DNA from: Bigelowiella natans CCMP2755
Lineage: Eukaryota; Protista; Cercozoa
Direction of reading: 5' to 3'
NCBI GenBank assembly: GCA_000320545.1
Contig: ADNK01000006.1
Location: 1 to 55,712 of the forward strand
DNA: 55,712 nt
Shown: one piece after another, positions 1 through 55,712 of the stretch
Layout of the letters: each line of letters starts with the position of its first letter
Numbering within the stretch: the stretch's first letter is position 1
Program-made: the position numbers and the translations under genes
Notes under the pieces: generated by a model
The model's input: only the letters and a program-made list of their open reading frames with translations
Told to the model about the DNA's origin: nothing
The model's database searches: none

Positions 1-66
1 ACTCTCTCTCCTCCTCCTCCTCCTCCTCTCCCCCCCCCCCCCCCCCCCTGAATCATCACATTGCAG

Positions 67-1121
67 ATATGCCAGCCTGATGCCGTTACACCGTGGCGTG
101 TGTGGACGTGATTCGCTACTACAGTCAAGACAGAGGATTCCAAGATTCTACAATGCCTGGATCACAAATCCAATGTAGAAGAAATAGTAGTAGTAGTATA
201 TATATATATATATATGTATATATAATACATATTTCTCCTGCTGATCTTATTCTGTTGAAACTAACAGAGGGACAAAATGGCCAGGAGGTGAGAGCTACGA
301 TGACGCTCGCCGTCGCATCGTGGTACTCTACTAGAGAATGAATGAATGCCAGCATATCTAGCACAACTCACATGATGATGATGATCATCATCATCATCAT
401 CATCATCATCATAGTGCCAAGATAGTATTCACAAACTACGACGACAGACACGCACACACACTATGGATATGTTTGATTAAAAACAATCCTGGTTGAATAC
501 AGAATTTACACAAAAAAACACTTAGGAGCGCTCTCGTGCAGCACCGCACATTCTCATATACATATTATAAATATTATGTGATTGAATATCGCCCTGCTGG
601 CTAGGATATGAGCCAAACATCGTTGTTTTAATTTTCACTGCAGCCCCTGCGGGCAATGTAGCATTTCTCAGAATCATCATCCAATGCACGTTTTGATACC
701 TAATACTTACCCTCGTATCCCCCCCCCCACCGTTTCTCTTTGGTTCAACAAAGGGTTGCTTGATCGAGATTGAGCAGCAGCCAGCACCGGTGGTCGTCGT
801 GTCCCATATCGCTGTCTTGCAGCTGCTCTATGCATACTTTACGGGAGACTTCGATGTCAGAAATTGCTACACGATGCAAATACCAATGCACACGGTATGT
901 GTATGCATGATTCCCCGCCGTCCTTCCCTCCTACTTATTATTCCTCAATGTACTAGTATTGCATCATGGGGGGGGGGGGGAAGGCGAGGCTTGACAAAAT
1001 TACGACTATCGATCACGGTGCGACAAAGGATAAGTTCCACCAGGCATCTTGCAAACACAAATGTCTTGATACTACTACTACTACTACTTTCAGCATATCT
1101 TAAAACGTGTATGTTCACACA

Positions 1122-1160
<39 letters not shown>

Positions 1161-1907
1161 TTATCATGCAGGCCATTATTCTGGAACCTCTTCAAGGGGG
1201 ATCTTACAAGTCGACTATGGTATCGTTTGATAACAATGGTACTACTCGGAAAGAAGTGGATATCAAGCACCTACAGTTTCCGCCTCCGGTCAGTATTTGT
1301 GGTGATGTTGATACGATAATGATAAGGATGGTAATGATGATCACGATGATGATGATAGTGAAGAGACGATGCTCCTACTCTCGTTCGCAAATGATGATAT
1401 TTATGTTTTTCATAATTCTTCTTGGAATTTATTGATAATATTCATCTCATCCACTCGTCTCGTCGTCGTTCTTCAACCTTTCCGTGTGTTCGATCCTGTC
1501 TGTATACACTACCACCACAGATCTCACAGTCGGCCATGTCTGGTCATCAAGCAGGAGGGAACACCAACAACACCAACAACACGTATAACATGTACAATCC
1601 ATTGAGGTTATCTCCTGAACCTCTCTCTCTCGGATCTTCCATCAAACGCCTGGGTAGTGGTAGCGACGAGCACTACGATGCAGCAGCAGCAGCAGCAGGA
1701 GGAGGAGGAGGAGGAAGATCCCGTGCGAAATCACCATCCGCAGAGCTACTCCTCCCTCCTCCCCTGGGCAGTAGCAGTAGTAGATGGCGGCTATTCTCTT
1801 ACAAAGCGATGTTCTTAGCGCTTGTAGCTTCGATGACTGGTGCGGGCATGTGGATTGTGCGACGATTAGCTCAGGAAGAGGAAGAAGCTGCAAGGAAACG
1901 GGGTTGA
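67..1907 (+). CDS. 3' part of 6-phosphofructo-2-kinase/fructose-2,6-bisphosphatase-like histidine phosphatase, multi-exon, 5' end outside window, C-terminal TM segment
   Basis: Spliced peptides KWPGGESYDDARRRIV (~270-322), GCLIEIEQQPAPVVVVSHIAVLQLLYAYF...IPMHT (~754-894), AIILEP...FPPP (1172-1288), last exon 1521-1907. Matches the FBPase-2 pattern (Y/W)PxGESYxDxxxRxxxxxxExExxxxxVxVxxH. Confidence 0.75.
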
Positions 1908-1989
1908 TGATTCAAAGTCGTCCTTCTATGTAAGAAAAACGACAACGGGAAGGATGATAAAAGGATTATGATACATCAGCAGATCAATG

Positions 1990-2023
<34 letters not shown>

Positions 2024-2169
2024 ATTAGAAGAAGAAGAAGAAGAAGAAGAAGAAGAAGAAGAAGAAGAACCTTGTTGCTCTCTTTAGATCTCGGTTATGA
2101 TACGTGGACAATTCATCTTATTCTCATTGTCTTCATTATATGCTATGCTGCATTTGCAATGATAGTGTA

Positions 2170-3260
2170 AATATGATGCATGCGACCTAGCTAAATCGTC
2201 TCTGTTGTGTGTGTTTGCTGTATGTATTTTTACACTCACGCACGCTCACACGAATGCACTGCACATATTTTAAGTGTTACCGTCGATAAAGATCCCGATA
2301 TTTTCATACCTACACTTGCTACAGTCATCACATTTGGCATTAATGTCTAGATGTTGCGCAGCTATGCGAGCGTTCTTCATGTATATGTGTGTGTCGTGCC
2401 GTGCTACATGCTAGCATGTCTAGCTTGATGTAGGCTAGGTAGCTAGGTCGTATTTAGAGTGTATGTGTAACAATGAAGGCACAATTTTTAAAGCAACGTA
2501 CTACGCTAGTACGTCTATGCATGCGGAGACTATCCATAACTATCATGACTAAGGAGCATGCTAGCATATACGACACCGCTAGACCGCCATCGAGCAATCT
2601 AGCAATTGCATCTACTGTCAAGTAAGAGACAGTAGTTTATATATTTATGTGTACAAAGTAAGAGATAGTACATGTATTTACAATGCATACGTGTCTCTAA
2701 CTCCATGTAGGTACTTCATGTAGGTCTAGAGATAGATGTCACGATGTAAAGAGCTAGCTAGCTAGAGAGTTCTGTAGATGCCCATCACACTTTTACCCAC
2801 AAGCTAGCAAGATGGAACAATGTGTGCATGATAAATCTAGAAATGCCCGCCATGACTGGATGAGCACATCTTGCTAGCAGCTATACTTACATGACATGTG
2901 TTAATTTCAGTACACGTTTAGACGCTTGCAAACACATCTAGATCTAAACACGTGGCTATTTATGTGTTCATATGTAGCATCTGCGCAATGGGCGAACGCC
3001 GCTACAGCGTATAAGCAGTGGCAGCAAGCCACCGCAGCTACATTTCGCTGACTATGCTAGCTAGCTACAGTGCGCCACACGTACGCACATGCATAGACAT
3101 TCGTAGGTGAACCTCATTGTTAACATTACGAGCATTGCAATAAGTATGCGACTGGTCCAGCACGGTAACCATAATAACCAACCACCACGACATTCCTCCT
3201 CCTATTGAAGCGGACTATGCATGCACAAACATCTAGACATGGCTAACTAGCTAAGCAAGC
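2170..3260. other. Intergenic tract rich in short palindromes (GCTAGC, TAGCTA, CATG, TGCA, TCTAGA)
   Basis: Examples: gagctagctagctagag, gctagctagctac, catgctagcatg. Similar tracts at ~23990-24520, 32400-32770, 34540-35220, 41850-42365, 46050-46660, 51340-51710. Confidence 0.7.
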
Positions 3261-3589
3261 AGCAGATTTCATATTTTATGTGGCTAAAAATTTATACTAA
3301 ATTTTAAAAATAATTTAATCACTAACGACATACAGGCCTGGTATACTGGGTAGCATAGAGGTTGATTTCATACTGTATCCTAGATTTCACATGCCAAACG
3401 TCTTCGTGTCGGGATGTCGCCTCCAGCATGTAATCGGAGCGAATCTCGTCATAGAAGAGCATAATTATATCTAAAACCTCCGTTAAAAATATCACACGGA
3501 AACCTGTAAACAACAGAAGACGAAATTGTAGGAGAATTATTGTTGGTTTGGTGGTCGATTTTCAAGCTTTAACTGCTCCGACTTTGCTT

Positions 3590-3685
3590 TTAGTGAGGAT
3601 ACCGAGACCTTGATAGCTGCTCCATGCTCTGTCCAGTCGCGTAAAGATACGCTGCACACGCTACCACCGCACCTGTGTTCGTCAT

Positions 3686-3724
<39 letters not shown>

Positions 3725-4338
3725 GTGGTGAACCGTAAGTACTTCGGAATCTTCTTATCAGAAGCTGTAAATTAGCACTACTTTTACCAATGCCACTACT
3801 ACTACTACTACCGCTGCTGCTGCTGCTGCTGCTACTACTACTGCTGCCAAAAAAAAGTACCGATAAATATCGTGCTTATTGACAACAATGCAATGTAGTA
3901 GCCATCTAGCGCGGCAAACGTCGCATCGGCAGCGTCGTCAGTATTGCTATCATCTCGACGATAGTTGAGGCAAGGAGGATGCTGGGGGAGGAAGAGGAAA
4001 AGAGGAGGAGGAGGAGGAGGAGGAGGAGGAGGAACAAGAAGAAGAAAAAGAAGAAGAAAGCGCGTAATGGATGATGAGATTGAAAGTGTTATTATTGTAT
4101 GGTGATGAATCCTAAGGGAAAAACGCTGCATTGAGCGACTAATCTATCGTTGGTGTAAGGATGTGCTTGCACGCATAATACCGAAGGGAAGGGGCAGATA
4201 CAATCGCCGCTTTGATTTTGACGGAAGGGGCCAAAGCATATCCCCTGGCAATCTAGTAGCAGAATAATAATGATAATAATAATAATAAGAAGAAGAAGAA
4301 GAAGAAGAAGAAAAGCACACGGGTGAGACACATGATAT

Positions 4339-4369
<31 letters not shown>

Positions 4370-5126
4370 AATGATAACCACCACGATGAATGTATACTAC
4401 ACAAGAAAAATTAAGGACATCATCATCATCATCATCATCATCATCATTGTTATGAACTCTCATGGTTAATATAGTCCTCTCCCTAAACAACGGCAATAGT
4501 ACTCCCGCCAGACGCACATCAATATTGTACCTTTCTCCTGATTCGGAAGAAGCTTAGTGCTACCCCCCACGCATGTTCCACAATCATCGATGTATGCATC
4601 ACCATTCCCTATCCCCGCACAGTCGGTTTTGCAGTTGAGAGCATTGAATGTGCTACATTCACCACACCCCTGAAACAGCAGCATACAGCATAGACAATAA
4701 AGAAAAACATCGCTCGTAAATGATGACAACGGTTTAATCTTCTGATGACGCTGCTGCAGTGCCATCGTATCTATCATCACGCCATACGCAACCCAGTTGT
4801 TTTCGTTCAATACTACTTTCTGATTGAGCTGCAAAGTATTGTCCAAGGGTGAGAGGGAGGGGTCAAGAGTGATGAATACAAACGGCCCGGCCTCCCCCCC
4901 TCCGTTCAAGAAGCTTATCCGCACACCAACGGTGACACTGCGCCTCGATGAGGACGAGTCCACAAGGCCGGGCAGAGACGTGCAGATGATGGCTTTTAGA
5001 TGCTGATCATAGTAGGCTCCTGTCGTTCTCATAGACCCGCCAAATCTTTTCATAATTATGGGAAGAATCTTGTCATCCTCCTCCTCCTCCTCATCATCAT
5101 CACCATCCTCATCATCCTCATATCAC

Positions 5127-5161
<35 letters not shown>

Positions 5162-5857
5162 CAAAATGGTCGTATGGCTTGTGGAGTTTAATAGCTGTAA
5201 CATAACATAAATATGCTGGTAGCTGTGGAAGAAGGGGGGAGGAGGAGGAAGAGGTATTGCAGGGGAATCTTTATTGTTATGACTCTTCTTCTTATCATTA
5301 GACGCTTTCTATTGAGATAGTAGTGGTACTGCCCACTCTCTTCTTCTTCTTCTTCTTCTTCTTCTTCTTCTTCTTCTTCAACTACTACTCGAGCTACTAC
5401 TATTACTACTACAAACACCGACTTGAGCTCAAACGGAAGAGCTGGCGGAGCGTTCATCAGCTCTCCACCCATCACCTAGAAAGAAACAATAGTAATAATT
5501 TGTACACGCAAGATTACATCTCTGCAACAAACACATGTTTGAGTAAAGGAGAGAGTGAGAGCTAGAGAGAGTAATCATGTTGTAATTATTCTTAGTTTGC
5601 AGCAGCAGCACCTTGAGTGTGATTGGTAGTGTTGATGGAGAAGCTGGTAGTAACGAAGGTGTTATGCACAACGTCTCCTCCTGGTGGGGGAGGGCAAAGG
5701 GAAAGAGGAGGAAAGAAATCATCAAAATCTGTCTTACCATTCTAAACCATAGAGCACATTAGATTCCCTCACACTCACACTCACACTCACACACGCACAC
5801 ACACTCTCTCTCTCTCTCTCACTCACTCTCGGAGAGAGAGAAGAGTAAGAGTGAGAG

Positions 5858-5891
<34 letters not shown>

Positions 5892-6023
5892 GAAATGCAT
5901 TGAATTTTCATTACATGGTGGCGTGTAAACACCGACGTGCGACCTGCCTCAACGCATCTGTCAAAGGAACAAGAAGACAACAACAACAACAACAACAACG
6001 AAAGATATGCGTGTGCATTGGGG

Positions 6024-6068
<45 letters not shown>

Positions 6069-6671
6069 AGTGAAACTGTGCAGTCACAGTGAAGATTGCA
6101 AGATATCTGTACTAATATACTATCCACACACACACACACACACACACGCATGATATATATCCGTATTATTATTATTATTATTTATTTTTTTTAATTATCT
6201 GCAGTGGTAATATTACGCCTTCCTCGTCCGGTTGCAGGCACAAAGGCCATTGCCCAGCAGTTGAAATGGCCCATTACACACCTGTCGTTGTTTCTCATTA
6301 CTTCGATCGTTGTGTGAGATACGGCGAAGGTGAAGAAAGGCGTGCGTGTGTGTTGTGCTGCTGCTGTGTTGATGATTCATTCCTCCATACCCCTTGGCAA
6401 TCGACATTCTGATCTGGAGCGATGCCTAATGGTGGATAATACACCATTAAAATGTGAACAACTAAGAGCTGCGTGCGTCAAGAGTTGTTGTATTTGTTGT
6501 GATTAAGCAGGCCATAATAATGACGAATAATGATAATGATACTCATGATGATGATGCTTATGATGATGATGATGATGATGTAATAGTAATACATGCCCTA
6601 CCTGTGCTTCCTCCAGCGCAAACACCACACCCGTCTCTCTTCGCCGAGCTTTTAAATATAAACATCACTAT

Positions 6672-6712
<41 letters not shown>

Positions 6713-7544
6713 CCTCTCTATACTCACACATTGTTTGCTACTTATTCTCTGCGTTGATAATATGCACCTCGAAGCAATGAGCAAAAAATGTTGTTATTCT
6801 GGGAAATATTCATACGATTGCTGCTGCTGCTACTACCCCATCCATACTCCGGAGCAGTCTCGATAGCATGTACGCTGTGTATTTAGATACGTCGATAATG
6901 ATGAGGTTGAGTTAAGTTGCTATTGTTGTTGTTGTTGTTGTTGTTGATGATGATGATGATGATAATGACGTACATTTGTAACAGTGTGACATCTATCGCA
7001 AAGAGCTGAAACAGAGGAGGCGTTCTTAAGAACGTTACTGCCGATTAAAGGGGAGTTGGTGTCCACTAAATAATATATATAAATAGGGTTAGGATGATGA
7101 TGACGACAACGATGATGATGTGAAGATGATGACATCAGCAATAGATAGTATAATTGTGGTAGATCTTTCTCTCTCTCTCTCTGTCTCTCTCTCTCTCTCT
7201 CTGTCCTATTCTCCCTTTCAATAAACTTTTATGATACTACTCATTTGGAAAGATTTATTCTGTTTATTTTTCTTCTTTCTCAATGTCCTTACTACTACTA
7301 CTACTACTACTACCACTTCTTCTTCTTCTTCTTCTTTTTTCCCACACAGCATGAAACATTAAACATCAAACATCTATAAGTGGTGCTTCTTCAAGCTACT
7401 TCTGTTGCTACTACTACTACTACTACAAAATGATAGAAGAAGGACCGAATGTGAGGAAAAGAGCATTTGTCGGTAACACGACGGAATTAACCAACACGTA
7501 CACTGCAACCTGCCGCGCATACACAATACATAATTAGACACACA

Positions 7545-7602
<58 letters not shown>

Positions 7603-7685
7603 ACACTTGACGAATCTTTCACAATAGGATGGAGAAGCACTATATGAAAATACCAGCACTAAAGCAGATAGGGAAGAGATGAAGG

Positions 7686-7717
<32 letters not shown>

Positions 7718-7729
7718 ATAGGTGTAGGT

Positions 7730-7770
<41 letters not shown>

Positions 7771-7854
7771 ACTACTACTACCGTTGCATTCGAGCCTGTT
7801 GGTACTGCTAATCCTGCAGGCTAAACACATATTGTATATGTACATATAAATAAA

Positions 7855-7898
<44 letters not shown>

Positions 7899-8467
7899 AT
7901 CACACATATATACATATATATAGTAAAGAGACCGTTGGTGCCTCGCCAGCAAATGCTAGTAGTACTACTATACTACTACTACTACTACTACAACTACTTA
8001 CTACAAGCACAGCACCTGGCATTCAATGTAATTGCCAGCTACTATAAATCTGCCCAAAACAGTCGCATCCCCAACCTGCATAGTGTGTCATCATCATTAT
8101 TAACATCATCATGATTACTAATCATCATTAGGCGGTATTTCTTTAATTCTTGCTTCATCATCATTATCATGATTCTCTCCTCCTCCTCCTCCTCCGCTTC
8201 CTCCTCACCTTGCACTGTACTATGCATGAGTGCCCGACAGCAGGACACACATCGTGCTCGGTTCCGATCCTACAAGATAATGATTGAGGTGATGATCATG
8301 CCGATGAAGATGACAACGATATATTGGTGGTGGTGGTGGTGGTGGTAGTAGGAACATTCATTTCTACTGTGATAATAATGAATAATAGTAGTAGTAATAA
8401 TAATGGTGACAATCAAACGAAGCAGAGAGGAAACGACGTGCTGGCTAAGGAGAGGGTAGTAAGACTA

Positions 8468-8500
<33 letters not shown>

Positions 8501-8966
8501 CTGTACACCGTAATCATCATGCAGTCATCACCATCATGATCGATCTATCTCCCACCACCACCTTAGGTAGTAGTCGGTATTGATAAATCCGGATTTGGGC
8601 AGATATTGTGGACTTAAGCACGTGCGTTGGTAGAGAAGGTGGGAGGGGTATGGTGGCTCCCTGACGTAATCATATAATATAATTAGTATAATTATATATA
8701 ATATATATATATATAAATACACATATATATGACGTGAGATCAACGTAAAAGAAATAGCATGAAGTGTTTTTTTGGTATACAAGTGATAATGTTATATTCT
8801 GTCAACTATGCGTAAGAAATAGAGCCGAGTCATAACTAGCTTGGCACTATTTTTTGCAATGTATAATGAGTAATGTGTGTGTGTGTGTGTGTGTGAGTGT
8901 GCAAAAGAGTGTGAGTGTGTTGTGTTTGTGTGCACTGAAACATTTATAACAATACACAACCCCCCC

Positions 8967-9034
<68 letters not shown>

Positions 9035-9780
9035 GGTGTACCTAGTTCCTCCTCCTCCTCCTCGGTTTTCAAAGATTGTTCTTGGTACGGCCCCAAAGGT
9101 ATTTCGCATACACACACCCACATCCAAATCGCAGTAACAAGCTTCACCAGTCGGGTAAATTGATGTTATCGGTACCTTCATGTATTAATATGTGTGTGTG
9201 TGTGTGTGTCAACTACATCCTATTGCCTGTATTGCAATAATTAATCATACCGATGATATCGGTATTATCATCGTAGTAGCAGTTGTAGCAATAATAGCAA
9301 TAATAGTCAGTAGTTTTTAGTTACAGTAACCGAATGCATGAGAAAGTTCCCTTGGCAGATGCCAGCACAGTCAGCCATTTGATTGAACCCCATACCTACG
9401 TGGTGGTGGTGGTGGTGGTGGTGGTGGTGGTGGTGATGATAGCAGCAGATATTTGTAGTACCTGTGCTGCCTTCCACGCATAGCCCACAATCATCTATCC
9501 GAGCTGTTCCAGAATACGTTCCAGTGCAATCCTTTGACCACGGAGAGAATACGATTGATGTATTATGAAGACGAACCAAAGAATATTTATAATGTGGTGT
9601 TGTTATTGCTGCTGTTTATTGACTAGGTTGCTGAGTGTGGAAATCCATTATCATTCAAATCACACTCGTACTCACCTTTTTGCAGAAGTCAGGGTGAAAA
9701 CGTGCACACGACGTGCACATTCCATGGTCGCGCTCTAATCGTAATTAGGGAGAGGGGAGTTATGACAATATGACTCTCTC

Positions 9781-9840
<60 letters not shown>

Positions 9841-10743
9841 TGTGTTTGTGGGTGTTTGGTTTGGAGCATGCGATGATGACCGGATATTGTCACATTGTAG
9901 CGGGAATCGGTAGGGAAAAGGTACTCCTAGAGGAAGAAGAAGTAGTAGAAGAAGAAGAAGAAGAAGAAGAAGAAGAAGAAGAAGAGAAGAAGAAGAAGAA
10001 GAGAAGAAGGAATAAGAAAAGAAAAGACAAGAAGAAGTGTTATTATTAACATCATAATACACATTGAATGCAAGTGGGTGTATATACGTGTACACGCACG
10101 ACTCAATTTCATCCTTACCACGGAAAGAAACGTGCTAGAATTGTGCAGAACGCCATTTATCTTACAGAACAAGGGAGGGGAGGAAGGGGGGGGGGGGATG
10201 TAGCAAGAATATCACCAAAACAAGAAACTAATTCTCCAACTGCATTAAGATGTTTCATTGCTTTTCCGGAACACCACTTCCCATGGTATGAAGATGTGAG
10301 TGACCACAAACAAGCGTTAGGTGCGTGCATTCAAATTTCCTCTCTCTCTTTCTCTAACAACAAGTACATGCAACTATGCTACCCCCCCCCCCCCCCCCCT
10401 CCCTCTCGACTAGTCACTGAGTCACCTGGAGACGTATAGGGATAACAACAGATGTCGCATTGTCCACCTTCATGCGCATGGATAAGTACAAATATTTGGA
10501 AGAAGTGATTGTAGTAGTAGTAATGGTAGTAGAACGAGTAATAGTTGTTATAAGGTGCAGGTAAGGAAATGGTTACTAGAATAATACACTACTCCTCATT
10601 TTCTCTTTATCATCTGACTCACATAAGAAGAGACTTGATTGATGTTGTACTTGTTATAGTAGTCACCTGGAAGATCTGTGGGGACTGACATCTCATGGTG
10701 TTATTGCCACGATCATACCGCCCTTCACGTACCAACCACACGA

Positions 10744-10777
<34 letters not shown>

Positions 10778-10926
10778 ACTCAGACACAGATAATACAGCA
10801 AATTATATATTGTATGCTATTATTCTCTGCCGAGGTTGTTCGTAAAGCGAAGATGTGAAGAACTATCACCTGTAACGTGGACGTTTCCGAAGAGGCACTC
10901 CACAACACACGCTAACTCGCACACAC

Positions 10927-10965
<39 letters not shown>

Positions 10966-11401
10966 AGTTTCAGGCAAAGAACATGACAAAGCATAATGAT
11001 GCAGCAGCACACATAATAAGAGTGGTGAAAGAAAGTTTGTGAGCAGCCTGAGAAGTGATGATGATATTGTCAACAAACCGGTTGTCGTTTGGCATTGCTG
11101 GGGGGCGACTTGCATTGAAATATGCACTGAAACAACACAATAGTAGTAGTAGTAGTAGTGATATGATAAACACACGTCGTCGTCTTTTAGTCACCCTTGA
11201 CAGCTCATCAGGCAAGAACAACATCTACTCTTTCATGCTTGTAGATCAGCAGCACTACAAGCAGCTATTACCAACAATGAAGAAACAGGAGGACACTACA
11301 CATGGTGGAAAAGACTACATACATATATCTATATCTATATGTATATATACACCATCATCATCGTCATCATGATTCCCAATAGGCAATTCTCCAATTCCTA
11401 T

Positions 11402-11437
<36 letters not shown>

Positions 11438-11649
11438 CACAACCGAGTGAGTTGATATTTGCTCTTGTAATATTGGGAGATACGCACATGCTGCTTTGCC
11501 CTATTGACGACGACGTGTGCTTATACAACGTGTAGTTGCTGCATCCTACGGATGAATAAATGAATAAACGACGGTTGTTCAGAGAAACAGTGCAGCTCAG
11601 TGCTGCTGCCTTGTGTTTTTTTAAGCATACATTTGGTATATAACACTAT

Positions 11650-11684
<35 letters not shown>

Positions 11685-12742
11685 GCAGTCCCTCTGCTTC
11701 TTTACAACGAATGTTTCTCTCCTACCAATGCTCCCCTCCGTGCACAGGCACTGCTGTGATGAGCTTCCAGGCTGCGGCACGAGCTTGAAGTGTCCTGTTC
11801 AAACGTGAGGAGGGGGGGGAGGGGGGGATAGTCGCATGATTTATTTTGATGATAAGATTGTAGGAATAAAACCGAGTTTCAGTAAGAGCACGCTATCAGC
11901 AGCATACGTCGGTTGTTATCATCATCATCATCATCATCATCATCATTGAGAACAGCAGTATTAAGCATTAGTGTGGACTGGTACCATAGCACAAACCGGC
12001 GCAATCCTGATGGATGGGGATAGAAAATAAACAACACACACAAAAAGAGTATTCACAAGGGCAACATTATCGTCGTCATCATCATCATCATTATCATCAT
12101 CATTTTAGCTTAAAAAAAATAACAATGGTAATATGTCCGATGATGATACAAATATAGAGTAGTTGTGGTTAGCAGCAGCAACCAGATTCTTATCTGGTAT
12201 TCGGGATGTATTGCCTCCCGCGCATACACCGCAACTATCCTTATAGGCTGCTCCTGCATCATCATTATTATCATCATCATTATCATCATCATAATAAGAG
12301 CTGCTACATCACCGTTTTGTACCAAAGTCATGATGTGTGTGTGTGTGCGCGCGCGCGCGCGCATGACAGACCCCCATATTCTCCATTGCAGTCTTGGGGA
12401 CAATCTACTCAAAGAAACAAGGAAAAACAACGACATGTTTATGAATCACAACATAGTAAACACCCCTCCCTTCCCCCTCCTCCCCCACACATACACACAC
12501 GCACGCACGCACGCACGCACGCACCTAAGGCCGTAGTTTCATAGCATAAGCTGCAAAATGCTGCCATTCTGAGAAAGGAATTAAAGAACGGTGAGAGTGA
12601 TAAAGAACGCCTGACTTTTTAGAGAGCGAAAGTATCTGTCAGCAAGAAAGAAGACCTTCTTCTTGGGTCATGTTCCACAAAAGCGTTATCCGGCCCCCGC
12701 ACTGTTATATACACTGGCTCGTGGTGGAAAGTCTAAATAGTG

Positions 12743-12780
<38 letters not shown>

Positions 12781-13003
12781 AGCCATGCATAATGAGCGTT
12801 GTGTGTTTTGTATAAGCACACACAAATACAAGGCATTTGTATATACACCCGCGCACACACTCTCTCACTCTTCCCCCATCTTCTTTTTGTTTTTGTTCTT
12901 ACTTCACTGTCCTGGATGATGGATACTTCGTATCGTGCTCCTATACTCAGCTTCGTCTGATTTTGTATTTGTTAGAAACAACGCACAAATCAAATCAACA
13001 TCA

Positions 13004-13052
<49 letters not shown>

Positions 13053-15397
13053 ATACAAATCTTTATTATGTATAAAGTAGTAGCTGCAGCAGTACAGGAT
13101 CGAGACTGGTAAACGTGCACTCCATGTTGTTCGTTGCATGACTCCAGAAGCATCCACCCTGTCGCATCGTTATCATTATCACCATCATCATCATCATCCT
13201 CATCGTTAATCATCGTTATCATAGTATGCAGTACCTGTGGAGCTCCTTGCACAGAAATCTTAGCTTCGTATGTGCACGTGCTGCATATCTGAACATTAAT
13301 TATGTAGAGAGAGAAGAAGATGAAGGAGGAGGTGGTGGAGGAGGAGGAGGAGAATGGGGAGTTGAGAAGAGAGAAAGAATGCAAAATAAAAACAACCACC
13401 AGATTTAAATATATCTGTGGTTTGAATATTTTCCAATCTTAGCCGTCGTAGAAAGACCCACCCACCAGCTATTGTCGTTATCGTTCTCATCAATATCATC
13501 ACCATCATATTCCTATCAATAATACCGAGCAATGCGTGGCCAAGAGGATCGTTAACGTCGTGGTCTTTGGAGATATCATCATCATCATCATCATTATCAT
13601 TATCATTGCATTAATACACATGACGACAAGTACAGTTTTCACTACATCCAACAGCAGAGCGTGCATATCGCTCATCAACAGAGCTTTGATGGAAAGAAAG
13701 AAGTGTTGTAGGAACCAAATAAAAAACGAGTGAGAAATTAGAGAGCGAGGAAAATAAGTGTCGCACTACTACTATTGCTACTATAACTACCGTGTTGGGT
13801 ATTATCGACGGGTATGAGCAGAAGCTGTCAGAATGTCGTATTATAGGGAAAGGAGGAGGCCGCGTGCCCCAAACAAGAACATGATCAGATGGGGTAAACG
13901 TACAACGAATAATACCCGAAAACAACATTCAGGCAACCGCACTAATGACTCATCACCAACTTTGATCGATGCAAACCACAACTACTTTAATTCGAACGAC
14001 GATTGATGAACACGTCTCTCATCTAATTTGTCCATTGCTTCGGCTGGTGTGCTTTGCTTTACTATTACCTCACACTTGTGCGTATAAAGTCCACTGTAAC
14101 TCCGCTCTACCACATAGATAAGACGTACAACAAATCAATCAAAGAGGAAGAAGTAGAAGAAGAAGAAGAAGAAGAAGAAGAAGGTATTAAGAAAGGAGGA
14201 CGAAATGAGGATTGAAGGCTGAATCGTTTTGTATCTCAAAATAGCATCAGGGTCATGTTTCCTTTTATTCTCCTCCTCCTCCTCCTCCTCCTCCTCCTCC
14301 TCCTCCTCCCTCGGTATGTTTCTTTCAACTAGAATTGCAGTAACCCACAATATCCAATACTAGTACTGAGCTTCACACCATCAATAACTTCATTGAATTC
14401 TTTTCGTATGACCAAAATCAACGGCGCTTAAAGTACAGTTAGGAAGATATAATATTACTGTTATTGTAAATATACAAACAACCCTTATCTTGCCATGGTT
14501 CGGATAGTACCTGAGAGAGTTGAAAATACCAAAACAGAGAAGTTAGTGCTGGATTTGAAAACAAGCCTGGCTAAGTTGAAGAAAAGGGTGATGATGAAAC
14601 AACCGATGCGTGTGCAAAAATGTGAGGAAAAACGTAGTAATAAATGATGATGATTATAGCGAGAATAGTAATTATACGAATAATAATGAAAGTAATAATT
14701 ACCCTCTCCGTGATACATTCCATCCTGCAAAGTTCGGTGTATTCGAGTACCTGCTCGGGTTGTAGGATGATGCAAAAGGAAATGTGTATAATTAAGTGAT
14801 TCCCACACGCAGCACACACACACACACACACACATGCACACACACATGCACTCACATACACATCGCAACTATCAACGTAAAATGCCGCATGAAGCAAAGA
14901 AGCACCCACCCACCCTTTGGTATGGTCTTGAGGCGGCCTGATACCTACTAGCCATTCACGACGTACAGAAGAAGAGGGGGTAGAACCTTGCGTCCAACAG
15001 CACACCTTATAACCAATATAGTAGTAATAACAAAAACAATGATCATAACAATGCCCTTCTTCCTGAATAGAAATGCTCTCCTTGGCTTCCTCCCCCCCCC
15101 TTGTGTCTTCGTTCTATGACCCTCCTCGCTTTCCCCCACCATATATTCCCTTCTTCTTCTTCTTCTTCTTCTTCATCATCATCATCATCTAATACCGGCC
15201 ATGGATCGGTGATCTCCTCCAGACGCATCCGAATTGTCCTGAAATGATGCAAGGCAGAAGAAGGGAGGAGGGGAGGGAGGGAAGGAGGGAAGATGAAGAT
15301 GATGATGATGATAATGAATGAAAAGAAGGTTGTTGATGGTAGAGAGAAAATACAAGTCCTCGTAATTACAAATTACAACTTGCTACGTCATCACATT

Positions 15398-15433
<36 letters not shown>

Positions 15434-16521
15434 GAAGACGATGCCAATGACGAAGATGAATCTGGCAGCACCCATTCTTGAAGAGGGACGTCTCGAACGT
15501 GTTGTTTGTGATCGGGGGTTGGCCGAAGGGTGGTATGTGATTGAAATAAAATGGAACCTCCGCCCATCGTGCCTGTCAAGCGATGGTGAGATCAAAGGAA
15601 GAAAGGAAGGAAGGCAAACAAAGCAGCACGCATTACACAAAAATGGGTTGTCATCGGTCGCTTTTATCACTAGCTGCTGTCTTGTATCATATCATTCATA
15701 ATGTGCTCAGCCCTCCGTACCATGAAGACATCTGCGTTGAAGTTGAAGCTGATATTGGCAAATCTCGATGATCCCGGATTGAGATCGGTCACCTTGACAA
15801 CAGATTGTGAGAAGATGAAAACTGATGGTAATAATGGTGGTGGTGTGAAGTTGTTTATGTAAATATCGTTTTAATATATGGGTATATGATGAGGGTGGAA
15901 CGACGTACGAAGGGGGCGATGAGATTCCAGTAGCTTCGAGCCAGATCGCATTGGCTGTATGCATCAAAGAGGAGGAAGAAAAGAAAAGATGAGACAAATA
16001 TGCGAAAACAGGGGAGAATAGTAAAATCATGTGAGAATATAGCTCGAAAACGTGTGGTGTGCCGATGGGTAAGGCCTGCAGCAAAAGGTTAAACACGCAC
16101 ACACATACACACACGCACATATGTTAGTAGTGATACCCAGGAGAGGCAAAATAGCAGAAATCACATCTCCGCCTCGCCTGACAGCATTGCTCTGGATGCG
16201 ACCTGTGGTAAAATGGTGTGAAAGCGGAAGAAGTTGATAGCATTATTGAAGGGAACAAATACTTGAAAGAACCAAAAGAATGTATTTCTCATAGAAACTC
16301 ATCTAAGTTACACGCACGCGCAGCATCGTGAATGTTGTCCGTGGCTGTTGAAGTACCCAAAATGAAGTGCTCCGTTAGGGCTTAGAGCAACAACTCTCTC
16401 TCCACCATTGACGCTCCTAAGGGGGAGGAGGAGGAGGAGGAGGAGGAGGAGGAGGAGGAAGAGGATTTGGCTGTTGAACTAGTTCTGACGTTTAGTTGTA
16501 CTTATTTTCTTTCATTCTCCC

Positions 16522-16554
<33 letters not shown>

Positions 16555-17194
16555 ATGTACTTTCCAAACATTGCAATCAGGACTAGAATCGAACTTCACG
16601 CCAATCAGCACGTAAGTTTGTAAATCATAATCCTGGAGAAATCAACTGACCAAGGAAAGGTGAATGGAAGAGGCACTCTGTCGAAGCATCCGTCATCCTG
16701 GTTACTCACAAAGCTACGCTTCCATCCCCCGCTATCTTGATTACCTGAATTAAGTAAAAACTGTCAGCGATCGATAAAAAGTGAGTATTATCCGGGAAGA
16801 TCTTGCGAAAAAAATGGGCCTTTCATTCGATTAGTATTTCCGTTTGGTGCGTGTATGGAATCATACTAGATGGAGAGCTGCCGATCATACTTTTTAGTTC
16901 TGCACCGCTGTAGTCCAAAATCTGATGACAATGAGGTAAGTGGAATTGTTTTGGCTTCATTAAAGGGTCGACATTTTCAATGGTCTGTTCTAAGCTCTCA
17001 CTCCTTCATATAAAAATTTTCCTTTGAATACTGGTTCTTAATGCATGTAATAATGTATTCCCCTCCTACTGGACTGGTGGTTGTAAGAGCAAACATGCGA
17101 CCTCATCGTACGTCTTCACAATGAAGCACGCCTGTTGCTCAGATCTATAGATCGGCGGAATCAGGGCGAGGATAACGAGAATGGGCGACTTCAT
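3590..17194 (-). CDS. Large multi-exon Cys-rich single-pass (type I) membrane protein with NIDO-like segment(s) and DCxGxCxG repeats
   Basis: ATG 17194 gives signal-like MKSPILVILALIPPIYRSE. Exons include DDGCFDRVPLPFTFPW (~16650-16745), ALSPNGALHF (~16380), DCTGTYSGTARIDDCGLCVEGST (~9460-9530), DCAGIGNGDAYIDDCGTCVGGST (~4540-4630). Spliced TM YYIALLSISTIFIACAAYLYATG, short tail, stop at 3590-3592. Internal exons not all resolved. Confidence 0.6.
3680..16560. repeat. Dense intronic microsatellites: (CA)n, (TA)n, (GA)n, (CAT)n, (TAC)n, (GAA)n, (GGA)n
   Basis: Directly visible in most introns of this gene. The same pattern occurs at 17880-23570, 28850-31230, 37980-40940 and 54170-55510. Confidence 0.95.
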
Positions 17195-17694
17195 GGTTCC
17201 ACCAGAGCGCACGAGGCCTCGCTACGTTCTCTCACGAAGACTAGATGGGCCTTTTGATATGCAGGGATGTGGGAATGGGTTTCTTTGCAGATCCAACAGT
17301 TGAACCGGTTCGTACGATCGATCGATCGATTTTGGTGCAACATCGGAATAAGATTCAACTCCATCCGAAATATCTCCAATGAGCAATAATTCACCTAGAT
17401 TCTATAAATGCGACACCACAAAATTGTTGCCTCAATCAATGCCTTTGCTCTATCCCAGTTATCGCTGAAATCATGAGTCTAGGACCAGTAAGATTTTTTT
17501 TTCACGATGTTTTTCGGTGATACTTCCCGTTTCTGATACGGCGAATGCTCCCATATGTGTTTTTCGTTAAACCTCTGACTTGGATGAAAAACTGATCGGA
17601 TAGATTTACCGCGTAAATAACTGAAGTAAAAATGTCTAACTACAAAACTGATCAATCGATGCCTCCCCCGATGACGGACGGCTAAGTAGTTCGC

Positions 17695-18007
17695 ATGGGG
17701 GCGGTAGATTACCGCCGAAGCGGTCAGCGTTGTCTGCCAACGATCCTGCTTCTCATGATAGTGATGGGATTCCTCCTTCCTTCCTCTCCCCTCCAACCCC
17801 GCGAGAGGGTGGTGCCAACATCACTAACGTCGTCGAAACCCTCGCTTTTCGGGTCCTTCTTCTCACGCCGAGGAGAAGGAGGAGGAGGAGGAGGAGGAGG
17901 AGGAGGAGGAGGAGGAGGCATCGTTGAATTTGCCACGGGCATTCTGTAAAACCAACTAACAAAAATTAATAAATGTAGAGGGAATATATTAGCGCGAAAG
18001 AAAAGGA

Positions 18008-18040
<33 letters not shown>

Positions 18041-18417
18041 AAACTGATCTTCATGCAGTGTACAAGGACCGTTGTGTATTTTTTGACCATATATAACAGT
18101 GAAGGTCTTCGTACTCGGCTGTTTGGTACCGAGGATAGAAGTACGGAGGGCGTGAGGTTGCTACCGTCCTCAGACAGAACAAAGCACCGCAGCATGGAAA
18201 ATGGCGAAATGAGGAGAAGGAGCAGCAGTATGATCAACAAGCAGACGCCGCCATTTCAATCGGTGCAACGTGTGTTCGTTGGAGGTTTAGGACCGCATAC
18301 CACCGTGCAGGAAATCAGGACCGCCTTCGAGCCATTTGGGTGAGCATGAGGATCGCATTTAGGGGAAGGTGGAAAACGGTTTCGAGGGAGAAGATCGATA
18401 TGGGGGGTTTATCAGAA

Positions 18418-18493
<76 letters not shown>

Positions 18494-18815
18494 ATATATT
18501 CATATGTAATACTTACGTATATCATGCCTTCTTCTGGTTACTTCTTCCGTATGGTCGTTCTTGCTGACTGTGTGAGAACGTCGGCGGTATGCTTGCAGGC
18601 GTGCGCGTGTGCTTTTGTCCCAAAACGCATCTATCCCTTCAGTGCATGTATAATACTGTGCTGTGCAGGAGAGTTTTCGACGTGCACCTTCCTGGTGCGA
18701 ACACTCAAGATCAGCGAAGCGGGCGTGGTTTTGGCTTTGTGACTCTTGGTGGGATGTCTATACAAGAGCTGAAGAAGAGAGTGCTGGGCAAGGTCATCTC
18801 CTCACAAACCGATGT

Positions 18816-18848
<33 letters not shown>

Positions 18849-19367
18849 TTGATTCTTGTGTACCCGACATTTTTATTCTTAGGGCGCTGTGAGGGTGGGA
18901 ACTCGCTTTGTTGACTGCAAGATAGCAGAGCCCAGTGGAGACTATCAAATTGGTAGTTCTGACGATGGCAACAACCACAGTAGAGGGGGGGAGGAGGCCC
19001 GAAGTTGGTTACGACGGATGGAGAAGACTCGTATGGTTTGCCCACGGTACTAACTAGTAGTAAGTAAGATAATTCGAAGAACTCTACTACCTAGTGGACA
19101 ACTAAGAGGAGGAGGACAATTCCATCTATATTGTATATATACGAAAGCAATTCCATGACGCACAGATATTCGCACACCCACACCTCACATCCTCCTTCAG
19201 GTACTACGGCAACACGGACATGTTGGTAGAGGGGTAATCTCACAGATAATTTGATGATGCACAGTATGACGATGACGCAACAACTATGCAACAATTCACC
19301 ATGTGTTGTTGAGAAACACTCGGCTATGGGGGGGAGGGGGGGAGGATTCCGAGGCAAGAACATGGGG

Positions 19368-19414
<47 letters not shown>

Positions 19415-20879
19415 TTCGCGTTCCAAACAGTGCTCATACGTTGACACCCTTTCCTCGCTCTCCTCCCCCCTCGTGTTTCCGGTGGTGTAGCGGGTTGCTT
19501 ACGGCTGGCAGAAGGGTGTACCAAAGGGACCAAGTCCGCACCGATGGGGTCAGTGACTCTTCCTAATTCATGATGATGATGAGGATGATGATGATGATTT
19601 ATACAAACATGGAGCGTGGTGTTGAACGATCACGCAACCCTTCAGTATACAGTGTGGCCTCTTTCTTTCTTAATGCACGTCGTAGCATGGCAATAATATA
19701 CATAATCTACCAGCTTTGACGTCTGTCTGTTCTAGTATCTATTCGTCCTTCCGACGATGACAACGACGACGACGAAATTAATAGTTTTCTTCAATACGAT
19801 GTCTCTACTAACATACATATCTTTTCAGGGTGTCGGTAAGAAGTTCTACGCACTATCCGAGGAAGAGGCATGGCGCATGGCCTGTGCACTTCCTGACAAA
19901 GTAGCGTACTGCGTGCTCTTGCATGTGCTCCTATTATACACATATATGCCGTTGATTTGGCATTGTTTTTCAACTTAAATAGTGCTAATATTATCATCAT
20001 CACCAGCACCAACATTATGACCATCATCACACAAACCTCCTTCGACTTGCTGTGTGTTAACGCGGTAATCAATGAACGACTTCCCTTCCACCTCCCCCCC
20101 CCCCCCCCCCCCCCCTTAGGAGCGTGACCTCTACGAGACGATCTCTCCTGGTGATTATTACGGAATAATAGAGACGAGGGGCAGGGGCAGAAGAGAGATA
20201 ATTAGAACTTTAAGATATGTGTTATAGAAAGGAATCTTAACACGAATACATACCCACACAAACATCGCTGAAACTCTGGAGAGAGCAACATGTGCAACAT
20301 CTTCTCGGTGTTAGTGTGCCAATGACGGTGTTGGTGATTCTTCTTCTTCTTCTACTTCTTCTTCTTCTTGTTGTTGTTCTCCTTGTTCTTCCTCTTCCCT
20401 CTCTCTCATTTGCCAGGGCTCCCTGTGGCTGCATTCCAAGATGTGGATGGCCACATCACTCCGTTTGCATGTGACGACAAGGACAAGAAGGAGAAGATGC
20501 CCAACATCGGTGAAAATAATAGCTCGATTATTCTCTCCCTTCGGTAAGTTGTTCAGGAAGTAGTAGTCTCGGCCGGTAGAGGGGGGAGGGAGGGGATGCA
20601 CGGGATAATCAATAAACTCTTAAAAATCAAATAAGACGGCATTCATAATGCTACGACAGACAGAGAATCGACCGGCTGTTGCCCCCCCCCTCTGCCTCCT
20701 CCTCCTTCTCATCTTTCCCTTCCTCTTCCTCTTCGTCGTCCTGCTTTCTTATTACCAGGTGGCAGCAGCAACAGCGTGATAGATATCTTCAGTTCATGGC
20801 CCCAGCGGTTGTGCGGTTCTTCGCAGAAAAAGTCGGAGTCAATATCACCCTCCGTGACGTGCTAATTTCAGGTAAAACT

Positions 20880-20951
<72 letters not shown>

Positions 20952-22534
20952 ATATTTGCGTTGTTCCTACACGATCATCATTCCTTTCATCATCATCATC
21001 ATTGTCATCATTGATCATTATATAAACACATTACATTTAACAGATAGCTCTGGATTTGGTTTCAGCTCCCGTGCCGCTTCATTGTCTACCTATTCTCCCT
21101 CTTCTTCTTCTTCTTCTTCTGATCGTCGTCGTCTCCTTCTTTCCGGTGTATATTGGAAACCATCGTTTCACTGGATCATACCAAAGATTAGGTTGTTGTT
21201 GTTGTTGTTGTTTTGGGTTTCTTCGCTAACTCTACATAGTAGCATCTAGCGTATAGAGATATTATGGAATTGACTCTTCTTCCCTCCTCCTCCTCGCTAC
21301 ATACAGATTTAAAAACATAGACGAGCAAAGGCGTTTCTGGCAGAGCTTCAGATCAATATTATCCACCCCTTCCTCTCCCCACTCGCAAAATAGTAGCAGC
21401 AGCCATCACAACAACTTCACCGATGAAAGAAGGCTGATGAGAGAAAGTGACATGACGGGTTTCAGTAAAATGTGGGAAATGGACAACGTCTACACAAGAA
21501 ACAGGTCCTCGGACATGAAGAAGGGGGGGGGGGCAAGGGCGAGCAGTGGGGTTTGCCAGAATACCACTACGCAGTATATTATGCGAAGTATAACGATGAA
21601 TCAAACACGAGGACAAAAATTTGGTGTAAAGTAGTTTGCATACATTATTTATATATCCGTGTGTATTGTATAGTCCACATCATATTATTCATTTATCACT
21701 TAGAGCGTGGCGCATGGCATACAGTGCAAAGCGCACCAACACTCCAAAGTATTTAAACGAGTGGTTTACGGAGAAGAAGAAGGAGGGAGGAGCGTCGGCT
21801 TCCTCTTTGAGTTTCCACCGCCCTCTGGTGAGTGACATGATAGCAGGAGCAGCAGCAGGGAAGAAGAGAGGGGCGAAGAAATCTTAGCTTTTTTGAGATG
21901 GACGGAATTTCCCTTGAATAAAGTGCATAAAATACACCGAGATATATTGATGATAACATGAAAAAATATCATGCCCGATAAAAATGCAAAACATCCCGCA
22001 AGGAAAAAATAACACGAAAATGTATCACAAGACCGATGAGGCAATTATTGTCGTCAACATTATCATCTCGTTGTACTTACTTTTTCTTCTTCTTCTTCTT
22101 CTTAGATTCCATTGGAGCTAGATGGTATAGACAGCAGCAATGGAAGGCTGCGCTACCGTCAAATCCCATTTTCAAAGTAATCATCATAGAATTTGACGAC
22201 GACAGCACAGAGAAAAATACAATAATAATACACGAAATGGCGAATTATGAAGGCTGTTCTTACACTTGAAGTAGTGTCATTGTGAAACTTCGCATACCGC
22301 GCAAACGATCAAGTTGAAATAGACCATCCCACCGTCATTTACTGTTGTATAGATCGATGTGGCAGACGCATTCTGTGCTAAGGGATTATCCTGGAGATGA
22401 ATTCAGCATCGTCAACATGGTCGTCGGAATAGCTAATACAATTGTGTCATCATCATCATCCTCCTCCTCCATCTTGATTTTAGAAGCCTTTCTCTCTCAA
22501 ACCTTCTTCATCTTTTTCTTCCCATTATTTCCAC

Positions 22535-22572
<38 letters not shown>

Positions 22573-23496
22573 AATATAAAAAAATATTTTCTATCTATCC
22601 GCAGACCAAGATCATGAATGAGCGAGGAGGGCTGCTGTCAACCGAAGACGACGACGATGGTGGTGGTCGTTATAGTGAGGCTGAGAAGCGTTTACTACAG
22701 CTCTCTGAGGACGAGATCACGGTAGTAGACGCTCTTTTGTTTCTCTTTCCTTTTCTCTTCATCATCATCATCATCATCGCCGTCGTCGTCGTCATCATCA
22801 TCCTGTACGCATTGATATTTGAAGAAGTGAGCAGCAGCTTGTGTACATGCAAACATGCATACATACAAACGCACTACTCAGACGCATCTTGGCAAGTCGA
22901 TAGGGAGGGTTCTGCGCTGGGCGAAGACGCCACGAATGAAGAGGATGAGGTCATCATCATCTCTCGTCGCGTTGTCGCAATCGCCAATGCTCTCGTGCAT
23001 ATTATACCTCGAAATATTAGAGGAAACAATTACTGCAGCCCAGAAATCTCCTGACAAGCACCACCTACAAAATCAACGAATGATTGATTAATAATGATGA
23101 AGGAGAAGAGGTAAGTCTATCCACCCGATATCAGGTATTACTGGCAGATATATCCGGATGTGCCTTGTGTGAGTGGGAAGCAGCACAAAGGTTCGTCCCT
23201 TCCTCTCTCCCAATCATCATTTTCCTTCTTCAGCTCTGCGAGCTCCGTGAGCAGCTAGGCAACATACTGACTTTTTCGTCTACTTCTCCTCCTTCGATAC
23301 AGTCGGGGGAAATAAGATGCTTCTGCGTGCCTCGGGGAATGGCTCTATACTCATCACCTGTCCGGGGAGAAACGTATATTTGCATGCTTACGCCTGTTTG
23401 TCGAGTGTAGCTCTTGAGAAAGTTCCCCAAAATTCTTTATGAAAATGCTACATACGTGACTCTCTCTCTTTCTCCCCCCCCCACGCACGTACATAT

Positions 23497-23569
<73 letters not shown>

Positions 23570-23935
23570 CACAATATATTTTGAATATACTAAATACACC
23601 TAAAAAGTAATAATATTTACTACACATGAAAGTGCTCATCAATTCGGTTCGCACTGCCTGTACCTGCTTCAATCCGTCCGCTGGAAATGCAAAATATGAG
23701 TCTAAAGGACCTTACCGTGGTAATGTTTTACAACCAAAAATACGCTCTATTTAGTCCATACTGATGGTGTTACATATACCATATTTCACCGGTTTTTTTT
23801 TCCCCTTCGCAGCGCAAGTTTTTCTCCAACGGGAGCAAGCAGGAGTTCCCATTTGCTCTGCTCGAGGATGTCGTACCTGAATCTAAGGAAACAGTCGGTC
23901 AACATTCTCATGGCAGCATGGAAGATATCGGATGA
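17695..23935 (+). CDS. RRM-fused PrimPol-family archaeo-eukaryotic primase-polymerase with C-terminal CHC2 (UL52-like) zinc finger and N-terminal signal-like leader
   Basis: Frame-consistent GT-AG exons. RRM: RVFVGGL, RGFGFVT, VDCKIAEP. AEP: GKKFYALSEEEAW..ERDLYETISPGLPVAAFQDVD (DxD at 20440-20448), KPSFH (SxH at 21163-21171), MDNVYTRNRAWRMAYSAK. Zinc finger: CVSGKQH...ITCPGRNC (exons 23135-23190, 23303-23373, 23633-23719). Last exon 23813-23935. Confidence 0.8.
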
Positions 23936-24623
23936 TCGTATTATAATGTTTATTGAATCGTGAGTATATAATGCAGCTTATTAGCCATGTCAATTAGCTA
24001 GCTAGCATTGCTAGATTGCGCTCGCGGCGCCACATGCATGCTAATAATTACATGATGAGAACTTCAGTGTCATCTGCGTGACACACGTATGTGAGAATGC
24101 AACTCGATAAAAAACGGGGCGGCGGGCTAGCTAAATAGCTATATGATAGCGCAGGATCGGGTTGGATGTCGTCCACGCATGCATGTGCGGTGCGCTGTCT
24201 AGCTAGCTAGCTGAGTCTACATGTGTGGCAGTAATGGCAGCTGCTAGAACAATCAGGTGTGTTCTAGTGTGTCTAGCTAGCTAGGTGTGCCGGTTAGCCG
24301 GGCTAGCGGCGTTTGAGTAATTTAGTGCGCTTAGTGTTGTAATTCGCATGCCAGCATGGCATTATGGCATGCATGGTAGCATGTCTAAATGTACATCTAG
24401 ACATCATCAGATTCGCTTATGGATGCTGCGAAAATTACTGCGCCATAAAATAATTTGTGCGGCGCGCGCGCGTGTCCTGCTGTCATCACGCATGCCTTAT
24501 TCTGAAAAAAATTGTTTTGAATTATGCTAAGACTTCAATAACGATGAAAACGTGTCCGTGCAACACGCCCATGCATTGGCAAACATCAAGTTCGCACAGA
24601 AACTTCAGTACTAGCATACGGAT

Positions 24624-24669
24624 GATCAGTTCTCCGATCAGTTCTCCGATCAGTTCTCCGAGCAGTTCT
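24624..24669. repeat. 12-bp tandem repeat GATCAGTTCTCC x3 plus one degenerate copy
   Basis: Read directly from the sequence; lies just 3' of the TPP1 stop codon. Confidence 0.9.
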
Positions 24670-24765
24670 TGGTGAGCATATTTACAACACGGCGGACTCA
24701 AAAGAGATTCTGCTCATCTTTGCCACAATTCATAGACAACCGTATCAAGCTGTTCCCTTTTCAGC

Positions 24766-26553
24766 TTACTCCATAGCAGCCTTGGAGAGCGCCTGATAAT
24801 CAGGAGTTCCAAACCCACTTGCAGCATCCCATCCTTGGATCGCCTTGAAGCCGTAGCCAGTGCCAGCATCGTTCTTTCCACTCTGAACATCTTGGAAAGC
24901 GCTTGGGTTCTTGTAGATGAAGGGGTTGAGGAATCCCATTGGAGACTTTCCAGCGTTGAGGCGGAGGCCATTCAAAAGAGCAAAAACGCCAGCAACAACA
25001 GGGCAAGATGCGCTCGTGCCTGCAACTCCAGCGAATCGGCCGGAGGTGGCTACGCAGTAAGGAGTCTTTGTGCCTCCAAGTGCGGCAACATCAGGATACG
25101 CACGACCTGTGCGGTTCCAGTAGCTCTGAGGAGGCAGGTCAGCGTCCTTGTTATCGAGGTACGATTGGACTGCGCTCGCTTGATACGAAGGAATGTCGAA
25201 AGTGTTGGAGAATCCTCCTCCACCAGCGCTCCATACGCTCTCGGCTCCGATTGAATCGCCCTCAAAGTTTGTGCCCCCAACAGCAGTGATGTAAGGTGAC
25301 GCAGCAGGGAAGTCTGGATTGAAGTGCCTCTTGCTGAACAAGCCACCGCATCCTTCGCGACCGCACACACCCTGATCACCAGAGGCGAATAGAATGGAAC
25401 GTCCCATAGCACCAAGCTTCATGAAAGCTGTGTTGCAAGAGAACATGTACTCAGTTGAGGTTTGCTGTGCCTCATCATTTCCGTATGAGACTGAATGGAT
25501 GTAAGGAGAGGAATCGTCGCTGGTGATTTGGTTAGCCCACTTCAGAAGAGAGTATTGAGAATTGTAGATCACGGTCAAGGGTACGCTTGGTGCAACGCTA
25601 CGGATGTATTCGATATCAAGCTCTGACTCCACACCAGCACTTGGGCTGTTGCCCCCGACTATCTTGTCCACTTCCACATCACGGTGGCAGCTCTTGCTGA
25701 AGGAGTCGATATCGGATGGCTTGAAGTACTGACCTTGGAACTCTGCAACAGCCATGGTGTTATCAGCGGATGCAGTGAGCTTGAGGTCTTTCTCAGAAGT
25801 AGGGAGCTTGTATCGCTGAGCGAGGACTCCAGGAGTGACGAGGCCCTTGCAACCAGCAGCATCACAATCGTTAGGCCAGTTTCCAGACCCGGTGAGGTTA
25901 TTCAATCCAGAGTCGCGGAATCGTGGGAACTGGTAGAGCTCTCCAACCATTATAACATCCTCAGCAATGTCGTCAGGGAGGGAGTATCTGCTGCTGGCGC
26001 GAAGAATGCGAACGTGCCTGTGGGATTTGTGACGGAAAGCGCTGATTCTAGTTTTGAGAGCGAGCTCAGCAGCCTTGACTGGCATCTCGACCTCGATCAT
26101 ATCTCTGTTTGGTGACACCTAAAATTGCAAATTGAGGAATAAGATTCTGTCATATAGCCAACCAATATTTCGAATGTGAATTTTATACCATGCACGTATT
26201 TTGTAACATAAACCTACCGTAGTTCTGATGGCTCCAGCCTGTGCGAAATGAAGGCGCACGCGCTCGACACGGGCTTTAGGTACATCAAGGAGCTCTGTGA
26301 TCTCGGCAACAGAAAGGTGCTTTCCATACCGTTCGTGTGCAGGCTCTGAGACCTCCCAGAATACCTTCTCCAAAGCGCGGCGGTTGCTCTCATCGACTTT
26401 CACAACTGCGGTTAGAGTCATCATTTCGTGAGCATCTGCACGACCTAAGTTCTCCCATCGAGAGGTAGCGGTATTGTGCAGCGGGACGGTGGATTCCAGA
26501 GCCACACGGCCGAAAGCGGAAGGAAGGAGCAGCAGGAGGAGTTGCAGCGCCAT
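24766..26553 (-). CDS. TPP1: Tripeptidyl-peptidase I / sedolisin (peptidase S53) precursor, 2 exons (26553-26218, 26118-24766)
   Basis: Signal peptide MALQLLLLLLPSAFG; pro-domain; catalytic motifs ESELDIEY, SGD, GTSASCP; C-terminal GWDAASGFGTP; in-frame GT-AG intron 26119-26217. Confidence 0.93.
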
Positions 26554-27098
26554 GGTTTCTTAAAATGGTTTTCGCGCAAGGTAGTTGGCATAAAATTGCA
26601 TCATTCCACACAATTTATTGTGAAATTGCCTGCGTTTTACCAATTTTAATTGCATTCTACCATGTCTTAACTATCAAACACAAATCTATTTTATATTCTA
26701 GCGTGCATGGAAATCTGAGGCTGGTCTAGATTCAGACAATGTCTCGGCTCCGACCGTGAATGTTCGGTAATTAATTTGTTGGGCCAATTTTGGTTGTCGT
26801 AAGGGCAAAGTGTATGCAATTTACACTATAAATCAAAGATATTCACCGACTGGTGATGAAATTGGGGGTACGGTAGGTAGTGTACATGTAGATCTAGGTC
26901 GGTACTACCGGATGTTATGGTGAGTGGCTTTTCTTGTTCTTTTTTTCATGGGATGACGCGTGAAAACCTTTCAAATAAATATTTAACGGAGAAACATCTT
27001 ACCGTTTATTCCATGAGGGATATCATTCAAAAACTGTCTATACTCTTTGTCGCATAAACGAAATAGAAGGAGTTTTAACTAGACGTCGTTGCTTCGGC

Positions 27099-28954
27099 AT
27101 GGCGGCGGGTTCAGCCCGTGCCCGATCTGGGTCAAGAGCATGGACTCTGTTCCTTATGGCGATCATCGCCTCATTGAGCATATACACACCTCCCAGTAGA
27201 AGAGGAAAAGTTGGCGTTGTGGTTCACAGAGGTCATCGGAGAGATTTCGACAACCATCACGAAGCATCCGCAATTGGAAAGCGTCGGGAGGTCGGCGGCC
27301 CCGCATCCGTTCGCGTGCTGTTTGGGAGCATGATGGGAGGAGGGGAGAGGATGGCTAGGCGACTAGTCCATCTTATCAATTCGATACATGCAAACTCTTC
27401 GAGCGGGACTGGCCGTAGCAGAGAGAGCGGTTGCCCAAGAACGTTTAACGCAACGGCGACTGATCTTGCGGTAATATTACAGATACAAAGGGAGAAGAAG
27501 GGCCATAATACGATGCTTCACTGAGACGACGTAGTATATTTACTAATATAATATTGTGATCAGTTCCTCCCCCCCATCCCCATACACTTCATACTTTCCA
27601 CAGGAGTTTGAGCCTGAAGACATCGCAACAGAAAGATTTGTCGCAGTTGTGATGGCAACATACGACGGCTCCCCCCCAGAGACTGCCGAATGGTTTTGTC
27701 GGTAATATTATGTAAGAGAAAATTTAAATATCGTTGATTATTATTGTTGCAACGTTTTGTTCAATTACTATCTGCCTGCATAGATGGTTGAAGGAGGCTG
27801 TAGATGACGAGAGGATCGGAAATGATCTGCTCAAGAATCTCAGGTGATGATAATGAGATAGTATAGATTGATTATCAAGATTACAGTGTAGTAGAGCAAA
27901 CTGCTCTAGGAAAGAGCTTCACCAATTCTTCCACAGGGAATGACAAAATAGAGGAGACACCTGATATTGGAAAGGGAAATTTACCTTGAATTTTCTCAAC
28001 GGCCAGAGATGATCCTTTTCTATGATACAGCCTACTTCTTAAATAACGAAAATAAAGTTATTAAATTCCGTAGGGGTCATACTGTGATTTGTCCTTCCAC
28101 TCATAAACCACCTTTACAATCATCATCATCATATCTCTTACTCATCAGATTCTGCGTTTACGGATGTGGCAGTTCTGTCTACGGAGAAAATTACAACAGG
28201 GCCTCCAAGGAAGTATATCGCCACCTTAAGATGCTAGGGGGGCAGCCAGTGATGGCCCACGGTGATGGCGATGAAAGCCAGGGAAATTTGGAGGTATGTA
28301 TGGGAAGACGCCGAAGCTACAGTCTGCTTTTGATGACACTCTTTTCTCTTTCAGCACCAATTCGATACTTGGAGTGCTCGTTTATGCGATGGTTTAGTCT
28401 CTCCTCGAGGTTACCCAATTGCCCCCTCCCAACTGTCTTGTTGATAAGTCATATCAGTTCTGCTTACCTAGCCTAGATTTGTGAAAAGGGTCTTTTCTTT
28501 ACATGGAATGATGTGGTGGCGATGATGGTGATTTGTGTGTTTAATTAGCTTACTGTTGAGGACGTGTCGTAGTTGTCTTGTGGTTGTGTTTGCGCCATAT
28601 CATCATCGATGGATTCATGATCAAATAGGCGAAAACGAAGGAAGTGGGGGTACAGAAGAAGAGGTATATGATGACGATGACGATGATGATGAGGACGACG
28701 AGGAGGAGCCTCGTTCTTCTGCACAAGTGGGTGATATAGAAGACATAGCGAATGGACTTGGAAGTGCAGAGATTAGGGAGGATGAAATGCTCAAACCTAT
28801 GATTCGCAAATCTCTCACAAAGGTAACGATCATAACGGCGACAGTGGCGGTAGTGGTGGTGGTGGTGGTGGTTGTATTAGGGGGTAGTAATATACCTTGA
28901 ATTATCCATGATGCTTTACTTTTGGAGTTGATGATAAATGAAAACTATTACTAT

Positions 28955-28999
<45 letters not shown>

Positions 29000-30823
29000 A
29001 GCTAGCCCTGCTACCATCATCATTATCATAATCATCATCATCATCATCATTCACAAAACTACAATCACTTTGTTTGTCGCAGCAAGGATATCGGCTTGTG
29101 GGGACTCACAGCGGTGTGAAGCTATGCAGATGGACAAAGGTCTAAAGCAGCAGCAGCAGCAGCTGTAGAAGCAGTCAGACAGATGAGGCACCATTTAACG
29201 CTTGAAAGGAAAGCATATAATCACAACACGATGGGTTGCAATGATGATAATGATGATGATGATGATGATTGATAACAAAGTGATAGTGATACCGCTGTGA
29301 TAGTACCAGGGTGAGTGCATCGTCATCCCTTATCGCTGCGTTTGCGACATGATAACACTCTCCCCCTCCTCCTCCTCCTCCGACTCCTTTCGCATTCCCC
29401 ACGTGAACCACCGACTACAACTTCCTTCTTAGGCTCAGCTTCGTGGTCGTGGCGGCTGCTACAAGCATACGTTCTACGGCATAGAATCACATAGATGTAG
29501 GGAGTAGCAGCACTACACCAACTTTTACACCATTTCGCCTGTTCTTCTTTCATTGAGATTTGCTTCGTCTGATTGTCATGATTAAATCAATTCCATCCCA
29601 TTTTACGTTCGCTCCCCTGTCTTCTCCTCCTCCCCCCCCCCCCTCAAGGTATGGAGGCTACTCCTAGCCTGGCCTGTGCAAACAAGTGTGTCTTTTGCTG
29701 GAGACATCACACAAACCCAACAGGGACGGAGTGGCGTTGGAAGGTGAAAAAGAACAACAACAACAACAACAGCAAGAAGAAGAAGAAGAAGGAGGATACG
29801 AAACGTTTACTTTACAAATGATTCCTCATCTATATGCCTAGATGGAACCTGCGGAGGAAGTGCTGGAGGGTTTCTTGCAGCATCACTATCAAATGGTGAA
29901 GCAGATGAAAGGGGTCATTCCTAATATCTTTAATCGACGACTAGTGTATGGGGAGATAGATAGAGAGGGGCTTTATTGAAGCATTGGTGATTTCTATTGG
30001 ACCTGCCGTGCATTGGAGAAGCAAATATAGTATGTGTTCTTCCTATGCAACAACAACAACAATAATAATTCAATTTCCTGGTTTGTCGAACGAATCAGGT
30101 GCCAGGAGCTACAGAAGAAAGGTGCAGTGAGAAACATTACTTCCTTACATTCTTCTTGAACAATAGCGTATACCCTACTATGGCTCTGTCTTTGGCTATT
30201 TAATTTATTGATTCTTGTCAGGCTGAAGGAGGCAAAGCAAATTCGACACTGCGCTCTTTCCCTCGTTGGAGAACCGATTATGTGAGCGTGAATAAGGAAA
30301 AGAGAAAGAGGAGGAAGAAGGGGAGGACAGGAGGAAATAGAAGCCTATCGTCTCCATCAAAACTAAACACCACCACCACCAACAACAACAACAACAACAA
30401 CAATAGTACAAACGTCGTCGTCTTCTTCATCGGAATCGTTATAAGGAAAGGTGTTCGTAGGTACCCGGAAATTAACAAGCTATTATGCGGGCTACACCAG
30501 CGAAACATCTCCACGTTTTTGGTCACAAATGCCCAGTTTCCAGACAGAATTCGGGCACTAGACCCCCTGACACAGCTTTACGTGAGGTGTGTGAGAGAGA
30601 GAATCAGACGTCAGGAAAGTACTGGAGATAGATGTACCATTGGTGCTATTTCCTTCTCTTTGCTCCTGAGATTCTTCTGCAGTGTATGTGTCCTCTTAAC
30701 TGTGCATTGGTTGATCATTCGTAGTGTGGACGCAGCGAACGAATTGGATTTAAAACGGATAGATAGACCGCTCTTTGCCGATGCGTGGAAACGGTTGTTA
30801 TCCCGAGCACAACTCTGCATTTA

Positions 30824-30870
<47 letters not shown>

Positions 30871-31173
30871 GTTCTCATTCTTGAAGTCAGTATTTCGTTC
30901 ATATACCCCATCATTTTATTACCTGCACAACACCTCCTGCCTCTTTCTTCCGCTTCCTATAAAAATTGGAAAGGCTTCTGGAAAGTCTGGATGAGCTTCG
31001 AAAGAAGAGGCACACACGGACTGTTTACCGCCTCACGTTAGTCAAAGGGTAAGTGGTGCGCCAATTGCTACTTACTCGAAAACACCAACACAGGCAGTAT
31101 GCATCTTTTATTATTGTTGACTTCATCAATAAAAATGATCGAAATAGCGGTCTCCGATATATGATTTTATTTA

Positions 31174-31215
<42 letters not shown>

Positions 31216-31732
31216 GGTGTGTGTGGGTGTGTGGCGTGTACGTGCAAATGATGTAAAATTGTGTTTGTTTTGTTTGTGGCAGGTACAATATGCAAGATGT
31301 TGAGCAGTATGCACGACTTATTGTTCGTGGCAGACCCGATTTCATCGAGATAAAGGCGAGAGCAGTTGATGTCACTGTTGTCGTTATTTATGAATCACAT
31401 TGCGTACATGTATTCTTTATGCGTGTTCCCTATTCTATCATGTGTTGATGATACAGACAACTAAAATACTTAGCTCCTTCCCAAATATATGTAGGGTGTG
31501 ACATTCTGCGGTGATGGAGGAAAAGGGAAAGGGGTGGGAGAACAGCAGAAGATAGCAAAGGAGAGGAGGAAACAGAAGGCAGATCGTAAGGGAAGTACCT
31601 GCTGCAACAGCACAAGAACTTTAACTGATGATGTGACAACGGCGAAAGAAGAAATGATAGAGGGAGGAGGAGGCGGTGTGGGTAATGATAACGGCAACAA
31701 AGGAAACGTTGATACAGCGAGCAGGGGAGCCG

Positions 31733-31763
<31 letters not shown>

Positions 31764-32304
31764 GTCATCGTCAGTTCTGACCATGAAGTCTGTGCCTTAC
31801 CACCAGGAGGTCGTAGACTTTGCACAGAAATTGCTGTGTAAGGTTCACGAGATAATCACCAAAGACGAAGACGAGAAAGGAGAGGATAAAGAAGAGAAGG
31901 AAGAAAAAAGAGAAGGAGAATCAGAAGGAGGACAGCAACTGCGACCAGGGAGCCAGGATAATGCAACCGCTGCCAACAGTACCGCATACTACGGCCTTGC
32001 TGCAGTACACGAACACTCATGTTGCGTGTGCATTGCCAACTACCGACGATACTATGATAGCCGGAGGAGGACGTGGCGCACGTGGATTAACTATGAAAGA
32101 TTCAATCAGCTCTGGCGGCGGTGGAATGAGTCCAAAATCGAGTTCGATGCGGAAGATTACATGCTTGACACACCGAAGTGGGCACAGTTTGGTGCTCCAG
32201 AGAAAGGCTTCGATCCAGCCATGAAACGCCATTACAGGAATAAAGGAAGAAAAAATCAAGTATCTGCAGCAGCTTCAAGCCCTAAGGACAACATGAATGT
32301 CTGA
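27099..32304 (+). CDS. TYW1: tRNA wybutosine-synthesizing protein 1 (flavodoxin plus radical SAM), multi-exon
   Basis: Flavodoxin exons (VMATYDG, FCVYGCGSSVYGENYN); HSGVKLCRWTK; LRGRGGCYKHTFYGIESHRC; MEATPSLACANKCVFCWRHHTNP (CxxxCxxC); STFLVTNAQFP; YVSVDA; PDFIEIKGVTFCG; HEHSCC; YMLDTPKWAQFGAPEKGFDP. Confidence 0.95.
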
Positions 32305-33412
32305 AACTTGTTCAATCATCATTCAAGCTTCAATCGGAAAGTTGTATAGCTATATAGGTGAACGAGGTATTTTATTAGTGCATCGTTGCGCATTTATTTT
32401 GGTGCGCTGTGTGGGGGCGAACACACGAAAAAATCAAAATGCACTGTGATGATGCGCTTGAGCACACTCATGCTTGACATTGCACGTATCGAGATATGCG
32501 CGTGGTGTGGTCGCCACATGAGAAATATCTTCAACGCGCCGCAGATTAGACACTATCTGAGATGCTTGCACGAGTATTATTTAAATCTTACAAGCTAGCT
32601 ATTTTGGTCATTAAAACACAGTTCGTGCGAAAAATGTGATGCATGTGCGTGTCATGTCATCGAGCACATGCCCATTCCAATTATACCACATGTATAGCTA
32701 CACACCTATCTGTATTTCGCAACACTTCGTACACGATGACTTCGACGATGATCATGGCCATGCATGAAGCAAAGTGTTAAGCTTGAAGCCGTGGCTTCGA
32801 TCAGCAATGTTCAATCACGGACATAAAACTTCATTTGGGGTTCATTCTTAGAGCATCTGGGTATCAAAGATTTAGTCACAAAAGATCCATACAAGGCGAA
32901 GTGGAGTGTGAAGATCCAATCGCAAGCCGTTCGGCATCGAACCACAGGAGAAGACTACTTCATAAATATTTGCCGATGCTGTTCGATTTTTTGCGTCAGC
33001 GTCCTCCAGCGACTATTTCCATCCATTTGATCCTTAGCGACAACACGATTCACATAATTTCTCTGTAAAATATCAGGGTTTTCAGTGTTTGCATTCCAGT
33101 ATCTAAGTTTTATTATGTCTAAATTATTTGCGTGTTAATTCAGAACAATATTTCCGGAACAATGACCAGAAGCCTGCGGGTCAAATATGATAAAAATACA
33201 GGATATTTTACGGTTTGCGACAACTAAATTTGGATGTAATTTTCCCTGAAATCTTGAAAAATCCAACAATCTGAATAATACTACCTACCACACCAATTCG
33301 CTACATCGATCACCCCCCCCCTCCTATCCATTCACGTATCCTTCAGGTTTCCACGCTATATCATTCGCAAAGGGATTCTCCCCACAAATAATCATCAATA
33401 GTGAATGATAGA

Positions 33413-34380
33413 ATGAGCTTCATCCTGGACATTATTCACGAGTTCTTGGCCCCCGTTGCCTCACTTGCAGCAGGGGGGTATGCATACATGATGCTAACAG
33501 AAAGCGAGGATGACGTCCATGCAGTCAGAGTGGCGTGTGGAGCCAGTACAGCTGCGGTTGCCCTAGTTTATTTCTTAATTATGATGGTAAAGGGACGCCC
33601 AGGAAACGGGAGTGAAGAAATTATCACGGTCTGGAAAAATGCAGATTGTATTCGTTCATCATGTCTCCTTAAATATGACTGACATTGAGTGATCTCTTGT
33701 TAGATAAGGACGGGGGGGAAAACATATCACACTCCGAAGAGGAAACATGACGCCGACAATGCCCAAAGCAAGCTCATATGGCTTGGTGTCGGGACTGCTT
33801 TTCTTGTCACTATGCACATCAAACTCGGGTGCGTATTATCCTGCATGATAGCATAGCTTCTAGGATTCTAGGAATGGATGCTAATTTGACGCAAAGATAT
33901 AAAACTAAATTATGCTGCTTTATCAGGGTTATTGTTCCTCTAGCTATGCAGGCAGCCCTGCAGCCGATTCTTTTGCTGCAATCTGCCATTTTCAACGTGT
34001 GTGTCCTTAACCGAAGCGCCACGGTAGGTTTACCACTATCTTCTTGCAGAAAGAACTGTGCACGGATTCCCTGATCATAATATTGTACAACAGGGTCATC
34101 TACAGCGACCGTGGGACAATGAGAGCGTTTTTTCGCAGGTCTCCACCGACATGCGCAAAATGAAGAAGCAATTCCAGGATATGCAATCAGAGATGGCGGG
34201 AGAAAAGGTAGCGCTATCTAGCCACATTGTACCTGTCTCTACATAAAGCAAAGCATCTGACCGAAATACAGATGAAAATAATCTTAATCGAGCCGAACCT
34301 TTTCGTCATTCCAGGTATCGCGAAGATTAACGGCAAGCGAGCGGCGAAATCGAAACCGTGTGGCTCGCCGGAAAAGGTAA
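33413..34380 (+). CDS. PHO88/SND3-family ER membrane protein, multi-exon
   Basis: Spliced peptide ...KRKHDADNAQSKLIWLGVGTAFLVTMHIKLGVIVPLAMQAALQPILLLQSAIFNVCVLNRSATGHLQRPW matches the Pho88 pattern MHxxxGxxxPLxxQxxxxP...AxGxLxRP(W/F). Confidence 0.7.
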
Positions 34381-35537
34381 AGCCATTTTACCGAAATGGA
34401 GGAGAAGGAACTTGAGTATTCTATATAGTTTATGCATTAATGACACGTAGAACAAAAAGATAAGCATAATTGACGAAGTTATCACGGGTTTGAAAGCCAT
34501 TAAGATCAACAAAGGGATGAGGCCTAGAAGACTAGGGATAGTTCATGCATGATCTGTAGGTGTTCATTCAAATTCATGCAGCTATTAGTACCATATTTTT
34601 GACCTTCATAAATTTCGATAACGAACTTGTGCATACTAGCATGATGGGTCGTGTCAGACAGAGAGACAACCTGTTAAAATAGCCACATCGTACAGTAGCA
34701 TGTGCTCAGCATGTCAGATATACAGAGTGTCGTGTGCGTGCATCACATGCATGCTGCTGCACGTTTATTCACGCCAATGCGCTAGCTCCCTAAGTGACGA
34801 AGCTGGACAGTGTGTGCACATCATGTCATGATCGTGCGAATTATAGAATCAACTGCACATGCTAGCATGCACGATCGAACGCAGCGGCGACAAGCACCGT
34901 TTGTTTGTTTCACGCATGTTCAAACTGTGGCCGCGCTCGCCACTTTCCATGCGAGAGCATGTGATTCGCACACGCAATGATCAGTGCCAGAGTGCACAGC
35001 TCCATGGCACACAGTGTATGCGTGCATGCCAGGCTCGTGGGGTGCCTAGCTAGCAGCTAGATGCCCGCGCATTCCACGCCCAAAATGAAGTCCATGTACA
35101 GGTCTAGTCATGCCAGAATCGCATGTGCACACATGCTGTGCTGAAAATGTGGTTTAGCAACGCACATCTCTAGCTAGCTAGGTCTCACAGATGCACCAAC
35201 ATGACAACTGCGTTGCATGTCTGTCATTAATCGTCCAAAGCGCAAACAATTGAATGAATTCCTTGCCTTTTCGTTCATTAGATGTGCACAAGCTCCAATT
35301 CTCTCACGCACGTCTTTTGGCGGTTGTCAATGTGCGCACATGCTGCAAAAACTCTCCATTTTCGCGACTGCAATGTCAAGGGCACATCGATCCACCATTT
35401 CGACCTCTGACTTCAGAAATGAAAGAAATCACTGACACCTAGTCGACAGACACCACGCACCTTGGGCGATGTGCGCTAGTTTCGTAGAGTCTTCTGCGAC
35501 ATTGCCGGGCCGGAGGCAAAGGAGCGGAACCAGCTAC

Positions 35538-35903
35538 CTATCGGTGACATGGGGGGACACGGGCGAAAGTCACCTGCGACAAGACGGGGATTGTCGCACC
35601 CCCAAAATGACGGATATCGCAGTGCAAAATGCCCGCGTGCGAGACCACTCTGGCAGTGCAGTGGAGTCCTTTCCAGCGTTTGGATGCTGTGGCGAATTGA
35701 TTCGCATCATTGTGAACCACCATCGGTGCCGCCTCACAAGGCAAACTTAGGAGGACAAAGACAATGATGATAAAAAACAACGCCCAAAGTGTAAACCAAG
35801 CACCTGCATTCTGGCAAAAATCATTCCAAGAGCAAACTATACTACATTTCGGAACCGCAATGGTAATTTGAGGCGACATGAACCTCAAAAACGTTTCAGC
35901 CAT
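35538..35903 (-). CDS. Possible small hypothetical membrane or secreted protein
   Basis: 121-aa ATG ORF with hydrophobic stretch AWFTLWALFFIIIVFVLLSLPCEAA. Non-repetitive and relatively GC-rich, divergent from the SNF2 gene. No recognisable motif. Confidence 0.25.
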   Translation of the reverse strand: MAETFLRFMSPQITIAVPKCSIVCSWNDFCQNAGAWFTLWALFFIIIVFVLLSLPCEAAPMVVHNDANQFATASKRWKGLHCTARVVSHAGILHCDIRHFGGATIPVLSQVTFARVPPCHR

Positions 35904-36089
35904 TTTCAGATACCATCAAATTTAGTTAGAATCGGCTTGGATAATTTCCTAAAATAAATCGGAGGTCGCCTTAGTAATTTCCTAGCAATCTCATTTCGGA
36001 ATCCGACTGCTCGGATGGTCTGACCCTCCCCTCCCACAGGCTCCTGTCTCTTCGCAGGAGCTACGAATCCTTAGACTATACAAGAAGGG

Positions 36090-38159
36090 ATGAGGGGGGG
36101 GGAGATTCGGTTCTTCAACGTGCTGCTGATTCTCTCTATCTTCTTCGCGTGTCGGCCGAGGTCGCTCCCACTCCACCAGTGATATGTGATCCAAGTGTTA
36201 AGTTGAGTTGTTGTTGTTGTCATATATCGGCTCATCAGGGAACCTAGACTTAAGAATGCTGCATTCAAGAATACACAAGGGAGACGACGAACAGGACTAA
36301 GGAGGAAATCGCACATATCGTTTGTACCATCATTCTCCTCGTCGTCACCGATCCAGATGTCGCTCTGGTGTCTACGGGGTGGATGTTTCTCAATGCCAGG
36401 GCTCGACGGCCTTCAGGACGTGTTCCTAGACCGCAGTGGAATTCGACCTCCACAATCTATCGAGAAAGTCAGGGAGAAGATGGAGAGAAAGAAGAAAAGA
36501 AGAGAACGAAAAGGCATGGAGACATCTTTAGAAGAGTGCAAAAGTAGATTCAACCTCTCGACCGACGTCGTAGCTCATATGCGCGGTAAAATACCTGAAG
36601 TAGCGGCTGTAATGACAAAGGACGATGGCAAAGTACTCAGCGCCAGGTTTGCAAAGGCAGCTGAATTAAAGAGGAAGTATGAGCCACCTTCCATCCAATC
36701 ACAACGAACAAGCACAAGGAGGGCACAAGCGCAGGCAGCAGCAGAGGCTAAGGAAATTCTTAGAGGTACTGGTGGACTGCTTGCACCCAGACGTGAAGCA
36801 AAGCAAATCGACAATCTCGTAGAGATGCAGCGTTTCTCATCATCATATGATAGTCACGAGAGTGCGATCGAGAGAAATCCGGAGCTGTTCGGAGTTGAAG
36901 CGCTGCGCTACGTTTGTAGCTGGCCGGGCGTGCTGGTGGAGGGGTTTGAATTGTTCGGAGTTGACAGTGTTGATCTTGGGGATATTGTCACCTTTGATTC
37001 GATTAGTGTTTCCGGGAAAACGGGGAGAGAGGAGAAGCATGTTGTTGCCCAAATTTTCACTGATACAAACAACTCGAAAAAGTCGACGCTTGGCCTCATC
37101 AGCGCTTTCAGGGAGCAAGACCAGGTCCTACTTGAAGTGATGACCAGAAATATGCATCGGGAAGGAGTCGGAGGAGTACCGCTAGGGATTGTCGAAGCGG
37201 TTACTCGCACTCGTATCCTCATCAGAGTGGAATTCTGGGCAGAACCTGCGAAGGCCGAGAAACTTCTCGAGGCGTTAACCGAAAACAAATTGCCAAACAT
37301 ATTTAACAAGTATCGAGACCCCACATCACAAACTGATGACATCGAATCCTTGATGGCGCAGAGGAGAAGTGAGAGTCGTAAGGCTGCCGAGAAGGACGAT
37401 CGGTGCAGGTATGTCCATTCAACCGCCTCGGAGGGTGAAGAAGGCGATAGATACGAGGATGTAGCGGCTCCAGACATGGAGCTCGAGATGGAGACGCTGT
37501 TTGACCGATTCCGCAACATTTCCACTGGCCCCCGTCTTTATGATGCCCAATTTGCCTTTCGCAGTGGTCTCGTTTCCAAGCTCTATGATCATCAAATTGA
37601 TGGTGTGAATTGGATGTTGAAGCGAGAGCGGCCAGATCAACTGCAACAGCCGAATAACCGGCACGATGTTAATAAATGGAAGCTGCCACCTCTCTGGAGC
37701 CGCAAGGGAGCTAAATTTGTCCACTCCCTCTCGCACTACGAGCAGCAGAATAGGCCACTTCACACGTTGGGAGGGCTATTATCTGATGACATGGGTCTGG
37801 GGAAAACCATCCAAACTATTGCTCTTATCGTGGCGAATAGACCGCGTGTAGAAGAACAGGGAGGAGGGGGGGGAGCAGGCAACGACGATCATGACGATGT
37901 TGCCAAACTGCTACTTAAATCTGAGGGAGGAGGAGGTACGGCTAGCAGTAAGAATGAGAAACAAGGTAATTGCTTCAAATACAACAACAACAACAACAAC
38001 AATTAAAGCGAAGGAAGCAATATATTCACGTATAGTTCGTCAGTCACAAAGCAAGTACGTGAGCAGCTACCTATGAGAGATAATACATGAAAACGCGCAG
38101 AAAAGAACATTACAACGAATAGAAGTGATAGAGGCGTAAGAGAGTCGAAAAAGCAACAG

Positions 38160-38200
<41 letters not shown>

Positions 38201-38930
38201 GAGAGCGATATTCCGCGCAATTTTTGAACATTGACAAAAACAAGTTAATGCATAAAGTTGCTAAATGGTTGCTAACAATAGCTGACGTACGAATTGTCTT
38301 TTTATTTGCTACTGTTACATCAGAATCGCAAGCGGCGTCTTCATACACTTCTACTTCTTCTTCATCATCGTCTTGGTCCAATTTAGGCGTAGATCGGCTG
38401 CATGTTGGTTCCAAGACGACGCTTATCGTGTGCCCCTTGGGTGTATTGGCCAAATGGGGACAGGAGATCAGGCGACATGCAAAAAAGGGTGCTCTAAGTG
38501 TATTGACATATCACGGACCAACACGATTTAGTCTCTTGGGAAGCCTCCATAACTACGATGTCGTTCTTACGACCTACAGCACCCTTACTAATGATTTCCG
38601 CCTCGCTACTACGAAGAACTTCAAGTTTAAAGGGGGGGGGATACCGAGTGGAGGAATAGTCAAAGGCGTGGACAATGTAATGCAGACGGTGCAGAATGCT
38701 GAGGCAGTGCGACGGGAGCTATTTGATCGTAACTTCCACAGGATTGTACTGGATGAGGCTCATCTCATTCGCACACGGAGTTCCAACGTCTTCAAAACGA
38801 TGTGCTCTGTCATGGCAACACACAGGTCAGGTTCCTCCCCTTTTTCCTTTTGCTGATTTTTGGGTATTGTCCGCTTTCGGCGGGGGTGAGTGATGCTGAT
38901 GTCACTAATTGAGAATGGGAGTGGTAATTT

Positions 38931-38968
<38 letters not shown>

Positions 38969-40903
38969 ATTTAACTACCAACAAAAGGTGGTGCTTGTCG
39001 GGTACACCCCTGGTGAATTCCCCAGAGGACATACAGAGCTTGTTGGAATTCCTCAAAGTGGAACCTTACTGTCTCAAATCGGGACCTACAATGTGGAAGG
39101 ATTACATCTCAAAGCCAGTCAAACAGGGAAAAGTCATCGGTCTTACTCGTCTGCGCACACTCATGAGCACCTTCTCCATCCGCCGCACCAAAAGCCTCTT
39201 AGTTAATGCAACAAAGAAAAGTGCTATGAGGAGGCAGCAGCAGCAGCAGCAGCAACGTAAACTGACGACTCCTCCCTCTCCACCTCCTCTCTCACAGTCT
39301 ACTACTGTTAGTACTCCTACTACTCTCAGCAATGCTGCTGCCACCTTCCCAAGCATTAATTCAGATTCGCTCAACTACAAGAAAACTAGTAGAACCAGCA
39401 GCTTAAATAATAATAATACAGGCAGCAGTGAGTTTAATGCTCGTAGTAACTCGCTGCCCCCTAAGTTTATCAGCGAAGTTATAATCGAGATGAAGAAAGA
39501 GCAAAGGGAGGCTTATGACCGATATGCGAACATGGTCAAGGACTGGATTGGGACGGTCATGGACATGAAAGGTAGGGATATGCTGATGATGATGATGATG
39601 CTGCTGCTGATGATGATGATGATGATAACAATTATTGTCCACTGTGATGAATATGAATGCTGATGATATTTTGTTGGAACTAGCCTTTACCATTGGAAAC
39701 ATTTAATCCGACACGGAATCATTACTATTTGCCGCTTTTTTCCTTCGCATCTCCCCCACCCTTTCCTCTTCTACCTCAAAAGACGGGAAGAAGCTACTTG
39801 CCAGTAGCATGGGCAGCATTCTGGGTTTGCTTTCGAGACTTAAACTTTGCTGCTGTGATCCTGCTCTTGTTCAAGAGACAGACATGAGAGATATGGTTGT
39901 ATGTGCTTTGCTATTAGTATCAGGAGTAGTAGCAGTGGTGGTGGTGATGGTGGTGATGGTGGTGATGCAGCAGCAGCAGCATGAGTATTTGTGCGATTAA
40001 CCTTAATAACAGTTTAAAGTGTGAAATTTCGTACGGCCGCGCGTAGTACACACGAATAAACCGAATATGACTTTTTCTTGATTGTGACACACAGGTGGGA
40101 AATCTTGACCAACGTCTAAAAGCCAAAACGGGCGGGCAGCAGCGCCTTGGTCCGCTTCAATGTCCAAAACATTACAACACGCATGTATAAAAGCAGCTCA
40201 ATAAACAAGCAATAGGAATACAATTTTCATTGCTGAGACCGTGTCGTTGTTTTCCTCACATTTGTGTTAATTTCAGGTAATGAAGGCATCAACTCATTTT
40301 CGATGTCACAGCCTGAACCGTTTCCTGCGGGAGCTGGAAACGAAAGGAAACGGAAGAAGATGCATGCAGCTATGAGAAAACCACATGGTGGTAGTGGCGG
40401 CGTTGGTGGAGAGGTATCCGATTTTTGTACATGAGAAAATGATTTTGGAAGAATCTTTAATGTGAATTTTGCAGGATGAGAAATATGCAACTACCTTTTT
40501 GAATTTTGGCGTTCCCACACAACTACTATCTCTTGAAACTACACGATTCGAAAACTTGAAACACGTGTATGCAAAACCTCACTGCTTCGATAATTTGAAA
40601 ACTTAAGAACAACATCCATGATGGCTGGAGCGTCCCGGACGAAGAGGGTGGTGATACAGCTAGCGATAAAAGCAGCACTAGAAAGCCACCTGGAAAGGTT
40701 TCCGTGCTTCTCGAACAACTTGATAAAATGGACCATGAGAATCCGTACGGGAAAGCTGTGGTCGTGTCGCAATTTAAAAGCTTCCTTGATATTGTGCAAT
40801 TCCACCTCAACGCCAAAGGATGGGCTACTGCGAGGATAGACGGTCGAATTTGCCTTTCTTTGTAAAAATCTTTGTGTGTATGTATTTGTTTTTTCACGCA
40901 CTC

Positions 40904-40941
<38 letters not shown>

Positions 40942-41835
40942 TGCAACAAATCTGTAGGAAGTGTTACGGGACCAAAAAGAGAGATACAGCTCGCACAGTT
41001 CAATCAAACCCTTCACCGGCCATCTGATAGGAGAGAAGTTCGTGTAATGTTGCTCAGCATGAAGGCGGGTGGGGTTGGTATAGACCTGACAGAGGCATCA
41101 TACGTGTTCATGTTGGATCAATGGTGGAATCCAGCAACTGACATGCAAGCAATTGGTATTTTAGCACAATGAAACATCAAACAATGTAACGAGTGTGGGA
41201 AAGGAGAAAAAGAAGAAGGACGGATGGGAGTTTATTCCTTTGATAACTGACATGTTGCATTCTTGCTTTGTTCTCAGACCGCGTGCACCGAATTGGGCAA
41301 AAGTAGAAACCATTTTTCTCCTTTGTTTGTTACTTTACATCTTTTCTTGTTTACACGCAGTTGTGACCTTTGTATTCATATTTACTTGTAATCGACGGGA
41401 CCAGCTTTACTTCTCCAATTTGATGTATTTCTGATGTCTCCGGTGACCCAACTTGTAGGTCCCCTGTAATTGTGAAGCGTTTCATCATGAACAACACCAT
41501 CGAGGAACGAATTTCGGAACTTGTGAAAAACAAGGAAATCATGGTGCTAGGTCAGACTCTTTCTGCCTCATCTCTTACGACGGAGTACAGACATCATCAC
41601 CATCGTCATCATTGTCATCACTTTCTTCTCAGGATCTGCTGAGCGTCTCAGTGAAGCGGAGAAGAAAAGGCAAAGGGTGAGTGCGATGTTCAAACTTTTG
41701 AATTTCGACGAGGAGGACAACCCGGACAGGTCTACTGATGACACAGAAGAGATCGAACGAAGATGTGAAGAACATGACAGGAAGATTCGTGAAGCATTCG
41801 CCAAGGAGATTGAACTTGGCCGTTCGCAAGCATGA
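36090..41835 (+). CDS. SNF2-family ATPase/helicase (Rad5/Rad16/TTF2-like group; no RING seen), multi-exon, with signal-peptide-like leader
   Basis: [12 protein letters not shown]; [13 protein letters not shown]; TLIVCP; IVLDEAH; RWCLSGTP; [11 protein letters not shown]; [28 protein letters not shown]; DRVHRIGQ. First exon 36090-36178 splices in frame (intron 36179-36238) into the 36357 ORF. Confidence 0.9.
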
Positions 41836-42412
41836 TGAGGTGTGGCAGAAGCAACAGTTTCTTTCTGCAAACAGCTGCAAGCCACAAATTGCAGTGCGCA
41901 TGTCCACTGTGAACGTGTGTGCTACATGTGCGTAGCAATTATTGTTGGACCAGTGCGTAGGGCTGTGTGTCACCACATTGCGGCTTGCATGACAAAATCT
42001 AGTGGCGTGACATGCTCGAGGGCACTTGTGCGTCATCACACACATCTTCAGATCCAGCTCATGTGTGTGTGTGTGTGTGTGTGTGCATGCACACGCTAAC
42101 CCCACGAGCGATGTGGAATGATCATGCATAACTAACACATCCATGTGAAGGAATGCTGCCATAGCGCACATCTATCATGGCAGGCTAGCAGGTGTCGTCA
42201 TGGTGTCTGCTGTGCCTACCAGTCCTGCTGGCACCGACAGTCTAGCAGTCTACATGTACATTACACATACACTGAACATTGTCTAGTGATTTTCGCTAAG
42301 CTTGCTTATCTTTTGGATCTCATCTTTGATTTGAGCAGATGTTCAGTTCTACATGCAGCTAGATATAAGGATGCGCGGTGCAATCTCCTTTCGAAATTGC
42401 AGATCACATGTT

Positions 42413-42517
42413 TCATTTCTCTTTAACTTCTTCTTTCTTCTCTTCGTTCTCCTCCACGTCCTCCTCTTTAGATTTTCGGTATCCGGTGAAGTCCGTCTAC
42501 AAACATACACAGACATG

Positions 42518-42552
<35 letters not shown>

Positions 42553-43235
42553 CTCTTTCGCATATTCATTTTACCCTTTGGTTGTGTCCGCAATCTTTGA
42601 GGAGCGGGGACTAAAGTTAGATCTTCATGAGATAAAAATTACAAAAGAAAATTATGGATTTTACTTTACCTCAGCAAGTTTCATTCCACCCCATTCCTGG
42701 AACCTTCTCGATTCTACTTTCTCCATGTCCTCCATTATAATGGCGCTATTTACAACTTAATTAGAAATCGAAGAGATAAGAATTCTATAACGTACAAGTG
42801 ACGCTTGTCTGCAATGATAACATCCAGTAGAGCAGTGACGGCGCGTTCCTGAAGTAGATACAGAATGAATCATATCGCCAGTGTGTGCTTCCGATTTTCA
42901 AGCAACAACCTCTCCCTCAAGAATTTGGTGCACTTTGTTGGTGTCTGGGTCATACCAGAGAGCTCCTCCGACTATCATAAAATGGTAGACATATAAAAAT
43001 ATGTGACTTGATCATTCGTCACTCCGAATGTGGTACCTTTCATTGTACAATTCTTTTTTTCAGCCTTCTTAATTATGTCGTCGATACAGTCTCCGCTCTG
43101 CATGAAGGGAGATGACGAGATTTTTCACGAACCAAAACTTTTGGATCCACACATCAATACGACCTTCATGGTCGAGCGGTACCCAACGCGAACGAGCTGG
43201 CGAGAAGCGACGTTGTCCGAGTGGCAAGCTCCCAT
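42413..43235 (-). CDS. Stand-alone BLUF (blue-light sensor using flavin) protein, 147 aa, 7 exons, N-terminal MGACHS acylation motif
   Basis: Exons 43235-43164, 43097-43037, 42971-42910, 42848-42796, 42745-42670, 42610-42575, 42496-42413, all GT-AG. Product: MGACHSDNVASRQLVRVGYRSTMKSGDCIDDIIKKAEKKNCTMKVGGALWYDPDTNKVHQILEGEERAVTALLDVIIADKRHFAIIMEDMEKVESRRFQEWGGMKLAESPLLKDCGHNQRTDFTGYRKSKEEDVEENEEKKEEVKEK. BLUF signatures YxS, N, QxLEG, DxRH and RxFxxW..M are present in order. Confidence 0.88.
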
Positions 43236-43429
43236 GATCAGATGCTACACAGAAACACAGAAGCTGACTCTCTCCCGAAGGCAAGGCAGTTCAGATCTAT
43301 TTGAACTTGTTGGATTTGCTCGGACAAAAAATGGATTCCATTTAGGCACGAAGACAATGCATTTAGTTCACAAGCATCAACTGCTGCCCACTTGTCAACG
43401 ATGAAGGGGTATTCAGAAATGTTCACATT

Positions 43430-43704
43430 TTCCTGAAATCCAGGAAATCAGGAAATCCTAGGAAATCCTTCGATTCGGACGAAAAAACAGTGAACAGATG
43501 CCATTTCTCGAGATTTCCGGCATATTTCAACCACATTTCTCGAGAATTCCATCGTCAAAAGGAGAGAAGTGGTCTTGCAAGGAAGAAGAGAAAACTGAAA
43601 AATTGAGTTGCATTTTTGGCACCTCAAAACCCTCTCGCGAATGCATATGGAAGTTGTCTCGAAGATGCCTGGAATTTGGGAAACTTCTCGGAAGTCTTTC
43701 GAAG
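43430..43704. promoter_or_regulatory. Putative heat-shock-element-like arrays in the divergent BLUF/Hsp70 intergenic region
   Basis: TTCtcGAGatTTC (43505-43517), TTCtcGAGaaTTC (43537-43549), GAAacTTCtcGGA (43680-43692) and tandem GGAAATC units (~43443-43468). These are imperfect nGAAn alternations upstream of an intronless hsp70. Confidence 0.45.
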
Positions 43705-43912
43705 AGGAGAAAGGCCACGGCATTTGAAAAGGCGACAAGGGAGTGATGATGTCGTCAACTCTACATCGGAGTCCAAGATGACCTACCTCGGGGATACCTA
43801 AAGGAAATGAGGATGTGCTCCAGGTCAAGAGACTCTTTCTTGCACACAAAACTCAAAAGAAGTCTGCTACAACCAGCTATACTAGAAGTTAGTACTAAAC
43901 AACTCAATCAAC

Positions 43913-45850
43913 ATGCCCGGAACTGAAGCTCCAGCAGTTGGAATTGACCTTGGGACGACCTACAGCTGCGTAGGTGTCTGGCGAAACAACACCGTCGAGA
44001 TCCTAGCAAATGATCAGGGCAACCGGACCACACCATCTTACGTCGCGTTTACAGATCAAGAAAGGCTTGTGGGCGAGGCCGCAAAGAATCAAGCTTCCAG
44101 AAATCCGAAGAATACCATCTTCGGTGCTAAGCGGCTGATCGGGCGGCGATTCGACGAGAAGTCGGTGGAGCATGATAAAAGGATGTGGCCTTTCCAGGTG
44201 ACAAAAGGGCACGGAGGAAAGCCGATGATAAAAGCAAGCCATATGGGAGAGGACAAGTTTTTTGCACCAGAAGAAATCTCCAGCATGGTGTTAACCAAGA
44301 TGAAAGAGACAGCTGAATCCTACCTTGGCCAGAAGGTCACCGAGGCCGTCATCACAGTGCCAGCGTACTTCAACGACTCTCAGAGACAAGCCACTAAGGA
44401 TGCTGGAATGATTGCGGGCCTAAACGTCAAGCGCATTATTAACGAACCCACGGCCGCTGCAATCGCATACGGTCTCAACAAGATGCAGAAGGGCGACAAA
44501 CAGGAGCGCAATGTGCTGATCTTCGACCTTGGAGGTGGAACTTTCGATGTGTCTCTCTTGACCATCGATGAAGGAGTGTTCGAGGTGAAAGCGACGGCTG
44601 GGGATACGCATCTTGGCGGTGAGGACTTCGATCAGGCCCTTATGGGGCACTTCGCCAAGGAGTTCAAGCGAAAAAATAGAGGTTTAGATCTACAAGGAAA
44701 CGACAAGGCAATTCGACGCCTCCGTACTGCTTGCGAGAGAGCAAAACGAACACTTTCTAGCAGCACTCGAGCCCAGATTGAAATCGACTCGCTCTGTGGC
44801 GGAGTTGACTTTTCTGCGTCTATCACCCGAGCAAGGTTCGAGGACATCTGTGACGACTACTTCCAAGGAACATTGAAGCCTGTAGACAAAGTTCTGAAGG
44901 ATTCCAAGATGAGCAAGAGCAGCATTGATGAGGTGGTCTTGGTTGGTGGGTCAACACGTATTCCAAAGATTCAAAATCTCTTAAGCAATTACTTCAATGG
45001 AAAGCAACTCTGCAAAAACATCAACCCAGACGAAGCGGTTGCATATGGCGCTGCTGTACAGGCAGCAGTATTGAATGGCCAGACAAAAGGAGAGGCTTCC
45101 AACATCGTACTCATCGACGTTGCTCCTCTTTCTCTCGGAATTGAAACAGCAGGAGGAATAATGACCCCACTGGTCCCGCGTAACACGACAGTACCAGCCA
45201 AGAAATCGCAGATCTTCTCTACATTCCAAGACAATCAACCCGCAGTGACAATCCAAGTGTATGAAGGAGAGCGAAGGATGACGAAGGATAATCACCTCCT
45301 TGGCCAATTCAACCTCGAAGGCATTCCACCAGCTCCCAGAGGTGTCCCTCAAATCGAGGTCACGTTTAATGTAGATACCAACGGCATCTTAAACGTCACC
45401 GCACAAGATAAGAAAACTCAAAAATCGCAGAGTATCACGATTACAAATGATAGTGGACGCTTGAGCCCTGAGGAGATAGACAACATGGTCAAGAAAGCTC
45501 AAGAGATGAAGGCCCAGGACGACGCGGCTGCTGCCCGCGTGGAGGCAAAGAACAAGCTCGAAAGCTACAGCTACAATGTGCGCAATACACTGGATAATGA
45601 GAAACTCGAGGGCAAGATTGCAACGGCTGACAAGGAACGTGCACAGAAATCTGTTGACGAGACTATTGAGTGGATAGAAAAAAATCAAAATGCGGAGGTT
45701 GATGAGTTCCAGGACAAGCAGAAGGAGCTGGAGGCAATAATCAATCCAATCCTCTCGAAGTTGTACGGTGGTGGTGATGCTGGTGCTACGGCTGGAAGGG
45801 CCCCACCTCAAAACTCTGCTGGCAGTCATGATGCCGAGACCCTTGATTAG
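43913..45850 (+). CDS. HSP70: Cytosolic-type heat shock protein 70, intronless, atypical C-terminus (AETLD)
   Basis: 645-aa ORF with [71 protein letters not shown]. Confidence 0.98.
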
Positions 45851-46708
45851 AAAAGCTAAATAAATTTGATGCAACGTCATCATGAAAGTTTCGATACGTC
45901 TAGATAATCAGTCTATGTGTTAGTTTAGTGTGCGTTTCTGTACCTCAAGTAAAATTTACTGTCATTGCTAAATTCACATCAGTCTATGATGTACAGCACA
46001 CAAAGGAACAGCAGGGCGGTTGATTCGTGACAACAAATTCAAGCTCGCGCTTGCGCGAGTGGACACACATTGGCAAGTGTGTTCTTTTGTGCTTGCTAGC
46101 TTGCGTGCTGGCATGCTAGCATAGAACAAAAGGCTACACATGTACATGTAGTGCGCCATGTTTGTAATACAGTTTCATGCTATCCAGCTGTGTGCATATT
46201 TGTTCACCAGTGTAGGACTACACTTTACAATGATGTGTTTTGGGATTCAGGCTTGCATGCAAGCGAGAACATGCTGCACAGTCCTTTCAACCACTCCAAC
46301 GTTGTCGTTGGATTTCAGTTTGTAATGTTCAAAGCGTCATCATATAATCCCTCAGATGAAAAGATGAGTTTGCCTTGCCTCTCAAGTCATCTAAGCACGT
46401 GTCCATCGTTTCAGGGTCAACGCTACGCACTAACACTCACTGCTTGTTCCGCCAATGGAATGCACATCGGCAAGAACGTCCGCACATCACCCGCTAGCGT
46501 GCTAGCGTGTAACTGCATGTTCATATGTCAGGTTCGCAGGCCTAGTGTGACCCCAACATGCAACACAACATTCTCTCATGCTCTAGTGCTAGCATGCTGC
46601 GTGCTTTAAAAATACTTTGGTCCTGCAACGGGTTGACATGCATGCGTGCGATGTGATCTAAACCAAAACCTTTAATCTGATGATTCATTCATTGTACCAA
46701 AAACTACG

Positions 46709-49326
46709 TCAAGTTAGAGATGGACATTTTCGGCTGTCTCCTCCATCAATTTTGTTTGGGTCTTCGGTACACTGCGTTTTTTTCATTTCACGGCGACGCT
46801 TGATCTGATCAGCTAAGTCAGATCTTCCCGTCAACCTTCACAATATATGCATCTCCAAATGAAAATCTCATCACACATGTGAATGCAGGTGTGGAACAAC
46901 CGTAATCGATTTGCAGCCCAAGTGTCATAAAGGCCATCCGCAAAGTCTCCAATTAGAGGAGCCTGAGTAAATTAAAAAAAAGGTGCTGAAAATATCCATC
47001 CTTTGGATAACTTTCCATGTCTCCTGCCCATCTACCTTTGAGAGGGCAAATAGCCAGCCCAAACCGATAGCATTGTACGTTCTATATAGGGTGTGCTTGG
47101 TTAAATCAACTAGGATCAGACGATACCGTGTAAGCTACCTCCGAAAAACTTCGACTCCCTGGTAAATTTCACCGTCTGACGACACTGCAATGTTGCAAAA
47201 TATTATGAACTCCTCATCAGCTCAACAGTAACGTGTTTGTCTTCAGAGAAATATATTATGGAAGACCTGCATGGATCCTTTCCATTGCATCTTCATACGA
47301 AACGCCACCATTCTAAATATGGATATGAATCAATGGCATATGCCACAGGAAATTTTGGTGACTATCAAGAATATTTCCCACATTCAGAATCTAAATACGC
47401 AATGAATGTACTTCTACGTGTTGTCAATACCGTGGAATCGTTTGGATCATAGTCCGGAGAAGATATGTCAGTGAAAAGAATTTTGCCTGTGTATGAATGA
47501 GATAATATATAAGGCAAAACAGCTATGCAAGACTGGATCATCAACCACGAGAACGGGCCTACTTTTTCTTTGTTCACTAGAGAGTGATGAAAGATTACAG
47601 CTCAAATTATAGTATCAGTGTTCCACCTTTAGGATCATGTGACCTTAGAAATTCAGCCTGGTGCAGCATTAGCAATGTTAGACACTACAGTCAATTATGT
47701 GGAACGGTAAAAACCTCGGCGTGGCAAACGGGACACTCAGAATCATAAAGAAGATTTACTTCCCATTTGGGAGGAGCAGCGACTGTGTAGTAAGAATATT
47801 GTTAGATTTTGTAAAAATGAATCCTCACTCAAGATTGCACAGAATAAATAAGGCGACTGCGAACCTTGGGAAGCTGTTTCTCTCTGAGCCTTTTCATCCA
47901 AGATGTCATCAACAAGAGCTCTATTGTTTTAAGTTGGAAGAAAACCATTAAGTCTCAGAATATGTTTTGGGATATCAGTTCGCCCTTATAGAGGAAGGTA
48001 TAACTTATGGAGAAATGTAACTTTTGACGCGTGATTTCAGTAGAGAATCCATACATCTTATATCGTATGCAAAGGCGATGCATCTCTATCCTTTCGAAAT
48101 GATAATCTTCCTTAAGAGAACGCATTTGGAAAACCGCCCTTCTAACCTGAGATCCACAAGAGCAAATTCTCCGGGGTATTGCTCCCCTGCGATTTCCCAA
48201 GTTGGATACCTTCCAGCACGATGTTACACAGACGTCAAAATTTCCATGCTATGGAAAGAAATTAGATTTCTTCTTCGATTCCAGTGATGTTTCTTCGTAG
48301 TGGCTTGTCGTGAACCTACCCTTGAATTTCTTTCCTTTTGCAGAGACCACGCTGGCACAATTACAAAACGATATTGGTGAATGGATATAGTACAAATGGT
48401 AGACTCTGTTTATTTCCAGAAATAACAGATGTGCAGATCGCACCTGAGAGTTGACTCCATCCTCGGCGCATTCTACATAACGAATCTGTATCATACAGTG
48501 AGAATGTTACAAGAGCATCGTTTCTTTTCCAAGAGAATTATTGTCTACCAAGGAAAAAGCCTCTTTGCCTAGAACCTTTTTCTGGTTCATGCAGTGACTG
48601 TCATGAAATATGTGTTAATTATTCTAACAAACGTTGTAAACTTTTCAGCATTCCTTCAGATCTCCAATTTTACCTGCACCAATGAGCGCCGTAAAACACT
48701 GTATCTAATTTTGCAAGATCTCTTGCTGTATATGTATAATGCAAGATGTCAGTAAAATCACCGTGTTAATCCAATGCACCGCAACATACCAAGTGCTATA
48801 GCTTCAGGCGACGAAGTTGTAGTTATAGGGGGTGGCTGAATAAGATTTTACGTGTGAAGTTCCAACCGAGAATTTGGGGTGAATATGAGAACCTCTTTGA
48901 GTCCCGCTTTTGCCTGTCCAGCTTGAATCCCGACAGCTAATGGTAAAAAAAGAACCTCAACCCAAGAGAACGCGAGGCCATTGCAGCTCCGATCTCATAT
49001 GATTTACCAAGGACAGTGGCACTTTCGAATATTCTCCGCCTTCGAATGACATTCTGTGTATCATGATGATCGAACTTATTGAATTCCCGACACATCTGCC
49101 GCATTGATCTTCTTCTCAGCTTCTGCGACGGAGCCTGGCGTACTAAAGAGGCGAATTTGCTCTTGATTCTCGGCACATTCGACAGCACTGACCGTCGGAC
49201 TCGATGTACATGCCGCAAGGCAGCAGACTGTACATGCCCAGAAGTGATAAGATTGGACGATGAATGTGTGGAGGCAAGGAGGAAAAGGGAAACTGTGATG
49301 GGGAGAGTTTGGCTCGCCAGCCCCAT
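46709..49326 (-). CDS. Plastid/thylakoid-lumen-targeted fusion of an LTO1-type thioredoxin-like domain and a DCC (DUF393) thiol-disulfide domain, multi-exon
   Basis: Signal peptide, Arg/Ser-rich transit peptide, then RRRR..AVGIQAGQAKA. Trx: FYGAHWCSHCMNQKKVLGKEAFSLIRYVECAEDGVNSQRGLCKRKEIQGYPTWEIAGEQYPGE. Linker exon 47920-47865. DCC: WEVNLLYDSECPVCHAE (47782-47715), ILFTDISSPDYDP, YEDAMERIHA, GVEVFRRTYNAIGLGWLFA, YDTWAANRLRLTGR. Confidence 0.8.
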
Positions 49327-49807
49327 TTGGATTCGTTCGACTTCGGCCACAAGCTTCAATTTGGGGTTAGGACCACGTTACTCTGTCTTAACCTTGAAAT
49401 TGAGGGGATTTTATGTAAACAACAGTCCATGAAAAGAATTTTGTCGATCGAAATGCAAAATTCATTTCTATGAGCCTGTGCTCCAAACCGAAGAATTAAG
49501 TTTTTTGAGGGGCACGGCACATTCTGGGGGGTAATGGTAAGACTCTTAAATTGCCGTCGGCTGGCAAGGTTTAAGTGAATAACTCGTGAATTTTGGGCTT
49601 GAGACAACCAAATTATCTTTTTGTGGAAAACCTCAATATTCTATTTTAAGACATTGTGTGTGCACCGACAAAGTCAAAACATAATAAATGCATCATATTC
49701 ATTCAAATTGATTTTGGAATAGTTTGAAAAGATAACAATATCGCATTTATGGAGCATAATCTGCATGATTTTGTGACTTAGCCTTTACCTTGAGGTAAGA
49801 TCTGAAA

Positions 49808-51064
49808 ATGGTGTCGTACCAGCGAATGGTGGGCGGCCGGTCCCCCTCCTACTGCTCCTCGCGTGCACTTATTACCGTGAGCGTAGCTGTTAATCTTATC
49901 CTTGGAACTGCATTTTTCTTCGGCAGGAGTCAGCGAAACGTGGAAGGTAATCATGAGAAATTTCAAATTGTGATGCTTGTATTGTGATCCCCCGTGGTGT
50001 ATCCTTGAGAATTTTGAAAGGAGAAGAAGTAACACGGAAATCACTATATCTATCAATTTATATGGTTTTGATACACAACAATAATATCTTTTAATTGTTT
50101 GCGTCCTTTATGAGTCTTGGGATCCTTTTAAGAAGGAGATTGGAGGTGGAGTGGAGGGGGGGGTAGTAATTGGGGTAGTTGTGAGAAGAGGCCACGGAAA
50201 GTACTTGTTCAATTTTACTGGAGGTATTCTGACGAGAAATATACACGCCCTTAGATGTCGGAGCTCCAGTCGTATCTGCACCTTCGCAACTCGCTACAAG
50301 AATTGCAGGACATTTACCTGGTCTGGACAGACCTGATTTCTGTAGTTGGGCGGAGTCTGAGGGTGGGGAACGTCGCGGAAGAGGTGGACCAAGAGGAGGA
50401 AGAGGTCGTGGACCAAGATTTGAGGAGAAAGTTTTGCAGGTTATACCTCCTACTATTGGAAAGGAATATGTGCCAGAAAACATTGTTCTGCTGTGAGAAG
50501 GAAATATTTTTCTTAACTTCCTGCTTCGATTAGGTGCGCCGGATCACGAAGGTTGTGAAAGGTGGAAAGAATATGGGATTCCGAGCTCTCGTTGCCGTAG
50601 GTGACAAGAATGGAAAGGTTGAATATTATATTCTACAAGTCGAAACATTTTATTCGACAGAGAGATCATGAAAGTCATGTAATAAAGCTGATGCAAACTA
50701 ACAATTAATGACATCGTAGATTGGACTTGGGTGTGCTTCCGCGAAGGAAGTAATGGTAGCTGTTGAAAAGGCTTCAATGGAGGCAAAGAAGACAGCAATC
50801 ACCGTACCAATTACGAAAGACTACTCACTCCCTCATCGTCTTGATGTCGAATGGGGTGCAGCTTCAGTAATGATGAAGCCAGCTTCTGTGGGAACAGGCC
50901 TTGTTGCAGGTGGTGCCGTGCGTACCATTCTAGAGCTTGCTGGCTACCAGAATGCACGAGGAAAACAGCTGGGAACAGATAACGCTCTGAATAATGCGAA
51001 GGCCGTTCTAGAAGCCTTCAAATCTTTCGATATTGAGAAAATTAAGGCAAGAGGGTTAGCCTAA
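49808..51064 (+). CDS. rps5: Nucleus-encoded plastid 30S ribosomal protein S5 with bipartite leader
   Basis: Signal [39 protein letters not shown]; [35 protein letters not shown]; [24 protein letters not shown]; [15 protein letters not shown]. Confidence 0.92.
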
Positions 51065-51775
51065 TTTCAGCCCTAGATACCATTTGACATTTCAGAGCGA
51101 TAGACACTTCAAATACCACCAAATGTATTTATGGTTCCAAAAGCGGGTAAGAATTCCTTAGAATCCAAGCTAAGTTTTCTTCGGGATCCTTTCACTTCAT
51201 CACAAATGCGCTCGATGTTTTCATTTATTACTGAGGTAATGAAAAGCTGTGTGTGACATTAGTTCGTGTTGATAACATTTGAACCCAACAGTCTTTGCAT
51301 CGCTTAGAAATGCGGCATCAAGTGTGAATACGGTGCAGCGAGTGGTCATGCAAACGCGCAGCGTCACATGCACATGTCTGTGTTTGTTTATGCCAGTCTA
51401 GCAGTCAATTAGCAGTGCCCATCACATGTCCCAAATTGGCAATTCATCTGTTCTAGTCTGGTGGTGTTGGATGGATGCAATGTGGCACATTGGCTGTGCG
51501 TGATTAGTGATGACGCAAGCTAGAATGCAGCGCAAAGTTGACGATCAATTGAACCCTGCGATGCTAGCCTGCTAGCTAGCTAGATATAGATATCTTTCAT
51601 TATTAGACTAGTAGTTCAGCCGGATGCAGCTACATCTCTTGCTAGCTAGCTAGACATCTAGCATGGTTTACATAGATGATGCGCGAGATCTAGAGATGTC
51701 TGGCATGAATGATGAAGAACCAATACCCCCTGTACAAGCGAATCATCCAGTCATCATCAGATACGGATCTAGAGC

Positions 51776-53386
51776 TCATCGCTCACTATCGAAGAACATT
51801 CCAGTTCTGCCACGATGGCCCTGCTGCATGATGACAGGATCCTTAATCCCATCTAGGTTCTTGCCCAGGCCTTTTCCCTCCTGCCAGCCCATCCTCTCGA
51901 GAATCTTCCGACCCATGTTCCCCCTCGGTATAGGCTCACCCACAGGCAAAACACCCTCCTTAATCATCTTCGGGGTTAACTGCTCTCCCGGTTTGGGCGC
52001 GTGTTGCCCTTCATCCTTCGCCTCTTGCTTCTGTCGTTTCAGTCTACGCAGCTGCTCCGTGGGCAGGAGGGGAAAGCTCTTTCCTTTAGGATCATCATCT
52101 CCCACAGCGTCGAGATTAGAGGGCCGGTGACAACGACGGCAGCTTTTGTGCACAGCAAAGTTTCGAAAGCCACAAGCACATATCCATTCAGTTCTCGCAC
52201 TAAATCCGTACAGACCTGCCCTTTCTTTGGGGTACCTGAGCCGCCTCTCCAAGGCCCTGTCTCGAAAGGAAGATGAACCTCCAGCATCATTGCCAACAAC
52301 ACCATTAGCAGGGGTAGAAGTGGGATGACTGTTATCAGTCTGCAGGGCTGCTGCCGATGGTAAGTTGAACCTGCTGCTTTTGCTATTTTGCTGCTGGAGG
52401 CCACCTAGTTGCTCGCTTTGTTGATGATAAGCTCTTTTCCGGTCAAGGATCGCTGCAGCAGCAGGGCTGGTGTCACCTTCAACATCCATGTAGCCATGCA
52501 GCCCCTTATCATCTTCAGGATTTAATAGAGAGGTGGAACCAAAGGGTTGGGCGAGGGACAGCAGGTGCAGTCTTTTGCTCTCCTCCATAACAGGAGGATC
52601 TAGTATAGACCATGGTGGTAATTTGGGGGTCCAACGATCTCCCACCGTTGCAAGTCTCATGTACAGATGTTTCCCAGCAGGGATGCCTTTCTGTGATATG
52701 TGCCAGGCGAGCAGCGCGACGTCTTCTTTCTTTATCACCTTCACATTCAGCTCTTGCGCCGCGGTGCTGCACGCCTTTCGGACCATTTCAACGTGGAATG
52801 GGATAGGCCTCGCGCGCGTTCTCAGCGCCCGGCGACACGCACGCGTGTCAGAGAAGCGGATATTGCAGGAGGAAGGAGAAACGAACTCGAGAGCAACAGG
52901 ATGAAACTCGTGAAAGTAACGAATGATATCTTCAGCTGTCAGCTTCAAGCTTTGTATTCCCTCAATGTGCAGCGTGTCCTGCCTCGCCACGAGGTCTGGG
53001 TCGACCAAGCGTCCATTCCGAAGCGCGAGGAAGCGACGTTTTTCGTCAAAGAACAGATCGCAGGCAGTGGTGTAGAAGGTGTTGGTCAACTGATCAAACC
53101 ATAAACCTCCGAGAGAAGCCGTGTTATACAACCCTGAGTGCTTATTAAAACGGTAGCTGAATTTACTCTTCAGCTTTGTTGCGTTACTCCACCGATTTCC
53201 AATAGAATTGCTAACCCCAACTACAGTCGCAGCAGCAGCATCAACAGTGGCCCCAGCTGTGAGTATGTAGCGAGAGGAGGGAGGAACACCAGGATGCGGT
53301 GGGGAAGTACAGCTCCAAGTAGTAGCCACGAGGAGAATGAGAAGAATCAAGACGGGACGTGCTGCCGATCTTGGCATGGCATGCAT
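51776..53386 (-). CDS. Intronless protein with signal-like leader, NCBP3-like RRM, RanBP2-type zinc finger and G-patch
   Basis: First ATG at 53386 (MHAMPRSAARPVILLILLVATTWSC); DTLHIEGIQSLKLTAEDIIRYFHEFHPVALEFVSPSSCNIRF (NCBP3/DUF2414-like); WICACGFRNFAVHKSCRRCHRP; NMGRKILERMGWQEGKGLGKNLDGIKDPV. Confidence 0.8.
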   Translation of the reverse strand: MHAMPRSAARPVLILLILLVATTWSCTSPPHPGVPPSSRYILTAGATVDAAAATVVGVSNSIGNRWSNATKLKSKFSYRFNKHSGLYNTASLGGLWFDQLTNTFYTTACDLFFDEKRRFLALRNGRLVDPDLVARQDTLHIEGIQSLKLTAEDIIRYFHEFHPVALEFVSPSSCNIRFSDTRACRRALRTRARPIPFHVEMVRKACSTAAQELNVKVIKKEDVALLAWHISQKGIPAGKHLYMRLATVGDRWTPKLPPWSILDPPVMEESKRLHLLSLAQPFGSTSLLNPEDDKGLHGYMDVEGDTSPAAAAILDRKRAYHQQSEQLGGLQQQNSKSSRFNLPSAAALQTDNSHPTSTPANGVVGNDAGGSSSFRDRALERRLRYPKERAGLYGFSARTEWICACGFRNFAVHKSCRRCHRPSNLDAVGDDDPKGKSFPLLPTEQLRRLKRQKQEAKDEGQHAPKPGEQLTPKMIKEGVLPVGEPIPRGNMGRKILERMGWQEGKGLGKNLDGIKDPVIMQQGHRGRTGMFFDSER

Positions 53387-53616
53387 ACAGCAACCGTACT
53401 CATGCCTCGCGCAAAGGCGAGAAGGGCGGGGCGCGAGAAGCAGCAGCTGCAGCTGCAGCGGCAATTATTCAAAATTCGGAACAACCGCAGCAAGTAGTGA
53501 TGAGTTTTATTTTTCTCCAACGGCATCAATATTCTGTTGTCGCTGTGTAAAAATTTAGGGAATTTATTCGGATTCCCGCAGAAAATCTTCCGTTTGGCAG
53601 GAAGGTATGGCTGTTA

Positions 53617-54173
53617 ATGGTGGAACGAAGGCTGGTGCTCGTCGCTCTGTTCTGTAGCGCAGCTATGGTCGAATCACCACCCCCCTTCCCCCACCCCCTC
53701 CCACAATTTGCTTGTATTCGACGCAGAAAGATTCACTGATTTGCTTTAACCCCCCCTCACCCAAAAAACAGGCAGCAAAAGCAGTCACTACGAACATCAA
53801 TCGGAACGGAGGAAGGTACCGACGATATCGCCCCCGCACAACGGCCCAGCGTTTGCGACAGCTTTCGGTTAAAGCTCAATCTTCGCACACTACATCGGTT
53901 GCCGTGATCGGGGGGGGTATATCGGGACTCCTTTGTGCTCAGCGCTTAAAAGAACTTGGTATTTCATCGTCATATCCGACGATTCCCCCCCTCTTTAGCC
54001 GACGTCAAGAAACGGTAACCAAAAAATGTGTGCCTTTGTGTTTTTTGTCCACGCGCAGGTGTCGATGCTGTGGTTTTCGATACGGGAAAGAGGGGGCCGG
54101 GAGGAAGAGCTTCAAGGTGACTGGAAAATAAAGCACCTCCCTCCCACGTGTTCATATGTTGGCAGCGCGCATA

Positions 54174-54221
<48 letters not shown>

Positions 54222-54293
54222 AGGTATATCTGCATAATCAGTCGTCGTCTCCGTTTTACCGACGACTCAGGGCGACAGCACGAGGTATGTTCG

Positions 54294-54329
<36 letters not shown>

Positions 54330-55712
54330 CATATATTTATAGACACATACGTATATTTATTTATACTTATATTATTTTGTGTATATGTATATACATGGGT
54401 TACATTGTGTATTAGGTGGTCAGCGACCATGCCTGCCAGTTTTTCACCGCACAAACTTCCCGCTTCAGAAGGTACATGGATGGATCCATTCGAAAACTGT
54501 TTAGTTGCTGCTGCATGCTGCTCATATGTATGTGTATAGAATGTGTATGATAAAACTTACCAGGAAACACATCAAGGGTTGTGTTTATTGTACGACGATA
54601 GTTATACGGAGAAGTGGCTAGAGGAAGGTCTACTGAAAAGGGCATTCGACGATGATGATGAGGGGAGAGAGCATAAGAAGCAGCAGGAGGAGGAGAAGTC
54701 GAAGGTAAAAGAGAATTCTAAGCATCGTCCTCGTCATCGTCTCGGAATGCTAGCCCTTACAGGAAAGGTAGTGACTGACACAATAGGTGATAATAAATCC
54801 CGTCATAATGATGATGATGATGATGATGATGATGATGTGGAAGTGATGACGATTCCGAGAAAAATTGTATTTCTCTTTCTCTCTCCCTCTCTCTCTCTCT
54901 CATATCCCTGAACACATCTTCGTGTCGCTTTCATTAGAGAGAGGCGCATTTCACTCCTTTGCAGCCAAGAACAGAAGGTGCACTACTAGAGAGAAGAAAG
55001 AGGAGATAATGGAATACCTCAACAAGAGCAGATTTCCCATCGACTCCCCCCTCCCCCTTCGTTTCTCAGGTGCAGCCCTCGTAGGATCCGGAGGGATGGG
55101 TGGCTTAGTGTCATCGCTCGCAGATTCGCTAGATGTGGTGAGAAGAGAACAATTATGACATCATAGTGACAGCGCACCACCAGCATACAAACGCAGTATG
55201 GAAAATGGGATGAGAAAGAAGATTTTAGAAATAACGAGAGCTGAACGAATATGCAACTTATGAATTCTAGATTCGTCTACTACACTACTACACTTTATTC
55301 GTGTCCTACTCTCCCTCCTCTTCCTTTAATCGATCGCAGCGGAGGCGAATGATTTATGTACACGTAGTCAAATTTTGTGTGTATAAGATCCGTTATTGGT
55401 TTTCATATCTGTCTATTGGCCTCTTTTCTTGTCGATACATAACTATTATGGAATTACATTTATTTCAACAGCCCACGCACAAATACACACACACACACAC
55501 ACACACATGTCTTAAACATAAAACATAATGTATATATTTACAACGAAGGTTCGTGATACGTGGGTGGCTGCAGTTCAACGCGAAGAATCGAGGTTATGAT
55601 AGGGAGAGGGGGAGGGAGAAAGAGAGAGGGGAAGGGGGGGGGGGGGAAGGAGCTTGGTGGAAATAGAAAACAACGCAAGCGGAACATCACAATTATGTGT
55701 GTGGATGTATGC
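53617..55712 (+). CDS. Renalase-like FAD/NAD(P)-dependent oxidoreductase, probably plastid-targeted, 3' end outside window
   Basis: Signal MVERRLVLVALFCSAAM plus Arg-rich transit; VAVIGGGISGLLCAQRLKELGVDAVVFDTGKRGPGGRAS; DHACQFFTA; LVGSGGMGGLVSSLADSLDV. Confidence 0.8.

What the first reader, a model, noticed from the sequence alone, without database searches (positions are those of the whole stretch)
17695..23935. RRM-fused PrimPol with an ER-type signal leader: candidate primase-polymerase for the secondary plastid or nucleomorph
Seen: about 20 short exons hidden among microsatellite introns splice in one continuous frame. They give a hydrophobic leader (CLPTILLLMIVMGFLLPS), a Ser/Arg-rich spacer, a complete RRM (RNP2 VFVGGL, RNP1 RGFGFVTL), an AEP domain with all three catalytic motifs (FQDVD, KPSFH, MDNVYTRNR-AWRMAYSAK) and a C-x5-H...C-x4-C zinc finger. 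Established: eukaryotic PrimPol has DxE, SxH and hD motifs plus a UL52-like CHC2 finger, and typically no RRM or signal peptide. Here motif I is DxD rather than DxE. Inference: this is a divergent PrimPol paralogue imported into the complex plastid or periplastid/nucleomorph, where the RRM may recruit it to ssDNA, RNA or R-loops. The DxD motif could change metal or NTP/dNTP preference. The ORF track does not reveal this gene.
Basis: partly seen in the sequence, partly recalled or inferred. Interest (0 to 1): 0.85.

Follow-up and report, generated by a model that had tools for sequence, protein, structure and literature searches.

The report
RRM-fused divergent PrimPol gene in Bigelowiella
The alga Bigelowiella natans has a real, expressed 21-exon gene that joins an RNA/ssDNA-binding RRM domain to a very divergent PrimPol-type primase-polymerase, and one transcript form adds a signal-peptide-like leader, so it is a testable but unproven candidate for the unidentified primase of the alga's relict second nucleus (nucleomorph) or plastid.

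Summary

**Gene model.** Spliced transcript contigs from three independent studies, plus one JGI transcript contig, show a single mRNA. It runs from the RRM exons through the AEP and zinc-finger exons. The model has 21 exons, all introns GT-AG, CDS 17695-23935, 780 aa.

**Organism.** Bigelowiella natans. The locus is already public as JGI model 84808. That model lacks exon 1 and carries a false 43-aa insert inside motif III.

**Domains.**
- The RRM passes Pfam's threshold.
- The catalytic region has no Pfam or PDB sequence hit. It matches a profile of 16 canonical PrimPols by hhalign (96.8%, E 3e-10) with motifs I-III in register.
- All catalytic residues and the C-H-C-C ligands are kept.
- Motif I is DxD here and in the one orthologue (46% identity, same architecture). 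It is DxE in all 16 canonical sequences.

**Paralogues.** The genome also holds two canonical PrimPol genes (contigs C1946 and C2421), so this is a third, divergent paralogue.

**Leader.** Exon 1 has a basic start, a 15-residue hydrophobic core and a Ser/Thr-rich basic tail. It is spliced in frame in one run's contig. Another run's contig retains intron 1, a short upstream ORF precedes the start codon, and localisation is untested.

The scan's notes hold only this same stretch, not other DNA.

The parts
17632..17685 (+). Upstream ORF (MSNYKTDQSMPPPMTDG*), in frame with the main ATG and ending 9 nt before it. At least its 3' part lies in the 5' UTR.
   Evidence: uATG list. X7 record 7 covers 17660-17841 and runs past the left end.
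17695..17945 (+). Exon 1: start codon, basic n-region, hydrophobic core (aa 14-28, 17734-17778), Ser/Thr-rich basic stretch, poly-Gly from (GAG)16.
   Evidence: In X7's contig the loose end before 18100 reads ...GGCATTCT, which is 17945. X2 record 4 and X7 record 7 cover the exon.
18100..18339 (+). Exon 2: Ser/Arg-rich spacer, then the RRM start (RNP2 VFVGGL from about 18270).
   Evidence: Pfam RRM_1 on the single exon gives E 0.004.
18669..18792 (+). Exon 3: RRM RNP1 (RGFGFVTL) and helix 2.
18883..19046 (+). Exon 4: last RRM strand (to about 18933), then the linker into the PrimPol N-terminal region.
   Evidence: RRM alignments reach residue about 108-116 of P0003.
19201..19233 (+). Exon 5.
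   Evidence: Junctions.
19491..19548 (+). Exon 6.
   Evidence: Junctions.
19829..19900 (+). Exon 7 (KKFYALSEEEAW). It aligns to the RRFxxxxxxFW block of canonical PrimPol.
20120..20150 (+). Exon 8 (ERDLYETISP). It holds the conserved Y-E pair upstream of motif I.
   Evidence: record arithmetic.
20417..20543 (+). Exon 9: motif I, FQDVDG (D-V-D at 20440-20448).
20759..20871 (+). Exon 10.
21044..21191 (+). Exon 11: DSSGFG...YWKPSFH, motif II (S-F-H at 21163-21171), with a Ser-run insert.
   Evidence: L004 903-1050, with one 3-nt indel in the Ser run. The region is masked as a repeat, but the record positions fit a 148-nt exon..
21307..21504 (+). Exon 12: ends in motif III, MDNVYTRN (Asp at 21482-21484).
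21704..21827 (+). Exon 13: R-AWRMAYSAK, the second half of motif III with the nucleotide-binding basic residues.
   Evidence: Junction 21504>21704 in three runs and in L004.
22106..22176 (+). Exon 14.
22353..22419 (+). Exon 15.
22605..22721 (+). Exon 16 (acidic linker).
22882..22949 (+). Exon 17. The intron after it (22950-23134) is retained in part of the transcripts.
   Evidence: the spliced junction and the unspliced contigs 22922-23162 are both present in X1, X2 and X7. L004 retains the intron.
23135..23190 (+). Exon 18: zinc-finger first half, C-x5-H (Cys 23166-23168, His 23184-23186).
23303..23373 (+). Exon 19: ...ILITCPGRN (third ligand, Cys 23359-23361).
23633..23719 (+). Exon 20: begins with the fourth ligand Cys (23633-23635), then SSIRFALPVP.
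   Evidence: Loose end at 23373 reads TGCTCATCAATT....
23813..23935 (+). Exon 21, coding part: acidic C-terminal tail (EFPFALLEDVVPE), stop at 23933-23935. The 3' UTR reaches at least 23971.

Best explanation
This is a nuclear gene of Bigelowiella natans for a 780-aa protein. Its order is: N-terminal leader, Ser/Arg-rich spacer, one canonical RRM, a highly divergent PrimPol-type AEP catalytic domain (DxD, SxH and hD motifs), a UL52-like C-H-C-C zinc finger, and an acidic tail.

Shown:
- The whole protein is encoded on one spliced mRNA.
- The RRM and the PrimPol homology are real.
- Every catalytic and metal-ligand position is kept.
- The same architecture is conserved at 46% identity in a second organism.
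- Two canonical PrimPol genes exist elsewhere in the genome, so this is a third, specialised paralogue.

Inferred mechanism:
- As in human PrimPol, the zinc finger and AEP core start and extend chains on single-stranded template (repriming or primer synthesis).
- The fused RRM adds a second single-strand binding module (ssDNA or RNA) that recruits or holds the enzyme on exposed single strands.
- Two 5' forms exist. The exon 1-spliced form carries a signal-peptide-like core followed by a transit-peptide-like stretch, the format chlorarachniophytes use for plastid, periplastid and nucleomorph import. The intron-1-retaining form would begin downstream and stay in the host cytosol or nucleus.

My odds:
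- one gene, RRM plus PrimPol family: about 0.9
- catalytically active: about 0.6
- leader form really enters the complex plastid: about 0.35
- nucleomorph specifically: about 0.15-0.2
For: One mRNA:
- Contigs from three studies cross all RRM-to-AEP junctions.
- JGI transcript L004 confirms the borders of exons 2-21.
- The frame is continuous over 21 exons.

Identity of the locus:
- The exon-12 peptide finds P0001 at 100% identity. Its cluster mate P0003 is Bigelowiella natans JGI 84808.

RRM.

PrimPol homology:
- hhalign of the two RRM-type sequences against 16 canonical PrimPols gives 96.8%, E 3e-10, 157 columns, motifs I-III in register.
- The B. natans sequence alone gives 94.7%.
- In the MAFFT alignment, D87, S144, K157, S159, H161, V209, Y210, N213, R217 and K223 are invariant. 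C351, H357, C378 and C383 are near-invariant.
- The structure model's best matches are human PrimPol: Foldseek probability 1.0, E 7.5e-4; VIA Z 8.2 over 168-178 residues, ahead of pox and herpes primases and human Pri1.
- Protein-language-model neighbours are AEP_C962R, Herpes_UL52 and PPL4 clusters.
- Negative control: no similarity to the giant-virus-type AEP on C1128 (0.07%).

Orthologue and copy number:
- P0004 has the same architecture and also DxD.
- The gene is single-copy in this genome.
- Canonical paralogues.

Leader:
- n-region net charge +2; 15-residue core with mean hydropathy 2.66; next 31 residues are 32% Ser/Thr with net charge +4.
- The exon 1-exon 2 splice is seen in X7.

Context from papers:
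- Bipartite leaders are required for plastid/PPC import (PMC3542566), and a signal peptide is required for nucleomorph targeting (PMC6411479).
- The nucleomorph genome lacks DNA polymerase genes.
- Four imported nucleomorph replication proteins are known. That paper names no primase (PMC5635652).
Against: Weak points in the homology evidence:
- No Pfam family hits the catalytic or zinc-finger part.
- phmmer and a 2-sequence HMM find no PrimPol in the PDB.
- tblastn of canonical PrimPols on the window is not significant.
- The zinc finger alone is not significant by hhalign (1.3%). Its homology rests on position and ligand pattern.
- The structure model is mediocre (mean pLDDT 57). It was built from an alignment that contains canonical PrimPols, so the fold match is partly circular.

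Weak points in the targeting evidence:
- Exon 1 depth is zero in X1 and about 40% of the gene body in X2 and X7.
- X2's main contig retains intron 1.
- An upstream ORF ends 9 nt before the ATG.
- No good (-3,-1) cleavage site is obvious by eye.
- The orthologue's contig is 5'-truncated and shows no hydrophobic core in the part available.

No activity or localisation data exist.
Confidence: 0.7

Rival explanations
1. Same enzyme, but it works in the host nucleus (or mitochondrion) as an extra damage-tolerance or repriming PrimPol. On this view the exon 1 leader is a minor or untranslated 5' variant with no targeting role.
For: - The public JGI model starts at MENGEM inside exon 2.
- X2's main contig retains intron 1, and X1 shows no exon 1 coverage.
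- An upstream ORF sits directly before the exon 1 ATG.
- The orthologue's available N-terminus has no hydrophobic core.
- In animals PrimPol is described as working in both nuclear and mitochondrial DNA replication (PMC4027207 abstract).
Against: - The exon 1-exon 2 junction is in frame and present in a main contig (X7).
- The leader has the n-region, h-region and Ser/Thr-rich basic layout used for complex-plastid import.
- Two canonical PrimPols already exist for the standard roles.
Confidence: 0.4
2. The RRM directs the enzyme to RNA rather than DNA. It would then be an RNA-primed or RNA-templated polymerase, for example acting at R-loops or in a small-RNA pathway, not a DNA replication primase.
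For: - The RRM is of hnRNP A1/Musashi type with intact RNP1 and RNP2 aromatic residues.
- Earlier scan notes report other AEP fusions in this genome with RNA-pathway partners, namely Dicer-like proteins (untested here).
Against: - hnRNP-type RRMs are also reported to bind ssDNA (from my own knowledge, not tested here).
- The UL52-type zinc finger and the PrimPol core are DNA-template devices in every characterised member.
- No data address substrate choice.
Confidence: 0.1
3. The catalytic domain is a domesticated giant-virus primase-polymerase, not a descendant of cellular PrimPol.
For: - The nearest language-model clusters are mostly Nucleocytoviricota AEP_C962R/PPL4 proteins.
- The genome carries viral-type AEPs.
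- The nucleomorph-targeted POLD is virus-like (PMC5635652).
Against: - The gene has 20 spliceosomal introns and an orthologue with the same architecture.
- No viral contig encodes a relative.
- There is no similarity to the viral-type AEP on C1128.
- The best profile and structure matches are cellular PrimPol, ahead of pox, herpes and ASFV enzymes.
Confidence: 0.07
4. It is a catalytically dead, fast-evolving PrimPol relic kept as an RRM-containing nucleic-acid-binding scaffold.
For: - The divergence is extreme: no Pfam hit and no sequence-level PDB hit.
- There are long low-complexity inserts.
- Motif II Arg is replaced, giving SFH instead of SRH.
Against: - Both motif I acids, motif II Ser and His, motif III Asp, the YTRNR..R..K block and all four zinc ligands are conserved between two sequences only 46% identical. 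That pattern indicates selection on catalysis.
Confidence: 0.1

Closest known systems
Eukaryotic PrimPol (human PRIMPOL/CCDC111; PDB 5L2X, 7JK1), in the NCLDV-herpesvirus clade of archaeo-eukaryotic primases
   Same: - The order is AEP core followed by a UL52-like C-H-C-C zinc finger and an acidic tail.
- Motifs I, II and III and the YTRNR..R..K nucleotide-binding block are in register.
- It is the best structural match.
   Different: - It has an N-terminal RRM and a leader.
- Motif I is DxD, not DxE; motif II is SFH, not SRH.
- The zinc-finger spacing is C-x5-H instead of C-x6-H, and CPGRNC replaces C[YH]DP[DE]C.
- It has long Ser-rich inserts.
- It is too divergent for Pfam PF03121 or phmmer.
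The two canonical PrimPol genes of the same genome: G000:C1946:19723-22473 (a single 917-aa open frame) and a multi-exon gene on C2421, minus strand
   Same: - Same family and same genome.
- Both have motifs I-III, and both have the zinc finger.
   Different: - The canonical copies have YLDVE/YFDLEF (DxE), FSRH, CxxxGRxHKSN...C[YH]DPDC and no RRM.
- C1946 passes PF03121 (37.4 bits). Its best hits are green-algal and plant PrimPols.
- The window gene shares no significant tblastn similarity with them.
Trypanosomatid PrimPol-like proteins PPL1/PPL2 and the kinetoplast primases PRI1/PRI2
   Same: They are lineage-specific extra AEP paralogues of the same clade. Some serve an organelle genome (PMC4538821).
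   Different: In that literature 'RRM' means the RRM-like fold of the AEP core itself, not a fused RNP-type RRM. No sequence relationship was tested here.
Nucleus-encoded, nucleomorph-targeted replication proteins of B. natans (virus-like POLD, POLH, RFC1, RPA1)
   Same: They are nuclear genes for DNA-replication proteins, and import needs an N-terminal signal peptide (PMC5635652 and PMC6411479).
   Different: Those four were localised by GFP. This protein has not been localised, and its leader is present in only some transcript contigs.

Membership tests
PrimPol / NCLDV-herpesvirus clade of archaeo-eukaryotic primases | AEP motif I, hhhDhD/E (metal ligands) | tested here: met
   AAFQDVDG at 20431-20451 aligns to LYFDLEF of 16 canonical PrimPols. 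The first Asp is invariant and the second acid is Asp instead of Glu. Definition from PMC4538821.
PrimPol / NCLDV-herpesvirus clade of archaeo-eukaryotic primases | AEP motif II, sxH (nucleotide binding) | tested here: met
   K-P-S-F-H. The K, S and H columns are invariant in the 18-sequence alignment.
PrimPol / NCLDV-herpesvirus clade of archaeo-eukaryotic primases | AEP motif III, hD, followed by VYTRNRxFRxxxSxK | tested here: met
   EMDNVYTRNRAWRMAYSAK across exons 12 and 13. V, Y, N, R and K are invariant columns. The junction is confirmed by transcripts.
PrimPol / NCLDV-herpesvirus clade of archaeo-eukaryotic primases | UL52-like zinc finger (C-H-C-C) C-terminal to the AEP core | tested here: inconclusive
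   All four ligands are present and aligned (near-invariant columns C351, H357, C378, C383). However, Pfam PF03121 gives no hit, and hhalign of this part alone is in register but not significant (1.3%).
PrimPol / NCLDV-herpesvirus clade of archaeo-eukaryotic primases | Statistically supported homology of the catalytic domain to family members | tested here: met
   Profile-profile 96.8%, E 3e-10. Single sequence against the profile 94.7%. Negative control 0.07%. Sequence-only searches fail.
PrimPol / NCLDV-herpesvirus clade of archaeo-eukaryotic primases | AEP fold | tested here: inconclusive
   The model (mean pLDDT 57, core 70-84) matches human PrimPol best (Foldseek probability 1.0; VIA Z 8.2, rmsd 5.5 A, 168 residues). 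The alignment used for folding contains PrimPols, and a model from the two sequences alone failed at pLDDT 35.
PrimPol / NCLDV-herpesvirus clade of archaeo-eukaryotic primases | DNA-dependent primase and polymerase activity | not testable with these tools
   Needs recombinant protein.
RRM_1 (RNP-type RNA recognition motif, PF00076) | Pfam score above the gathering threshold, with RNP2 and RNP1 motifs | tested here: met
   26.0 bits against a 20.7 cut-off on P0003, which is identical to window exons 2-4. The orthologue scores 51.9 bits. RNP2 is VFVGGL and RNP1 is RGFGFVTL. PDB hits to hnRNP A1 and Musashi at E 3e-9 span about 85 residues.
Chlorarachniophyte bipartite targeting sequence (signal peptide plus transit-peptide-like region) | N-terminal hydrophobic signal peptide followed by a transit-peptide-like stretch | tested here: inconclusive
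   Composition fits: n-region +2; 15-residue core at hydropathy 2.66; then 32% Ser/Thr with net +4. No signal-peptide or transit-peptide predictor was available, and the cleavage site is unclear.
Chlorarachniophyte bipartite targeting sequence (signal peptide plus transit-peptide-like region) | Leader present on the translated mRNA and conserved in orthologues | tested here: inconclusive
   The exon 1-exon 2 splice is seen in one of three runs, and intron 1 is retained in another. An upstream ORF precedes the ATG. The orthologue contig is 5'-truncated.
Chlorarachniophyte bipartite targeting sequence (signal peptide plus transit-peptide-like region) | Localisation to plastid, PPC or nucleomorph | not testable with these tools
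   Needs GFP fusion or proteomics. The supplements of the two relevant papers are not held.

The most novel reading that the evidence does not exclude
The leader-bearing isoform is imported across the outer membranes of the complex plastid and acts as the primase of the nucleomorph. The nucleomorph's known imported replication set (virus-like POLD, POLH, RFC1, RPA1) includes no Pol alpha-primase. On this reading the RRM would stand in for partner-mediated recruitment to ssDNA, and alternative 5' splicing would split the enzyme between host and endosymbiont compartments.
Probability: 0.15. Interest if true: 0.8.

Novelty: new variant of a known kind. Interest (0 to 1): 0.55.

Why it matters
- **An open question becomes testable.** Nucleomorph and complex-plastid genomes must be primed by imported enzymes. 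For B. natans, four nucleomorph replication proteins have been localised, but no primase has been named (PMC5635652). A PrimPol-type enzyme with an import-style leader gives a concrete candidate. It can be tested with the established GFP system in Amorphochlora.
- **A natural fusion for the primase-polymerase field.** This joins an RNP-type RRM to PrimPol and carries DxD/SFH motif variants. It offers a natural experiment on how an added single-strand binding module changes recruitment and primase or polymerase behaviour.
- **Annotation.** A public gene model labelled only by its RRM hides a third PrimPol-family gene. The model error inside motif III helps explain why it was missed.

Tried and rejected
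- **Pfam on ten single exons:** only a weak RRM_1 hit.
- **Pfam on the catalytic and zinc-finger parts** of both transcripts: nothing at E<=10.
- **phmmer of the orthologue's catalytic part, and a 2-sequence HMM, against PDB sequences:** no PrimPol.
- **Word-indexed searches of 5.8 billion proteins** with the public protein and with the 2-sequence alignment: only the same two proteins.
- **Full HMMER scan of 1.84 billion representatives** with exon 12: the gene's own cluster plus one low-complexity false hit.
- **AlphaFold on the 2-sequence alignment:** pLDDT 35, unusable.
- **Scans of viral and metagenome contigs** for relatives: none.
- **Raw RNA run X21:** about 10 reads, no junction information.
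- **Supplements of two B. natans papers**, searched for JGI 84808: not held. PMC2722280 is not held.
- **N-termini of the two canonical PrimPol genes**, to see whether they carry leaders: nothing interpretable without transcripts.
- **Giant-virus origin:** rejected as the main reading.
- **Two separate genes:** rejected.
- Exons were searched by reference, and the public records that tools returned (P0003, L004, L005) stood in for the joined protein.

Full report
**What is there**

The region 17695-23935 on the + strand contains many short open segments separated by microsatellite-rich spacers. I tested the proposed splicing with public sequencing runs.

- Twenty runs of one organism hold about 30% of the sampled words of the stretch. 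That is the share expected if only exons are present.
- I laid contigs of three runs from three studies on 17660-23659. In each run a single contig of 1757-1845 nt skips GT..AG introns at 18339>18669, 18792>18883, 19046>19201, 19233>19491, 19548>19829, 20543>20759, 21504>21704, 22176>22353, 22419>22605 and 22721>22882.
- Further contigs cross 22949>23135 and 23190>23303. After 23373 they continue with letters that match 23633 onward.
- These contigs therefore derive from RNA, and the RRM exons and AEP exons lie on one molecule.
- An independent JGI transcript contig (L004) aligns at about 100% identity to every exon from 18157 to 23971. It fixes the borders that one search did not list (exons 8, 11, 20 and 21).

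**Frame check and how the joined model was handled**

I translated the exons one at a time, carrying only the split-codon bases across each junction. This gives 21 exons, 20 GT-AG introns of 90-329 nt, no internal stop, and 2343 nt or 780 aa.

Exons were searched by reference. For whole-protein work I used the records the tools themselves returned.

**Whose gene it is**

- A full HMMER scan with the exon-12 peptide found one real cluster.
- Its members are P0001 (the product of L004) and P0003. P0003 is EukProt Bigelowiella natans P000128, which is JGI Bigna1 model 84808.
- The public model starts inside exon 2, so it lacks exon 1.
- It also reads 43 residues of intron 12 into the protein, exactly between YTRNR and AWRMAY of motif III (compared).

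**Domains**

*RRM.*
- RRM_1 passes Pfam's cut-off on P0003 (26.0 against 20.7 bits).
- PDB chains of hnRNP A1, A2/B1, Musashi and hnRNP D match at E about 3e-9 over roughly 85 residues.
- RNP2 (VFVGGL) and RNP1 (RGFGFVTL) are intact.

*Catalytic region, sequence-level searches.*
- It has no Pfam hit and no PDB hit by phmmer or by a 2-sequence HMM.
- In 5.8 billion proteins only one relative was found. This is P0004, from an unnamed JGI transcriptome. It is 46% identical and has the same RRM, AEP and finger order.

*Catalytic region, profile-level test.* To test the PrimPol claim I needed canonical sequences by reference.
- A Pfam PF03121 search of the alga's own genome found a 917-aa open frame on contig C1946.
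- It carries textbook PrimPol motifs: YLDVE, DSSNDEKFSRH, VYNRNHCFRLY and CGNIGRVHKSN...CYDPDC.
- Its relatives are PrimPols of green algae and plants, all annotated with PF03121 only.
- A profile of 16 such sequences matches the profile of the two RRM-type sequences at 96.8%, E 3e-10, over 157 columns with motifs I, II and III in register.
- The B. natans sequence alone gives 94.7%.
- As a negative control, the giant-virus-type AEP on contig C1128 gives 0.07%.
- A plain MAFFT alignment of all 18 sequences leaves the following invariant: the motif I Asp, DSS, K-x-S-x-H, and V-Y-x-x-N...R...K. The four zinc ligands are nearly invariant.

*Structure.*
- A model built on that alignment is of middling quality: mean pLDDT 57, with the core at 70-84.
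- Its ten best Foldseek matches are all human PrimPol (probability 1.0, E 7.5e-4).
- VIA-align gives Z 8.2 for human PrimPol. That is ahead of monkeypox E5 (6.7), herpes UL52 (6.4), vaccinia D5 (5.5), human Pri1 (5.2) and ASFV PrimPol (4.6).
- Because the alignment contains PrimPols, this shows compatibility with the fold, not independent proof. The model from the two sequences alone failed.

*Zinc finger.* Taken alone it aligns in register but is not significant.

**How it differs from canonical PrimPol** (all)

| Feature | This gene and its orthologue | 16 canonical PrimPols |
|---|---|---|
| Motif I | DxD | DxE |
| Motif II | SFH | SRH |
| Cys-His spacing | x5 | x6 |
| Second half of the finger | CPGR[NK]C | C[YH]DP[DE]C |

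DxD is the commoner form across AEPs in general (hhhDhD/E; PMC4538821). I therefore would not read much into it without biochemistry.

**Paralogues**

- The orthologue's catalytic region matches only this locus in the genome.
- Besides C1946, a second canonical PrimPol sits on the minus strand of contig C2421. It is multi-exon and has YFDLEF, DSSTEDKFSRH, VYTRNRCFRM and CHDPDC.
- B. natans therefore has three PrimPol-family genes, and the window holds the divergent one.

**The leader**

- Exon 1 encodes MGAVDYRRSGQR (net charge +2).
- A 15-residue core follows, LPTILLLMIVMGFLL, with mean hydropathy 2.66.
- Next come 31 residues that are 32% Ser/Thr with net charge +4, and then a poly-Gly run.
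- This is the gross layout of a chlorarachniophyte bipartite leader (PMC3542566; PMC6523293). A signal peptide is considered obligatory for nucleomorph proteins (PMC6411479).

Support from transcripts is mixed.
- X7's main contig carries 51 nt of exon 1 spliced in frame to 18100.
- X2's main contig runs unspliced into intron 1.
- X1's contig stops at 18100. Exon 1 depth is zero in X1 and about 40% of the gene body in X2 and X7.
- An upstream ORF ends 9 nt before the ATG.
- The orthologue's contig is open at its 5' end and shows only a basic Ser-rich stretch.
- No predictor or localisation test was available.

I put import into the complex plastid at about one in three, and the nucleomorph specifically at about 0.15-0.2.

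**Why the targeting question is worth asking**

- The nucleomorph genome encodes no DNA polymerases.
- Four nucleus-encoded replication proteins have been shown by GFP to go to the nucleomorph: a virus-like POLD, POLH, RFC1 and RPA1. The paper that shows this never mentions a primase (PMC5635652).
- No paper in the library combines Bigelowiella with PrimPol.
- Papers combining PrimPol with 'RRM domain' concern other proteins, or the RRM-like fold of the AEP core.
- An earlier scan note points to a Toprim-type primase in this genome as another organellar candidate. I did not test it.

**Verdict**

The gene is a real, expressed fusion of an RRM with a divergent but catalytically intact-looking PrimPol. 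It is a new variant of a known kind that is hidden in a flawed public model. The targeting claim remains a reasonable, testable hypothesis and is not a finding.

Noticed in passing
G000:C1946:19723-22473 (L012:2724-5474): Canonical PrimPol of B. natans as one uninterrupted 917-aa open frame. A Cys/His-rich block in its N-terminal extension looks like a MYND finger by eye. Its best database relatives are green-algal and plant PrimPols, which hints at endosymbiont origin. No signal peptide is visible in the open frame.
   Followed up: partly
G000:C2421, minus strand, about 31780-36800 (L013, L014): A second canonical, multi-exon PrimPol gene with motifs YFDLEF, DSSTEDKFSRH, VYTRNRCFRM, CxxLGREHKSN and CHDPDC. 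Its 5' exons were not resolved.
   Followed up: partly
window 21505-21703: The public JGI model 84808 (P0003) reads 43 residues of intron 12 into the protein, splitting motif III, and it starts inside exon 2. Transcripts from four sources use the 21504>21704 junction.
   Followed up: yes
window 22950-23134: Intron 17 is retained in separate contigs of all three runs and in the JGI transcript. That form ends the protein before the zinc finger (P0001, 587 aa). By analogy with human PrimPol, whose finger is essential for primase activity (PMC4027207 abstract), it would lack primase activity.
   Followed up: partly
window 17632-17685: A short upstream ORF lies in frame with, and ends 9 nt before, the exon 1 start codon. 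It could lower or regulate translation of the leader-bearing form.
   Followed up: no
window 17870-17918 and 21090-21120: Coding microsatellites: (GAG)16 gives a 14-residue Gly run in the leader. The Ser run in exon 11 differs by one codon between the window and transcript L004, and there is one further amino-acid difference (G>D), so strains vary.
   Followed up: partly
window 24766-26118, minus strand: A 450-aa open frame directly downstream on the other strand. By eye it resembles a sedolisin/S53-type serine peptidase. No search was run on it.
   Followed up: no
G000:C1128:56614-58530 (L006:718-2634): A 639-aa open frame with weak hits to the giant-virus AEP_C962R family (33.5 bits summed). 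It shows no similarity to the window's gene or to canonical PrimPol by hhalign. It may be the virus-type AEP that earlier notes describe.
   Followed up: partly
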